Assembly (NCBI GenBank): GCA_027923505.1
Contig: BROI01000012.1
Coordinates: 496,001-560,000, forward strand
DNA length: 64,000 bases
DNA from: Mayamaea pseudoterrestris
Lineage: Eukaryota
Reading direction: 5' to 3'
Every line of letters begins with the position of its first letter. Position 1 is the stretch's first letter. The notes below the pieces were generated by a model. It was given only the letters and a program-made list of their open reading frames with translations, was not told where the DNA came from and did no database searches. The translations under genes and the position numbers were made by a program. This document shows, in pieces, positions 1 to 64,000 of this stretch.

Positions 1-2
1 AA

Positions 3-395
3 CTCTTCTCCACTCCACGTCAACCCCGACGAGAATTACAAAAACGTCGTCGACGCAAGGAGAAACAAGAGCAAAACCGAGTAGTGTTTCAGTCCGACGA
101 CACGGTGTGGGATTCAGGCGAGGTTCGACCATTGGTCAAGGAGTCGGCCAAGGAGAAAGGCCTCGACTACTGGATTCCCCAGGATGATCTCGTCAAGTAT
201 CAGCAGATCGAAGAAGCCAAGCGATTGCGAGATCCCGGACAAGTGTCAAACGAAAAGCTCATGACCGAAGTGCTATCGCCTTACAAACAAAATTGGATTG
301 GCGTCATTTCCGTCGCGATAGTCGCTATCGCCGCATTGATTAAGAACTTTCCCGAGCTACTCCTATCGCCTACAATATCAATTCCAGACTTGTAA
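3..395 (+). CDS. 5'-truncated hypothetical protein with C-terminal transmembrane helix
   Basis: Frame 3 is open from the window start (LFSTPRQPRRELQKRRRRK...) to TAA at 395; hydrophobic WIGVISVAIVAIAALI near the C-terminus. Confidence 0.6.
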   Translation, partial: LFSTPRQPRRELQKRRRRKEKQEQNRVVFQSDDTVWDSGEVRPLVKESAKEKGLDYWIPQDDLVKYQQIEEAKRLRDPGQVSNEKLMTEVLSPYKQNWIGVISVAIVAIAALIKNFPELLLSPTISIPDL

Positions 396-452
396 ACTTT
401 ATACAGCATCAATCATTCGAATAACACACACGATAATTTACAAGTCGTGGGG

Positions 453-1952
453 CTAGTTTTCGTCATCGCTCGGATCAAAAATGTTGACGCAGCCAGTGGC
501 ATCGCAAAATTTCAATTGAACTGCACCACTTTCTTCAACAGCAACAATCCTGCCAGCTGAACTACTACTAGTCTCAAGTTTGTCTCTACTTTGTCGTTTC
601 GTAGGTGTTGCCACTTTCATATAGTCGCGCAATCTCAAGTGGCTACTGTCGTCCGCGGAGAGGGGTACATTATCGACAAAAATGCCACAATGTTCCACCT
701 TGCCATCCGTGGATATAAGAATGCCCCTTCCGCTCCTTTTCCCGCTGGACCAGCCACCAGCGTACATGCTTCCGTCGCCATGAGTCAAGCGGCCGTAGCC
801 GTGTCTTTGCCCTTGTCTGAAAGCGCCCGAATATACGTCTCCGTTGACGAAATACTCCTTACCCACATCTTCCTTCTCTCCGTGGCTAAAGCCACCGACG
901 TACTTGTTGCCATCTTGGTCCGTGTAACAACCGTTACCATGAAATTTGCCATTCAAAAAATGCCCCATGTACTTTGGTCCATTCTTCCAAACAAGTTTGC
1001 CGTGTCCTTGAATTACGTTATGAACCCACTGACCGTCATACGTTTTGTTCCTCCACATTTGTACTCCAGCGCCATGACGTTTGCCGGCCTTGAAATGGCC
1101 TCGGTAGGTGGTGTGTTTGGCAACGTCTGTCAGTGTGCCATAACCTTCCTCGGCTCCATTGTCGTATTCTCCCGAGTAAACCTTGCCAGTCTTCCAAGTT
1201 TGAATGCCTCGCCCATGTTTCTTGCCATTGATAACGTCTCCATCATACGTTGATCCATCCCTCCACACCATGCAGACGCGGCCGTGCAAGTGGCCACTTT
1301 TCCAGTAGCCCGTGGCTGTCTGGAGACGCGTACGCTTCCCGTCGCTCGCGTCAAACCACTCGTGCGTCCCGCGGCCATGTCGGGAATCATTCTCCCAGGC
1401 GCCGCGATAAACTTGTATTTCATTGCTGGATGTGTCGCGCCAAACAGATTCGCCATAGCCATGTCTAAGACCATGCTCAAGGTTACCTTGATATACTTGT
1501 CCGTTGGAATACTCAATTTCTCCAACCCCATGTGGCAGATGGGTGTCGCTGTGAACAGGACCAGTGTAGAAAAAGGCGCAATTACCGTCTCGACTGGGGT
1601 AATGCTCGCGTGTGACCATTGGACCATCTCGACCGGACGGAACATTCAATGGAGACTGACGAATGCTATCCGTCGCTTGATTCATTCGTTCCTCAAGGCG
1701 AACCCGCTGTTTGTCAAGCTTGGCTCGTTGAGTAGTTAGTCGATGAAAGGGAAAGAGTTCGTACTTTGTCAAGCATGAATGTGACGGTGGAGTGAGTTCA
1801 GCATCGCCATGTCGGGAGCTGGAAGAAATGGAGATTGGCGAAATAGGAATGCTCCTGTAAACGACGCCAATGCCAACATCTGCAGACACGCTGTCGCATG
1901 ATGACGTCTCGGATGGCGGCGCCAATGGGGATCTACCGGTAGCAATGTTCAT
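453..1952 (-). CDS. MORN-repeat protein
   Basis: About 12 tandem YxGxWxxGxxHGxG-type MORN repeats in the long ORF; first ATG at 1952 (true start uncertain). Confidence 0.88.
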   Translation of the reverse strand: MNIATGRSPLAPPSETSSCDSVSADVGIGVVYRSIPISPISISSSSRHGDAELTPPSHSCLTKYELFPFHRLTTQRAKLDKQRVRLEERMNQATDSIRQSPLNVPSGRDGPMVTREHYPSRDGNCAFFYTGPVHSDTHLPHGVGEIEYSNGQVYQGNLEHGLRHGYGESVWRDTSSNEIQVYRGAWENDSRHGRGTHEWFDASDGKRTRLQTATGYWKSGHLHGRVCMVWRDGSTYDGDVINGKKHGRGIQTWKTGKVYSGEYDNGAEEGYGTLTDVAKHTTYRGHFKAGKRHGAGVQMWRNKTYDGQWVHNVIQGHGKLVWKNGPKYMGHFLNGKFHGNGCYTDQDGNKYVGGFSHGEKEDVGKEYFVNGDVYSGAFRQGQRHGYGRLTHGDGSMYAGGWSSGKRSGRGILISTDGKVEHCGIFVDNVPLSADDSSHLRLRDYMKVATPTKRQSRDKLETSSSSAGRIVAVEESGAVQLKFCDATGCVNIFDPSDDEN

Positions 1953-2235
1953 GGCGGAAAATTGTAGGGCAAAGGTCAAACGCGTGATGACTTTCGGCAA
2001 TCATCGCGTTGAATGTCGATTGTCGCTCAATGGAACGAGTTGTCAACGTCCGTTGCGAAGTCCTATTAAGTAAAGCCGTTGCTACTTGTCTTTGGGTAAC
2101 ATGATGCTGATTGCTAAGACTGACAAGTACATGATTCATGGAACCAGAGTGGCAGATTCAAACCGAAACTTGATGATGTGCAAGGGAAGCTTCCGCAGCG
2201 AAGATTTGACTCAAGCAAAGGGCTAATTACAAAAT

Positions 2236-2579
2236 GGCGTAGTTTTCACTGGCACTTGTTCTGTATTATTGCCTCACGACGTAGTTTTCACTGGCACTCA
2301 TTTTGTATTATAGCCTCGTGACGTAATTGTCACTGGCACTCGTTTCGTGTTATTGTCTCAAGACGTAGTTTTCACTGGCACTCGTTTTGTAGTATTGCCT
2401 AATGACGTAGTTTTCACTGGCACTCGTTTCCGTATTATTGCCTTATGACGTAATTGACACCGGCAGTCGTTTCGTATTATAGCCTTGTGACGTAATTGAC
2501 ACTGGCACTCGTTTCGTGTTATTGCCTTGTGACGTAATTGACACTGGCACCCGTTTCATACTATTGCCTCATGACGTAG
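2236..2579 (+). repeat. 42-bp tandem array (minisatellite), 8 units plus a partial; copy 1
   Basis: Units start at 2236, 2278, 2320, 2362, 2404, 2447, 2489, 2531 and 2573; consensus GACGTA(GTTTT/ATTGA)CACTGGCACTCGTTTCGTATTATTGCCTYRT. Confidence 0.97.
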
Positions 2580-2765
2580 CATTGATTGTATTCCTTCATT
2601 ACATCCCAAAAACGTGTCGACTATAAGCGAAAGAGTACTCAAATTTATCCCTTGCAGTGCGGCGCTCCTCCAGGATCATGTCGATCATCACATCATTGTC
2701 GTTCAGCTTAACGAGTAGCAAGCAAAGCCAAATCTTCGCAGATTGTAAAATTCAATTGATTGATC

Positions 2766-3275
2766 ATGTTGTTACGTTCATCATTGGGAATCCGTCTGCG
2801 TCGTTCACGTTCGTGCCTTGATTTTAATACTCAATCGCCTGCAGTCAACAAAAGTAATATTCGCCGTGTTCACAAATATGTACCACCTCCTACATGGTCC
2901 ATCCAAGAGCTCCAACTAAAGCATGATGCATCCACTTCTGAGCCGCTTTCGACGGAATTACTAAACACACTTTCCAGGCGCGCTCTTTTACACATTCCAG
3001 ACGACGACTCGTATCGGAAGGACTTGACCAACTTTATGCAACTGATTCAGCAAGTTGTAGATTGGAACAAGGAGTTTGAAGCAGAAAATAGCGAAGAGAT
3101 AGATGCTGCTGAGTTATATGATTTGCCGCGAGGAGTCAAGGAGGCACCTTTGCGAAACGACGACGATATTGTAATAAAAACGCATCCAGCGGTCTCGCTC
3201 GACAAGACTGTCGCCATTGGAAGTCACAAATACTTTGCAATAAAGACAAAGAACGAAGACAGTAATTGTAGCTAG
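2766..3275 (+). CDS. Glu-tRNA(Gln) amidotransferase subunit C/F-like protein, probably mitochondrial
   Basis: Arg/Ser-rich presequence, then PPPTWS, LNTLSRRALL, APLRNDD and a C-terminal YFAI, resembling GatC/GatF motifs. Confidence 0.6.
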   Translation: MLLRSSLGIRLRRSRSCLDFNTQSPAVNKSNIRRVHKYVPPPTWSIQELQLKHDASTSEPLSTELLNTLSRRALLHIPDDDSYRKDLTNFMQLIQQVVDWNKEFEAENSEEIDAAELYDLPRGVKEAPLRNDDDIVIKTHPAVSLDKTVAIGSHKYFAIKTKNEDSNCS

Positions 3276-3288
3276 TGACGGTACAATT

Positions 3289-5718
3289 CTATTTATTGCC
3301 AGCGCGTTTTGCCTCGTTCGCTTGTTTGGCTCGTAGTTCATCGATAAAGTCCAACTCCCAAAAGCCTTCAGGGGTTTCGGGCGGCGGACCAAAACGTGAG
3401 CGATGGCGACAAAACTGTCGAATATCCATGGGTTGAGATTCGGTCGTAATCAGTGAATTGTAAAAGGCTGTACACTCGGGGCAGTCATGTGTCGGCAAGT
3501 CCTTGCGCGCTTTGCCACGAACAACTTCATGGTAGGGCTCCTGCGACTCGCTATCGTTCCAAATGTCAGTAGAATCTTTCTCGCGACGAGCAGCAACACG
3601 ACGATGGGCAGTGTGCCACCCAGGAGCAGGCCCAACTGTCTTGGCGGGTCCGGTACGAGCGTGGTTTGCATCAGCCGTCGCCGTTATTAATTCTCGGTCG
3701 AATTGGCGTGATTGCAGATTCGATTGCCACGGCTTGGCGTAGGGATTCGTGGAAGGCTTGGTCGCTTCCCTAGGAACCGTGATGGCGTCGCTGCGTGCCT
3801 TTGCCGATGGCGACTGGGCCGATTGAGGTGGATCCGACGCCTCTTTTTTCTTAGGCCGTATAGACGATTGCGATTGCGAAAACATTGTAGGATCCTCCGT
3901 TTCTTGTGAGTCGAAGCTAGGTGACAAATTCTTCTCACCATCAGCAATCCCTTGTGAGTTTCCAACTACTCCTGCATCGAGAGTGATGCGACGAGGCTCG
4001 TCCAAGAAGTCCGGCTCTGTAGTGTTGCTAGACTTGAGAGTCTTAGAGTGCGAATCGATCGTCCGTGGCACAGCCGCTGGCGGTGCAACAAATTCTTGTT
4101 CTGCGGCATCCTCGTTCAATCTCGTCTCTCCCTTTGCCCCTTCGCCAGTGACATCGTCATGGTTTAGTTCAAGTACAACAGACGGTTGCGAATTGTCAAA
4201 TAGGCCCTGACTGGCATCGCGCAAATCTTGCAGCCGTGTTTTTCCTCTTGGTGTTCGTTTTGGAAGCCCGAGCAAGCTTGTCATTGTAGAAACTGGCCGA
4301 CGAGCGTGACAGACAATGCACCGGCGCTTTGACGGCGAGTTTTCCAATGTACAGTGGATGCAAATCCAGTCGCCCGAGTCAGCAGCCTCCGTGACATCGT
4401 GTTGCGACGTGTTGCCCGATGGGGTACAGAGGCTCTTGTTCAATCCAGGACAATTTTCTTTGTCGCCCGAAATCATTTCTTCGTTTGCCGTTACTGCCGC
4501 CGCTTCATGTGTTGTTGTACCATTTGGTCTTTGCGATGCGTCAAATGTAGAATAAACTGGAGATGCAAGCTCAACGTCGCTGTCTTTTCCTTTTCGAGAC
4601 CCGACGGCAATATCACAATCTTCTTCCACTTCCAGTCCTAGCTTCATATCCTTGTCACAAGCTTCAACTGGTGAACGCCCGCAATGACTTGGGTGGGATT
4701 GCTTTGATTGCGCTCGTGACCTTCCCTTGTCGCTAAACAGTCGGCCATCAGCACCGCTCATGAATGACGATGCATCTGGCGCTTCGGATATTGAGTCTTT
4801 CGTCGGTGCTTTAGTTTGATAAGCAAGCGATTGGCGTTCGGTTGACGATCCCATCAGATTGGCTTGAGAGAGACTATCAGTCATGATATTCGGAGGTTTA
4901 TTCCGCTCGTGACGTTTTGTTTGGCCAGTTTCCGACAATGGTCGTTCGTCCGGCGGCATGAAGCCATCATGCCCATTCTTGCCGTCATCTTCTGCAAACG
5001 TTTCTTTAATATTTTGCGAGTGCAAGGGTAGTCTCGGCTTGCTTGGCGCACGTTTGGTTGGTCCGTCGGCTGCCGCAGTCGACTGCTGATTGACCGACGC
5101 ATGCAGTTTCTGAAGCTGATTGTAGTTTTCATGAAACAAACGACTTGCTCGATCGGCACTGCTGTCATGCGTATGAATCTTGTAGTAAAGGTCCAGAAGC
5201 GAATCGAGGCATTGTTGATGGGCACGAACGGCCGTCTGCATGGCTAATGGATTGGACTGAAAAGTTTTGCATGCTTCAGAGACGAATCGAGCATGCTGCT
5301 GTAGCATGGACTCGATGAAACTTCGATGATCCGCTGAATTTGGTTCTTCCAATGACGACAGAGCGCTGATTTTCTGCTGGGTTTGAGATGACACTCGTGC
5401 GCTCAAACCAGCATTATCATCGTCATTGGGAGGAGCCCATGATTCCGGATCGGCAACGGACGAATTCAATTCCTTGGTGGAACAACAATCTTCTTCCTCG
5501 ATCGCCGCACGTACAGAAACTTCATTTACATTATTAAGTTCTCCTTTCTTATCCTCTTCTCCATCCTTGAGCAAGTACGCATTTGTTGTTTCAGCGGCGT
5601 CGGCATCGGCATCAGCAGCCGCTCGTCGCAGTCGCTTGGCCTCAACGTCGCCTTTATCTTCGTCACTCTTTCGTTTGGGTCCAATTTTGAACATTTGCGC
5701 AAGATGAGGGGCCTTCAT
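3289..5718 (-). CDS. CtIP/Sae2/Ctp1/COM1-family DNA end-resection factor with RanBP2/NZF-type zinc finger
   Basis: C-terminal YHEVVRGKARKDLPTHDCPEC...CRHRSRFGPPPETPEGFWELDF (CxxC, RHR, TP CDK-type site); internal WICIHCTLENSPSKRRCIVC. Confidence 0.85.
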   Translation of the reverse strand: MKAPHLAQMFKIGPKRKSDEDKGDVEAKRLRRAAADADADAAETTNAYLLKDGEEDKKGELNNVNEVSVRAAIEEEDCCSTKELNSSVADPESWAPPNDDDNAGLSARVSSQTQQKISALSSLEEPNSADHRSFIESMLQQHARFVSEACKTFQSNPLAMQTAVRAHQQCLDSLLDLYYKIHTHDSSADRASRLFHENYNQLQKLHASVNQQSTAAADGPTKRAPSKPRLPLHSQNIKETFAEDDGKNGHDGFMPPDERPLSETGQTKRHERNKPPNIMTDSLSQANLMGSSTERQSLAYQTKAPTKDSISEAPDASSFMSGADGRLFSDKGRSRAQSKQSHPSHCGRSPVEACDKDMKLGLEVEEDCDIAVGSRKGKDSDVELASPVYSTFDASQRPNGTTTHEAAAVTANEEMISGDKENCPGLNKSLCTPSGNTSQHDVTEAADSGDWICIHCTLENSPSKRRCIVCHARRPVSTMTSLLGLPKRTPRGKTRLQDLRDASQGLFDNSQPSVVLELNHDDVTGEGAKGETRLNEDAAEQEFVAPPAAVPRTIDSHSKTLKSSNTTEPDFLDEPRRITLDAGVVGNSQGIADGEKNLSPSFDSQETEDPTMFSQSQSSIRPKKKEASDPPQSAQSPSAKARSDAITVPREATKPSTNPYAKPWQSNLQSRQFDRELITATADANHARTGPAKTVGPAPGWHTAHRRVAARREKDSTDIWNDSESQEPYHEVVRGKARKDLPTHDCPECTAFYNSLITTESQPMDIRQFCRHRSRFGPPPETPEGFWELDFIDELRAKQANEAKRAGNK

Positions 5719-6505
5719 GTTGCTCTAAATTGAGGGTTACTGCTGTCGAAGCAATATACTTTGGCCATTGGCGAAGCAAGCAAATGGGGCGATGATGATG
5801 TGTGTCGAGCGGATGAATGATGCACATCAGCGGGGGTCGCATCGCGACTAAAACGGCACGAGCCTCTCGGCGTCGTTAGCTACTTACCGGTATGCGTAGA
5901 AAGCATGGAAACCAGGTCAGAGGAACACGAATATCTGTAAGTCTGGTCATAAACAGTGGGGCACGCAGTTATAAATATCATATTCACTTAATACTTGCTC
6001 ACTCCACAACCACATTGCATTCGAGAGGCCTACAGGCAGAGGAATCTGCAGGATTCAAGCTGCACCAAGTCGAGCTCCCTCGCTTGTTTATGTATATTAA
6101 CCCGATAAAAGTTCAATTCCAAGCGGACCCAAAATGAATACTCTAATAAGATAATGCTGATCCGATTCAGTAATTGGAAAGATGGCAGTAGCACAATGAG
6201 AGCGATCTAATGCAATCTGCCCAGGAAATGAAGGAGCCCCTCACGCCAATCGAGAGACGCTGCAGAATCATGGGCATCAGCTGAAAGGTACACACTGCAC
6301 GTGATGTATGCAAGTTGGCAACGCTGTTCCACTATGCGTGACTACGAAGTTGTACCGGTAGCAACACATTGGAACGAGTAGCTAACATTACTTTTCTTAG
6401 GCAGCAACACATGAAACCAATTGCTCAAAGCTTATACTTCATACCAGGCGAAATTCCCCTGTAATACCATGCATTGTCAACACCATTACATTGGAAAGCA
6501 ACACA

Positions 6506-8427
6506 TTAAGCTTCAGCTGTAGGCTGGGCAACGCTCGGCTTGTCTTCTGTACGTTTTTCAGCCAGAACGGATTGGACAAGGTCAAAGTAAGGATGCTCCG
6601 ACTTGTGCGGCGCGCCATGTTGCTGTTGCTGATCCTTCTGCTGTTGAACGAAGTCTTGAAGCGATGATGCAACCATGCTTGGTGAAAGCTGCTGCTGCTG
6701 CTGCTGCTGGAATCCCGCCTGTTGCGCTTGAAGAAGCCGCTGCTGGTCCGCCTGGTTGAACAGTTGAAAATGACCGCCCGGCCACTGCTGATGCTGTATG
6801 ATCGGCAAGAGTCCCGACATGCCACCAAAGCCTGCAGAGAGCAATTGATGATGCTGAAATTGTTGATTTGTGGCTGCTTCGGCAGAATATAGAGATGTGC
6901 GATCGGGAACGGTGATCTTTGACGGTGTGACGCCACTCTGCATTGCCAAATGACGCAAGTCTCGGTTTTCTTCCACCAAGCGATCAACACAGCTGTTAAG
7001 TTCCTTGTTTATCTTCATGAGTTTGGCATTAACAATGGCTTGTTCCTCGACTTGATCACCGAGGACTGATATGCGATCCTTGGTGCGCTTGCGAGCGCGA
7101 GCAGCATTCATGCGATCTAAGATAATGTTGGTGACTCATCGTTAGCGTTATCTAAAAGCAGCAATAACGGATTCTACGAGTTACTAGAGTGTCCTCGCTG
7201 ACGATTTCATGTTGCATGTCGTGTCGCATGTCACCGAACTTTGCCACGTCAAAAATGTCAAAATGAGTCATCATAAATACAAGCACAGAAGCCATTTGTC
7301 GTTACTTGGCCCGCGCCTTCACAGTCAATCGTTCGATTCTGCATGCACAACACGCGTCGTACCTCGTGCCTCTCGGGACCAACACCTTGGCTGCTGCTTG
7401 ACTGCAAGTAATTAATGCTATAGAATTATTTGGTTATAGAATATTGCTTTAAAATGATACAGTTTGTATTCTCTAGCAATGGAATGTGTACAGGAACCGG
7501 AGCCATCACGGCGGGCGCACCACGCACCACCCACACGACGACACCTTTGCGAACCGACCAGCGGGATCATGACCAGCAGACTGACTTTTTCAAGTAAAAG
7601 GGGATGCTTTCTCTAAAGAGCTAAAGAGTATTTGGCTGGTTGGAAAGGACTCTTGGCACTTGACGCGGCAAAAGAGGCTCCACGACGAACGAGCGGCTCG
7701 TCCGCGGTCCGCGCGACGAAGTCACGACACGAAAATGGCCATAGTTTGACTAGCCACAAGCAGGTCCAAACAAGACCAAACCAAAACCTTTTGTGATCAG
7801 CTTGTACCTCAAGACCTTGGTTATCTATAAATCATAGTATCATAGTTGTATTCCATCTAATAGTCAAGTTATGGTAGGAGCAAAGGATGCAACATGGAGG
7901 CTGCTCGTGTCCGACTTGATTTTTGAAGTGTGACATTTCGCCGCGAAATGTCGCGCATTGGGGCGCATTAGGGATAAAGGATGCGACATGAAGTCGAACA
8001 TTCGTGTGATGACTCATCACGGTTCACAAATACGTCATCACAACATTGACATGCGACACGACATCGCCAGCGAGGACACTCTACTGAAATGACTTACTAT
8101 ATGCGCGCTTCGCTTCCAGGCGTTGCTGCGGGTCATCCATTGAACCATCGTCTTTTCCTCGGCTGTCGATGCTTTCTTTGGCGATGGAAGCGTCAGACTC
8201 ATGGCTCCGTTTCTTGCCGTCTGTGACGAGAACAAAGTATGAGTGGAAGCTGTAAGAGACGTTCGACATTGCATTGGCCTTGCTGCCGGTGCCAGCCTAG
8301 AATGTTTCGCGTTACATGGCCCATTCACATTCGTGTGTGACTCTTGCTCTAGCTCTTGCTTAAGGTCATCTACTCGCTCGCTCCTTGCTCTTTATTCCTT
8401 ACCATTTGTGGCCTCTTTCTCGCTCAT
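6506..8427 (-). CDS. bZIP transcription factor, 3 exons (8427-8403, 8220-8098, 7116-6506), 252 aa
   Basis: GT-AG splicing (AATG|gtaagg..cacag|AC; TATA|gtaagt..ttag|ATCGC) gives the basic region RLEAKRAYNRMNAARARKRTK, then a leucine zipper and a Gln-rich tail; exons sum to 759 nt, in frame. Confidence 0.9.
7185..8083. mobile_element. Inverted-repeat-bounded insert (putative MITE or long-range RNA stem) inside bZIP intron 2
   Basis: Exact inverted matches 7185-7200/8068-8083 (16 bp), 7216-7233/8047-8064 (18 bp) and 7263-7273/8007-8017 (11 bp); TA at both outer ends; no coding capacity. Confidence 0.55.
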
Positions 8428-9301
8428 CCTTGCTTGGTCGGCCTCTGGTCTGCAGTAGTACTCCTAGATCTGAATTGTTGCTTCTCGCTCGTTGCGTCTC
8501 GGTTCTCGACCTTTGCGATGATAGCGACTAATAAACGCGATCGCTCTCACGAGATGACTCGGCAAATGAGTGCGAGGCCGTTGACCGGCGTCGTCGATTG
8601 CGAAAGTGGCGACTCCAAATGCAAACGGCTGACAAAAATGATACAGGGGTTATTTGAAGATGAGCAAATAACGGATGCACTGACGTAGATCTCTCCAGAT
8701 TTACACCCATAATTCATGATTAAAAATGGTTTCTATTATAGCCTGTGCACGAATGAAACGTCCTATGCATGATTCACTTGTATGTTGAGCTTGTCCGGCG
8801 ATCAGTTGAGACTCACGCGATGGCGCAGAACACCTTTTAACTTCAACTACCGGTATGCTGCTTGCTGTCTGTCCGTCCGGGAGCTATGTTGATTTTGCTA
8901 TACTCCTGCACCAGCTACTCTACAACCTAATGGTAGCTATTCTGGAAACGAGCTTACTTGATTGGCATCTACAGTATCGGTGGCAAACCTTGCGTACGCT
9001 TTGTCACATTCATGTGCTGAATACGATACTATACACTACCTGACTACCTGGTCACTTGAGCGTGGCTATTTCCGGAACAAATGTTTAATAAAAGTGAGCC
9101 GCTGCACGACAGCACCATTTCCGTCAATCCATACAGCTTCATCAGGGTTGTGACAAGTGCTGGGTTTTGTTTGCCAAGCGCCATCCTCGTCAACTACGAG
9201 GGTTGGCGAGACGCGAGATGACCGCTTTGATGTTGCGAAAAGAAATCGTTAATGGTCCAAACGTTTGTCTTTCTTACGGTCCACTTTATTGATACTCGAC
9301 A

Positions 9302-9763
9302 TTATTGCTTGCCCCGCGGCCAAAACATGATGAGACAAACGCCAACAAGCGATACTAGTCCGCCAACGACGTCGCCAATGTCGGGCCGATCTCCATCCCA
9401 CCACCACCCTGCTAAGAAGGACATGACAATAAAGAATCCGCCGTAGACAGCGTAGATTCTCCCAAATGAGTCGGTGGGTTGTAAAGTTGGGATGAAGCCG
9501 TAGACGACAAGAACGAGACTCCCTAGGATCGCCCACCAATACGGTTTCTTTTCGCGAATGGCTTTCCAAACGAGCCAGCCACCTCCAATTTCCGCAAAGC
9601 TAGCAGCCACAAACAAAGCAACGGCTTGAAGAACTGTCAGCGCAGACCATGAAAAGCTATCGTCGGATGCAGCGCTTTCATCATTCATAGTCGTCGTCGT
9701 CGTCGTCGCCGCCCCCATCGTGTCATTGTTCGTTGTGAGTGCAGTCATATGTTGCTTCATCAT
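9302..9763 (-). CDS. YnfA/UPF0060-family small 4-TM membrane protein
   Basis: AEIGGGWLVW, FGRIYAVYGGFFI, DGDRPD and IMFWPR motifs of the YnfA family; intronless; start uncertain. Confidence 0.88.
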   Translation of the reverse strand: MMKQHMTALTTNNDTMGAATTTTTTMNDESAASDDSFSWSALTVLQAVALFVAASFAEIGGGWLVWKAIREKKPYWWAILGSLVLVVYGFIPTLQPTDSFGRIYAVYGGFFIVMSFLAGWWWDGDRPDIGDVVGGLVSLVGVCLIMFWPRGKQ

Positions 9764-10093
9764 ATAATGCAACAAAAAACCATCATTGTCAAACGTCCGC
9801 GGGGTGCCAAATTTGTTTCAAGCATAGGAGCAAGACCAGACCATCGTCGGGCAGAATCTCATGGTCGAGCGGTGATGTGAAGAAACGGAGACGGTACGCC
9901 GCGACGGCGCGGCGCGCTGACGTCAGTCCCGTAGCGACATGAAGGAAAACGTACGTGCTCATCGTTCGATTCCTTTTGTTGACGTCGTGGTCGAACGAGG
10001 TTCCAGCTCGAGCACCTCACCTACCGGTACAGTTGTTTGATTCATTTCCTGTTGTAGTTACAAAAGGAGAATATTGGTACAAGAACCTAAAAG

Positions 10094-12075
10094 ATGTTGA
10101 AGTCAGTCCTGATGCTCGTCTTGGCGGCAGCTCCTTTGGCAGCGTTTGCTCCCGTCGGTCGGTTCGGCAAGCCTGGATCTTTGCGCATGTCGAGCGACGA
10201 GTTTACTGTCGCTGTTCTTGGAGATCTGCACATTGATCCACGCAAAATGGAAGACTACGCGACTGGTCGATCGCACTTTATGCCAATCTTTGAGGAAGCC
10301 AAGGCCAAGCATGGCAATGTGGCGCTGGTCTCATTGGGTGACTTGGGTGAATCCAAAAGCGTTCGACCGGAGGAGACGAGCGAACTTTTTGCAGGAACAA
10401 CTGAATGTCACGAAATGGCAGCAGAGTTCTTGAGCTCATTTGGAGTTCCATACGAGGTGGTTGGCGGTAATCATGGTAAGTCCATGTGATGTGTTTTCAA
10501 AGAAGATGATGTGCGTCTTTGTTTGACAAATTAGCCTGCATTCAACGACGAGACAAGTGCAGTGTATGTTACTCTGCTCCATGATCGACAGCACACACGC
10601 TAATCGACATATGTAAATAGCCTATCATCTTTTGTGTTGACCATGCTCCCTTAAATTTAACAGACCTTGAAGGAATTGACGAGTTTCCAACTGATGAGGA
10701 GAACCTTGAAATGTTTCTCCGCGTGCACAACAAGCCGTCACCTCACTTCATTCGTCAAATCGCCGACAAGACGCTATTGGTCGGTCTCAGTTCCACTGTT
10801 TTCCGCGATGCCATCTACACTTCGCACGAGGTGACGATTGACCGGGAACAGCTTCAATGGTTTGAAAATACTGTCAAAACACACCCCGCTTCCGAGGGGT
10901 GGCGTATTTTTGTGTTTACGCATGCGCCTCCCAACGGATCCGGTCTGCGCGTACTGCAGGAGAATCATGTTGTAAACGGATGCTGCTGGTTAAATCACTC
11001 CAACGATAAGGAATGCCGCAAGTTCATCGAACTAGTTCGCGAAAATAGGTGTATCAAGGGATGGTTTTCTGGACACTTTCACTTGGGACAGGTAAGAACA
11101 GTCGGCACAAATTGCGCAACATGAGAAAGAATGATTATATGCGTCTGTGAATCTCATTTCTCTCCGTGTTTCCAATCTCAACAGGACTACGCTGACAGCA
11201 TTAGCTTCCCTACCATTGATCCGGCGGAGGGCCCATACCCAAACCGCGGATCTTGTACCTTTGTACAAACTTCTGTAATGCGAGCCGGAACATCCCGCGA
11301 TACTCGCCAGCAATCGCGATTGATTCGCGGTAACAAGGACGGCTTTGAGATCTGCACCGTTGATCACAAGGCGGGCGGAAAGGTTCGTATTGATGCCACA
11401 ATCAGCTACAAGGGCGACAACAACGAGGTCGGCGTGTACGCACATCCCGACGAAGCCTATCAACATGACAAGTACTTCAAAGTGTATGCTCCAAGTGCCG
11501 GAGATGACTTGCATCCACCAGATGATGGCTTGGTGCAGTACAAGGACTCGTTCATGCTGGATCCAGTCGACAAGAATACTGTCAAGTGGTGGTACATGGC
11601 ATGCGGACGTGTGCTGGGTATGTTGAACGGCATGCTTATTGAGTACGACCGATCCACCTTGGCGCCACTAGGTTTGGTTGTAGGAGCTGACGAGCTCGTT
11701 GGTAAGCGCATCGCAGTAATTGATTCTGGTATTGACGCTGGTGAGTGCATCATTTCAGACGAGGAAGGCATGGAAGGCTTTGATTGTTCCGAAATGGAGT
11801 ACCGCGAGCAAGCGTTGGTCTTGGTGGACGAAGCCGATGGTTCATTTACAGTCGTGCAACCTAACGAGGATGGATCATATTGGCGAAAGATTGTCCGCAA
11901 CAAGATGGTGCGCATGAAGGAGGTTCGACGTGAAAAGGCTGCCAAGGCCCTCGCCAAGCAGCTAGTGAAGGATGGCGAAGCAAAGGTCGTCTCGTCCTGG
12001 GGTCCCTACACGTCTACCTCGGGCACTGCGAAGAAAACGGGTGTGTCTGGATTAACTGTTCCGGCACAAATGTAA
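10094..12075 (+). CDS. Plastid-targeted calcineurin-like metallophosphoesterase, 3 exons (10094-10475, 10664-11091, 11185-12075)
   Basis: Signal peptide plus AAFAP; metallophosphoesterase motifs GDLH, LGDLG, GGNH|D, THAP and SGHFH; both GT-AG introns restore the frame. Confidence 0.88.
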
Positions 12076-12190
12076 GCCGTAAATCTGCGAAAACGTAGCA
12101 TAAGTACAAGCTTATTCACATTGTACACTTTCGCTAGTATCTTAATCTAGTTATCGCGTATCTCCGCAAACAACAACATGATGCTCACAC

Positions 12191-12931
12191 TTAATGCGGA
12201 TTCAACCACTGCTCAAGGGTCCAGCAAAGTTTTGGAATGTCCCTTTCGCCTTTAAATGGAATAAACTGCAGCAGCCGGCCTTCACGTCGATAGTAATCTA
12301 CAATGTCGGCTTCGTAGCGTCTATACTGTAGCAGTCGATGGTTTATAATGTCAAGAGTGTCATCTGGGCGGGAAGTGTAATCTAGTGTTTGGCAACCGAC
12401 GCAATGTGGGTCGGGCTTTGGTAGTTGCGGTGGAAGGTCAAATTCACCATGCTGCACGTCAGCAGCGTTGTGGCTTCTTCCGCAAACTCGACAATGTCTT
12501 CGTCCAAGCATCTTTTCTCGACAAACGTCGTCAGGAACTTGAAGATGCAGACATAAATTTATTTGCAGTTGCATCGGCCAACTGTCCTCCATCAGAGCAA
12601 TTTGCCTTGGCGTTCGTGGATATCCGTCCAAAAAGTAATGATGAAAACCATGCAAAGAATTGGAATTACTGAAAAACTTTTCAAAGTAGCTTAGCAATGC
12701 TTGAGTGACTTGCTCGTCGTCAAGCAAATGGCCAGTCGAAACGTCGTGGCCGCATTCGCGCAGAATGTTTGACGCCGACAGGAGGGGAGCTCGAAAGTGA
12801 TCCGCAAGGTATTTTCCGTAGAATCCTTTACCGGATCCCGGTGGTCCAAGGATAGTTATATTTCTTAGTAGCTTGGTGAGAAGCTGATGGCTCGTTGTAG
12901 TGATCATGATTGGAAGAGGACTGAGCGACAT
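12191..12931 (-). CDS. adk: Adenylate kinase with Cys4 zinc LID
   Basis: P-loop GPPGSGKG, FLDGYPRT, GRRHCRVC...CVGC, RPDD. Confidence 0.9.
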   Translation of the reverse strand: MSLSPLPIMITTTSHQLLTKLLRNITILGPPGSGKGFYGKYLADHFRAPLLSASNILRECGHDVSTGHLLDDEQVTQALLSYFEKFFSNSNSLHGFHHYFLDGYPRTPRQIALMEDSWPMQLQINLCLHLQVPDDVCREKMLGRRHCRVCGRSHNAADVQHGEFDLPPQLPKPDPHCVGCQTLDYTSRPDDTLDIINHRLLQYRRYEADIVDYYRREGRLLQFIPFKGERDIPKLCWTLEQWLNPH

Positions 12932-13347
12932 CGGGTATCGTCGAATGTCGAATGGCGTGGGTGCAGTTCATGCGTTACGTCGTTTACCTTTGCAACGTTT
13001 GTGAAAACTAGTCATCGTGTCTACTGCGACATGATGACGTTTTCATTCTCGGCGCGCCATCGTCGCTCATTATTCGTTTCGATCAGCGGTTCTCAAGCAA
13101 GCGCAGGCAAGCACCTTGACAATGTAGATACATGCTTGCCACAAGACTCGGGCCTCTCTTCGTTGCATTATGGTCGACGAAACTGATCGCGGGGCGGCCC
13201 AGTGCCTTTCGTGCTCAATGAGAGACGCTCAACGATCTTCGAAGCAGCAGTGATCGATGCTCGCTTCGTTGCGTGACGCTTCATTTAAATTCAAACTTAA
13301 AGCATCGTTATACTCGCAAAGTTTGTTTAATGCTTCACTGCTGGACC

Positions 13348-16300
13348 ATGAAGTTTACGTTGGGCTCACTCTGTCTTGCGCTAGCGGCGTGGCCGTCCTT
13401 TGCTGAAAGTTGGCTACTTCAACGACGCAACTTCTATTCCGTTCGATGCTTTGCAAAATCTGGAGCAACGTGCCTCCAGCTGGTTGACACGCTTCTCACC
13501 ATTTATTCGATTATTCGGCTTGCATTTACAGGCACCGCGACGTCGTCGCTACCTTCAAGCTCCGCCGACTGTCTCGCGTCGTCCGTCTACTGCAACTCAG
13601 ATTCAGCCAGCCACGCAGGTTACGTCTCCAACGTTTTTGCTCATTTCGACATCTCCACCAAATCTGCCGACTATCTTAGCGAACGCGACAAATACGACAC
13701 TAAGTGTTACCGAAGCTCCTTCCGTTGCTCCTACTGCAATGATAAACACGACGACGTTGCCTTCGACTGCTCCATCTGCGACGTCCTCAAGTCCAGCCAC
13801 GAACAACACGAGTCTGAATGCATCAACGACGGCTCCATCAATCGCTCCGTCGCCTGCATCTAGCCCAAGTAATAGGACGCTTAATGCTACGACGGTGGTT
13901 CCATCAGTTGTCCCGTCAAGAGCGTTCTCGGTTGCTCCTAGTGCCAACATAACTTCGAATTTCTCTACGATGGTTCCATCAGTGGTTCCATCAACTGGCT
14001 TATCAGTTGCACCTAGTTCAAACGCAACTTTGAATGTCTCGACGAAAGTTCCATCGATTGCACCGTCGGCTGCAATGTCAGGTGCTCCATCGAGTGAATT
14101 GTCAGTTTCACCCACCTTGACGAATAGGACTGCAAACGGGTCAACCACAGTTCCTTCACTTGCTCCGTCAAGCGCTTTGTCCATGGCTCCTAGTGTGAAT
14201 GCGACTTTGAATGTTTCGACAACGGTGCCATCATTTGCTCCATCAAGTATTTTCTCTGCAGCTCCGAGTTTGTCAAATATGACTTTGAAAGCTACGACCG
14301 TACCTTCAATTGCTCCCTCGGCTGCATCGTCAGTTGCTCCCGGGGTGACGAATGCAACTACCAACGCGTCGACTACGCCATCAATTGCTCCGTCAAGTGC
14401 CTTATTATCCGCAGCTCCCAGTGTGTCAAATACGACCTTGAATGCCACCACGATTCCTTCAGTTGTTCCATCGGCGCCATTGTCAGCTGCTCCCAGCGTA
14501 ACGCACGCAACAACTAACATTACTGAAATTCCGTCGATAGCGCCCAGTAATATGAATACGACGGCACGCTCTCTTGCACCGAAAATTCAGTCTAGTGCTC
14601 CATCGACGAAGCCGTCCAAGACTCCGTCGAGCGCTCCAACCGGAGCCCCAACTACTGCTCCTACATCTGGCCCGACAGCTCGTCCATCAAGTGTGCCGTC
14701 AGCTCCGACTAATGCTCCGACTGTCCCGTCTATTGCTCCATCAAACGCTCCAACAGTCGCGCCAACTTCTTCTCCGACGTCTGCCCCGACAGCAGCTACG
14801 ATTACTGGACCGTCAAAAACGCCGTCTGCTCCGTCTACTGCTCCGACCGTCTCATCTAATGCTCCGACTGTGACGTCTATTGCTCCATCAACTGCTCCAA
14901 CATCTTCTCCAACGTCTGCCCCGACGGCCCCTTCAACAACTGGTCCATCAAGCACGCCGTCAGCTCCGTCGAGCGCTCCGTCGAGCGCTCCGTCGGTCCC
15001 GTCTATTGCTCCAACAATCGCTCCAACTATCGCGCCAACCTCTGCTCCAACAACTACACCGACGACCCCTCCAACAACTGGTCCATCAAGCACGCCGTCA
15101 GCTCCCTCGAGCGCTCCGTCGGTCCCGTCTATGGCTCCAACAATCGCGCCAACCTCTTCTCCAACAACTGCACCCAAGACCCCTCCAACAACTGGTCCGT
15201 CAAGTGCGCCGTCAGCTCCGTCAAGTGCTCCATTAGCCCCATCTATTGCTCCAATTATCGCTCCAACTATTGCGCCAACGACTTCTCTAGTAACTGCCCC
15301 GACGGCAGCTGGTCCGTCAAGTGCGCCGTCAGCTCCGTCAAGTGCTCCATCGGCCCTATCTTTTGCCCCTTCAACGTCTGAGACTGGCGGTGGAGCATCA
15401 GTCAATAACACTGCTGCGCCGAGTACGATTCGCTCCGCGGCACCGACAACGATCTTAAAGACTGCGGTACCATCGTCTCCTAGAGCTAGCTCGGCACCGA
15501 GTACGTTTAGTCCGACAACGGCATTTACGACTGCACCAACCGCAGCGGGCGGTGTTGCAGGCAATGTACCAACAAGTCCGCCATCATCATCCGCCACAAC
15601 TCCAATAATTACAAACTGTGGATGTCAGGAATGTACGGCGGAAGTCCTGGATCAGATTGTCACAGACGCCGGCGGAAGTTCTACCTGCCGCGCGCGCATT
15701 GCTTGGGTGATGCAAGTTGACGAGTTCACTGAGGAGGAAGCCTGCTCGAAGGTTTCCGACGAGTTTCCTGACACGTGTGGGCGCGGATGTGACCCCGATG
15801 AAGGATGTTCGCCTATGACTGTGACGGATTGTGGATGTCCCAATTGCACGTCTGAAATTTTGGATCGTAACGCGACGGACGCGGGTGGAACGGCAACATG
15901 TAGAGCACGGATGAATTTTATCATGGGTGAGTATGGAACGTCTCAAACAGCCGCCTGCGCCCGCGTGACGCGGGAGCTTGGGGACGTTTGCACTTCGGAA
16001 TGTGACCCTCGCGTGTGCCAGACCAATGAGACTGGTGGAGCAGCTGAAGCTGGAGCGCCAAGTGTCGTGACAAATTGTGGATGCCCAGACACGTGCGACA
16101 GCGAAATTCTTAATCGCATGGCAGACAATTTTACCTGCCGTGCTCGAGTCGAGTGGGTGATCACGCAATCGGGCTTGGGGTACAATGAAACACAAGCGTG
16201 CATCGTGTTGAACCGAGAATTTCCGACTATTTGCACTTGCAATCCTAGTACCTGCAATCAGCCGTGGGCGCCGACGATGGCCATGAGTGAAGTCCCAAGC

Positions 16301-16588
16301 AACGTTCCCAGTACAGCGCCAGCTATGACAGTGTCGTCCAATTCAAGACTTCCTACGACAGCTATCTCGAGGAGCATGGGTCCAACTATAACGGGAGGTA
16401 CTAGCAGGGCGCCGTCGGATGATCAAGGAACTTTGGGAAAGGAAATGCAGGCGATTCTTCTGAAACAAGGTGCATACGACAACGACAACCATTCACATGC
16501 CCATGACGAGCTGAGTGCTGCGGCTGCCACCGGCTTGTACTTGACGGCGACTGTATTGCTCAGTTGGATTGTTAGCTTGGTGGTGTAA
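13348..16588 (+). CDS. Secreted, probably GPI- or membrane-anchored, Pro/Thr/Ser-rich mucin-like protein with three Cys-rich domains; probable intron 13441-13531
   Basis: Signal peptide MKFTLGSLCLALAAWPSFA from ATG 13348 joins the 1062-aa ORF via gttcga..tttacag; RRRRYLQ motif; PSxAP repeats; three CGC..C...TCRAR...AC...CDP domains; hydrophobic C-terminus. Confidence 0.8.
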
Positions 16589-17015
16589 AACTCTATTTGC
16601 ATGGATTCTTATAAACATATGTCCATAAATTCATTTGGCTGTTGGTGACGATGTAATCGAATTCCAATGTAAGGGTTTAGCTTTGAGCAGCAACAACTGG
16701 ATTGATATAAGATGAATAATTGATTGTTACTACTTTATAATACTAGAAGTATGTTCGTTCAGCAACGTTTTGCTCCGCGGTATTGTGGGATGGAACTTCG
16801 CCGATAGCTAAATGCTTCAACGACGTCATGACGTTTCGACAGTGATGATCACCTCCGTGACCGCGATTTTATTGTCCCCATGCGATGCCTGCCTTGACGG
16901 GTCTAAACAACGAGCTACAAAGCTTTTTGCTTTACGTAGAGCACATATTGTCATGGCACATGTTGTGGCATCTTTGTGCGAGTTCTGGAAGCTAAAAGCT
17001 ACTACAAGTAAACAC

Positions 17016-18233
17016 ATGATGAGGAAACGTCACTCCGAAAGAACAAATGCAACTCGGCAGCTTCGGACCGTTTCTTTACTCCTACAGCTTTTAGTATGTA
17101 CTGCTCCTACTACTGCTTCTGTTAGTCCCGGTAGAAATGGACGACAACGCTATCTAGACTCAACCGTCACGTCCTTTATAGTGGGAGGAGCACCAATCGA
17201 CACTGACCAGCTGCACGCATACTTTTCCTTTGCGCAGCAGTCAACATCATCATCATCATCAAAAGCTTGCGGTGCATCGCTAATTTATTCGGATGTGCTA
17301 TTGACAGCGGCACAGTGTCAAACAGTTTTTCAGAAGGAACAGCTCGTGTATTTGGGAGCAAAGGGCGGCTACATGGAAATGGAAGCACTCGCGACTGTGC
17401 GCGTGCTTTCGACAAAAGTCCACTCAAACTACAATGCAACGACGCTAGCAAACGACATTATGCTGGTGCAAATTGAACATCTTTCTGCTGCAGTGAAGCC
17501 TTTGAAATCAGTTGGAACCACTAAAACGATCGAGAGTGGTGAGTCGGTGACCATGATGGGAATGGGCGAGATTGGAGGTGGAGATGCAACATATATTCTG
17601 CTCGAGGCTCGGCTTGATATTGTCGGCTTTGGCCGATGCTCCAACGACTTTTCCGACACAATCTCGACCAATGAGTCCTTGCAAATATGTGCTGGAGTTC
17701 TAAAGAGTGGTACGAACGACGAGCGAGTGGATGCATGTGACGGAGATGTGGGTGGACCGCTGCTATGGAGCGACAATTCTGACAACGCTAACGACGCAAT
17801 CGAGCAGGTTGGCATTGTTTCATCTCATGGATGTGGCTCCGGCCAGTTTGGTGTTTTCACGCGAGTTTACGCTTACAAAAACTGGATTCGCGAGGGTATT
17901 TGCCGCATGTCAGCAGATCCTCCGTCAAACTGTGCGCCAACCGTTTCGCCGGCGCCAACAGATTCGCCCGCTCCAACGGCTAGAGCCACAACAATGAAAC
18001 CTACAACAACGCCGCCAACGTTTGGAATACTTCCGCCATCGGTACCGACAGTGGATGCTCCCATACCACGTGCTGGTGATGTGAATGCTTCAGCGGCAGA
18101 GCCCATGGTTTCGGACGAGTCGCTCCAGCTTGAGGGCGCAAATGTAGAATCGTCAAGCGCCGAATCGACGATATCCGCTGGCACGGCGGTGAAAATCTTG
18201 GCAGCGATCTGTGTTGTAGGCCTGCTGTCGTAG
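17016..18233 (+). CDS. Trypsin-family (S1) serine protease homologue, predicted catalytically inactive, C-terminally anchored
   Basis: IVGG, CGASLI, LLTAAQC (His->Gln), NDIMLV, GDVGGPL (Ser->Val), GVFTRV; Pro/Thr stalk and hydrophobic tail. Confidence 0.85.
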   Translation: MMRKRHSERTNATRQLRTVSLLLQLLVCTAPTTASVSPGRNGRQRYLDSTVTSFIVGGAPIDTDQLHAYFSFAQQSTSSSSSKACGASLIYSDVLLTAAQCQTVFQKEQLVYLGAKGGYMEMEALATVRVLSTKVHSNYNATTLANDIMLVQIEHLSAAVKPLKSVGTTKTIESGESVTMMGMGEIGGGDATYILLEARLDIVGFGRCSNDFSDTISTNESLQICAGVLKSGTNDERVDACDGDVGGPLLWSDNSDNANDAIEQVGIVSSHGCGSGQFGVFTRVYAYKNWIREGICRMSADPPSNCAPTVSPAPTDSPAPTARATTMKPTTTPPTFGILPPSVPTVDAPIPRAGDVNASAAEPMVSDESLQLEGANVESSSAESTISAGTAVKILAAICVVGLLS

Positions 18234-18632
18234 CATAGTCAATCAGGGAGAAATAATGCTGATACTTACTGAAGACGCAGTCGAAGCATTTCATACGCCA
18301 TACAAGTACATTAAAGGTTTTTCATAACTGATAAGTGGGCTTGTCGTTATACGTGCTACCGGTATGCTAACTGGAGTCTAGTCTATTGAGCACTTCCTGC
18401 TTCTTGTCCCGCATTGTTGTCAGTAAACAATGCCAGTGCCGATACGACTCGTTCCATTGCGTCCGTCGCTCGTCCGCATTCGAGACATCCATCGTCGCGA
18501 AGAAGACCACGCGTTACTTTTTCGACGCCGGCCTTCCGCAGCGACTTCACTCACCTTCCTTTGGAAAAGACTCCGAAGAGAGAAAGAAGTAAAAGCCAGT
18601 AACAAAAAGACATTTATCTGTTGTATACCAGA

Positions 18633-21167
18633 ATGAAGCGACCACGAGGCCGACGCATTACCCTGTTACTCGCATCCGTCCTGCCTCTGCTGGCCGAGCA
18701 TGAAGACGTTGATGTTTCGTCGTCTAATCGAGTAGATGAGCATTCACAGTCAGCTCATGCTGCAACTGACAGACCATTGATGGAACATGATGCATCGTCG
18801 CCTTTACAAAGGGAGGGAGCTCATTTAGATGGTAGTAGTGAAATGCGTCAGTGTCGGAAACACAACAATACTACTCGCTGCAGCTGCAATGAGGAAAATG
18901 ACGCTTCGTCATGGCATCAAGAGGATGAAGACTATTTTCGTATTGGAGAAGTTTCAATACCCCATCGACCATTTTGGTTGGATGAAGCTGCGTTAGGTGA
19001 TTGTGGCTGCGACTCTATGCAAGTACTTGCGAGCAAACGGAGACGAGTACACGACGCTGCTGACGAGCCGCCTGCAAACAGCGTCGCAGAGTCGACCCCG
19101 GCTGAAGCAGCGCGTCGACAGTCGCCAAAGGATGACGAGCTTGTAGAAGGAATTGATACTTATACAGAAGATGACTTGGACTTGACTGATTCATCGAGCA
19201 AGGTGATTGCCACTGCTGTCGCCGAGAGCGTGACTGCGACTACGCCACCTTCTACATCTACACCTGCATCACCCGCTTTGCCGGCAAACACAAAGACCGC
19301 TTTCATGGACGCAGTCGACTATGCGTCCAAGGCGGCTGGTGCGCTTATTTTAGAATCAAGTCGTGGATTGGATGGAGCAGCCAATCTATTGACCAAGGAC
19401 AAGGACAAATATGCGATTGCTGACTGCCAGCATTTGCGACAAGAACACAGAAACAAGGATGAGCATGCATTGACTAGCAGCAACAGTATTAACAGCTACT
19501 TTGTCGTCATTGGATTGTCAGAGGATATTTTGGTGAAGCGCATTGTCTTGGCCAATTACGAGCGCTACTCGAGTCCGTTTCGAGAGTTTTCTGTCATGGG
19601 GTCGCCTACGGCCGACGGCAATTGGATGTATCGTTTGGGCGAGTTTGAAATGCAACTCCAGCAAGGCAAGCAGTCATTTGATCTGGTGAAGCCCGTCTGG
19701 GCGCGCTACTTGAAAGTTGAGTTTAAAAGTTACTACGGCGATGAACATTACTGCACGCTAAGTCAAATCATGGTACATGGAAGTACAGTTTTGCAGGGCT
19801 TTCATGAGCAATGGGAGGAGGATACTGGAACTGCTGCTGTTAAAAGCACTGATGAGATGAGTTCTGCTGTGGAAACCGCGGAGGAAAAGGAAGTTAGCGA
19901 TAAGGCATCGTCGGCGCAAACTGCATTGAAATCTGAGCAGGACAATTTGGTGGGAGCACAATGGGGTAACAGTGAAAGAGTACCGAAGTCGTCTATTCAG
20001 CAACCGAGGAGTGTCCACACGACTCGAGACGTACCTTCTTTGAGCGGCACCGCAGCGGCGTCGTGGCTGAAGCCGATTTTTTCAGAGTCCGGTTTGTCTG
20101 ATGGCTCAAATCCAGACTCGGCGTCGAGCTTGCTCTCGTCTGCGTCGATTTGTCTTTCTAATTGTCGATTCGCTCGAGCGACGAGATTGCAAGCAGCAGT
20201 AAATGAAAACAGTGGTGCTGCGGCTGTTCAACAATCGGAAAGTATACACGTTGGCCTAGAGCGGCTCGTGGCTTTGTCAGAGTCTGATGGTCAACTGACG
20301 ACGCATAGTTACACGGAAATAGCGCTAGCCCAAGAAGCGTACAGACGCATGGCTGCAGCTGGCTTCGTCGATAGTACTTTTGATGACGCAATGCATCAGC
20401 TGCTTGATATGAAACGTACGATGGACTTATGGCGGTCGGACGAAAGTTTTATAAGCGTGGCAAGCCATTCACCGTCTGATGAGGCAGACCAATTTGCGCC
20501 AGATGATCAAGAACTTTTGGAAGTAAGCGCCTCAAATGTTGACGATTCGCAGCATGAAACAAATGTTGTGCTATCTAAGCTTCTGGAGCGATATCCATCA
20601 GCGCAATGTCTTCAGCAGCTTGACCTTGTAAGCTTTAAAGCCAAGTTTCATAAGCCGCGAGCTGGTGCCGTTGGTCAAGATGCAGGTGGGCCAGCCATGG
20701 AGCCGATATTTAAGAGGTTGAAGGATGAAATGAAGTCCATGCAAGCGGCTATCGCGCTACAAGATCAATATGCCATGGAGTCGCTTGCTTGCTACCAGCG
20801 CATTATCATGGAGCTTTTGGTTGATATGGAAATGACTCGATTCGACCAAGCTCGTCGGTTGGACCAACTAGAGCGTGAATGTTACCTTGGTACGCGTTGG
20901 ATGGTTGCGCTGCGGCGACTTATTCAATGTATCAAGCCTTTTGCAGTTGCTTACGCCGTGTATTGCTTCGACGTTCTTTTTTGGGAAGATTATGGTCCAT
21001 TTGTCAGCTTTATTCGCCTGACGGCAGGGTCGTGCATGCTCGCTTCCGTCTTCTATCTCGTCAAATGCCTCTGTGAGAAAATTACTGCGCAAAAGTCGCG
21101 CCCTGTAATATTTGAAAAGAAGTCATCGGACTATATCAGTGACGATTCTTCTTCAAACGCGGGATAG
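18633..21167 (+). CDS. Mid-SUN domain protein (Slp1/SUCO-like)
   Basis: Signal peptide; DYASKAAGALIL, DKDKY, LSEDILVKRIVLANYERYSS, RYLKVEF, YGDEHYCTLSQIMVHG; coiled coil and C-terminal TM segments. Confidence 0.87.
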   Translation: MKRPRGRRITLLLASVLPLLAEHEDVDVSSSNRVDEHSQSAHAATDRPLMEHDASSPLQREGAHLDGSSEMRQCRKHNNTTRCSCNEENDASSWHQEDEDYFRIGEVSIPHRPFWLDEAALGDCGCDSMQVLASKRRRVHDAADEPPANSVAESTPAEAARRQSPKDDELVEGIDTYTEDDLDLTDSSSKVIATAVAESVTATTPPSTSTPASPALPANTKTAFMDAVDYASKAAGALILESSRGLDGAANLLTKDKDKYAIADCQHLRQEHRNKDEHALTSSNSINSYFVVIGLSEDILVKRIVLANYERYSSPFREFSVMGSPTADGNWMYRLGEFEMQLQQGKQSFDLVKPVWARYLKVEFKSYYGDEHYCTLSQIMVHGSTVLQGFHEQWEEDTGTAAVKSTDEMSSAVETAEEKEVSDKASSAQTALKSEQDNLVGAQWGNSERVPKSSIQQPRSVHTTRDVPSLSGTAAASWLKPIFSESGLSDGSNPDSASSLLSSASICLSNCRFARATRLQAAVNENSGAAAVQQSESIHVGLERLVALSESDGQLTTHSYTEIALAQEAYRRMAAAGFVDSTFDDAMHQLLDMKRTMDLWRSDESFISVASHSPSDEADQFAPDDQELLEVSASNVDDSQHETNVVLSKLLERYPSAQCLQQLDLVSFKAKFHKPRAGAVGQDAGGPAMEPIFKRLKDEMKSMQAAIALQDQYAMESLACYQRIIMELLVDMEMTRFDQARRLDQLERECYLGTRWMVALRRLIQCIKPFAVAYAVYCFDVLFWEDYGPFVSFIRLTAGSCMLASVFYLVKCLCEKITAQKSRPVIFEKKSSDYISDDSSSNAG

Positions 21168-21929
21168 CCTGGCAAACTTGCTGCGGCTATGGTAATACCA
21201 TCATTGGATATTCCTTGCGATGGCGACGATCCTAATGCGCGCAAGAGTACTAAAGGTCGTACTTTTTTTGATACAATACCGAAGCAATTTTTGTATATTA
21301 CACTGGTTTGAGCGATTGAGCGAAAAGGAATGCTAATTTGGACCCATTATGGCACCTTTGGCAATGGGTGTGCATTAGCAAGTTGTAAGATGCGACGAGG
21401 AGCCATGAGGGTTACTGCAGCTTTAACCCCACATGATTGGATGAGTCCAACTTATGCGAGCTTGAGGAGTAGCATTGCCCAGTCTGTCCCCAGCCACCAG
21501 ACACCTGGAGATGGTGCAGTCATTGCAAACTTGACAGCATGGTTCCTTCATGATTCCTACTGCAATACTGTTCATGCTAGTGCGTAATTGAATCAATGGG
21601 AAAGCTTTATGCTGGGAGCAGCAATGCCGTAGGAAACAATGGTGTTTTTAGCAAAGTATGTTGCACTACAATATTCGGTATCAGGTGTTAACCTGTCATC
21701 GATGGTACTACAATATTGCTTTGGGCCAATGCCATGCCTTTCCTTCTTTCTTGAAGCAACAGGCAATAATGAAATGAATTAATGTGGCATTGTCAGGAAT
21801 AGATTGTACAACCGTCTCTATGGTTAATACAAAGGATTAGTTTGTTGACACGGTCCTGATAAACTCGTTTCGATCAATCCTCACTTAACAGAAGCAAGGC
21901 TACCTTCAAACGTCGTCACTAAAAAGCAT

Positions 21930-22748
21930 TCATAGATCAAACAGAAGTTCCACACGATCTTGGTCTATAAAATCAATGACACTCCCACCTGGTACAGTGA
22001 CATTCTTTCGCAGCAACTCGGGTGCCTCGATATTCTGCAAATACATGGCCAGCAAGCATTCGGCCCGACTCAGTGCAAACAACGGATTCGTCTCCAATTG
22101 CTTTCGTGTTGATCCGTTGTTCGGTTCCTCCTTGACGACGCCAAACAACTCCCACTCATTGTACTTGTCGAGTCGCGGCGCGTATTTCTGACATTGCGCG
22201 TACAAGTCATGCTCAAGTTGCACCAATCTTACGGAAATATTCACGACGCGACCGGCAATGGTTTGCTGCTCCTCGAGCGAGAAGGCAAGCTTCTTATCGT
22301 CGTCATGTGTCGTCCGCAGGGCAAGTGCGGAGGAAGCGATAGCAGCAGCGTCGAGTGCATACTGAAGAGTGGAATTGTTGCTTGACAGCGCGTCCTCGTC
22401 CATTAATGTCAAGGCGTCTTTTTCGTCAAGATATCGCTTCTTCAAGACTTGCGTCAAAATGTTGATTGTTATTGGATGAAGCGACGGCCTCACTCCCGAG
22501 GAAGCCCGAATTGGATCGCCTTTAGCTATATTCTTGCTGCTGCTTGATGTCTCGTCGAACTTGTCAGTGCGACGATCATGGATTGGCTGCGATGTTCCAG
22601 ACGAGCGTGTCACAAAACGAGTGTTTGCGGCGCGATTCACACCAAAGAATGGTTGGGAGATCACCGTTATCAATGACTGCACTGCTCGACATTCAAACAA
22701 TGCTAAAGCTAACACGACCAACAAGCGAGAAGGTTGCGTGGATCGCAT
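21930..22748 (-). CDS. Hypothetical protein with N-terminal signal peptide (possible plastid presequence)
   Basis: 272-aa ORF with ATG; hydrophobic LLVVLALALFEC leader followed by a Ser/Arg-rich segment; protein-like C-terminal half. Confidence 0.72.
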   Translation of the reverse strand: MRSTQPSRLLVVLALALFECRAVQSLITVISQPFFGVNRAANTRFVTRSSGTSQPIHDRRTDKFDETSSSSKNIAKGDPIRASSGVRPSLHPITINILTQVLKKRYLDEKDALTLMDEDALSSNNSTLQYALDAAAIASSALALRTTHDDDKKLAFSLEEQQTIAGRVVNISVRLVQLEHDLYAQCQKYAPRLDKYNEWELFGVVKEEPNNGSTRKQLETNPLFALSRAECLLAMYLQNIEAPELLRKNVTVPGGSVIDFIDQDRVELLFDL

Positions 22749-22832
22749 GGTTTGTATTAAGAATGAAGGGACACATTATGTGAGGATGCTCGGCCATGGG
22801 TCTGGTCGTTCACTTCGAATTGTTCGACTTGT

Positions 22833-23158
22833 GACGTAGTTTTCACTGGCACTCGTTTCGTGTTATTGCCTTGTGACGTAGTTTTCACTGGCACCCGTTT
22901 CGTATAATTGCCTAATGACGTGGTTTTCACTGGCACTTGTTTCGTATTATTGCCTACTGACGTAGTTTTACCGGCATGCCTTGTGACGTAATTGACACTG
23001 GCACCCGTTTCACAGTATTGCCTTATGACGTAATTGACACTGGCACTCGTTTCATAGTATTGCCTTATAATATAATTGACACTGGCACTCGTTTCGTACT
23101 TATGCCTTGTGATGTAATTGACACTGGCACTCGTTTCATATTATTGCCTCATGACGCA
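22833..23158 (+). repeat. 42-bp tandem array, 8 units (one truncated to 26 bp) plus a partial; copy 2
   Basis: Units start at 22833, 22875, 22917, 22959 (26 bp), 22985, 23027, 23069, 23111 and 23153; same consensus and orientation as 2236-2579. Confidence 0.97.
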
Positions 23159-24128
23159 TCATCCATTTGTTTATAAATTTCTCTGAGGTAGAGTGTACAG
23201 TGAACGCTTGAAGAACAACCCAGTTGAAAGTTGCAACCATGCTGTGGTCGGTCATGATGTGTTGGTGCTCTAGTGGCTCTATTTGCTTTGTTATGATCAT
23301 CTAAAATGTTGTTGTTCTTAACGATCAGATAGTTCAATAAGCCAGAGATGTGATGCTGTGGGCATCTTCAGTCTGCAATCTGCGGTGCAGTTGTTTTTGC
23401 CACATGCTCACGGCTCGCGCTGAACAACACTTTTTGTCCAATAACAATCGGAACTACCACCATGTTACGGTAATTTGCGCCTTGCGTCTTGCGCCATCGT
23501 TTTTCAAGTGAAGCGAGCGAAGAGGGTCAAACAATCAATATACAGCGCATGCTTCGACGCCGCCACCGGTCCGGCCACATGGCGTCGCTAGGAATTTTGC
23601 AAGCCGACGAGACAATCTTTTGGACTGGGCAGCGAACTGCGAGTAGAATTACAGGAAAAGGAAAGATGAAGGTTTTTGATATGATCCATGTTCAAGATAC
23701 GTACCGTACCGCTGTCGTTGATTTGATTTGGCACGAAATGCAAAACGTTATGGTGTGCGGTGTGCGACCTGTGATCGGCGACCGACGTTAATCGATTACA
23801 TTCGCAGTGTCCGATCGCAACAAACTGCATCGTCTACCGGTAGGCAAATGACCTGTATGGCCAAGCAAGACAAGAGGAGGTCTTTACATTGTGGGTTTTG
23901 GTGCCATGCCGAAAACTCGTCAGGACTCAGGACTTCGTGTTGGCGCCAAAGTAGAATCGTTTGCTTCGCAAATTACGCACATATACAACTAAACTGATTA
24001 GCACTTTGAACTTGGATAAAACTTCTATAGGTTTACGGTGGATACATTTAAGTCTCATACTCGGTCAAACGCTCCATACTCGCAACCCGCTCCATTCACG
24101 CCTCAAACCATTGCAGCGGCCAGCCCAA

Positions 24129-24943
24129 TCAACCTTCCATCGCAGCAATTGGAAACGTGCAAGCATTACTTTGGATGATTCCAACAATGATTCCAAAAAT
24201 GCCCAAGGCACTCGCAAAGATTTCCACAATCAAAATCTTGACAAAGAGACTGGCATCTTGCGCATCGGCAATGGCACATGAACTTCCAGCAATCCCAACG
24301 CTAATGCCACTTGCAATATTCGTCAAACCCACCGACAAGCCGGCGGAAAACATGCCGTATCCAGCGTAGTAGTAGCCAGCATAGTCCCAGTTCTGGTCCA
24401 AGTAAAAGCCAGTGTCTTCCGGCTTCTTGATTTTGTTGGCCAAGATGATCGCCATGATGACTCCGTAAATGGCAGTCGCCTCGCAGAAAATGACGCTGGA
24501 GGGATTGGATGTTTTGAAATGGAGTTGGATGGATTATAGTGAGTGCAAATAAAAGGGAATGAAGGCAGACGGAAATGAAGCGGCAGCCAGCATCGGAACG
24601 CCGCTAAATGACAGCGGCACGACGGACTGTACACCCGCTCTCTTTTTAAATTAACGCCCGACTGTATCGCTTGATCAAATACAATGCCTCTCTTCTCGTC
24701 GTTCTACTGCGACATGTCATTCATTGCGTACCTGATTAAATTCTTGGATCGAATGCGAGGAGCCTTGACCGACGCACCAACCAAAGAGCTACCAGTCAAC
24801 CAAATGCCCCAGGCGGCTCCAACCACACTCAATCCCAGACCAAAAGCGACTCCAAAACTCGCATAGCCATAGGGAGACATGTGTGTCAAGACTTCTGACC
24901 ATCCTTGGTTGCAAAATTCACTTTGGCAAACGGCAGAGGACAT
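24129..24943 (-). CDS. VMA16: V-type H+-ATPase proteolipid subunit c'', 2 exons (24943-24732, 24495-24129)
   Basis: [11 protein letters not shown]...[22 protein letters not shown]...[15 protein letters not shown]; intron 24731-24496 gtacgc..tccag. Confidence 0.93.
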
Positions 24944-25559
24944 GGTTGCAATTAATATTTCTTGTGATGCGAAGATGAAAGGAAAGGCAAAAAGGTCCTG
25001 ATTAAATAGCTATCAAGTATCAAGAGAATTATGAGCTACAAAAGTTTGTAGCAGTAGCTTCAATATAGTGGGGCAACGTAACGAGAGGCAACGCTGCGGA
25101 CTGCGGATGATTGCGGCCATGGTCGCGCCGAAACCCTCGCTAGTAACCTGGAGGCAAAAGATACCTTCCGCTTTATCTTCATCTTCGTGTCGGAATACTT
25201 CGTCAGTCCCGTGAGTCGCTTAGCCTGGACCGACGCGCACCTCTTCCAAGTCTTAGCGCGTCTCAATGCGACATGACGCGCAGGTGCTCGGAGACGATGC
25301 GACTGCCACCAACAGCAAGAGAAAGACTCATTCGCTGCAATTCCTCGCCTCCGTTACCTGTCCATATCTGACGGTACGAGATAGAAGAGTCGGCAGCGCA
25401 TTCTCAACTGAGAAGGTTAGCGGAGCCGCAGAAAACGATACTACCGAAGCGCGAAGCAAGTGCAAACCAGTCGCTTCAAGCCTTTGCTCGCAGCTCGCTC
25501 CACGCGTAGTCAAGCGAACACCTTCGTTTACTATCATTCATTGATTAGCTTGAAGCATC

Positions 25560-27563
25560 ATGTCGAATAATCCAGAGGAACAAGCGATGCTTGAATTTGT
25601 CAGCTCCTTTTCGACTCTGTCGGGTTCGCCTCCGGAACGCCTTGAAGATTTAAGCGACGGTGTTGCACTCGTGGAAGCGCTTTCGGAATTGTAAGTTGTG
25701 ATTTTTTGCATGCGCTCATTTTAAAACTATTGAAACGCTATGGATGCTGATTGAACTTTGCCGCTGGCGTTTGCACTCAATCATATTAAAATGTCGAACA
25801 ATATCTTCGCTCATGGATGGATCTATTTGTTCCTTTTACTTGTTATTTACAGCGCTCCGAATCATTTTGATCCAACCACCATTGCTCGTCACTTGGGTGA
25901 TAATTGGGCTCTCAAAAGTAGCAATCTCCGCAAGCTTGTTCGCAATTTGGACTTTTACTTCAAAACGATTCTAGCCAAGGATGCCAGTTCCGTGCTGGAG
26001 TTGCTGGATGTTTTGGCTTTGGCCAAGGATGCGTCTCAGCACAAGGCTCAAATTGCTACGCTGGTTGAACTATTAGCGGCTGCATCAGTGACATGTCCGC
26101 AGAAGGCGACCTACGTCCAACGCATTATGGAAATGAGCGGAGAGTCGCAGGTGGAAATGAAGCGCATGTTGCAGACGAGCTTGGGACAATTGACTGAGTA
26201 CACTGGTCCATTGGAATCAGATCAGTTGGAGGATGACGAAGATGATGAGGATGACGTTGATGGCAGCGAAATGGTTTTTGATAACGATGATGAAGAGTAT
26301 TACGACGAGAATTGTCCATCGGGTGCCTCGCGCAACTTGTTTGGATCTAGCGGTAGTCACCACTTGTCGATCGCTTCACCTGTTCCGCTTTCGAACATGG
26401 CTCGCATTGAGGAAGAACTGGAGCAGTCAAAACGACAGGTTGCATCGTTAAAGTCGCAAATGCAATCGCAGCAGCACGACAGCGATCGGGCGCTTGACAA
26501 ATTGCGCAACATGGTGGGGGACTTGCAGGATCGGCTCATGAATCGACAGGACGAGCTAATTCAAGTCGAGGAGGATTTGCAAAAGACTGTTTCGGAATTG
26601 GAAGAAACCAAGAGCAAACTTGTGGATGCGATTGAAGAATCGGCGCGATTAGCCGATGATTTGGATGTTGCTCAGGCCAAGTCGCATCAGCTCATCAAGA
26701 CTGAAGCGACTTTGCAAGTGTACAAGAAGAAATTGGAGCAGGTTGGCGGAGTGACACAGCAAATGAGAGAGGCGGAGGATCAATCTGCTAATTATTTACA
26801 GCAAATTATGGAGCTGGAAGCGCAAGTCAAGCGGTCAGCGTCGGCGCAAAAGCAAGTTGAGCAACTTTTGGAACAAATTCGACGATTGGAGAAGGAACGC
26901 GACGGACTGGAAGATCAGCAAAAAGCGAGTGCAAATGAGGTGGCCGACCTTAAGAGGGAGCTCAGGGCGGCAAATGATTCGAAGCGGTCTTTGGAAGATG
27001 AGTTGATGGAGCTCCGTGCCAAGCAAGAAGCTGAGCTTATCGAACAATCTATGCCGTTGACACCGCAGGCTAGAGGCTTTGATGATGACGTGAAACAGGA
27101 AATGCAGAGCAAACTATCTCGTTTGGAGGTGGAGAATGACTCGTTGCGTCGGCAACTGGAGAAGCTGCGAGTTAGTGGCGATGAAGCGGCGGCCGTAGCG
27201 GAAGAACCTGCTACACCCGTGGCAGTGCCGGTGACGGTCAAAGAAATTGAAGATCTTCAAATGAGGATCAAGCAATTGGAGGACATCATTAGCCAGAAGG
27301 AGACAGAGAACAAGAAAATTGTCAGCGACAAGGACAAGCTTGAAGCCTATACGAAGCGCACTCTTGCCAAATTCCAAGACAAGTACTTGGTTGCCTTGCA
27401 GGAATGCAAGCTCAAATTGAAGGAAAAGCAGGATAAAATTGAGGCGCTGGAGCAACGAAGCACTGCCGAGCGCACTGCACAGAAACGCGAGGAACGTTTG
27501 TTGTCGTCGACGATTTACGAATTGGGCATGGCGATTATGCAGTCTCGTTTAAAGGACCGGTAA
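25560..27563 (+). CDS. HOOK-family microtubule/dynein adaptor coiled-coil protein; intron 25691-25852
   Basis: N-terminal LEDLSDGVALVEALSE..APNHFD..NWALKSSNLRKL (HOOK N domain); long coiled coil; C-terminal REERLLSSTIYELGM. Confidence 0.82.
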
Positions 27564-27843
27564 ACGCTGAGGTAGTTGTGTAAATGTTATCAGTTATAGT
27601 CAGTAGCTACCAATGGCTGTTATTGCATGTATGTTTTTCCGACAGCATTTATGCATAGAAGGTGGCAATGTTGTGTAAGCTGGTCTTTAAAGCGATACGA
27701 ATAAGGACAGCTGCTAGTTACAAGATCTGCTCTCGTTAACACATAAATACGTCTTGTTGTTGTCAATAACTGTATATAATGCTATTACTTCTTAGCTTTA
27801 GTCTGAACCGAACAGCGCAATCATCATGCAAACCACAAGAAAA

Positions 27844-30000
27844 TCAAAAGCCAACCTCGAGAGCAAGGAGGACGAGATCGTCCTTCTTTATGCGATCCGG
27901 CGCATCAACTCCATTCACTTCGAGAACCTCGCGAATGCCAGCCTTTGTCATGGCGTTCAGGGCCGCTTCGTACTTGCTGCAAAGCTTGCAGATCAAGTCG
28001 TATTTTTTGGAGTCGCTTCGCGCAGCGTAGTGAAAGCCTTCCTTCAACACCTGGTGTAGATCGCCCTTGGTCAACGTCTCGTAATTGCTGGGATCATAGC
28101 GAAAAACACCACCACCAAACTTTCCTGTACGACACGGGCGACCGCTGCGTTCCAAAGTCTCACGCCAATACTGCATGAGCTCGCACAAGTCGTAGCTATT
28201 CACTGTGTTGCGGCAACACATCTTGTATCCTTTGTATACCAGGTAGAGGGCGGCCATGGAGAGCGGTAGCGCGGTATTCGTAGGCGTCTTCATGGCAAAG
28301 CCAGTTCCCGAGGCAAGAGGCATCGTGCCGTTAAAACAAATGCCGTTGGCCGCAGCAGGGTCCACGACAATTGACATGTCCAACGAAGTAGGCGCTTCGG
28401 CGCCATTATTGTCATTCACCACTGTCAAATTAATTAACGCAAGCGCCTGACGCGCATCTTCGTTTTCATTTAGGTGTTCAACCATCCCATCTTCATTATC
28501 TGATGCGATCGCTGATCTATCATTGCCATTCGAGTCGAAATTCACGTCAACCAGACTCCTCGCGGTAAACTCAAACACTGGAGATGTCTGAAGCGCACCA
28601 TCGTCCTCGTCAATTGAAAATTCAACAACAACATTGTCGCCATCCTTTTCCAACAAATTCGTGCCAGAAACGTCAAATACCTCTTCAATATGATACATAG
28701 CCTCCTCTGGCCGCGGCATAATGTACGTCACTGGCGGAGTTACCGAAGTAGCGACTCCAAGTGAACCATTTTTGGGAGGCACGACTGAATCAATTGCATC
28801 CTTCGATACCTGTTTCTCCTGCTTGGGAGCAAGAGCACTATCTGGCGCGGCTTCGTTCAAAATGACCGGTTCCAATGTAGACTCCAAAGTGTCTTGTGCT
28901 CCGCGATCAGGATCTTTAAGCGAACAAATCGTAACGTCCTCAGTAATATCTTGGGCCATTGTCGCGAATGGGTAAGCAACAACTCGAGAATCACAATAAT
29001 CCGAGGCGGTGTAAGTAGGATCATTCACTACCTTGTTTGATTGTGGCTCGTCCTTGGCAAAAAAGTTGTCGCGTCGTTTTTGAGTCAAGTAGATTAAACC
29101 AGATGTAACGCTGCACACAGCCAGGCCAAAGATCATGCCGTAAGATCGCATCGTAGCATCTGGCATAGCCACTTCATCGTCGCCATGGGCTTCGTAATTA
29201 TTGTCATTACTGCCGTTGTTTCCAATGATTTCGGGATTCATAATGGTCAGCACTTGATTCGGTGGCATTAATGCTTCCAGCTGCTGCTCAAGAACGTCTG
29301 GGAGCGGCGCCATGTCGTCGGTAGTGTTACGAATGCCTCCAGCGCCACCATTTCCGGCGCGGTGATTCGTCGATTCTGTACCTGCACCGAGGTCGTCACT
29401 GTCATTATTCGCAGAAACAATTTCGGCGGCGACGTTGCTGTCGATCGTGGTCGTGTTGGTGCTGGCCTGGCACAAGTCGCCTTGGCAGTCGTAAGTGACT
29501 GTAAACGCGTCGGTTGGTGCATCCTTGGCTTGATCGGCATCTTCCATGGCGCTTGTAGAAGCAGTTTCAACGACGAAAACTACCTTCTTGCTCGTTGTGA
29601 TAGTCACGTCATCTTCGTTGCGCGCGTGATTAACGTTTTCGTCATCGGCGGACAGCGTTTCCTCCGCAGCCTTGTCGACCTGCGTACGATTGGTAGAAGT
29701 CACTTCCTTGGGTTCCGTATAGTCGTTCGTCTTGATCGGCGTCGTTTCAAGCATCAATGAGACTGTCTTGGTCGTCTCAATGCCCTTGCCACCTACTTGC
29801 TTGTCAATCTTGGTTGAAACAGTAGTCTTGGCAGTCGTGACAATGGGTCTTGTCGTTTGCTGCTGCGGCGGCAAGGCTTGGAGAATCGTCTTGCGCTGGT
29901 CGTTCGTCGTCGTCGAGTCAAGGTCTTGAGTGTCTTGATGAATGCTTGCGGCATCAAAAGGAAGCGTCGGAGCGGGCGTCGGTAGCGACATGATCATCAT
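27844..30000 (-). CDS. Low-complexity membrane protein with C-terminal SAP/HeH-like helical repeats
   Basis: Long open frame (first ATG at 30000); TM segment YGMIFGLAVCSVTSGLIYL; C-terminal LTKGDLHQVL..KKYDLI / MTKAGIREVL..KKDDLV repeats. Confidence 0.68.
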   Translation of the reverse strand: MMIMSLPTPAPTLPFDAASIHQDTQDLDSTTTNDQRKTILQALPPQQQTTRPIVTTAKTTVSTKIDKQVGGKGIETTKTVSLMLETTPIKTNDYTEPKEVTSTNRTQVDKAAEETLSADDENVNHARNEDDVTITTSKKVVFVVETASTSAMEDADQAKDAPTDAFTVTYDCQGDLCQASTNTTTIDSNVAAEIVSANNDSDDLGAGTESTNHRAGNGGAGGIRNTTDDMAPLPDVLEQQLEALMPPNQVLTIMNPEIIGNNGSNDNNYEAHGDDEVAMPDATMRSYGMIFGLAVCSVTSGLIYLTQKRRDNFFAKDEPQSNKVVNDPTYTASDYCDSRVVAYPFATMAQDITEDVTICSLKDPDRGAQDTLESTLEPVILNEAAPDSALAPKQEKQVSKDAIDSVVPPKNGSLGVATSVTPPVTYIMPRPEEAMYHIEEVFDVSGTNLLEKDGDNVVVEFSIDEDDGALQTSPVFEFTARSLVDVNFDSNGNDRSAIASDNEDGMVEHLNENEDARQALALINLTVVNDNNGAEAPTSLDMSIVVDPAAANGICFNGTMPLASGTGFAMKTPTNTALPLSMAALYLVYKGYKMCCRNTVNSYDLCELMQYWRETLERSGRPCRTGKFGGGVFRYDPSNYETLTKGDLHQVLKEGFHYAARSDSKKYDLICKLCSKYEAALNAMTKAGIREVLEVNGVDAPDRIKKDDLVLLALEVGF

Positions 30001-33000
30001 GGTGTCAGCTTGTTCTTGTCGTGAGTGGAAAAGCAATGGAATGATTGCGGCAATAGAAAATAATGACGAGAAGAATCGAGAGCGACCGATCCCAAGCAGT
30101 CGTAAAACGTTTCGAGACCGGCATCGCCATACAAGACTATTGTTTAAGGTAGGAGGTGCGGTCCAAGTTTGGTCGAGCAAGACGAGCGTTGATTCATCGC
30201 TCGTTCAGTCACGCGCAAACTTTGCGAGAAATGACGAAATTGCGCCATGGTAGAGGCATCAATGACGGATATTGTTGTCCTCTAAGACCTTTATTAAGTC
30301 AAAATGAGAGAAGGGAAAGGCGCATCGTTGAAGGATCGATTGATTATCATGGTTGAGCGAGACGACGATGCATCGCCGGCGTGGACAGAATGTCGCAGCA
30401 GCATAGCTTTAATACCTGTGCGACTTTACTGATCGAAAATGGCATGATGATGGCATAACAAAACGAGATGCTTTTCTTCACCACCGCATACCATTGCTGT
30501 TGCTCAAGTAGAGAGTATTCTAAGAACAACAAGGGCTGTAGCTGCGTAGACAATGTGGGCCAAGGGGGCTCATGAACGGAAGTGATTGATTTGGTTGTCG
30601 AGGCGCATACTCGAGCATTAGCTCCTTAAGCTGTTAACTACAACCTACAACTCCTCCCTGCTTGGGAGCCTGGGGTTGTTTCGTCGTCAGATGAGCGACG
30701 TATGCTCCGTAAACTCCATCAGAGTTATAATGAAGTAAAGAATGCGGCAAACTCAGTCAGAGTCAAGTTTGGCGTCGTCGTCGTCGTCATCATCCTTCAA
30801 TGAAAGTCATGCCGATCCATTCTATTAAGGCATGCAGCAATTTCATCGGCCATCACAATGACGAACAAACTTCGGCTTGATCGGAGCGATTGGATTGAGC
30901 TGTGACCCATTTCTACCGGGTCGACGGCTGGTTGGCCGTTGATGCGACTTTGCATCGCGAATGTGTCAGACGCTGGCATTGGAATCGCTTCATTTCTTGG
31001 CGACACAAGACACAAGCGTGATATGGACGCGCGGATAGGCAACTTTTACAAGATGCGAGGCATCAACCTCGGTTCGAAAGTGTATTTTTTTATAAAAAAA
31101 AATTGGGTCACTTGGACCCTGATTAACAGTAAGAGAAGTGCGTGCGAGGCAATCCTTGAATTTGACAAGCCATTGTCTTTTCTTGGAGAAAAGGCGGTTT
31201 TGCGTTGGATATGCTTATATGAGGCCAAGATAGTGCATGATGCTGATGCTGTATCCCGGTCTTACAGAATATAATGATACGACGAATGTCGCCGGTGTAA
31301 ACTCAGCTTACTGTTAGTTGCGGGTACCGTATATACATGGCAATCAACCGGCAGAAGGGCCAAACAGAACTATAAGACGCAGTGACGGTTGACAATATTT
31401 ACTGACTTTCACAAATTGCTGGAGAAAATCTACAGCTGTGTAAGTGCCATATCACCAAGCAGCTTCTGCGAATGGTTGGCGATAGCAAAACAAGCAGGCG
31501 GCGGACGAAGCGTAACCGAGAGTATTGATTCTGAAAATTATAGTATGATTGTCTTTTAAGTCTTCACATTGATATACTGAGGTTACATTATGCTCCTTCG
31601 ACACTTACTTAGTATCTATAAGCGCATGCAGAGTAACGAGCCGAAGACAGAATCCATTTACAAAAAGCATCCTCCAACATTGACATCAATGTCGGTTGTC
31701 CAATAGCAGATTCGAGGGTCGTGATTCGGCTGGTATGAACAGCACAGTGCACTAACGAGTCGAGTCGGTGATACGTCCAGCGTCATCAGAAAGGGACTCG
31801 TCGCGAAAATAAATCAGCGGACCATGCCATGTGACCCACCTGATTGCGCAGCTGACACGCCGAGTATAAATATCAGCGCTCGCTCGTTGAGCGGCAGTAG
31901 GCCCGATCGAAGGCTTTGAAAAAATGGCCATTGCTGTTTTCGAAATCGAGACGAGCTACGGTAGAAGGAAGCATAAAGCGGCCAGTGAAAATCAAACAAA
32001 TCCGTCCCCCATCTAGGCGAGAAAGCACCCGCGAGCATCATCCCAGCTGTTACATAAATGGATCGTTCGGTGGAGGGTGTCATGCTTGGCGTGTTGCATG
32101 TTGCTGCCGTGGACCTTACGCGTTTGAATTAGATATCCTTTGAACCTTGCTTCGGTGAAACTGTCAGCCTTAATTGGTGCCGTCGACTCAACAACGGCAG
32201 TGCTTTTAGCGCTTGACAGTAGACACCATATGGCGACTAAGCCGCGAGGACACTCGGTTTCTCGCCGATAATAATTTGGTGGCTGCTGGAGCAACATCAT
32301 CGTAGCTTGGGCTTTGCGTTACCTTCACGTTATTTGTGAGCGAACAGGCTAAACTTTGAGACACCAAACTCGTGGTAGTCTCAGTCATCTCCACTCGCCT
32401 TTGAAGCGACCAAACTAAGTGCCATGTTTCTCATTGACTGTGAGGACAGCCGCAACACTAGTGCACATTTTCTATTCGCCTCGCACACTCGATCTTGCCG
32501 CAAATCAGTTATACATTGCTGTCAACCGCGACCGAAGCTAAAGCTCTCACATTTGTACGGGAGATTTTCCTCGTCTCAGTCTTCTAGGCGACAGTCGTGA
32601 CCGCTGGTCTGCCGCTTGTTCGACGCAGGTGACTTCAATGCCGATGGCAGCCAGTTGCATCAACTGAAGAGAGACGCGTAATTATTCGTTGCGCCAAGCT
32701 CAACGCCGTTGTTAAAAGTAACCTTTGGCATCGGCCACCAAGAAACATACGATTCATGCGGTGACAACTTATGTCAAAGCAACACCAGTCAACGGCTCTA
32801 CCTACTGGCGATTCATCGGTCGGCCAAAGCACAAAACGCTGGGCACCTTTTCCTAAACACACCAAACTGTTATATTATGAAGGCGAGCCATATAAATCCT
32901 GGCGAATTTAAGCTCAAGTCAGTCCACCAAGTGATTGAATCATTATCGAAATTTGTCGGTAAATGCAATAGTTTGCGAGGCGTGTTACTCGCTGACCAAC

Positions 33001-36000
33001 TCCTACTAGCTCATCATTGCGGATTGCTGACTTGATTTTGCTTTTCCAAGCACGACACTCTCTATTCGTCCCTCCCAATTCATAAGAGTCGCTGTCGTGA
33101 TTGTTTTGCCACATGATGCAGTGTCTTGCTGTGAGCAACAATTGCGTAACTACTTTGGGAAGCTGCGTCCGTGTCTACGATGCAGCGGTACAATACATGG
33201 AGTGCTTGCTCTATCGTTTCCAATCATCATATCAAGAGAGTCGTAAATGGTTTTATAAAAATGCAAGTCGTCTGCTATTGTTGGCGCAATATCTTATCGT
33301 TGAGAAGCAGGATTATCGCAATCGTTTTATCCTCGATTGCATCTGCACGAGCTCCATTTAAATCGGCGGCATGGACAACTTTTAGCATAAATTAGATAGT
33401 CGAACAACCAAAGTTGCAGTTTTGCGCATCGTCTCTCACGCAGACGTTTACTCGTGTCGCTTGTATAGTTGCGGGTCAAGGATTTCTAGCCGCATTATCC
33501 TAATCTCAAAATCGGTGTCACTACCAATTGTATCCCCCGTCAAGAGACCGATGTCAACAAGTCATGCATTGGTCGCCCGTACTATTGAGCAAGTCGCTGC
33601 ATAGTAACGCCTGGTAACACGTTCGCAAGTAAGCGTGACAGACCAACACCTTGTAGAATCCACCGCGGCAGATTGACTTTTTGCAGCTCCAAAGAATCGT
33701 CAAGAATCAACAGGCGCCGTCTCCTCACCTGTCTTTGAAACATGCTTATCGGCCGTTGGCGATATTCGGTGGGAATAAAATAAGGCTCGTCGCCTCGAGG
33801 AAGCCATCTGTGCCTTGGTAGAAAGCCCGATTCTCGCCCGAGTAGGTGCCCGCTCGCCCGATACGATCTTATAAATGGTTTACTTGCCACAGAAACCCTT
33901 GCAAGGGCATAAGCCGTGCAATGCTCGCCAAATCGTCAACCGCACTCGAACGTCCGCTAGTTTAAAAGGGGGTAAATTTAGGTTTCTGCCACGCGGCACC
34001 GAAAGGTTTTGCTCCACATTAATTGCTACTTTGTTTAAGCAGTATGGGCATCGATGCGAACGTTTCGCAGCACGGCTGCTGCTCTTTCTTTAACATTTTC
34101 TCCCTCTTCGCCGGCAATCCTAAAACATTAACTGAAACCAGGCTAATAAATCCAAAGCACGCCGAGTGCCGGCAACAGTTACACCTCATGATTATGACTC
34201 GCATTGGTCGGTAAGCGAGGGGCAAGAGCAATACGTGGACTCCTAATCAGATACACTCAGACATCGAAACCAACTCCAGCCTTCTGAAACAGTTTCAATA
34301 TAAAGTCGATGAGTACTTGCTTGCACCGACTGTCGATCATGGTACAGCCACTCGATACCAGGCCTTGATCAGATTCCATTGGGATATCGTCGGGCTAATG
34401 GATGCATGCCTTGTCTCGCCGTATTTTCACCACTCATCTGTATAATCGCATCGTAATGTCGCGATAGTTTATTGCGCGAGATTAAAGTAGTAGGATCTCT
34501 CCAGAGATGCTCCACGAAATTGATTGTATAAATGTGGACTTTTCGTTCCTGTTCCAAAAGTTGTTAAAGACTACATGTTTGCGTATAGCAGTAGCCCCTT
34601 GTTTGGCTCGCCGCAAAGTTAGTTGCTTTAGATGTCCAAAGGAGATCAACAACAGCACTTTTGGAGTGTCTTTACTATATGTCGCTGCTGACAGCCAGCA
34701 CAAAATCCTCCATCTTCGACGCAATTTGTATTCATGAATACCAGCTGTAGCGCTTCAGGTCGGTCGCGAAGTAATGTCGCCTGCTGCTCAGCGTTCTTAT
34801 GTGTATTGCCTCCGGCTCATTATAATCCAAGGCAGTAAGAATGCAGTATTGGCCAAACCAGTAGCTACGATACAGTCCACCGTCCCATCTCTCGGCAAAT
34901 GTCTGTGCATATCTTGTGCATGCTATTCAGTCGCCGGAACCCTCGTCGCGCAGGAACAGTAGCTGCAAGAGCTTTCACTCAACGTATAGCGCATAATCAT
35001 TGCTAGCCTATCGATATGATATAGCATGCTGCGTCTCCATGGTTCAGATCGTAAGAACAACAGTGCCCAAAGGATGTATGTCCGAGGAAAAGTTGAACCA
35101 CTTTCCACAGTTAAAATTCGTCCGAGACTCGCCGCCACTCAATCGATCCTCGGCTTCGAAAAGTTCGTGCAACATGTCTCGTCATGTGAATTGTCAAGTA
35201 TAAAGGAATGTAGATTGTCGACTTGTTGATTGCTGACTGTTCTCACCATCTATATGCAGACGAAAAGCAAATTCGACTCTCAAAAAGCCCTTCGTTTCGC
35301 TTAATGCTTCATTATAGCTAGTACCACAAATCTTTATTAAATGTAGTTCCGTAACAATATGCACGGGCCCGTAGTTCATTGTTTTTCCATCGTGTTGTAG
35401 CCTTTCTCGGTGCACGCGACACGCGACATCTAGCGCACCTTGACACCACAGATAGCTTGAACAAGCCTCAATGCAGCTTGAAACATTATAATGCGCCAAA
35501 CTGTGAAGAGTAGTATTGCGCTCTCGGCAAGAATGTGACGAGCGACGAGCAAACGACGAAAGCAAATGGAGGAACATGCAAGAGTTTCGCTTCTGCACTG
35601 TTGCACCGCCCATGCCACGAGCGACGCGCACCCAAGGGCCAGCTACTCATTGTCGAGGCAGCCCGTTTAAAAACTCGTGAAGCAAGTACACCAACTTGCC
35701 AAGTTCGTTAATCGATGCAATTTAAGCGCCAGCGAATCTTACTTGTCGTGGTCAGTCATCTTGATGAGTCTGTTGACCGCTATTTCAATTTGCGAGAATC
35801 TTTTCTTTCGCTATAGTCAAGTGTTATTCAAGCCGATTGAGCATTTTAGCAGAAGCAAGGCCACTTATCTAGCTTTCTCGTCGCTTCCCTCATTTTTTGC
35901 ATTCTCCATGGCATGGATTGGATGCGTTCTGTCGTCGTCGACCCCCATCGTCGGCACGAGCAATGTCGCAGCGCCATTACCCCGGAGGCTCGAAGGCCGC

Positions 36001-36121
36001 ACCGCACGAGAGCATCACAATGGCGCTTCGAGCCGTTGAAATACCGTACCGGTAGGCAACAAGACAACAACGAGACGACGAGAGCATTGTCCTACTTTTG
36101 CAATCACTTCAATACTCCATC

Positions 36122-37732
36122 ATGATTCGCAATTTTTTCGTTCTGAGTCCCCGCGGCGATACAATCATTGCCAAGCTCTATCGCAACGACAAGCGCGAAG
36201 GAGCGCACGAGCGGACGCACACGGAGGCTCTCTTTCGGCGCATCAAGTTTTGGGATGACTTGCAGGGTTCCAATAATGACAATGATAGCGATGGGACATT
36301 TGAAGGGAGTGAATTTGTCAATGGAATGAATAATAATAACATCAGCAATGGAGAAGGAGGAGGAGGCGATGGCACAGCTACGAGTAATGGCGGCACGGAA
36401 CACACGACTCTTTCCAAAAAGCGAACGGGAGATGCTCCTCCAGTACTCATGATGCCAGACGGCTTTACATACTTTTACATTAAGCGCAATGGACTCATTT
36501 TTGGAGCGTCCTCGGCGAGGAATGTTTCGCCCAATACAGTCTTGGAGGTATGTAAGATGTGCAGAGCGAGAATGTTTATTAGTTTCGAGCCATGAGGAAT
36601 CATCTACTCATTTACTAACATCCCTCTTTATTTTACACAGCTCCTTGCCACCATTGCCAGAATATTCAAAGACTACTGCGGAACACTATCGGAGGAAGCG
36701 CTCCGCAAAAATTTCATCCTTTGCTACGAATTACTCGATGAAATGATTGACTACGGCTATCCTCAAGTTACTCGGACGGACAATTTAAAGAGTTTCGTTT
36801 ACAATGAACCAATTGTTGTTGAAGCAAGCAGTCTTTCAAATTCAGCGAGTAGCATCAACCCCAAGACGGCTTCGGCCAGTGCTGTGCATAAGCCAGTCAT
36901 TGCGTCCGTCAATGCCACTGGACGTAGCTTGGCCACGACGCAAAATAATGAAATCTTTGTTGATATTTTGGAAAGACTCAATGTCGTCTTTAGCAATAAC
37001 GGGTATGTGTTGAACAGTACCATTGACGGATGCATTCAAATGAAGAGCTACTTGGCCGGGAACCCTGAACTGCGACTCGCGTTGAACGAGGATTTGGTCG
37101 TTGGTCGAGACGGTGGCCGCTATGGATCAGTCACAGTGGACGACATGAATTTCAACGACTGCGTCAACTTGATGGAGTGGGAGTCGGCTCGTACACTTTC
37201 ATTTATTCCACCTGACGGAGAGTTTAACGTATTGTCATATCGCATTACTGGAGAGTTTCCACCGCCCTTTCGAATCTTTCCCAGCTTTGAAGAGACGGAA
37301 CCGAAGAAGGTGGAAGTCACGTTACTTATCCGAGCCGACATGGCTGGCAACCACTTTGGCGCCAATGTTATTGTTGAAATGAGACTCCCAAAGGCGGCAG
37401 TTTCGGCGTCATGCAGTCTCATGTCGGCGCCAGGAACTGGCCATGCCAGCGCCGAGTTTGTCGCTAGCGAGAACAAGATTGTTTGGACCATGAAAAAGTT
37501 TACCGGCGGCACGGAGCAAACCATGCGTGCCAAGATCTCCCTGGATCGGCCATGCACGACGCAGGTTCGCACCGAGTTTGGACCAATTAACATGTGTTTC
37601 GAAATACCAATGTATAATGTTTCAAACCTGCAGGTGCGGTACTTGCGAGTAGCGGAACACATGGTGGGATACACGCCGTATCGATGGGTTCGCTACGTGA
37701 CGCAGAGTACATCGTATGTTTGTCGATTGTAA
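36122..37732 (+). CDS. AP4M1: AP-4 adaptor complex mu subunit; intron 36548-36640
   Basis: FFVLSPRGDTII, KDYCGTLSEEALRKNFILCYELLDEMIDYGYPQ, NEIFVDILE, FIPPDGEF, PYRWVRYVTQSTSYVCRL. Confidence 0.92.
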
Positions 37733-39307
37733 AAAGTGGAGGCGACATGGGTCGTTATTGGGAACGGAGGGAGTAGATGGCGACGGTCGTACAGCATCAA
37801 TCGGTTGGAACGTTATAAACTTTGTGAATGATACTACCTGTACGCAGATACATTCTCATTGTACATCTACCTCTTTCAAAAGCAATACTAGTAGCTACGG
37901 CAGAAGTGACAGAGCGTGTTCGCTGGCGGTCTGTTTACTTACTTTCAATGATGCAATACTACGAACCGCAGGCAACGACTGTTTGAAACTGCATGGTACA
38001 ATAAAGGTAGCATCTCTACATACTTGTCCAATAAATTAAAGCATACGCATGTTTGATGAAAGCTTTTGCTATGTGTGCAAGGTATACTACATTCGCCCAT
38101 AGAGAGCAGGTGGATTATCATTTGGCAACCTGTTGGTGCGCTTTTGATCATGTACCGGTAGCTCGGCGAGACATCAACTGGAGAAGCCAGTGCAAATAGC
38201 AAACGACAGCACAGTAGACTACCAGTGCTTAATTGTAGCTCTCCGATCCGAATAGTCCGTCCTCATGAAATCTTCGTCATCGACAAGACCAAGCGTCGTC
38301 TCAAGCAGATCATTCAACAACAACGCTACCTTTTCTTCGACCTTCTTCTGACATGTATCATAAGATGCCCTGCATCTTCATGAATGCACCAATCTTCAAA
38401 ACTGCGCCGCGTCAGTGACAAACGACTCACTTGAGCGCTGGAGGATCGAGTATTCTTACCCCAGCGTGTTGACGCCGACATTACTTTTTGTTGCCAGTTA
38501 TATAAGTTATGTCATCCCTGCGTCCCCAACTGATATGAAACATACAGGAAGCTCATCGTCAACGACAGTCGCATTCATGTGCCTCAATGGCGTAAAGTTT
38601 GACTTGATTTGTCGACAGCAACCGCCTCATTGCTCGAGCTGCTTGGCAGTTCAAGGCGTTAAATCACGTACCAGCACATCACCACTTCCATGGTCGTTGA
38701 CATCTTCGCAGTCTCCAGCGGGTCAAGCACAACGATCAGTTGGTTCCCCCAGGATCTCCGCAACGTTTCTGGTTGAGGTGCAACGGGCACCTCTACGATA
38801 GGGGCTATATTCATTGAGTACCGCAGCTGACGATTTTTGAAATTTCGACTTGTCACAGTGCTGCTGTTTATGGCTAAACTTTTCAACAGCAAGCGAGGTG
38901 AGCGAACGGAATGTCGTCGTTTGTCACGTTCCTTCCGAAGATACCTTGTGACGTAAGACTCATATATAAATATATCCGGCAACGAATACGAGGCACTTTT
39001 CGCGGCGTCGCGCGAACGCGTGTTTTCCTCGTCGCAAAATCAAACCGATCCTTCATTATTTTGATTGCCTTGCACCTTTGCAGTAACAGTAAGTCGACGC
39101 TTGTATGCAGCTGAGAATAGAGAGTCATGGAAGCGACAGAGCAGTACTCGTAGCACCAGCGAGAGGATGCAATGCAGCTTCTCCTCACATAATTGCTTTG
39201 CGAGGAAGGACGTCTCGTTCATCGATGAATAATTTCTTTACTCACTTCGTATGTCTTTATCGTTTACAAACATATCCAGAACATACACTCAACAATACAC
39301 TTTAATC

Positions 39308-41296
39308 ATGAAGTTCTCCACCACATTTGTCATTGTCATTGCTTCAGTCCTCTTCGCCTCCTCTGACGCTAAATTGCGTGGCGACAACAATCGTCAACGA
39401 CGACTCAAAGGATCCAAGTCGGGCGGCAAGGGCGGCTCTCACAAGGGAAGTAAAGGATCGAAATCCAAGGGCAAAGGAGGAGTATCTGGCTCAGTCGGAT
39501 CAGGTTCATACAGCAACGGCACCGTCGGTCGCGCTTCCAGTGGATCTGGATCAACCGTCCATGTCTCAAGCGAAAACGTTCAGCATCACATTACCGCCCA
39601 GGTACACCATGCCACTAGCGGATCGACAAGCACTGTCGTATCCAGTGGAAGCGTCAGCGATGAGTCGGTTGTCAGCTCTGCATCCGTTCCAGCATTATCG
39701 GCCTCGAAACCAGTTTCATCGGCAAGTATCCCAGCAGTAAGTGGTTCGGCAAGTCTCCAAGTAGAGTCATCCGGTTCGGCCAGCATCCCAGCTGTGAGCG
39801 GATCGGCCAGTCATGTTGTTGATGGCTCGGGCAGCATCCCGGCCGTGAGTGGCTCAGCCAGCATTACGATGGCATCAGGATCTACTTCCAAGGTAGTCGA
39901 AGGCTCTGCCAGTCTCCCCATAGCCTCCGGTTCTGCTTCAAAGCCAGTCGAAGGTTCGGCCAGTCTCCCGATGGCTTCTGGCTCTGCCTCGAAGGCCGTT
40001 GAAGGCTCTGCTAGTCTCCCAATGGCCTCCGGTTCTGCTTCAAAGCCAGTTGAAGGATCTGCTAGCCTCCCAATGGCATCTGGATCTGCCTCCAAGCCCG
40101 TCGAAGGCTCGGCAAGTCTCCCAATGGCTTCTGGCTCTGCCTCGAAGCCCGTCGAAGGGTCTGCTAGTCTGCCCATGGCATCCGGATCTGCCTCGAAGCC
40201 AGTTGAAGGATCGGCAAGTCTCCCAATGGCATCTGGATCTGCCTCCAAGCCCGTCGAAGGCTCTGCCAGTCTCCCCATTGTCTCCGGTTCTGCTTCAAAG
40301 CCAGTTGAAGGATCGGCTAGTCTCCCGATGGCATCTGGATCTGCCTCCAAGCCCGTCGAAGCATCTGCCAGTCTTCCCGTGGCATCTGGATCTGCATCCA
40401 AACCTGTTGAGGGTTCTGCTAGTCTCCCAATGGCATCTGGATCTGCCTCCAAGCCCGTCGAAGGATCTGCAAGTCTTCCCGTGGCATCCGGATCTGCATC
40501 TAAACCTGTCGAGGGTTCTGCTACTCTCCCCATGGTATCCGGCTCTGTGTCCAAGGCTGTCGAAGGCTCTGCTAGCCTCGCTATGGCTTCTGGATCTACG
40601 TCCAAGGCTGTCGAAGGCTCTGCTAGCCTCCCTATGGTATCTGGATCTGCGTCCAAGGCTGTCGAAGGCTCGGCCAGCATTCCGATGACATCCGGATCTG
40701 CGTCCAAGGCTGTCGAAGGCTCGGCCAGCCTCCCTATGGTATCTGGATCTGCGTCCAAGCCCGTCGAAGGCTCGGCCAGCATTCCAATGACATCCGGATC
40801 TGCCTCCAAGCCGGTGGAAGGTTCGGCCAGCATTCCAATTACTTCGGGCTCAGCTTCTCTGCCTGCAGTCTCCGGCAGTGCATCCAAGCCCGTCGTTGGA
40901 TCTGCATCATTGCCAGCAGTTTCCGGAAGTGTGAGCAAGCCTGTTGATGGCTCTGCCAGTATTCCGGCGACCTCGGGCTCAGCTTCATTGCCAGCAGTCT
41001 CAGGCAGTGCATCCAAGCCCGTCGTTGGATCTGCATCATTGCCAGCAGTATCCGGAAGTGCCAGCAAGCCCGTCGAATCTGGAAGTGCAAGCAAGAACGT
41101 CGAGATTGAGAGCGGCAGCACGGCCACAAGTGGCAGCGCCAGCCTTCAAGCTCCGACGAGCTCAGGAAGTGTTTCTGCTACTCCAGTTGAAAGTGGCAGT
41201 TCAAGTACTCAGGTCAACCATGTCAGTGCACCAACGGAATCTTCGTCAAAAAATAGTGATGGTGATACTCAGTCGTATTGGTGGCAAAGAAAGTAA
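39308..41296 (+). CDS. Secreted Ser/Gly-rich tandem-repeat protein with N-terminal lysine cluster (silaffin/cingulin-like)
   Basis: Signal peptide, RQRRL, KGSKSGGKGGSHKGSKGSKSKGK, 19 units of 17 aa (SGSASKPVEGSASLPMA), C-terminal YWWQRK. Confidence 0.8.
   Translation: MKFSTTFVIVIASVLFASSDAKLRGDNNRQRRLKGSKSGGKGGSHKGSKGSKSKGKGGVSGSVGSGSYSNGTVGRASSGSGSTVHVSSENVQHHITAQVHHATSGSTSTVVSSGSVSDESVVSSASVPALSASKPVSSASIPAVSGSASLQVESSGSASIPAVSGSASHVVDGSGSIPAVSGSASITMASGSTSKVVEGSASLPIASGSASKPVEGSASLPMASGSASKAVEGSASLPMASGSASKPVEGSASLPMASGSASKPVEGSASLPMASGSASKPVEGSASLPMASGSASKPVEGSASLPMASGSASKPVEGSASLPIVSGSASKPVEGSASLPMASGSASKPVEASASLPVASGSASKPVEGSASLPMASGSASKPVEGSASLPVASGSASKPVEGSATLPMVSGSVSKAVEGSASLAMASGSTSKAVEGSASLPMVSGSASKAVEGSASIPMTSGSASKAVEGSASLPMVSGSASKPVEGSASIPMTSGSASKPVEGSASIPITSGSASLPAVSGSASKPVVGSASLPAVSGSVSKPVDGSASIPATSGSASLPAVSGSASKPVVGSASLPAVSGSASKPVESGSASKNVEIESGSTATSGSASLQAPTSSGSVSATPVESGSSSTQVNHVSAPTESSSKNSDGDTQSYWWQRK
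39875..40843 (+). repeat. Coding tandem repeat, 19 x 51 bp, plus degenerate flanking units
   Basis: Exact 51-bp period; units differ mostly at synonymous positions. Confidence 0.95.
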
Positions 41297-41490
41297 ATCG
41301 CGCATGCAGCCAACCGTATGATTGGGAGGAGTAGAACATGACATTTAGATCCACCATACGTTAAAATATAACCTTACAAGCAACCATTCTCAACTACAGT
41401 AGTAAACACGTAGCATTTAAAGTAGAGTATTTTTGATGGCGTTGCTGCAGAAGTCGTGCTGCTGCAGAAATTTGTTAACATCATATTCGA

Positions 41491-43260
41491 CTACGTTACA
41501 GTCTGCATAAAGTTTGACGATCGTTCAAGGCCGTCGACAAGCGCTTCGTTCAAGCCCTTCACTCCCTTGTATGCCACTGCAGTTGGCACTGAAAATTCTC
41601 GCAAAGCGTCCATCACGGACATTACACCCATGGCCGACGAGCGACGTCCGGCGAATGGCAAAGTGTCTGGTGATCTACCACACTGCTGATTTAGATTGAT
41701 CTTGGCAAAGACGGCCGAAAAGCCATCCACCAACTCGATAGTTGATGCAGGATCTTGTCCAAAGATGCTGACTTGCTGACCAAATGGCTGGCCGCTCTGG
41801 CCAAAATTAATTACTTCCTCAAGGCTACTGTAGGTAGTAATTGGTATAATCGGACCAAACTGCTCCTCATTAAACACTTTCATGTTTGGCGTGACGGGAA
41901 ACAAAACGGCCGGAACCATCAGAGTACTCTTCGCGCCTCCAATTATTTTGCCGCCGTTGGCATTTACAACCTTTGCTCCCTTGACAACCGCATCATCTAT
42001 CAACTCCTTCATGTAGTCAATCCGGCCGCTGTTTGGAAGTGGCGTAATCATGGAATACTTGCCGTTACTCTCATGCATCTGATCGGGCAAGCCGACCGTC
42101 ATGGCATCCACGCGTTTTACCAGCGCCTCCACAAACGTTTCAGCGTGAGCGGACGGAACGTAGTGCAGCTTCAAAGCAGTGCAGCGCTGCCCATTATACG
42201 AGAGACTTCCGGTAATAGCTTCATTGAGAGCATTGTTCAAAACAGCGTCTGCAGTTGTTGTGAACATGTCATCCAAGTAGATGGCCATGTTATTTGCTTC
42301 GAGCTGCAGAAAAATCTTGAGGCGATGTGGTTGCGGATGAAGCTTGATCAATTCGTCTGCTGCCTTGGAACCTCCAATAAAGGCCAATCCATCCACTAAA
42401 CCAGTCTCCATGAGCGGCGGCATGGTTGATCGACCCGAGCCTGCAATAAAGTTGACTGTTCCTGGCGGCAGCGACTTTTGCAATGCCTCCATGGTCAAAA
42501 CATGAACCAAGCCTCCAACAGTAGGAATCTTGAGAATGCAAACGTTACCCATGAGCAGCAATGGAATGATGCAGGCGTAGCTTTCGTTGAGTGGATAGTT
42601 GTACGGCGCAAGCGTCAAGTATACTCCAATGGCGTTGCGCTTAACAAAGGCTCGCGTTGTTCCGCCATGAGTCTTCCACTCGCCAGTGAATTCCGAATTG
42701 GTTTGAATGGCTTGAATCACCGACTTTGCAAAGATAATTGTTCGATCAAACTCTGCTTCAGCATCGACTCGGTTCTTTCCAATCTCCCACATGAGTACAT
42801 TGACTATATCCTCCCGCTTCTTGGAAAGCTCCTCGAGGTAAATTTGAATGGATTCGATCCGCTGCTGCAGAGTCATTTGCGGCCAAACACCCGCTCCATG
42901 CTTCCATGCCTCGACAGAATCTTGTAGAACGTGTAGTGACTGTTCCTTTGTAAATTGAGGTAGTCGTCCAATGTTGAATCGTTCCAGTACGACTGAATTT
43001 GTTGTCTTGTCGTCGATTGCATCTGGAGCAGGACAAGACTCGTCGTCGTCGCCATTCTTGTCACGTTTGGTCGAAGCGGCCCTGCAGCAGGCAGTGACTT
43101 CAGTCCACCTCGTTGAAGGTATTTGCGTCAAATCGAGGCTCGCTGGTAGCCAAATGGTGGGAACAACGTTTGGAAGTGACGATGATGTTTGCGTCGACGA
43201 TGATGAGGCCAAGCCAAATGGTGCGAAAAGGGCGGCCAAGATTAGCGAGTAGCAATGCAT
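41491..43260 (-). CDS. Aldehyde dehydrogenase, GAPN-like (non-phosphorylating NADP-GAPDH), with signal peptide
   Basis: EIGK, APYNYPLNE, LLMGN, FIGGS, SYNGQRCTALK (catalytic Cys), EEQFGP, PFAGRRSS; N-terminal hydrophobic leader. Confidence 0.82.
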   Translation of the reverse strand: MHCYSLILAALFAPFGLASSSSTQTSSSLPNVVPTIWLPASLDLTQIPSTRWTEVTACCRAASTKRDKNGDDDESCPAPDAIDDKTTNSVVLERFNIGRLPQFTKEQSLHVLQDSVEAWKHGAGVWPQMTLQQRIESIQIYLEELSKKREDIVNVLMWEIGKNRVDAEAEFDRTIIFAKSVIQAIQTNSEFTGEWKTHGGTTRAFVKRNAIGVYLTLAPYNYPLNESYACIIPLLLMGNVCILKIPTVGGLVHVLTMEALQKSLPPGTVNFIAGSGRSTMPPLMETGLVDGLAFIGGSKAADELIKLHPQPHRLKIFLQLEANNMAIYLDDMFTTTADAVLNNALNEAITGSLSYNGQRCTALKLHYVPSAHAETFVEALVKRVDAMTVGLPDQMHESNGKYSMITPLPNSGRIDYMKELIDDAVVKGAKVVNANGGKIIGGAKSTLMVPAVLFPVTPNMKVFNEEQFGPIIPITTYSSLEEVINFGQSGQPFGQQVSIFGQDPASTIELVDGFSAVFAKINLNQQCGRSPDTLPFAGRRSSAMGVMSVMDALREFSVPTAVAYKGVKGLNEALVDGLERSSNFMQTVT

Positions 43261-44196
43261 CTTTTATAACTTCTATTTCTGCCAATAGAATCCTCCCGTG
43301 CTCTGCTTATAGCTCAGAAACAGACTACCGTAGTTGAATAACGCTTGTATAAGGCGTATACCAATAAGGAAATGATGATGCCGAGATAAACAAAAATCTC
43401 TCCACCTGTCACAGATTGTCGTAACGGTACTTGATGCGACACGCACGAACATTTTTGTGCTAGACAATGATGAGCATTGACGAAGGTGAGACGCTCGCTG
43501 CGTTCATCAATTTCTGCCGCACCAAATGTTATAGCATCGCATATCCAGCTCATCCGACAGCCGTATTTGCACCAAATTGAATGGCATGATTGCCGCAGTT
43601 GACGAAATGGTGTAACAATTTCCGCACGTTGAGCGACTGTGTAAGCTAAGGATTCATTTGGTGGCCGTCGCCCTTCCAATTTGATTTGACGGACGCAACG
43701 AAACAACGAATGCACGTGCGACTCGACGAACCAAAGCGCTTGCCGTAGTTACAAGTTAAAGCGGAGCCGGCACGAAATTTCTATGACTAAGCATTTGGAA
43801 AGCAATTATACGGCTGTCAAGAGATGCGTGCGGACTGCTGGTATCATTACACGATGGAATGATTGGAGATGCTACTGATACCAGAGTACATTTTGGTTTT
43901 GCTTCATTGCTTCAGACAATATATCCGAGATACATTATAATAATAACATGGACATTCCCAACCAGTGTTATGCGCTTTATGGAAGACCTGCAACTACAGG
44001 AGTGCGTCTGCGTCAAGTACACGACCGTGCAGGCTATCCGCGTCATTGTTTGACGACTTGTATAATATTGAATAACTGTAACTTCTTCTATAGCTTATGA
44101 GTACTCATTATTATCACAAAAGGATAGGAATCGCAATATGATAGAAGCTTTAACACGCCCAGACTTTGCGAAAGTCTACCAAGCCGGCAACTTCAC

Positions 44197-47100
44197 TTAG
44201 ACCGTCGACTGGTCCAGATGAGGTTTTCGTCCCTCAGGCAATTCATCATCATCGCCATAACCATCGTGTTTTCGCTTCGAAGAGCTGCTACCAGACAGAT
44301 TGCTGTCATATATTTGCTGCTCGTCTCTCCAACCATCCGACAGATCAACATCCGAAAAGTTAAATACAGCCTGCGAAACGACAGGAACTGACTCAGATCC
44401 AGCTCGAATTCCTTCACTAGAATCCTTTAGACCAAGTCCTTTCGCCGCAAGTGCATAGTACTTGCGCTGAATTGAAGATATTGTCGAGGACTCATTCATA
44501 TTATCAAGTTTCGCCTTCAACGACGAAGGAAAATTCTGACAATTCGAGAGGTGAGCGCGCTGAAACTCTCGGACTGCTTCATAAATTCCGTGAATCGAAT
44601 ACGGAAAAGTCACAGCATTGCCCCTCGCGCCTGTTCCATGCAGAGCGGTTGAGCAGTGTTTGCATCGTAGACCAACCTGTCCCTCTACTATGGGAAACTT
44701 TGTGTCATCGGCTGCGGCGCGAACATCGTCCCAAGTGGCACAAAATACTTCTAACTGTCGACGAATCAAGCAATCTTGCGGCGATAAGAACTCAGGGTCC
44801 TCCGCAATCGCAAGCAGTACTCGCGAGGACGGCGACAGTTGCACGTTATCGGCATGCAAAACCGATTCAGCTAGCACCTTGGCCGCTTCTTTTGTTGGTC
44901 GTTGCATCAAATACGGACTATCTTCGCCTGTCGACGTTCCAGATGTGGTGCCTGACGGAGAGGTCTGCTTCGTGTCCTCTGCTGGTGAAACTTGATGACC
45001 AGAAACCCCACCGGACAGCCGAGGACTGCCGTCATCCGTCGGAGTGCTAGGCGGGTCAGCGTCATGGATCCGTTTCCATACTCGTCGAAAAAATACCTTT
45101 TGTGACCCGCGAGGCAGGCGCGACATTTGATCCTGGTGTATCTCTTTCAATGTCGTCAAGGCATCCTTGATCTCGTCCGGGCACTCCTTACATTTCAATA
45201 TATGTGTAGGAATCTCGGCAAAACTGTTCGACAAGCGATCAACCCCACTCCAATAAAACTTCCTAGATTTTGATGTCTCCGCGCAGTGAATGCACTGCAA
45301 GCCACCAAACCCCAATAAGATATTCTCACGTTTGCCGCCCCGTGTCTTGCGATCGCCTTCGGAAAATCGAACCACTTGCAATTGTTTCATGAGATAGTAC
45401 AAGTAGTCCGTCAAGAGTAGTTTGTCTTCAAAGCGCACCAAATTCTGTTCATCGGGTGTATGAGCAAAAACATCTTGCTCCGCTAAAAATGCAATCGCCT
45501 TGCGACCCGAAGGTCCCATCTTGGCGGGTGATGCTGGACGAGCGGGCGGCAATCGTTGCGTTAAGGCTTCCTGCGTATAATTTGCCCCCGCATCTTGATG
45601 ATGCATACCACCCGCCGGCATGGCTCCGTCATAAGCATTCGCGTAAGCAGCGGTGTTGGGAGTCAAAGGGCTGATTTCTGGATTCACTCGAGCTTGTCCA
45701 AAGCCAGCAGCTGCAGTCGCCGGCGAATATGTTGCGACATCTGGAGGCGGTCCGTGCCCATAGGTATAAGGCGAATGCGGCTCGGCTATTGTCCCCAAAG
45801 ACTGTTGCTGCTGGTAGTATTCTGCCATTTGCTGTTGCTGCTCCAAGTAGGCTCGACACACGGACAAGTGAGCATCAATAAAATCTCCAGGTGGAGGTGT
45901 TCGCTCAGGCATTGACCACCGAAAATTGACGTCCCGATACTGCGGATGAACATGGCTACAATACTTGCAAAGCCAGTCACCCTCGTATGGATCTTGGAAA
46001 AATGGGAAGTCTGCCGGCAGCTCATATGGCGCTGGACCTGAAGCGGCCGCGGCAGCAACTACTTGCTGATGGTACAATACCGCAGCCGTGACATTAGATT
46101 GATGCGGATCCACAGTCGCAGCTGTGGCGTGACGCATCGCCAATGCTGTCGGAGAAAGGTAGGATGGCGGAGCAAATGGTAGCTGCATACTTTGAGGAGC
46201 GAGGGCTGGCGACCGTATAACCGAAGGTGGCGCACTATAGGTCGGTTGTCCTGTCGCCGCCGCAGCTGCTGCCGCGGCCAACGTCAGGGATCCGTCAGCC
46301 GGATATTGATGACCTGCACTAGCAACCGTCGCTATTGCTTCACATTGCGGCGGCGACGCTCGATGGTGTGCTGAGTCTGCTGCAGCATGATGTTGCGGAG
46401 AAGCACTATGTGACGCAGCTGCCTCCGCAGTTTCCGCAAAGCAAATTCCAGAATTCTCGGGATACCGATTCACAATACCCAATTGAAAGCATCGCTGCTT
46501 GAGATATTCGACCAAGATTTCCCGTTGCCTTGCCTCCACTTCCTCATCGTGCTTTTGCCAGGCACTCGCTCCTCCAGTTTCAGCCGAAACAGCTCGCTGC
46601 TGTCGCATTCGTACAGCCTCTTGGATAGTCCGTCGCTCACTACTTGGCAATAGTTCACATGACTGCAAATGTCGATCCGCCATGCTGTACACGGCATCAA
46701 TTACAGAGGCAATGCTTCGAGGCATAGATAGTTCACTATCAGAGAGTCTCGCTCCCAAGCTAGCGCACCGCCGGCAAATCAAGCCAACGCGTGATGCACC
46801 ATGCTCCTCGCTGCTCTTGAGTGCATCATCGTGAGCTTCCGCTTCATCGACTGAAAGCTCGAAGAGCTGTAAATTTTGACAGGAGAGTGCATCCGACGAC
46901 TCAAGAAAATGTTGCTGCTGACTCGCGTCCTTTGCGTCAAGCAAAAGGTATCGACGAGAATCACTTGCTTCCATAGTTGCGGCTTCCAAAGTCGTTGAGA
47001 TATATTCCTGTTGATTAGATTGCAATGGAGGAGGAGAACGCCGAGGAGACTTTACTGCTTGTTGCGATTCCATGGACGACGCATGTTGCGGAGACGGCTG

Positions 47101-47346
47101 CCGTGCCGCGGCATGCAAATAGGAATGATCCTGGTGACTACCGGTAGCGGCAGTCTCATAATGATACCCAGGTTGCGACATTTGCTGATCCAATGGCTGC
47201 TGCACTTGCTGTTCCAATGACTTTCGCTGCGGCTGCCTCGACAATGTTTGTCGACACAAACCTTCATGATACTCCGCCTCCTCAGGTCGATCAAAGGGAG
47301 CATTGCAAAAGTCGCAAACCCAGAATCCTCTCATTTGCTGCGGCAT
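44197..47346 (-). CDS. Uncharacterised protein with three repeated GLxCxxC...H..C domains and extra Cys/His fingers
   Basis: ORF of over 1000 aa (ATG 47346); VGLICRRC..HLQSC, GGLQCIHC..HILKC, VGLRCKHC..HLSNC; Gln/Pro/Ala-rich linkers. Confidence 0.8.
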   Translation of the reverse strand: MPQQMRGFWVCDFCNAPFDRPEEAEYHEGLCRQTLSRQPQRKSLEQQVQQPLDQQMSQPGYHYETAATGSHQDHSYLHAAARQPSPQHASSMESQQAVKSPRRSPPPLQSNQQEYISTTLEAATMEASDSRRYLLLDAKDASQQQHFLESSDALSCQNLQLFELSVDEAEAHDDALKSSEEHGASRVGLICRRCASLGARLSDSELSMPRSIASVIDAVYSMADRHLQSCELLPSSERRTIQEAVRMRQQRAVSAETGGASAWQKHDEEVEARQREILVEYLKQRCFQLGIVNRYPENSGICFAETAEAAASHSASPQHHAAADSAHHRASPPQCEAIATVASAGHQYPADGSLTLAAAAAAAATGQPTYSAPPSVIRSPALAPQSMQLPFAPPSYLSPTALAMRHATAATVDPHQSNVTAAVLYHQQVVAAAAASGPAPYELPADFPFFQDPYEGDWLCKYCSHVHPQYRDVNFRWSMPERTPPPGDFIDAHLSVCRAYLEQQQQMAEYYQQQQSLGTIAEPHSPYTYGHGPPPDVATYSPATAAAGFGQARVNPEISPLTPNTAAYANAYDGAMPAGGMHHQDAGANYTQEALTQRLPPARPASPAKMGPSGRKAIAFLAEQDVFAHTPDEQNLVRFEDKLLLTDYLYYLMKQLQVVRFSEGDRKTRGGKRENILLGFGGLQCIHCAETSKSRKFYWSGVDRLSNSFAEIPTHILKCKECPDEIKDALTTLKEIHQDQMSRLPRGSQKVFFRRVWKRIHDADPPSTPTDDGSPRLSGGVSGHQVSPAEDTKQTSPSGTTSGTSTGEDSPYLMQRPTKEAAKVLAESVLHADNVQLSPSSRVLLAIAEDPEFLSPQDCLIRRQLEVFCATWDDVRAAADDTKFPIVEGQVGLRCKHCSTALHGTGARGNAVTFPYSIHGIYEAVREFQRAHLSNCQNFPSSLKAKLDNMNESSTISSIQRKYYALAAKGLGLKDSSEGIRAGSESVPVVSQAVFNFSDVDLSDGWRDEQQIYDSNLSGSSSSKRKHDGYGDDDELPEGRKPHLDQSTV

Positions 47347-48115
47347 TCTGACCCCGGCAGCATGGACGACTTTAATATGTGTATTCGTCAGTTTAAATGT
47401 GTACCTTTTTGCGTGCGCGTCTAGAGGTTCCAATAGCGACTGCAAAATCTGTAGTTTGCAGGCTTGTTCGCTTTATGAAATCAAACTAAGCAGTCCTCGA
47501 AAACACCTCGTCCTTTCTGCCAACGACTACTGATCGTGCCTCTTGACGCTTCTTTCAAATAAGTTTTCGAGCAGCAGCGTGGACGGAGCGAAATGGTGGG
47601 TCGTCGTCGTGTCTGATGGGTTTGCTTACGAATCGCAGTCGCCAGCCTTCGTCTCCCTTCTCACTCCTTCGAAAAACCACGCGCGGCATGATTGACTGGC
47701 GCGCTACGACGGTTATAAATTAGTCGTGCGTAATAAAAGGCATAATCGGAGTAATCAAGTCGTGAACCGGCTCGCTTGATAGAAGTGTCTGAATCACGCC
47801 GACCTTTCCTTTGATGCGTGACAAGCGTCACGCTGATTTGAATGAGCTAAATGTTTGACATATTCAATGAATTAAAATCCTAGAACTGGAGCATGATTGC
47901 AAGAATTGGCATGATGCAAGCATGACGATGCCAGAAATGGCTGATTAATCGCCTGGCAAGCTGTAGCAAGCAATGCAACAACACAAACACCTACCGGTAC
48001 AGGACCGAGAGCGCATGGATGGATCGCCATCAACTCTCGTCAAAGGTATATTTACTACCGATATGTGATTATTAACATCATACGCCTCTAATACATAGCA
48101 GCTTTTTGACAATCA

Positions 48116-48955
48116 TCACTGAGCAATTCCCAGCGGCAAGGACGATCCGGTGGCTGCCGGCGAATCATCCTTCACCAGCTGGCCCTTGACTCCCCTGGCG
48201 ACGAAACTGAAGCTTTGACCAGGCCTCCAGCCGGCATCTATAGCTTCCTTCATAGTTTCGAAAGCACGCCATTCCGGTACAGGTAATGTCTCGACTTGAA
48301 TTTCCTCATTCGCCAAATTGGCGTCGACAAGTTCTGCTTGTTTCTTCCGTTTCGACACCTTCTTCTTCTTTACTTGCTTTGTCGCTGGAGGAATGGAAAA
48401 GGACTCCAGTACCATGTCTTGTCTACAACTTTCAAAAGGCCTTACATTTTGTTGTTGCAAGGCTTCCAAGACTGTCTCGCGAGCGCATTCATCCATAGCA
48501 AAAGCTCGATAGGTTGGCTCCAAATGAGGTGGAATCGTTCCTGGCTTAAAGCCTTGGAAGCTCTGTCTTTTGCCATCTTTTAAAACTTTCTTGTAAACAG
48601 CTTCACTGAATCGACCAAGGTCGGCTTCAACGCCGTCAATTGTCACCACCCAGTCGACCATTGAGCCCTCGACGAGTTGGAGCGAGCACCCTCGCATCTT
48701 GCCGTCAACGGCGTTTGATGCCACATTGCCGTCCCAATTTTCATTCCCGTTATCGCTAGTACTATCTTTGCTGTTTTCGTTGTCACTTTTGGTGCTCAAA
48801 TGTTTCAAGGATATAGTGATTGGCTGCTGTCGATGACGCCCCAAGTGCTGATGCTGCTGCGTTGACGGATGGAGAAGCGATGACGAGCATGCCACGAAAC
48901 ATTCGGCGCCAGCCATCAAAAGGCAGTATAGTAGGTTACCAAATCGGATCTTCAT
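48116..48955 (-). CDS. Plastid-targeted protein with trigger-factor ribosome-binding-like domain
   Basis: Signal peptide MKIRFGNLLYCLLMAGAECF; GFKPGTIP resembles the trigger factor signature GFRxGxxP; no PPIase domain seen. Confidence 0.62.
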   Translation of the reverse strand: MKIRFGNLLYCLLMAGAECFVACSSSLLHPSTQQHQHLGRHRQQPITISLKHLSTKSDNENSKDSTSDNGNENWDGNVASNAVDGKMRGCSLQLVEGSMVDWVVTIDGVEADLGRFSEAVYKKVLKDGKRQSFQGFKPGTIPPHLEPTYRAFAMDECARETVLEALQQQNVRPFESCRQDMVLESFSIPPATKQVKKKKVSKRKKQAELVDANLANEEIQVETLPVPEWRAFETMKEAIDAGWRPGQSFSFVARGVKGQLVKDDSPAATGSSLPLGIAQ

Positions 48956-49899
48956 TATCAGGGCGAGATGAAGGTCATTGAACAGACGCTTCAATTGGTC
49001 GATACGAGGTGGCTGCAGGTGCAACGTGGGAGAGACGGAATTCCCGTATGTCGTAACGTTATCTCTCTCTTCATGACCCAGACTCTGGCCAGGCACGCAA
49101 CTGGGCGATGTCGCTAGACACAGGCTCCAGCCTCTCTCCAACAAAGGAAAGCATGCGATGCTGATGTTTTTCAAAATCTGTTTCATAAACGAAGAGATGA
49201 TTCGTCTACCAAGACTTGATCTGGAGGATGAGCTTTAATGCATAAAGCACGAAACAGAATTTCTGTGGAATGCCCTAGAACTGCTTTAGCTACGTCAATT
49301 CCAAGCTTGCATCAGGTTACCAAGTACACTATTTACTACTGCACTCGTGTGACGCTCGCTTGCTGCGTTAAAAACCCAAAGATCACACACAGAGTCATGT
49401 CCATGACCAACAGACACAAGCATGGTGTCGACAACTTTGTGATGCTGTACAAGGTGGAATGCCTGACTGGTGCCTCATGGCATTGCATTGTAATTGGAGA
49501 GAAATCTACTTCAAACCCAGCTGGTAGGAGCCTCGACTTTCTGGAGTCCATTAGTGGTACAAGTAGTAGCTCAACTTGTGACGTAACGTGACAGTTGCGG
49601 ATCGCTTCGCTTTGAGGCCTGCGATGGAGTGCACGGTTGTTCTTCGGGTTTACTCGGAGATTACATGAATGTTCCTTACGAACTTTGATTCTCATTCAAG
49701 ATATCCTGACTGGGAGGCGACGTACTGGGCAATAGCGCTTGCAATTGTTGAAGGCATCAATGATGCATCAGGGTCATTTCGGTATTCTTTCGAAGGATGA
49801 CGATGACGTACAACTATCCTGGCGCATGGATTGGCTCACAAACTCAATTTCGCCGCTCAGCATCAAGTTAAACTATCCAGAAAACATCAAATTTTTAAC

Positions 49900-50631
49900 A
49901 TGGATCAAACAAGAGCCGCCATTGCCCTAAATAATACTGGAGTCAGTCTCTTGAATCGCCGCTGCTACGTACAAGCTATGGATACGCTCCGCGATGCGCT
50001 TTATCTACTTAAGATTGGTCTCGACACAGGCGAAAGGTCCGACACTACCAAGCCCACAAACCATAACCAGAACATAAATCAAAAGCTCCACAAATCGACG
50101 CGCTGCCTCTTGCACCCAGAGCCGCAGCAGGGGTCGATCCGCTTAGAAATAGTGAGCTCCGAGAATTTGTCAGACCAGGCGTCGAGTGCAATCACACGCG
50201 GCCCAAGCTCCAGGGAGGCCGTTGCCATCCGCATCGATACCTGCGATCAAGGTATTCTTGCAGACAATGCGACAGTCGAAACTACTATAATTCTCCATAA
50301 CTTTGCTGTTTCGCACCTTTGCCTTGCATCTGCTCCGACCTTGGCCCGCCCATGCCATCTCAACGGAGCTATGACTCTCTTCGCCGCGTCCTACAATGTC
50401 GTGCAGATGTATAACGAAACGCGAACGAACGAAGATCTTCCTGCTTACAACTTACTGAGCCTTGAAGCGCTCATTCTCAGCAACTTGGTAGCAGTTTTGG
50501 TCGACGTGAAGGAAGCAGAGCGAGCCAAATCCATGTACGTTCAGTTTGTGTACCTAAGGGATGCCATGCGTCAGTTGGAGTCATTGGAAGTCTGTTTTTA
50601 CCACGGACAACACGGAGCAGCAGCCGCGTAA
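49900..50631 (+). CDS. Hypothetical TPR-like helical protein
   Basis: AAIALNNTGVSLL..AMDTLRDAL, IILHNFAVSH and ILSNL helical motifs; ends GAAAA; ATG at 49900. Confidence 0.68.
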   Translation: MDQTRAAIALNNTGVSLLNRRCYVQAMDTLRDALYLLKIGLDTGERSDTTKPTNHNQNINQKLHKSTRCLLHPEPQQGSIRLEIVSSENLSDQASSAITRGPSSREAVAIRIDTCDQGILADNATVETTIILHNFAVSHLCLASAPTLARPCHLNGAMTLFAASYNVVQMYNETRTNEDLPAYNLLSLEALILSNLVAVLVDVKEAERAKSMYVQFVYLRDAMRQLESLEVCFYHGQHGAAAA

Positions 50632-51380
50632 ATGGAAGAAGCGATGACCTATCTTTTCCGTATGTATACATAATACTTAGTTTTTACCAGAAAGACAACC
50701 TGTACATAATCTGTCACTTTACAGTTCCTACATGTTTATCCCTCATCACATGGAGATTGTCGTGCAAGACCGCGGATATATATATCAAAACTCGTCGGTC
50801 TGTAATGACACTAGGATTGGCCCGACGAATCTTTTGGCCATTGTGAGTTGCATTATCTCATGAACGCAAGACCAAGACACGCGTGCATACTTCTGGTGAC
50901 ATTACAACCCAGACCGGCGTTTTTCACTGGTGCGTCGCTTGCTTCAACAACGGGAAGGCTGTGTCTGGCTTCGCATTTGGAATTGGAACAGATATGTTGG
51001 TTTCATAATGACGCCCAACACGTAAGGCGGTCGTGCTTCAAGTGATGGTGCGACAAGCAGTTTTTGTGGCATGCATTTCACCAGACGAGAGACGAGAAAG
51101 CATCAGAGCTTTCCCAGTTGGAGACGCAAGCATGTTCTACTCTTATTTTACCAGACACAATACGAGTTCAACGACAATGTGAAGCTTTTGAGTATGCTGT
51201 TCGAAATGGAATCTTATGGTCGCAACTAGGCAGTGTGAGGTGTGAGGTACGTTACGAATGGCACTCGACACTTGATGCTTTTTGTTCGATGCGGACCGGT
51301 TTTATTCATTGTTTTTGGCGAGCCAAGTCGTCGAAAACCACCATGAGGACAATATTTTTCGCTCACTCATATGCGCGACT

Positions 51381-54062
51381 ATGAAGTCTTTTCTGTTTCA
51401 ATCCGACAACTTGGGGTCGCTAAAGCAATCCCAACGACAGTCGACATCGGAGAAGAAGGACGCAGACGATGAAGATGCTCAAGTTCGTCGGAATCGCTGC
51501 TACTTAACAATCATTCGCTATGTGATTTCCTATCCGCGCTGGTCCTTTTCATTATTCCTGATACTAGCCCATATGACGCTTCCGCAGCTGCCATCGCCCA
51601 TGGAGGGAATGCAGCAGCCTTGGGAGGCCTTGACGCATTTGGTGCGGCTCGAGTCGCAGGCGTACGCAGATTGCGTCGACACTGCATTTAAAACGACTCA
51701 ACCTCGGCTTTTGAATCAGACTTTGCAAAAGGAAATGAAGAGACTGCATAATTTGCAACAAACAAATCGTCAGATAGTAAGAAAGGCACACGACATGGCC
51801 TTTTCATGCTCCAACTCGACTCGTGCGGCTCAACGAATGCTGGTCTTGTCGGCCTCCTTTCTGCGAATCGTCAATGACACGAATACTTGCTCGACACAGG
51901 ATCGAATGATTTTGAATTCTTTTTTAAAACAAGACGAAAGCTTCCAAGCTTCTGAATCACGTCAAGTGGCATCATCCGCCTGGGACGAGTATTTGCAGTC
52001 GACGCAAGAAACAATGATGCGAATCACCAACTATGCTCACGCACGATCCGAGTACGACTACAACTACTTTATTGGGATCCAAGCGCGTCTGAAAAAGCTA
52101 GTGGCCTTTCAAATACCAAATATTGACGTCTCGCTGCAAGAGCTGGGCGTTCTCGACGATTTGCGTAAGCTACTCCAATCCATGGTGGTTGCACTACGCG
52201 ACGCTCAAGTCCGCATTGAGTTCCTGCATGGACGACTTGAGCTTTTTTACACCAGCATATCCAATCTGCATTTGCACTACAAGGACGTATTTGGTCGTTT
52301 TCAGCTGGCATCGCAATTTACTCGCGACTTCTTGCCCAAGGGCATTGCGCTGCCAGATTTTTTCGACATGGACAACGTTCCAACGCCCGATTTGTTGCTG
52401 CCGGTGCCATTCGAGGTGCCCACCTTTGCACTGCCACTGCCGGATGTTGACATGTTGATTGCTCAATATTTGAACGAAGCTGCCGCGTTAATGGCCCGTG
52501 TCATAGCGGATTTAGTAGATTCGGTGACGGACGATATTCGCATCGCTTTTACGGATTTACTAGACGAGCTCCAAGATTTGCTTTCGCTTGATGATTACCA
52601 TCCACCAAAGTATGCGGACTCGGGAAAGAATATTGTCAACCCAGAAGATGAAGCGAAGCACCTTGAAGAGCTCGGTCAAACGTTGAAGGAGAAGGGACTC
52701 GCTGCATTCACTCGCAACTGGCAGATTGTAGATAATCAACCGATCCCTGAGCTACCGACGAATAGTGACCACATTCCTCCCACCATGGAGCGAAACCAAA
52801 CTACCTTTGAATATCTTGAGCCTCAGTTTCCGATCATTTCGTTTCCCGCATTCATTAAGGGTTTCGTAATGTTCGCATTTGCACATAGTGGCATTGTTGA
52901 TATGGTTCTTCAGTTCATTCGCTTGAAGCGCCTCAAGGACCGCCATGAGCGCAATGCGCAGCCTGATTTACCAGAGATCGACTACGTTGATGAGGAAGAG
53001 AGTGATGAGAAGGAAGAAGGAGGCGACGAGGCAAGTCCGGCTGTAATTCAATCCAAGTCGAATGTCCTTCGATTGTTCGTTACACCATGGATGGCCTTGG
53101 GGCTAATTTTGATTCCACTTGCTGGCATGTTTCTCGGCTTGTACCTTCCCCACGTTTACAGCAATTGTGTTCAAACTGAAAAGGGGACATACTTAGCTCG
53201 GTTTCTCATTGCACCGGTACAGATCAATAATGCAAATTTGCTGGGAAATTCCATTTACACATCTGGGGCGGTGAGGTGCGCGAACCGTCAACATCGACTC
53301 GGCAACCGACTTTACGCGCAGTCAGATCTAGTGTATCGCCAAGATGCAGCCAATCTGCAGTCGGCTATAAACCAGTGGAGCAAACCTAAAGAAAATAATG
53401 GGGCTTTGAGGCGGTGCGTCGACACAACGCTCATGGACGAAGTTGTTACGTCGAGTTGCTGCGGCTTGGATGGATATGGTGGACGCTGCTCATTCAACCA
53501 AAGCAAAAACCTTTGCCCCATTGACAACTCGACACTGCCTGCAGCAGCTTTTCGTCCGTTAGGAGAGTATCTCGACAATGGAGCGTGTCGTCAAATTATG
53601 GTGATTGGATTAGAGGATGCATATTTCGACAATAGCGTGCTATACGAAATTTGCGACATTGTTCCATGCCGAGGAGCCGACTCAGGACTTATCCATTTCT
53701 TCACAATTCAAGCTGTTTGTCAAATAGAAGTTTACATTATGGGTTGCTGCTTTTGGGTTCTTGTTGCCGTCTATCACATGCTCATGATTGGAACAGCATG
53801 CGCACAAATCTTGAGTGGTGTGATTTGCGTCCGGTGGCGATCCATCCGACCGGATGGAATTAAACTCAGAACTCAAGTTAGGGAGAATGGCGAGTTGGTG
53901 AAGGGTTTTGAACAGGAGGAGCGCCATTCGCGCGTTGCTTCCGCTGTGCGCGCCTACGAACGAGTTGGCTGGATCCGCATTCTCTTGGGAAGCGTGCTGT
54001 TGCTCGTTTGGTTCATTTCCTTCTTCGTCTTGCGCCACGTTCTTTCCAAAATTGTTCGCTAA
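51381..54062 (+). CDS. Uncharacterised multi-pass (about 5 TM) membrane glycoprotein
   Basis: ORF of ~890 aa from ATG 51381; about five hydrophobic segments, two large loops with N-x-S/T sites, the second loop Cys-rich. Confidence 0.75.
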   Translation: MKSFLFQSDNLGSLKQSQRQSTSEKKDADDEDAQVRRNRCYLTIIRYVISYPRWSFSLFLILAHMTLPQLPSPMEGMQQPWEALTHLVRLESQAYADCVDTAFKTTQPRLLNQTLQKEMKRLHNLQQTNRQIVRKAHDMAFSCSNSTRAAQRMLVLSASFLRIVNDTNTCSTQDRMILNSFLKQDESFQASESRQVASSAWDEYLQSTQETMMRITNYAHARSEYDYNYFIGIQARLKKLVAFQIPNIDVSLQELGVLDDLRKLLQSMVVALRDAQVRIEFLHGRLELFYTSISNLHLHYKDVFGRFQLASQFTRDFLPKGIALPDFFDMDNVPTPDLLLPVPFEVPTFALPLPDVDMLIAQYLNEAAALMARVIADLVDSVTDDIRIAFTDLLDELQDLLSLDDYHPPKYADSGKNIVNPEDEAKHLEELGQTLKEKGLAAFTRNWQIVDNQPIPELPTNSDHIPPTMERNQTTFEYLEPQFPIISFPAFIKGFVMFAFAHSGIVDMVLQFIRLKRLKDRHERNAQPDLPEIDYVDEEESDEKEEGGDEASPAVIQSKSNVLRLFVTPWMALGLILIPLAGMFLGLYLPHVYSNCVQTEKGTYLARFLIAPVQINNANLLGNSIYTSGAVRCANRQHRLGNRLYAQSDLVYRQDAANLQSAINQWSKPKENNGALRRCVDTTLMDEVVTSSCCGLDGYGGRCSFNQSKNLCPIDNSTLPAAAFRPLGEYLDNGACRQIMVIGLEDAYFDNSVLYEICDIVPCRGADSGLIHFFTIQAVCQIEVYIMGCCFWVLVAVYHMLMIGTACAQILSGVICVRWRSIRPDGIKLRTQVRENGELVKGFEQEERHSRVASAVRAYERVGWIRILLGSVLLLVWFISFFVLRHVLSKIVR

Positions 54063-54155
54063 ATGTTGCTACTACAACAGTTTTATTGTACTCTCATCGA
54101 TTAAAGAAAGCAAATAATAATTCGTGTGATAGTTTATTAACTTACTTCCAGAATC

Positions 54156-55679
54156 TCACTTTACGACGCGACCTTCAACACTCACATTAGCACTCCGGTT
54201 ATTCTTGCTCACCGTCCTCGTCTTTTCTTGCATCTTCTTGTTCAATTTGTGGCGTGTGTCTGGCAACTGTCGCGTCGCTCCACCCTTTTCTGGTGTGGCC
54301 GCCTTTGCTTCTGGACGCACCGTGTACTGGAAGCCCTTGCTAAACGGAACACTCACGCGGGCCGCACTCGCCACCAGCGTTCCTCCCTTATTGCTTGCGT
54401 CGCCACGAATGATTGACTGCAAGTTGCGGTGCTTCGTGTCAGCCGCAGTCTTATGAGTCGCCTTTTGATCGCGCTCTTGCATCTTGGTGGCGTAGTGCTG
54501 CTGGCGCGAGAGTGCTGAAAGGCCTCGGTCGCCGCGAGCATTGACTCGCTCCAAATCGCGATGATTGGCCGACTTTTGAAAAATAGGCCGACTCCACTGC
54601 TCGATGAGTTTGCGTAAAATGCCATTTTTCATGGTTGCCGTCTCATCCTTGTGTTTGTACAAAACCATGACCGTCTTTCCGAGCTCACTGCTCTTTAAGT
54701 CGTTTCCATTGATGCCCGACTCACCCACCATGGTCGCCATGGCATCCAAGAGTCGCTGCCGCACCGTCAAGTTACCCAGCTGTCCATTCGGCAGCGGCTG
54801 AATCCAACGCTTGACCAAGACCAACAAATCCATATCAATAAGCATGCGCTGGATATCCTTGCGCGCCAGCATTGTATTAACTTCAGAAAGCATTGAGAGC
54901 TTGTGCGTGGCAGGCTTCTTGGCGGCGAAACAATCTTCATCATCCGCCGCAGCTTGTTCCATACGTCCCAAAAATAACTTGCATTCATCCTCCATTTCAG
55001 TAAACGTTTTTTTGGTCCGAGACTTCTTCTTCATGCGGTAGACTGCCGCCATGATTGGATTATCGGGCTCCTTGTTGGGGTCCACGTGAACGCGATCGGG
55101 ACGATCGTCATCGTCATGCGATCGCTTGCTTCCCTTCTTCTTGGAAGTCATTTGATGAGCCCACTCATCTCCAAAATGCTGCTCGGCGTATAGTTCAGCA
55201 ACAGCATCCGCATCTTCCCCCGTCGTGTCAAGAAAGTCATCGTCCTCTACCGTCCGTTCATACGTGGCGCTCTCGTACGAGTCTTCACTGTCGTAGCCGG
55301 ATGCGCCTGCTTGCTTCTTCTTTTGCAGCGAGCCACTCGATGTTGTCCTTCCACTGCCTTCAATTGTACCGCGCTTCCTCGCCGCAAGGGCCTGAAGTCG
55401 TTCCTTCTTCGAAAGCGCCTTTGGTTTGGAGTCTTCCGGTTCATCCTCGTCGCTACTGCTGTCAAATAATCCGCCATCACCCTCGTCGTCCGAGTCTTTC
55501 TTCTTGAGAGCCTTTTTCGTTGGCGTAGTCTTCTTTGGCTTTTGCAAAGGCTTTTTCTTAACAGCCGACGGTGGTCCCTTACTCAACCGGCCCTTGGTGG
55601 AAGATGACGCTGCCAAGAGCTCGGCCGTATCGTCCGAGTCTGATCCTCCAAACAAGTCGTCTTCGTCGTCGCTCGACAT
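54156..55679 (-). CDS. IWS1: Transcription elongation factor IWS1/Spn1
   Basis: Acidic N-terminus; KRWIQPLPNGQLGNL, LKSSELGKTVMVL and LIEQWSRPIF of the TFIIS-N-like domain. Confidence 0.88.
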   Translation of the reverse strand: MSSDDEDDLFGGSDSDDTAELLAASSSTKGRLSKGPPSAVKKKPLQKPKKTTPTKKALKKKDSDDEGDGGLFDSSSDEDEPEDSKPKALSKKERLQALAARKRGTIEGSGRTTSSGSLQKKKQAGASGYDSEDSYESATYERTVEDDDFLDTTGEDADAVAELYAEQHFGDEWAHQMTSKKKGSKRSHDDDDRPDRVHVDPNKEPDNPIMAAVYRMKKKSRTKKTFTEMEDECKLFLGRMEQAAADDEDCFAAKKPATHKLSMLSEVNTMLARKDIQRMLIDMDLLVLVKRWIQPLPNGQLGNLTVRQRLLDAMATMVGESGINGNDLKSSELGKTVMVLYKHKDETATMKNGILRKLIEQWSRPIFQKSANHRDLERVNARGDRGLSALSRQQHYATKMQERDQKATHKTAADTKHRNLQSIIRGDASNKGGTLVASAARVSVPFSKGFQYTVRPEAKAATPEKGGATRQLPDTRHKLNKKMQEKTRTVSKNNRSANVSVEGRVVK

Positions 55680-55960
55680 GCTTTTTGCTTAAAAATAAAA
55701 AATATTGTACGAACAGAAGAATTTAGCGAAAATAGCTGCTATTGGTGAAGCTAACAGACGGAGAATGAATCAGACGTCGGCGCTGCAATTATGAATAATC
55801 CTCATGGTGACCGCACGCTCGTTCCATTACCGGAAAGACTCAAGTTGAGCAGGAATGACGTCATCGCTTCACAACATCGCGCGGAAGATTCATGATCCGT
55901 CTTCACGCAAACCTTTCGTAACCTTTGCGTTGAAGCACACCGCGCGCGGGACCAGGCAAC

Positions 55961-57175
55961 ATGGATACGCTGGTCAACTACAGTACAGATGTAGAAAAAG
56001 TCGACGACGAAGATGACCATGAGCTAAGCTTTGTAACAGCACAGGAAGAGCAGGTGGAACCAGTCGCCGACGAGATTGTTGATGCCGATGCCGATGAATC
56101 CGTCAAAGTAGACAACTCATTTACCGAAAGGGACATCGAGACAAAAACCCTTCCTGCAGATGTGATAGAAATTGAAACAAAGAATGATAATAGGCCAGTG
56201 TCTATAGATACAGCAACAACAACGATGGCAACGTCTCGTGCCTCCAGCCAACGATTGCGCAAGCCGACGCAGCAATACAACCCAATGTCTTACCAAAAGA
56301 ACAAGGCACAGACACCAACTGAAACTGCAGACAACGTTACTAAAGGTCGGGGAATGCGCTTAGATGAATTGCCTGCCACGAAAGCAGCAATCGCGGCAGC
56401 ATCGGCACAGGAAAAGGACTTGGTACATCAACTTTTGTTTGCTCAAACACGAACGATCCACGCCAAGTCACTGGTAGTCAAGAATAATTTGCCGGATATT
56501 TTGGAGGTGAGTAACTATCACGTAAGTACTTGTCTGTATCAAAACGATCACTCATTATTGTTACGATTTATTGTTGACAGTTCAGTGGATATTTGCCGCT
56601 CAAGGAAGGGCATGACGCGGAAAAACTTGCGGCTTTGGAGGAAGAGATGGAGGTACGTTGAAGGACTTAAACTAGCAGCGCAATGTTGATCATTTAAGCA
56701 CACCTCTCAGCTTTTGCGAGTACAGGCAAAATATTCGACAAAGGCATACATGCTCAGAGTGTCCGAAATCAAAGTAATTTGCGACGCGCTGGCCATCAAT
56801 CGACGAGGCCGACATGACAAGGACTCTTTGATTGCTTGCTTGCTCAATTTCTTGGGAGTACCTTCCGAAGATGCGCTTATTGCTATTGAAAGCAATAGCA
56901 GTAGCACTGCTAATTCACCAGCGACCAAGAAAAGGAAGCGCGACCGCAAGAATACCGCCGGCGACGATGATGAGGAATCACCGAACGAGAATGCTGCAAC
57001 ATGCAAACTACCCAGCGATTTAGAATTGCGCCAATGGGTGCGAGCCTTTATTCATTGCTATAATATGGACAAGCTCACACTAAAGGCCGCCATAACGATT
57101 GCAAGCGACAAGTTTGGAGTGGACATGACGCAAACCAAGGAGAGGATGAAAGCCATGCTTGTGGAAGAATTCTGA
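55961..57175 (+). CDS. DEK-like chromatin protein, 3 exons (55961-56506, 56581-56652, 56726-57175)
   Basis: KGRGMRL, ILE|FSGY, a SAP-like segment and a C-terminal DEK_C-like LPSDLELRQWV..FGVDMT; GT-AG introns keep the frame. Confidence 0.78.
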
Positions 57176-57288
57176 TTTATAAAACCTCATAGTGACAAGG
57201 AAGTCGTAAGACACTATTATAAGCAGCTGATAAACCTATAGTAAAAGATTATCGGCAAGGTAGACGGACTTTCCGAGCGATCGAGTTC

Positions 57289-57666
57289 CTACTTCTTGTA
57301 GTAGCCTTGCTTGTATTGTTGATGTATGAATCCATACGCCATGCTGCCCCAGCCAAGTCCGATGACAGCAACAATCATTCCACCCACCACGGCACGGTTG
57401 AATGGAGGATGAAAAACTTTCTAAAAAGGCGTATAGACGGACGAGTGTTAACAATCAGGGAATCTGGAATCTTACATGCAGTAAGCAGAAACAAACCGAC
57501 CTGCACTTTCATTACGTACATGAAGTTCATCATGATCAATTGGACGCTTGGCCTTGAGTGTGTCCCAGTTTCCCTTCGCCTTGTGCATCTTTGGAGCTGC
57601 TGCTGTCGAAAGGCATCGACGGCTAGCAAGGGATCGAGCGGCGGTGCGAGAGGTAGAAAGCATCAT
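57289..57666 (-). CDS. Small mitochondrial single-TM protein (possibly a cytochrome c oxidase accessory subunit), 2 exons (57666-57520, 57420-57289)
   Basis: Presequence MMLSTSRTAARSLASRRCLS; CAT|gtacgt..tttag|AAA gives ..ELHKVFHPPFNRAVVGGMIVAVIGLGWGSMAYGFIHQQYKQGYYKK; 92 aa. Confidence 0.7.
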
Positions 57667-57869
57667 GGTCAAACTTGTAAGCGCGTTGCGAGGAAAGATT
57701 CCGTCGCGACTCGAGCGCGGGAGTAGAATCGTATCGTACCGGTACTTACATTCGCACAGAAGCATTCTATATCGATGCGACAGTAACATTGTTGCGATCG
57801 ACAGGTCACCATGGCGACGAAAATGCAGCCATCCACCTTGCCTCAACATTACAAAAAATGCGTGTCTAA

Positions 57870-59323
57870 ATGCCAGCGCCTGTATCGACTCCCATTAAAC
57901 TGCCTGCATCTGACGTTGCAGGTTCCTACAGAATAGCGACAGCAAACGGGCGCAATGGAAACAGCAGCAGTAGCAGCAGCACCAAGAAGAAAAAGAAACG
58001 ACCGGATCGGCTGATGCACGCAATCATGGTTTGCGGCATTCTATTTTGCGTCGCCGATACTTTGTATTTTGTGTTTCTTCTCGAACGTAATGTTGCCATC
58101 AAAGGAGAGGATGATGCTAGTGCAAGTAGCAATCGAGGCATGCCTTACTCGGTCATGCTGGCATTACAGCAGGGACTGTACTCGGCGGAGCATTACATTT
58201 TAGCGACGGATCAATTAACGGTAAGATCCGGAAGCAACTATTCACTGCAAGAGATTAAGAACCCAACAAGTAGCAATAAGGATCCTTTGCTAGATTTGCT
58301 GCGCGACGCAGGCATTGACCCAGCGAGTCTTGGCAATGAAACGCTCGATCAATTGCCGACTTGGAATGAAGTCACTTCGCTGTACGGCCCTGAACCCATC
58401 ATCTACGGTCTCGAAACATGTCAAGCCTATCGCGAACATTCAGATCCAGCGGAGCACTTTATTGGAGTCGCGGGCACCTTTAACACTGGGACAAACTTGC
58501 TTGCCGACTTGCTGGGCAAGAACTGCTTCATGCCGGAGCGCGTCAAGAAACACGGCGCCGAAAGTCGAGGCATGCGATGGCAAGCAACCTATGGTATGTG
58601 TAGTTGTTAATAAAATGTGTGTTGCACAAGCGGTGGATGGTTTTCATTGTTGCATATGAGCTGTTGCTTACTCAATGTACAGGTAAACACACTCCAATTG
58701 ACAATGAAACCTATCGACTTTCGCACAAGACGGACACGGATAAGAATATGAATGCCGACGACTTTTTCATTGCCGCTTGTATTCGCGACCCTGCCGTTTG
58801 GGCTCCCAGCATGTGCCGACATTCCTATGCCATGGAGTGGAGCCACGACAATGCACATTGTCCAAACTTAATCGCCAATGAGCAAGACGTCAAGATGGAT
58901 CCGTCCATGCGCGTGGGCGACAAAATTCCAGTCACCATTGAGTATGCGGAAATAACAAAGACGCATGCCACCATGTTGGATCATTACAATGACTACTATA
59001 GCGACTACAAGAAGGCAAAATTTTCTCGCGTCATTGTCAGGTTCGAGGACTTGATTTTCTTTCCAAAACAAGTCGTTTCGCAAGTTTGCCATTGCGCTGG
59101 AGGCCAGCTTGAGGACGGCCCGTTCCAGTACATTATTGAATCTGCTAAAAAGGGGAGCGCCCATGGCAAAAAGTCACAACTTACTGGCTTTGTCGACGCA
59201 ATGATTCGCTATGGCAAGAGTCAAGGTCGCTGGCGAAACATGACGCAACATGATAAAAGATATGCCGCGCACTCTTTAGATACGCAACTACTTCAAACAT
59301 TTCATTATCTTCGACCAGAGTGA
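57870..59323 (+). CDS. Type II membrane sulfotransferase-like protein; intron 58594-58682
   Basis: N-terminal TM segment; GVAGTFNTGTNLL (5'-PSB-like), YG|KH, IRDP..W..S (3'-PB-like), VRFEDL. Confidence 0.72.
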
Positions 59324-59569
59324 GATATGAGAACCACAATCTGGCCACGACTCCCCATGCTGATTGCGCCATCACTTATCGACGCATCAGTCGGTGCGAA
59401 GGCACTCGAGCAAACTCGGACACTCCAGGTTTGATCAATGTCTCACGAAAGCAACCATAACAATTTTAAGATTGGGTGGTGCCGAACGATACAAGTAGCA
59501 ATAGCATAAACGTAAATAAAAGTACAATGTTATTTCATCCACGTAGTCACACACAAACATGTATTCGCA

Positions 59570-62319
59570 TTATATTACTGGTTCCAGTGGTGAGTCAGTT
59601 CCTTCGTAGTCCGTAATGACACCTGCCTGGCCTTCACATTGCCGACGGAAGCTTTCAACGCCCCATCTCCAGTTGTCCTCGTGTAAGTAACGCAGGTAAT
59701 TATCAAGCAGCTCTTCTCCAGCTTCAACGTCTCGCACAGTCGTGTCAGCTCCATTCATATTCAGAAAAATGTTTCGATCCACAAATGGATTATAAAATGC
59801 AGACTCGAATGGACTATCTTCAAAGTCGTCTGGAGGCTTGGCCGGGTCAGCATTCATTTCCGTCACCGAATAGTTTTCTCCCATGACAAAGTTACCATTG
59901 CAACCATGATTTAGAAAGGTAAGAATCGATGCATCAACAGAGTATGCTGCTTCGCCAAAGAAGTCGCTTGAAAATCCATAGCCACCCAAATAAAACTCAA
60001 ATGGTTTGAAAAGCGCTGTGCCGCTTGCTTTGCCAACCTCATGCAGTAAGCGCTTTTGATACGGAAAGACAATGATATCGTTGACTGCTTGTTCAACGGC
60101 AATGTAGGTGTTTGCAGGCACCGCCTCTTTGAAAAAGACGCCACGACCAGCATTCGGTACTTTGCTGGGCCGAACGTCAAACGTGCCAATGGGTGCATTT
60201 TGACGCAACGGGCTTATGCCGTGGCCCTCTTCGCACAATGCTGGAGTCGGATTGCGTCGACAGAACACTTCTTCGTTAACTCGAGAAGGATGTTGATATG
60301 TCATCATCGTGGCACCGTCAAAAAATCTCAGCGGTTCACTTCCGTCCGTCGACGGCAAAATACGTCGTCGGATCTCGTAGTCTACCTGGGCCTGGGGACC
60401 ATACCATCGCTCTCCAGTTCCCATGTCCTTCCACACCGTCAAGAAAGCCCACGGCGCCAAGAAATTTCCGTGAGCTTCAGAGTAGCGCTTCATTCTTTCA
60501 AAGCCTTCGTCTTTCAGCAACTGTTCAAACTTAGAAAGCGCTGATCCGCCCAACGTGAAGGGGTCCGCTGCATCCGAAAATAAGTTATCCTCGCCGATTT
60601 GCGAGACGAATATACCGAAATCAGCGAGACTGCTGTAGAGGGCCGCTACAAAGTCCTTGTTCTGATATAGTGTATCCGAAAATTCGACAATGGAACTGGG
60701 GTCACTGGAAAGATTAGATTTGGGTCAGTTTATGGGCAGCAGTGATACACATAAGTTTGAGACAGATGAACGTACAGTGCATCCATGATCACGACATCAA
60801 ACTTGTCCTCGTCTGCCACCTTCTTGCCTTTACCGAAATTGTCCAAAAACCAAGCCGCCGCGTCAGTGTACAACACTTGCGCTCGATCGTTTTCAAAACA
60901 CGAGGGAGCACTACCCGGAATCTTGCTGCAGTCGCTCCACTCTTTCAAGTACTCGCGCGATAAGTCCACCATCTCTTTATCAATCTCAAGCATGACGACA
61001 TTCTCGACCGTTTTGTGCTTCAGTACTTCGCGAAGCGTGGCTCCTTCGCCGCCGCCAACAATGACAACTCGACGAGGATGCGCGTGAGCAAACATGCTAG
61101 GATGAACTAGCGCCTCATGGTATGCTGCTTCACCAAAGTAGCGCGACTGCATGACATTGCCCAAGTACATGATGCGATCCGGTCGATAAAAGTGTGATTG
61201 TTCTGCATGGTAGGAACCGTCATTTGAAAGTGATTTCAGGTAATTTTCGTATGTGCGAAAACGCGGATGCAAAATATCATATATCTCCACCTCCTGATAC
61301 TTGGTGTCAAGCTTGGCCACCTCCTCCTTGAGTTCACAATCCATGGAGCCAATGACCCAGGCTTCGCTGTCGACCGACTCTGGGTTGCGAAAGGCCGTTT
61401 TGTCGGTGTTAACTAAAGCTGTTCCATGAGGAAATCCTCGCATCTTGTAAGCCCACTGCAAAATGTGAGGCTCGCGTTGAAAATCTTTGATGCCACTACT
61501 CGTTGTCTCATTCTTGTTCGTCGCATACTGTGAAAACAAGTTTCGAATCATTGGAAGCAATGGCCTCAAATCCCCTTCGCCGCAAGTAAACAAGTCCATG
61601 ACCATGACGCCATGTGCCGGCCAGGTTCGAATGGAAACGTGCGACTCGAGCAGGACTCCAATGCAGCTGACTCCTGCTAGCTTTGTACTTGTTCCATTCG
61701 CAGCTGCTACATTTGATCCGCCACTGAGTATATCGTGACAATGATAGGAAAGCATGGTCAAGCCGCTTGAGCGAATTAATTCAATCAGCAAGTGCGCTAG
61801 TGGTTGCTGCGAGGCCAGTAAGGTTGCATCAACCTGAATCATGTCGATCAACAAATGCTGACCCGCTGGCATGTATGTTGTTTCATCGTCACTTTCACTC
61901 GAGGCATTGGAAACGGTCGCAGGATCATCCATCGTCTTGATGCTTCCATCGGGTGCAATCTCAGCTTGCTGGTGAAAGGCTTGCTTGGCGAGAATCGAGT
62001 TGCTCTTGGCGTATTCCTGGGTAGTGAATTGTTTCGAAGTATAAATTGTTTGAGGCATTTTGTGACCAGGAATCTCGGGATGCGGCAGCGATGACATTGA
62101 AGACGACTTTGCTATTGATTCCGGCAATTGTCCATGCGGCTGCTGCTGCAGTACTTTGATGCGGCAAAGCCTTCCAGCTCCATAGGATGCGAAACAGGCG
62201 CACAGAGTCGTAGCAAAGGCAAGACGCTTGGAAAGACGGCGATTGCGACTTGGAATGACAGGAGAGCTCGTCTTCGCAATGCTACATTCAGCCGGCTTGC
62301 CATTGTTGCGAGTCGTCAT
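59570..62319 (-). CDS. AdoMet decarboxylase - aminopropyltransferase - SET domain fusion (putative long-chain polyamine synthase/methylase), 2 exons (62319-60776, 60704-59570), 892 aa
   Basis: GQHLLID..LLESHVSIRTWP..DLFTCG (class 1B AdoMetDC); YHEALVHP, VGGGEGATLRE, EID, DVVIMDAL|DP (aminopropyltransferase); AGRGVF..FLNHGC..GEELLDNY (SET); 71-bp GT-AG intron. Confidence 0.92.
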
Positions 62320-63471
62320 GCTTTTGCAGGAAGGAATCTTCGGCGTCGGCTCTCGCTTTCGATGAAATGAACGAGATATTTGCAGTTGTTATGTACTTGA
62401 ACTACCCGCAGATCCCACGCTTGCGTAACGTTTGAATGATTTGTGAAGACTATGATACAAACGGATGAGCGAATGCGCGACCTGCAATCTTGTATGGCGA
62501 TGTTGCTTCGGATCCTCTCGATATGTCAGCACGCGAAGAGGAGCGCGTAATGGAGGCTTCCCATGGTGCTGCGCGCGACCAAGCGATCTGGTTGGCTCGT
62601 TTCGAGCACCAGCCGACGCGCAATGTGTCGCACTGGCGAATGTAAGTACCGGTACGAGATCATGACCCCTGGCATTTTCGATGTTTCGAAAGAGCCGCTC
62701 ACTTCAATCGAACTCGACTTGCGATGAATACGATACAACAATGCGTTACTTCCGACTCTTGAATTATTCTAACCTCCACGCGCTCGAGCAAAGGATTTCG
62801 GGACCATAAAACCGCTTCATACCTGCAAGCTACCGGCACCGTAGAAGGTAGAAGCTTGTCACTTGTCACACGCCACTCGTCACGCAGTATGCATTCGAAA
62901 TCCGACATAATGAATGCGATCACTAGCGCCAAATCGAACAAAAAGCAAGATTTGAAGCAAGGAATCACAGGTGGCTGTCGACTGGTGTCGCGCAATTCTC
63001 ACTTCGACTTGATGGGCCGACACGAGGCGCTGCTGCTGCTGCTGCTTGCTTTTTGAGGTCGATGCTTGATTGCTTTATAAAAGCTGGTGCATCATTACGA
63101 CATTATAATAATTGTCGAAACGGCCGCCGATAAAAATTTTCTTGCGTGCACCACTTCATCATTACCATACCAATCCACGATTAAATGCCCATTGCGCATT
63201 GCGCATGCACTATGCACTGCTAAACCGACTACGAAGCTACCGGTAGCTGACCAATCAAGCACAAACGAAGACTTTAATTTTGTGCTACATATCCAATATC
63301 CGCCCAACAAAGTTCTTGGTTCATAACTGCGACAGACCTTTCACTTCCGCGTTACATCCGACGTTCCGCCAACGAGCCGTTGAAGGCGCGAGACCATCAT
63401 TGTCACGATCCGTACGAAACATTTTAAGTACTTGTTCCATTCGTATCGTTATAACACCAGTTTTCGCTAGC

Positions 63472-64000
63472 ATGAACCATCAGGCAGCGAGCGAACGCGA
63501 TGTTGCGAGTCAGTCAACGGATGCCGCCATTAGAATGTTAGAAATGCAAGAAACAATCCAAGCACTGCAACGTGACAAGGAAAAGTCGGCCAAATTGATT
63601 GCCGCGCTGATGCGCACGGAGGAAACCAAGGACGCTCAAGTGGAGCAGCTAACAACATGGTGCCGTCAGTTGTCGACTGCAAATCAAGCTCTCCTTCAGG
63701 ACAAGGCAAACATGCTTCACCAAGCCAAACAAGCAACGGAATGGTGCCAGCAATTGTTAGAAACGAATCAGCGACTGCAGCAGGAGCATGCGCAATCAAC
63801 GGAACAGTATAGTCGACGCTTGACTGCGACCACTAGTAGCGTGACGCAGCAACGAGACATTTATGAATTGATGCGACAAAAGTCAATTTTGGTAGAGTTT
63901 GCAAGTGGACAGGCCAAGCAACTGGAACAAATAGGACAAGCTAATGCACAGCTCTTGATTTTGAACCAGGAATTGGAGCACAAAATCCGCGCCATGGAGA
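63472..64000 (+). CDS. 3'-truncated coiled-coil protein
   Basis: ATG at 63472, frame open to the window end; Gln/Glu/Leu heptad pattern (MQETIQALQRDKEKSAKLIAAL...). Confidence 0.7.
   Translation, partial: MNHQAASERDVASQSTDAAIRMLEMQETIQALQRDKEKSAKLIAALMRTEETKDAQVEQLTTWCRQLSTANQALLQDKANMLHQAKQATEWCQQLLETNQRLQQEHAQSTEQYSRRLTATTSSVTQQRDIYELMRQKSILVEFASGQAKQLEQIGQANAQLLILNQELEHKIRAME

Follow-up and report, generated by a model that had tools for sequence, protein, structure and literature searches.

The window, by which we mean the whole 64,000-nt stretch of DNA that was analyzed, includes a bZIP gene on the minus strand. Its exons (8427-8403, 8220-8098, and 7116-6506) join to encode 252 aa identical to NCBI protein P0001, an entry for the diatom Mayamaea pseudoterrestris that is described there as a hypothetical protein. 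The coding part of exon 1 (8403..8427) and exon 2 (8098..8220), both delimited by spliced contigs and translation, flank a 182-nt GT-AG intron (intron 1, 8221..8402) that is likewise seen in the spliced contigs. Exon 3 (6506..7116) supplies the remaining basic region, the zipper, a Gln-rich tail, and the stop codon. Between exons 2 and 3 lies intron 2 (7117..8097, minus strand), a GT-AG intron that interrupts an Asn codon in phase 1 and measures 981 nt, or 81 nt without the insertion described below. A first-pass annotation of the window had modeled this gene, had intron 2 splitting the AAT codon of the Asn, and had marked a CTAAC branch-point motif. The split indeed falls after the A, and the motif is found at 7145-7141 (7141..7145, minus strand), in intron sequence that does not belong to the insertion, where its sequence suggests that it would serve as the branch point. 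The range of 71-236 bp that had been given for the other introns was checked for intron 1 of the bZIP gene alone, at 182 nt.

Proteins of the bZIP type are recognized by a basic region with the pattern N-x7-R followed by a zipper. The N-x7-R pattern is present across the intron 2 junction of the gene for P0001, and the protein matches the Pfam bZIP_1 profile (PF00170) weakly, with an E-value of 0.00068 and 20.1 bits, below the 27.6 cut-off. If intron 2 were retained, an in-frame TAG at 8081..8083 (minus strand) would stop translation before the basic-region Asn and leave a 54-aa product.

Five public sequencing runs contain the stretch, and four of them (X1, X2, X4, and X5) were compared, with X3 left out. 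The GT-AG joins 7116/8098 and 8220/8403 occur in contigs of two of the four (X4 and X5), which are counted as RNA solely from their exon joins. The gene model is therefore right, and the predicted 8098/7116 junction is confirmed by spliced contigs of another haplotype. These contigs differ from the window at no fewer than three sites (7036, 7058, and 7061, with X4 differing additionally at 7040); the three to four differences among the variants listed fall at most 81 nt from the junction. Because the spliced contigs represent another haplotype, they do not show the 981-nt form being spliced. Among the window and the four runs compared, at least three haplotypes of the bZIP gene can be distinguished over 6837-8218, and X1 and X2 each carry two forms of 8126-8248.

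The intron within the Asn codon is, judging by gene structures, a trait of the bZIP gene family. Four paralogous bZIP-like genes lie on one other contig of the genome (C36, loci L073-L076), three of them inside 5 kb, and in all four the corresponding Asn codon is split by a GTAAG intron, the lengths being 168, 100, 119, and 93 nt. None of these four introns contains an inverted repeat. The 100-nt intron, in L074, is open and in frame with the upstream exon. Another homologue, P0003, has 28 residues opposite the single Asn of P0001, and these extra residues would fit an 81-nt intron read through by the gene caller.

What distinguishes intron 2 of the window is its long-range self-complementarity. 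The first-pass annotation described three pairs of inverted blocks, and all of them pair perfectly: 7185-7200 with 8068-8083 (16/16), 7216-7233 with 8047-8064 (18/18), and 7263-7273 with 8007-8017 (11/11). The equal 29-nt spacing on both arms and the hairpin near 7932-7952 are also present, and the match 7202-7217/7981-7996, presented as a competing pairing, is paired at 14 of 16 positions. The longest exact inverted match in the intron is 18 nt. None of 300 dinucleotide shuffles exceeds 13 nt, and none of the window's 63 other tiles of 981 nt exceeds 12 nt. The left terminal repeat (7186..7233, plus strand) consists of a perfect core at 7186-7200 and a second block at 7216-7233, and the right one (8047..8082, minus strand) consists of a core at 8068-8082 and a second block at 8047-8064. 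The spacer between core and second block is 12 nt shorter in the right arm than in the left, and complementarity ends one base outside 7186/8082.

Such a structure invites the hypothesis, offered as the second alternative in the first-pass annotation, that a long-range RNA stem or switch has been selected to control the splicing of a transcription factor. The intron does fold better than 20 of 20 shuffles (z = -4.4), and the predicted terminal stem closes the intervening region while leaving the donor, branch motif, and acceptor outside. Retention, with its truncated product, would give such a control a clear outcome. An Rfam search found no family near its cut-off, the best match reaching 15.7 bits against 38.

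The region closed by this stem has copies elsewhere. A sequence search of the organism's own genome (G000), the check that had been proposed for a transposon, found five full-length copies on five contigs: the one in the window and others on contigs C4, C19, C3, and C8. Five is a lower bound, and pattern searches together with a search using the most divergent copy gave no further full copy. The copies are 897, 873, 1079, 1047, and 1076 bp long. Over aligned columns, the window copy shares 95, 89, 79, and 74% of its bases with the other four, and the flanks of the five are unrelated to one another. All ten ends start with AGAGTGT. The perfect terminal core extends for 15 bp in the window copy, about 40 bp in the C3 copy, and 46 bp in the C8 copy. 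The element in the window (7186..8082) is thus defined by its copies and ends as an 897-bp, non-coding DNA transposon with terminal inverted repeats, whose longest stop-to-stop frame is 75 aa; across the five full copies, the longest frames run from 75 to 97 aa. The earlier bounds of 7185-8083 captured the core region, with the exact ends lying one base further in on each side.

Directly flanking the element are two copies of the trinucleotide ACT, at 7183..7185 and 8083..8085 (plus strand), which form a direct repeat. Each of the five copies is bordered by such a 3-bp repeat (ACT, AAT, ATT, ATT, and ACT), and all five conform to ANT. By our own arithmetic, with all four bases taken as equally frequent, five such repeats would arise by chance about once in a billion cases. 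The TA duplication proposed earlier does not survive this comparison, as that TA is composed of the last T of the ACT target and the first A of the element. A Stowaway-like MITE of the Tc1/mariner type would require a TA duplication, and this dinucleotide is indeed present at 7185-7186 and 8082-8083. We nevertheless regard this assignment as extremely improbable, given that the direct repeat is 3 bp long with a variable middle base in five of five copies, and that arriving at the 81-nt empty site described next requires the removal of 900 nt (897 + 3).

An empty site was looked for in related DNA and was found. Introns and intergenic DNA are evenly covered in the DNA-like runs X1 and X2, which come from two studies. 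In both of them, and thus in two of the four runs compared, a single base separates position 7182 from 8084, which yields an 81-nt intron; contigs show presence and not absence, and an insertion allele could go unseen in X1 and X2. The empty intron occurs in other DNA from the same organism or one very close to it, which makes the insertion polymorphic. That a normal-sized intron would remain after removal of the element had been predicted correctly, with a size of 81 nt instead of the estimated 82 nt or so. The empty target reads GCT, compared with ACT in the window, and the empty-allele contigs differ from the window at no fewer than three further sites (7131, 7138, and 7147, within 52 nt). 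Given this base and the nearby differences, the empty allele represents a different haplotype and not the exact pre-insertion sequence. Excision of PIF/Harbinger elements is usually precise (PMC2836001, as far as consulted), so the GCT base is less likely to be a footprint than an ordinary variant. Read depth over the element is several-fold above that of the flanks in X1 and X2, where depth does not equal copy number. A contig of X5 has a loose end at window position 8083 that continues into sequence flanking the C19 copy, indicating that the C19 insertion is common to G000 and the otherwise RNA-looking X5.

These observations bear directly on the proposed RNA switch. Neither the empty allele nor any of the four paralogous introns has the stem. 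The C4 and C19 copies, which adjoin unrelated ORFs on contigs where a bZIP search of the genome gave no match, lie outside any bZIP gene and still keep the blocks, with 15/15 terminal positions and 16-18 of 18 positions of the second block paired. In both of these copies, the arms of the supposed switch stand at 16/16 and 15/16. Pairing of the two ends gives a duplex of -68.6 kcal/mol in the intronic copy, no stronger than in the other four (-68.6 to -97.0 kcal/mol). The ends of the C3 and C8 copies have changed in sequence and are still self-complementary, which means that apparent covariation arises without a bZIP intron, from symmetry at the DNA level. Moreover, the contigs of the spliced runs X4 and X5 do not cover 7117-7184. 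Most of what the first-pass annotation had named as speaking against its own proposal was observed, with other genomic copies and an empty site, and stem-free paralogues and the same pairings elsewhere were seen as well. As an evolved feature, the RNA switch is largely refuted, and we consider it very improbable that selection for splicing control produced the stem.

A host gene of the bZIP type and an intron containing hairpins also bring to mind the unconventional introns of HAC1, XBP1, and bZIP60. Introns spliced through IRE1 in bZIP genes have non-GT-AG junctions located at two cleavage hairpins. Intron 2 has a GT-AG junction, a GTAAGT donor, and a CTAAC motif, and its position is common to four paralogues. 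Its hairpins lie inside the mobile element and not at the splice sites, and we give almost no credence to an IRE1-type intron here.

Three features of the element point to a particular branch of DNA transposons. Han et al. (2015; PMC4482050) described, in the portions available to us, the Pangu group of the PHIS superfamily (PIF/Harbinger, ISL2EU, and Spy), whose members make ANT duplications, have ends 11-40 bp long, typically beginning with AG or GG, and, when autonomous, carry two ORFs. The families listed there include Pangu_ESil, which is Harbinger2-1_ES of Ectocarpus, and Pangu-1_PInf of Phytophthora. In the stramenopile Ectocarpus, ANT-targeting and TNA-targeting Harbingers have been told apart (PMC12477816, in part). 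The diatom element shares with Pangu the 3-bp ANT duplication (in five of five copies), ends that start with AG, short terminal inverted repeats, and a stramenopile host. Its terminal repeats agree with the described length range, except that the perfect repeat of the C8 copy, at 46 bp, exceeds it. The empty site in X1 and X2 has the exact length expected, 81 nt, with a target that is one base off. Unlike autonomous Pangu elements, the diatom element lacks a transposase and a second ORF, and no partner was found for it in G000 or among metagenome contigs. The element is probably a non-autonomous Pangu element that works like one, an assignment to superfamily that is made from its ends and target site alone.

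The family also resembles MITEs in being non-coding, having terminal inverted repeats, and duplicating its target. Classical MITEs are 100-600 bp long and reach high copy numbers (PMC5172404, as consulted in part), and the label was rejected for a family of 873-1079 bp with five full copies found, a count that is a lower bound. Tourist-like MITEs such as mPing of rice are likewise non-coding elements with terminal inverted repeats and 3-bp duplications; they lie in or near genes, including introns, have predicted secondary structure, and are moved in trans by PIF/Harbinger proteins (PMC2836001 and PMC5172404, in the parts consulted). In contrast to the diatom family, whose members are 74-95% alike and whose target is ANT, elements of the mPing type target TWA and number in the thousands. 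The transposon that the first-pass annotation had offered as its first alternative accordingly stands as a non-autonomous inverted-repeat element in an otherwise normal small intron, and falls both as a classical MITE and as an element with a TA duplication.

Further sequence features are consistent with a transposon. The motif TGTCGY has nine occurrences in four of the five copies, a number reached by none of 300 shuffles; the C8 copy has four occurrences, reached by 21 of 300. Such repetition would be expected of binding sites for a transposition protein. Enrichment of TGACGT was tested in the family and none was found, with 19-300 of 300 shuffles reaching the counts.

The other genomic copies have settings of their own. 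The C8 copy (L007:1339-2414, equal to G000:C8:303219-304294) seems to interrupt a minus-strand ORF in its seventh codon, with MPTEGL before the element and SQILETIGRPL plus about 300 residues after it, and without a Pfam match. The duplicated target of this copy creates GT and AG at opposite ends, and splicing there would cause a 1-base frameshift. The C4, C19, and C3 copies (L002, L004, and L005) have long ORFs that start about 90-125 nt away from them, and the C4 copy sits between two divergent ORFs, all of these being uncurated stop-to-stop frames.

An autonomous element with AGAGTGT ends was sought in G000 and none was found. Transposase profile searches of this genome gave one match for PF04827, three for PF13359, and none for PF13751. 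Inspection of four Harbinger-like or ISL2EU-like remnants or ORFs, on contigs C11, C4, C1, and C6, revealed none with the ends of the family. On C11 (L020:3062-4829) there is a tail-to-tail, two-ORF PIF/Harbinger remnant with the C-terminal part of Plant_tran. It was rejected as a partner, being cut off by a 109-copy repeat that looks like an LTR, judged by its neighbors, and to which the apparent AGAGT end belongs. The C1 element (L022:376-5476) is 5.1 kb long; its inverted ends measure 43 bp, its DDE_Tnp_4 transposase is broken, and it was set aside for its different ends. Different ends also exclude the element on C6 (L078:914-2366), which by our reading starts with GGG and has a TCA duplication; in this 1.45-kb deleted Harbinger-like element, TGCCAAA arrays occupy the subterminal region on either side, and the transposase-like frame is truncated. 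The C4 ORF (L021:3617-4996), an intact 460-aa DDE_Tnp_4 frame, has no flanking inverted repeats and was rejected as well; it is possibly a domesticated Harbinger transposase. Two single ends, on C7 and C10, were discarded as family members, having no second end in 9.9 kb and no similarity to the family. A control search with the reversed pattern gave six matches, so the C7 and C10 matches may be due to chance. Among metagenome contigs, the exact end returned no loci and a looser pattern returned 25, none of which resembles the element.

Near the ends of the element are sites of the form TGA(G/C)TCA, which we take to be the AP-1/GCN4-type bZIP motif. A motif search located TGAGTCA at 7264..7270, within the third inverted block, and TGACTCA at 8010..8016, near the other end. 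Sites of this form occur near nine of the ten element ends in the family, at element position 79 in four of the five copies and close to the other end in all five. In the four copies that have two sites, this number was reached by 4-6 of 300 shuffles, figures that are weak because the motif was chosen after being seen and the copies are related. The native intron has a third site, at 7132. It is conceivable that the family spreads candidate bZIP sites and that the bZIP allele thereby gains a feedback loop or stem-dependent splicing. Were this true, a regulatory link in a diatom would have been caught while still polymorphic. We think it quite improbable, and the simpler reading is that these are subterminal sites of the transposon's own machinery.

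The explanation that we favor, and consider very probably correct, is that a non-autonomous, cut-and-paste transposon, PIF/Harbinger-like (PHIS) and with ends of the Pangu type, entered an ordinary 81-nt bZIP intron. Its point of entry was an ANT target that lies 12 nt past the donor GT and was duplicated, as the direct repeats attest; the family is dispersed over the five loci observed and varies in presence/absence at the bZIP site. Going by what is described of PIF/Harbinger biology (PMC2836001, in part), movement would have occurred in trans, through a DDE transposase and a DNA-binding partner holding the ends. Pairing of the element ends in RNA would then be a by-product. Because other DNA samples are without the element, this is a recent insertion and not a built-in splicing switch. 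The insertion allele is probably still spliced, because the donor, branch point, and acceptor lie outside the element, and it probably survives as near-neutral variation. The terminal stem may perhaps help splicing of this allele.

An insertion of the same transposon could instead be harmful, lowering or misdirecting splicing or expression of the allele through retention, through cryptic AG/GT sites at the element ends, or through silencing. The intron has become twelve-fold longer, the element begins 12 nt from the donor GT, and on the coding strand the duplicated target generates GT on one side of the element and AG on the opposite side. In addition, no spliced contig of the window's own haplotype is present in the four runs compared. 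Since retention leads to a stop after 54 aa, the allele would be null if its splicing were strongly impaired. However, the native splice signals are intact, and the NCBI model for P0001, which is an annotation, uses the 8098/7116 junction. In Ectocarpus, where short non-autonomous DNA transposons similarly occupy introns, intronic transposon content has no strong relation to expression and little overall effect on it, according to the portion of PMC12477816 consulted. Ectocarpus introns are long, with a median of 524 bp (PMC12477816), whereas those of the diatom bZIP family are 81-182 nt, and tolerance of 981 nt is consequently less certain than in Ectocarpus. On balance, harm to the allele seems unlikely, although it deserves more weight than any alternative discussed above.

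A family of ANT-targeting, Pangu-type elements is apparently undescribed in diatoms, a provisional statement from a literature search that did not extend to Repbase, Dfam, or the supplements of PMC9724779. Titles and opening lines of abstracts in the published literature on diatom Pangu, MITE, or non-autonomous Harbinger elements revealed nothing on this family. The main text of PMC9724779, on Mayamaea pseudoterrestris, does not mention MITE, Harbinger, bZIP, or intron. No diatom appears among the 29 Pangu family rows listed in the consulted part of PMC4482050, whose genome list had two Thalassiosira species and Phaeodactylum.

The finding is mainly a correction, in that a striking long-range stem in the intron of a transcription factor gene is a pair of transposon ends. 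It also provides a natural pair of alleles, with an intron of 81 nt in one and 981 nt in the other, through which to ask how a long structured intron is accommodated in a genome whose introns are short.
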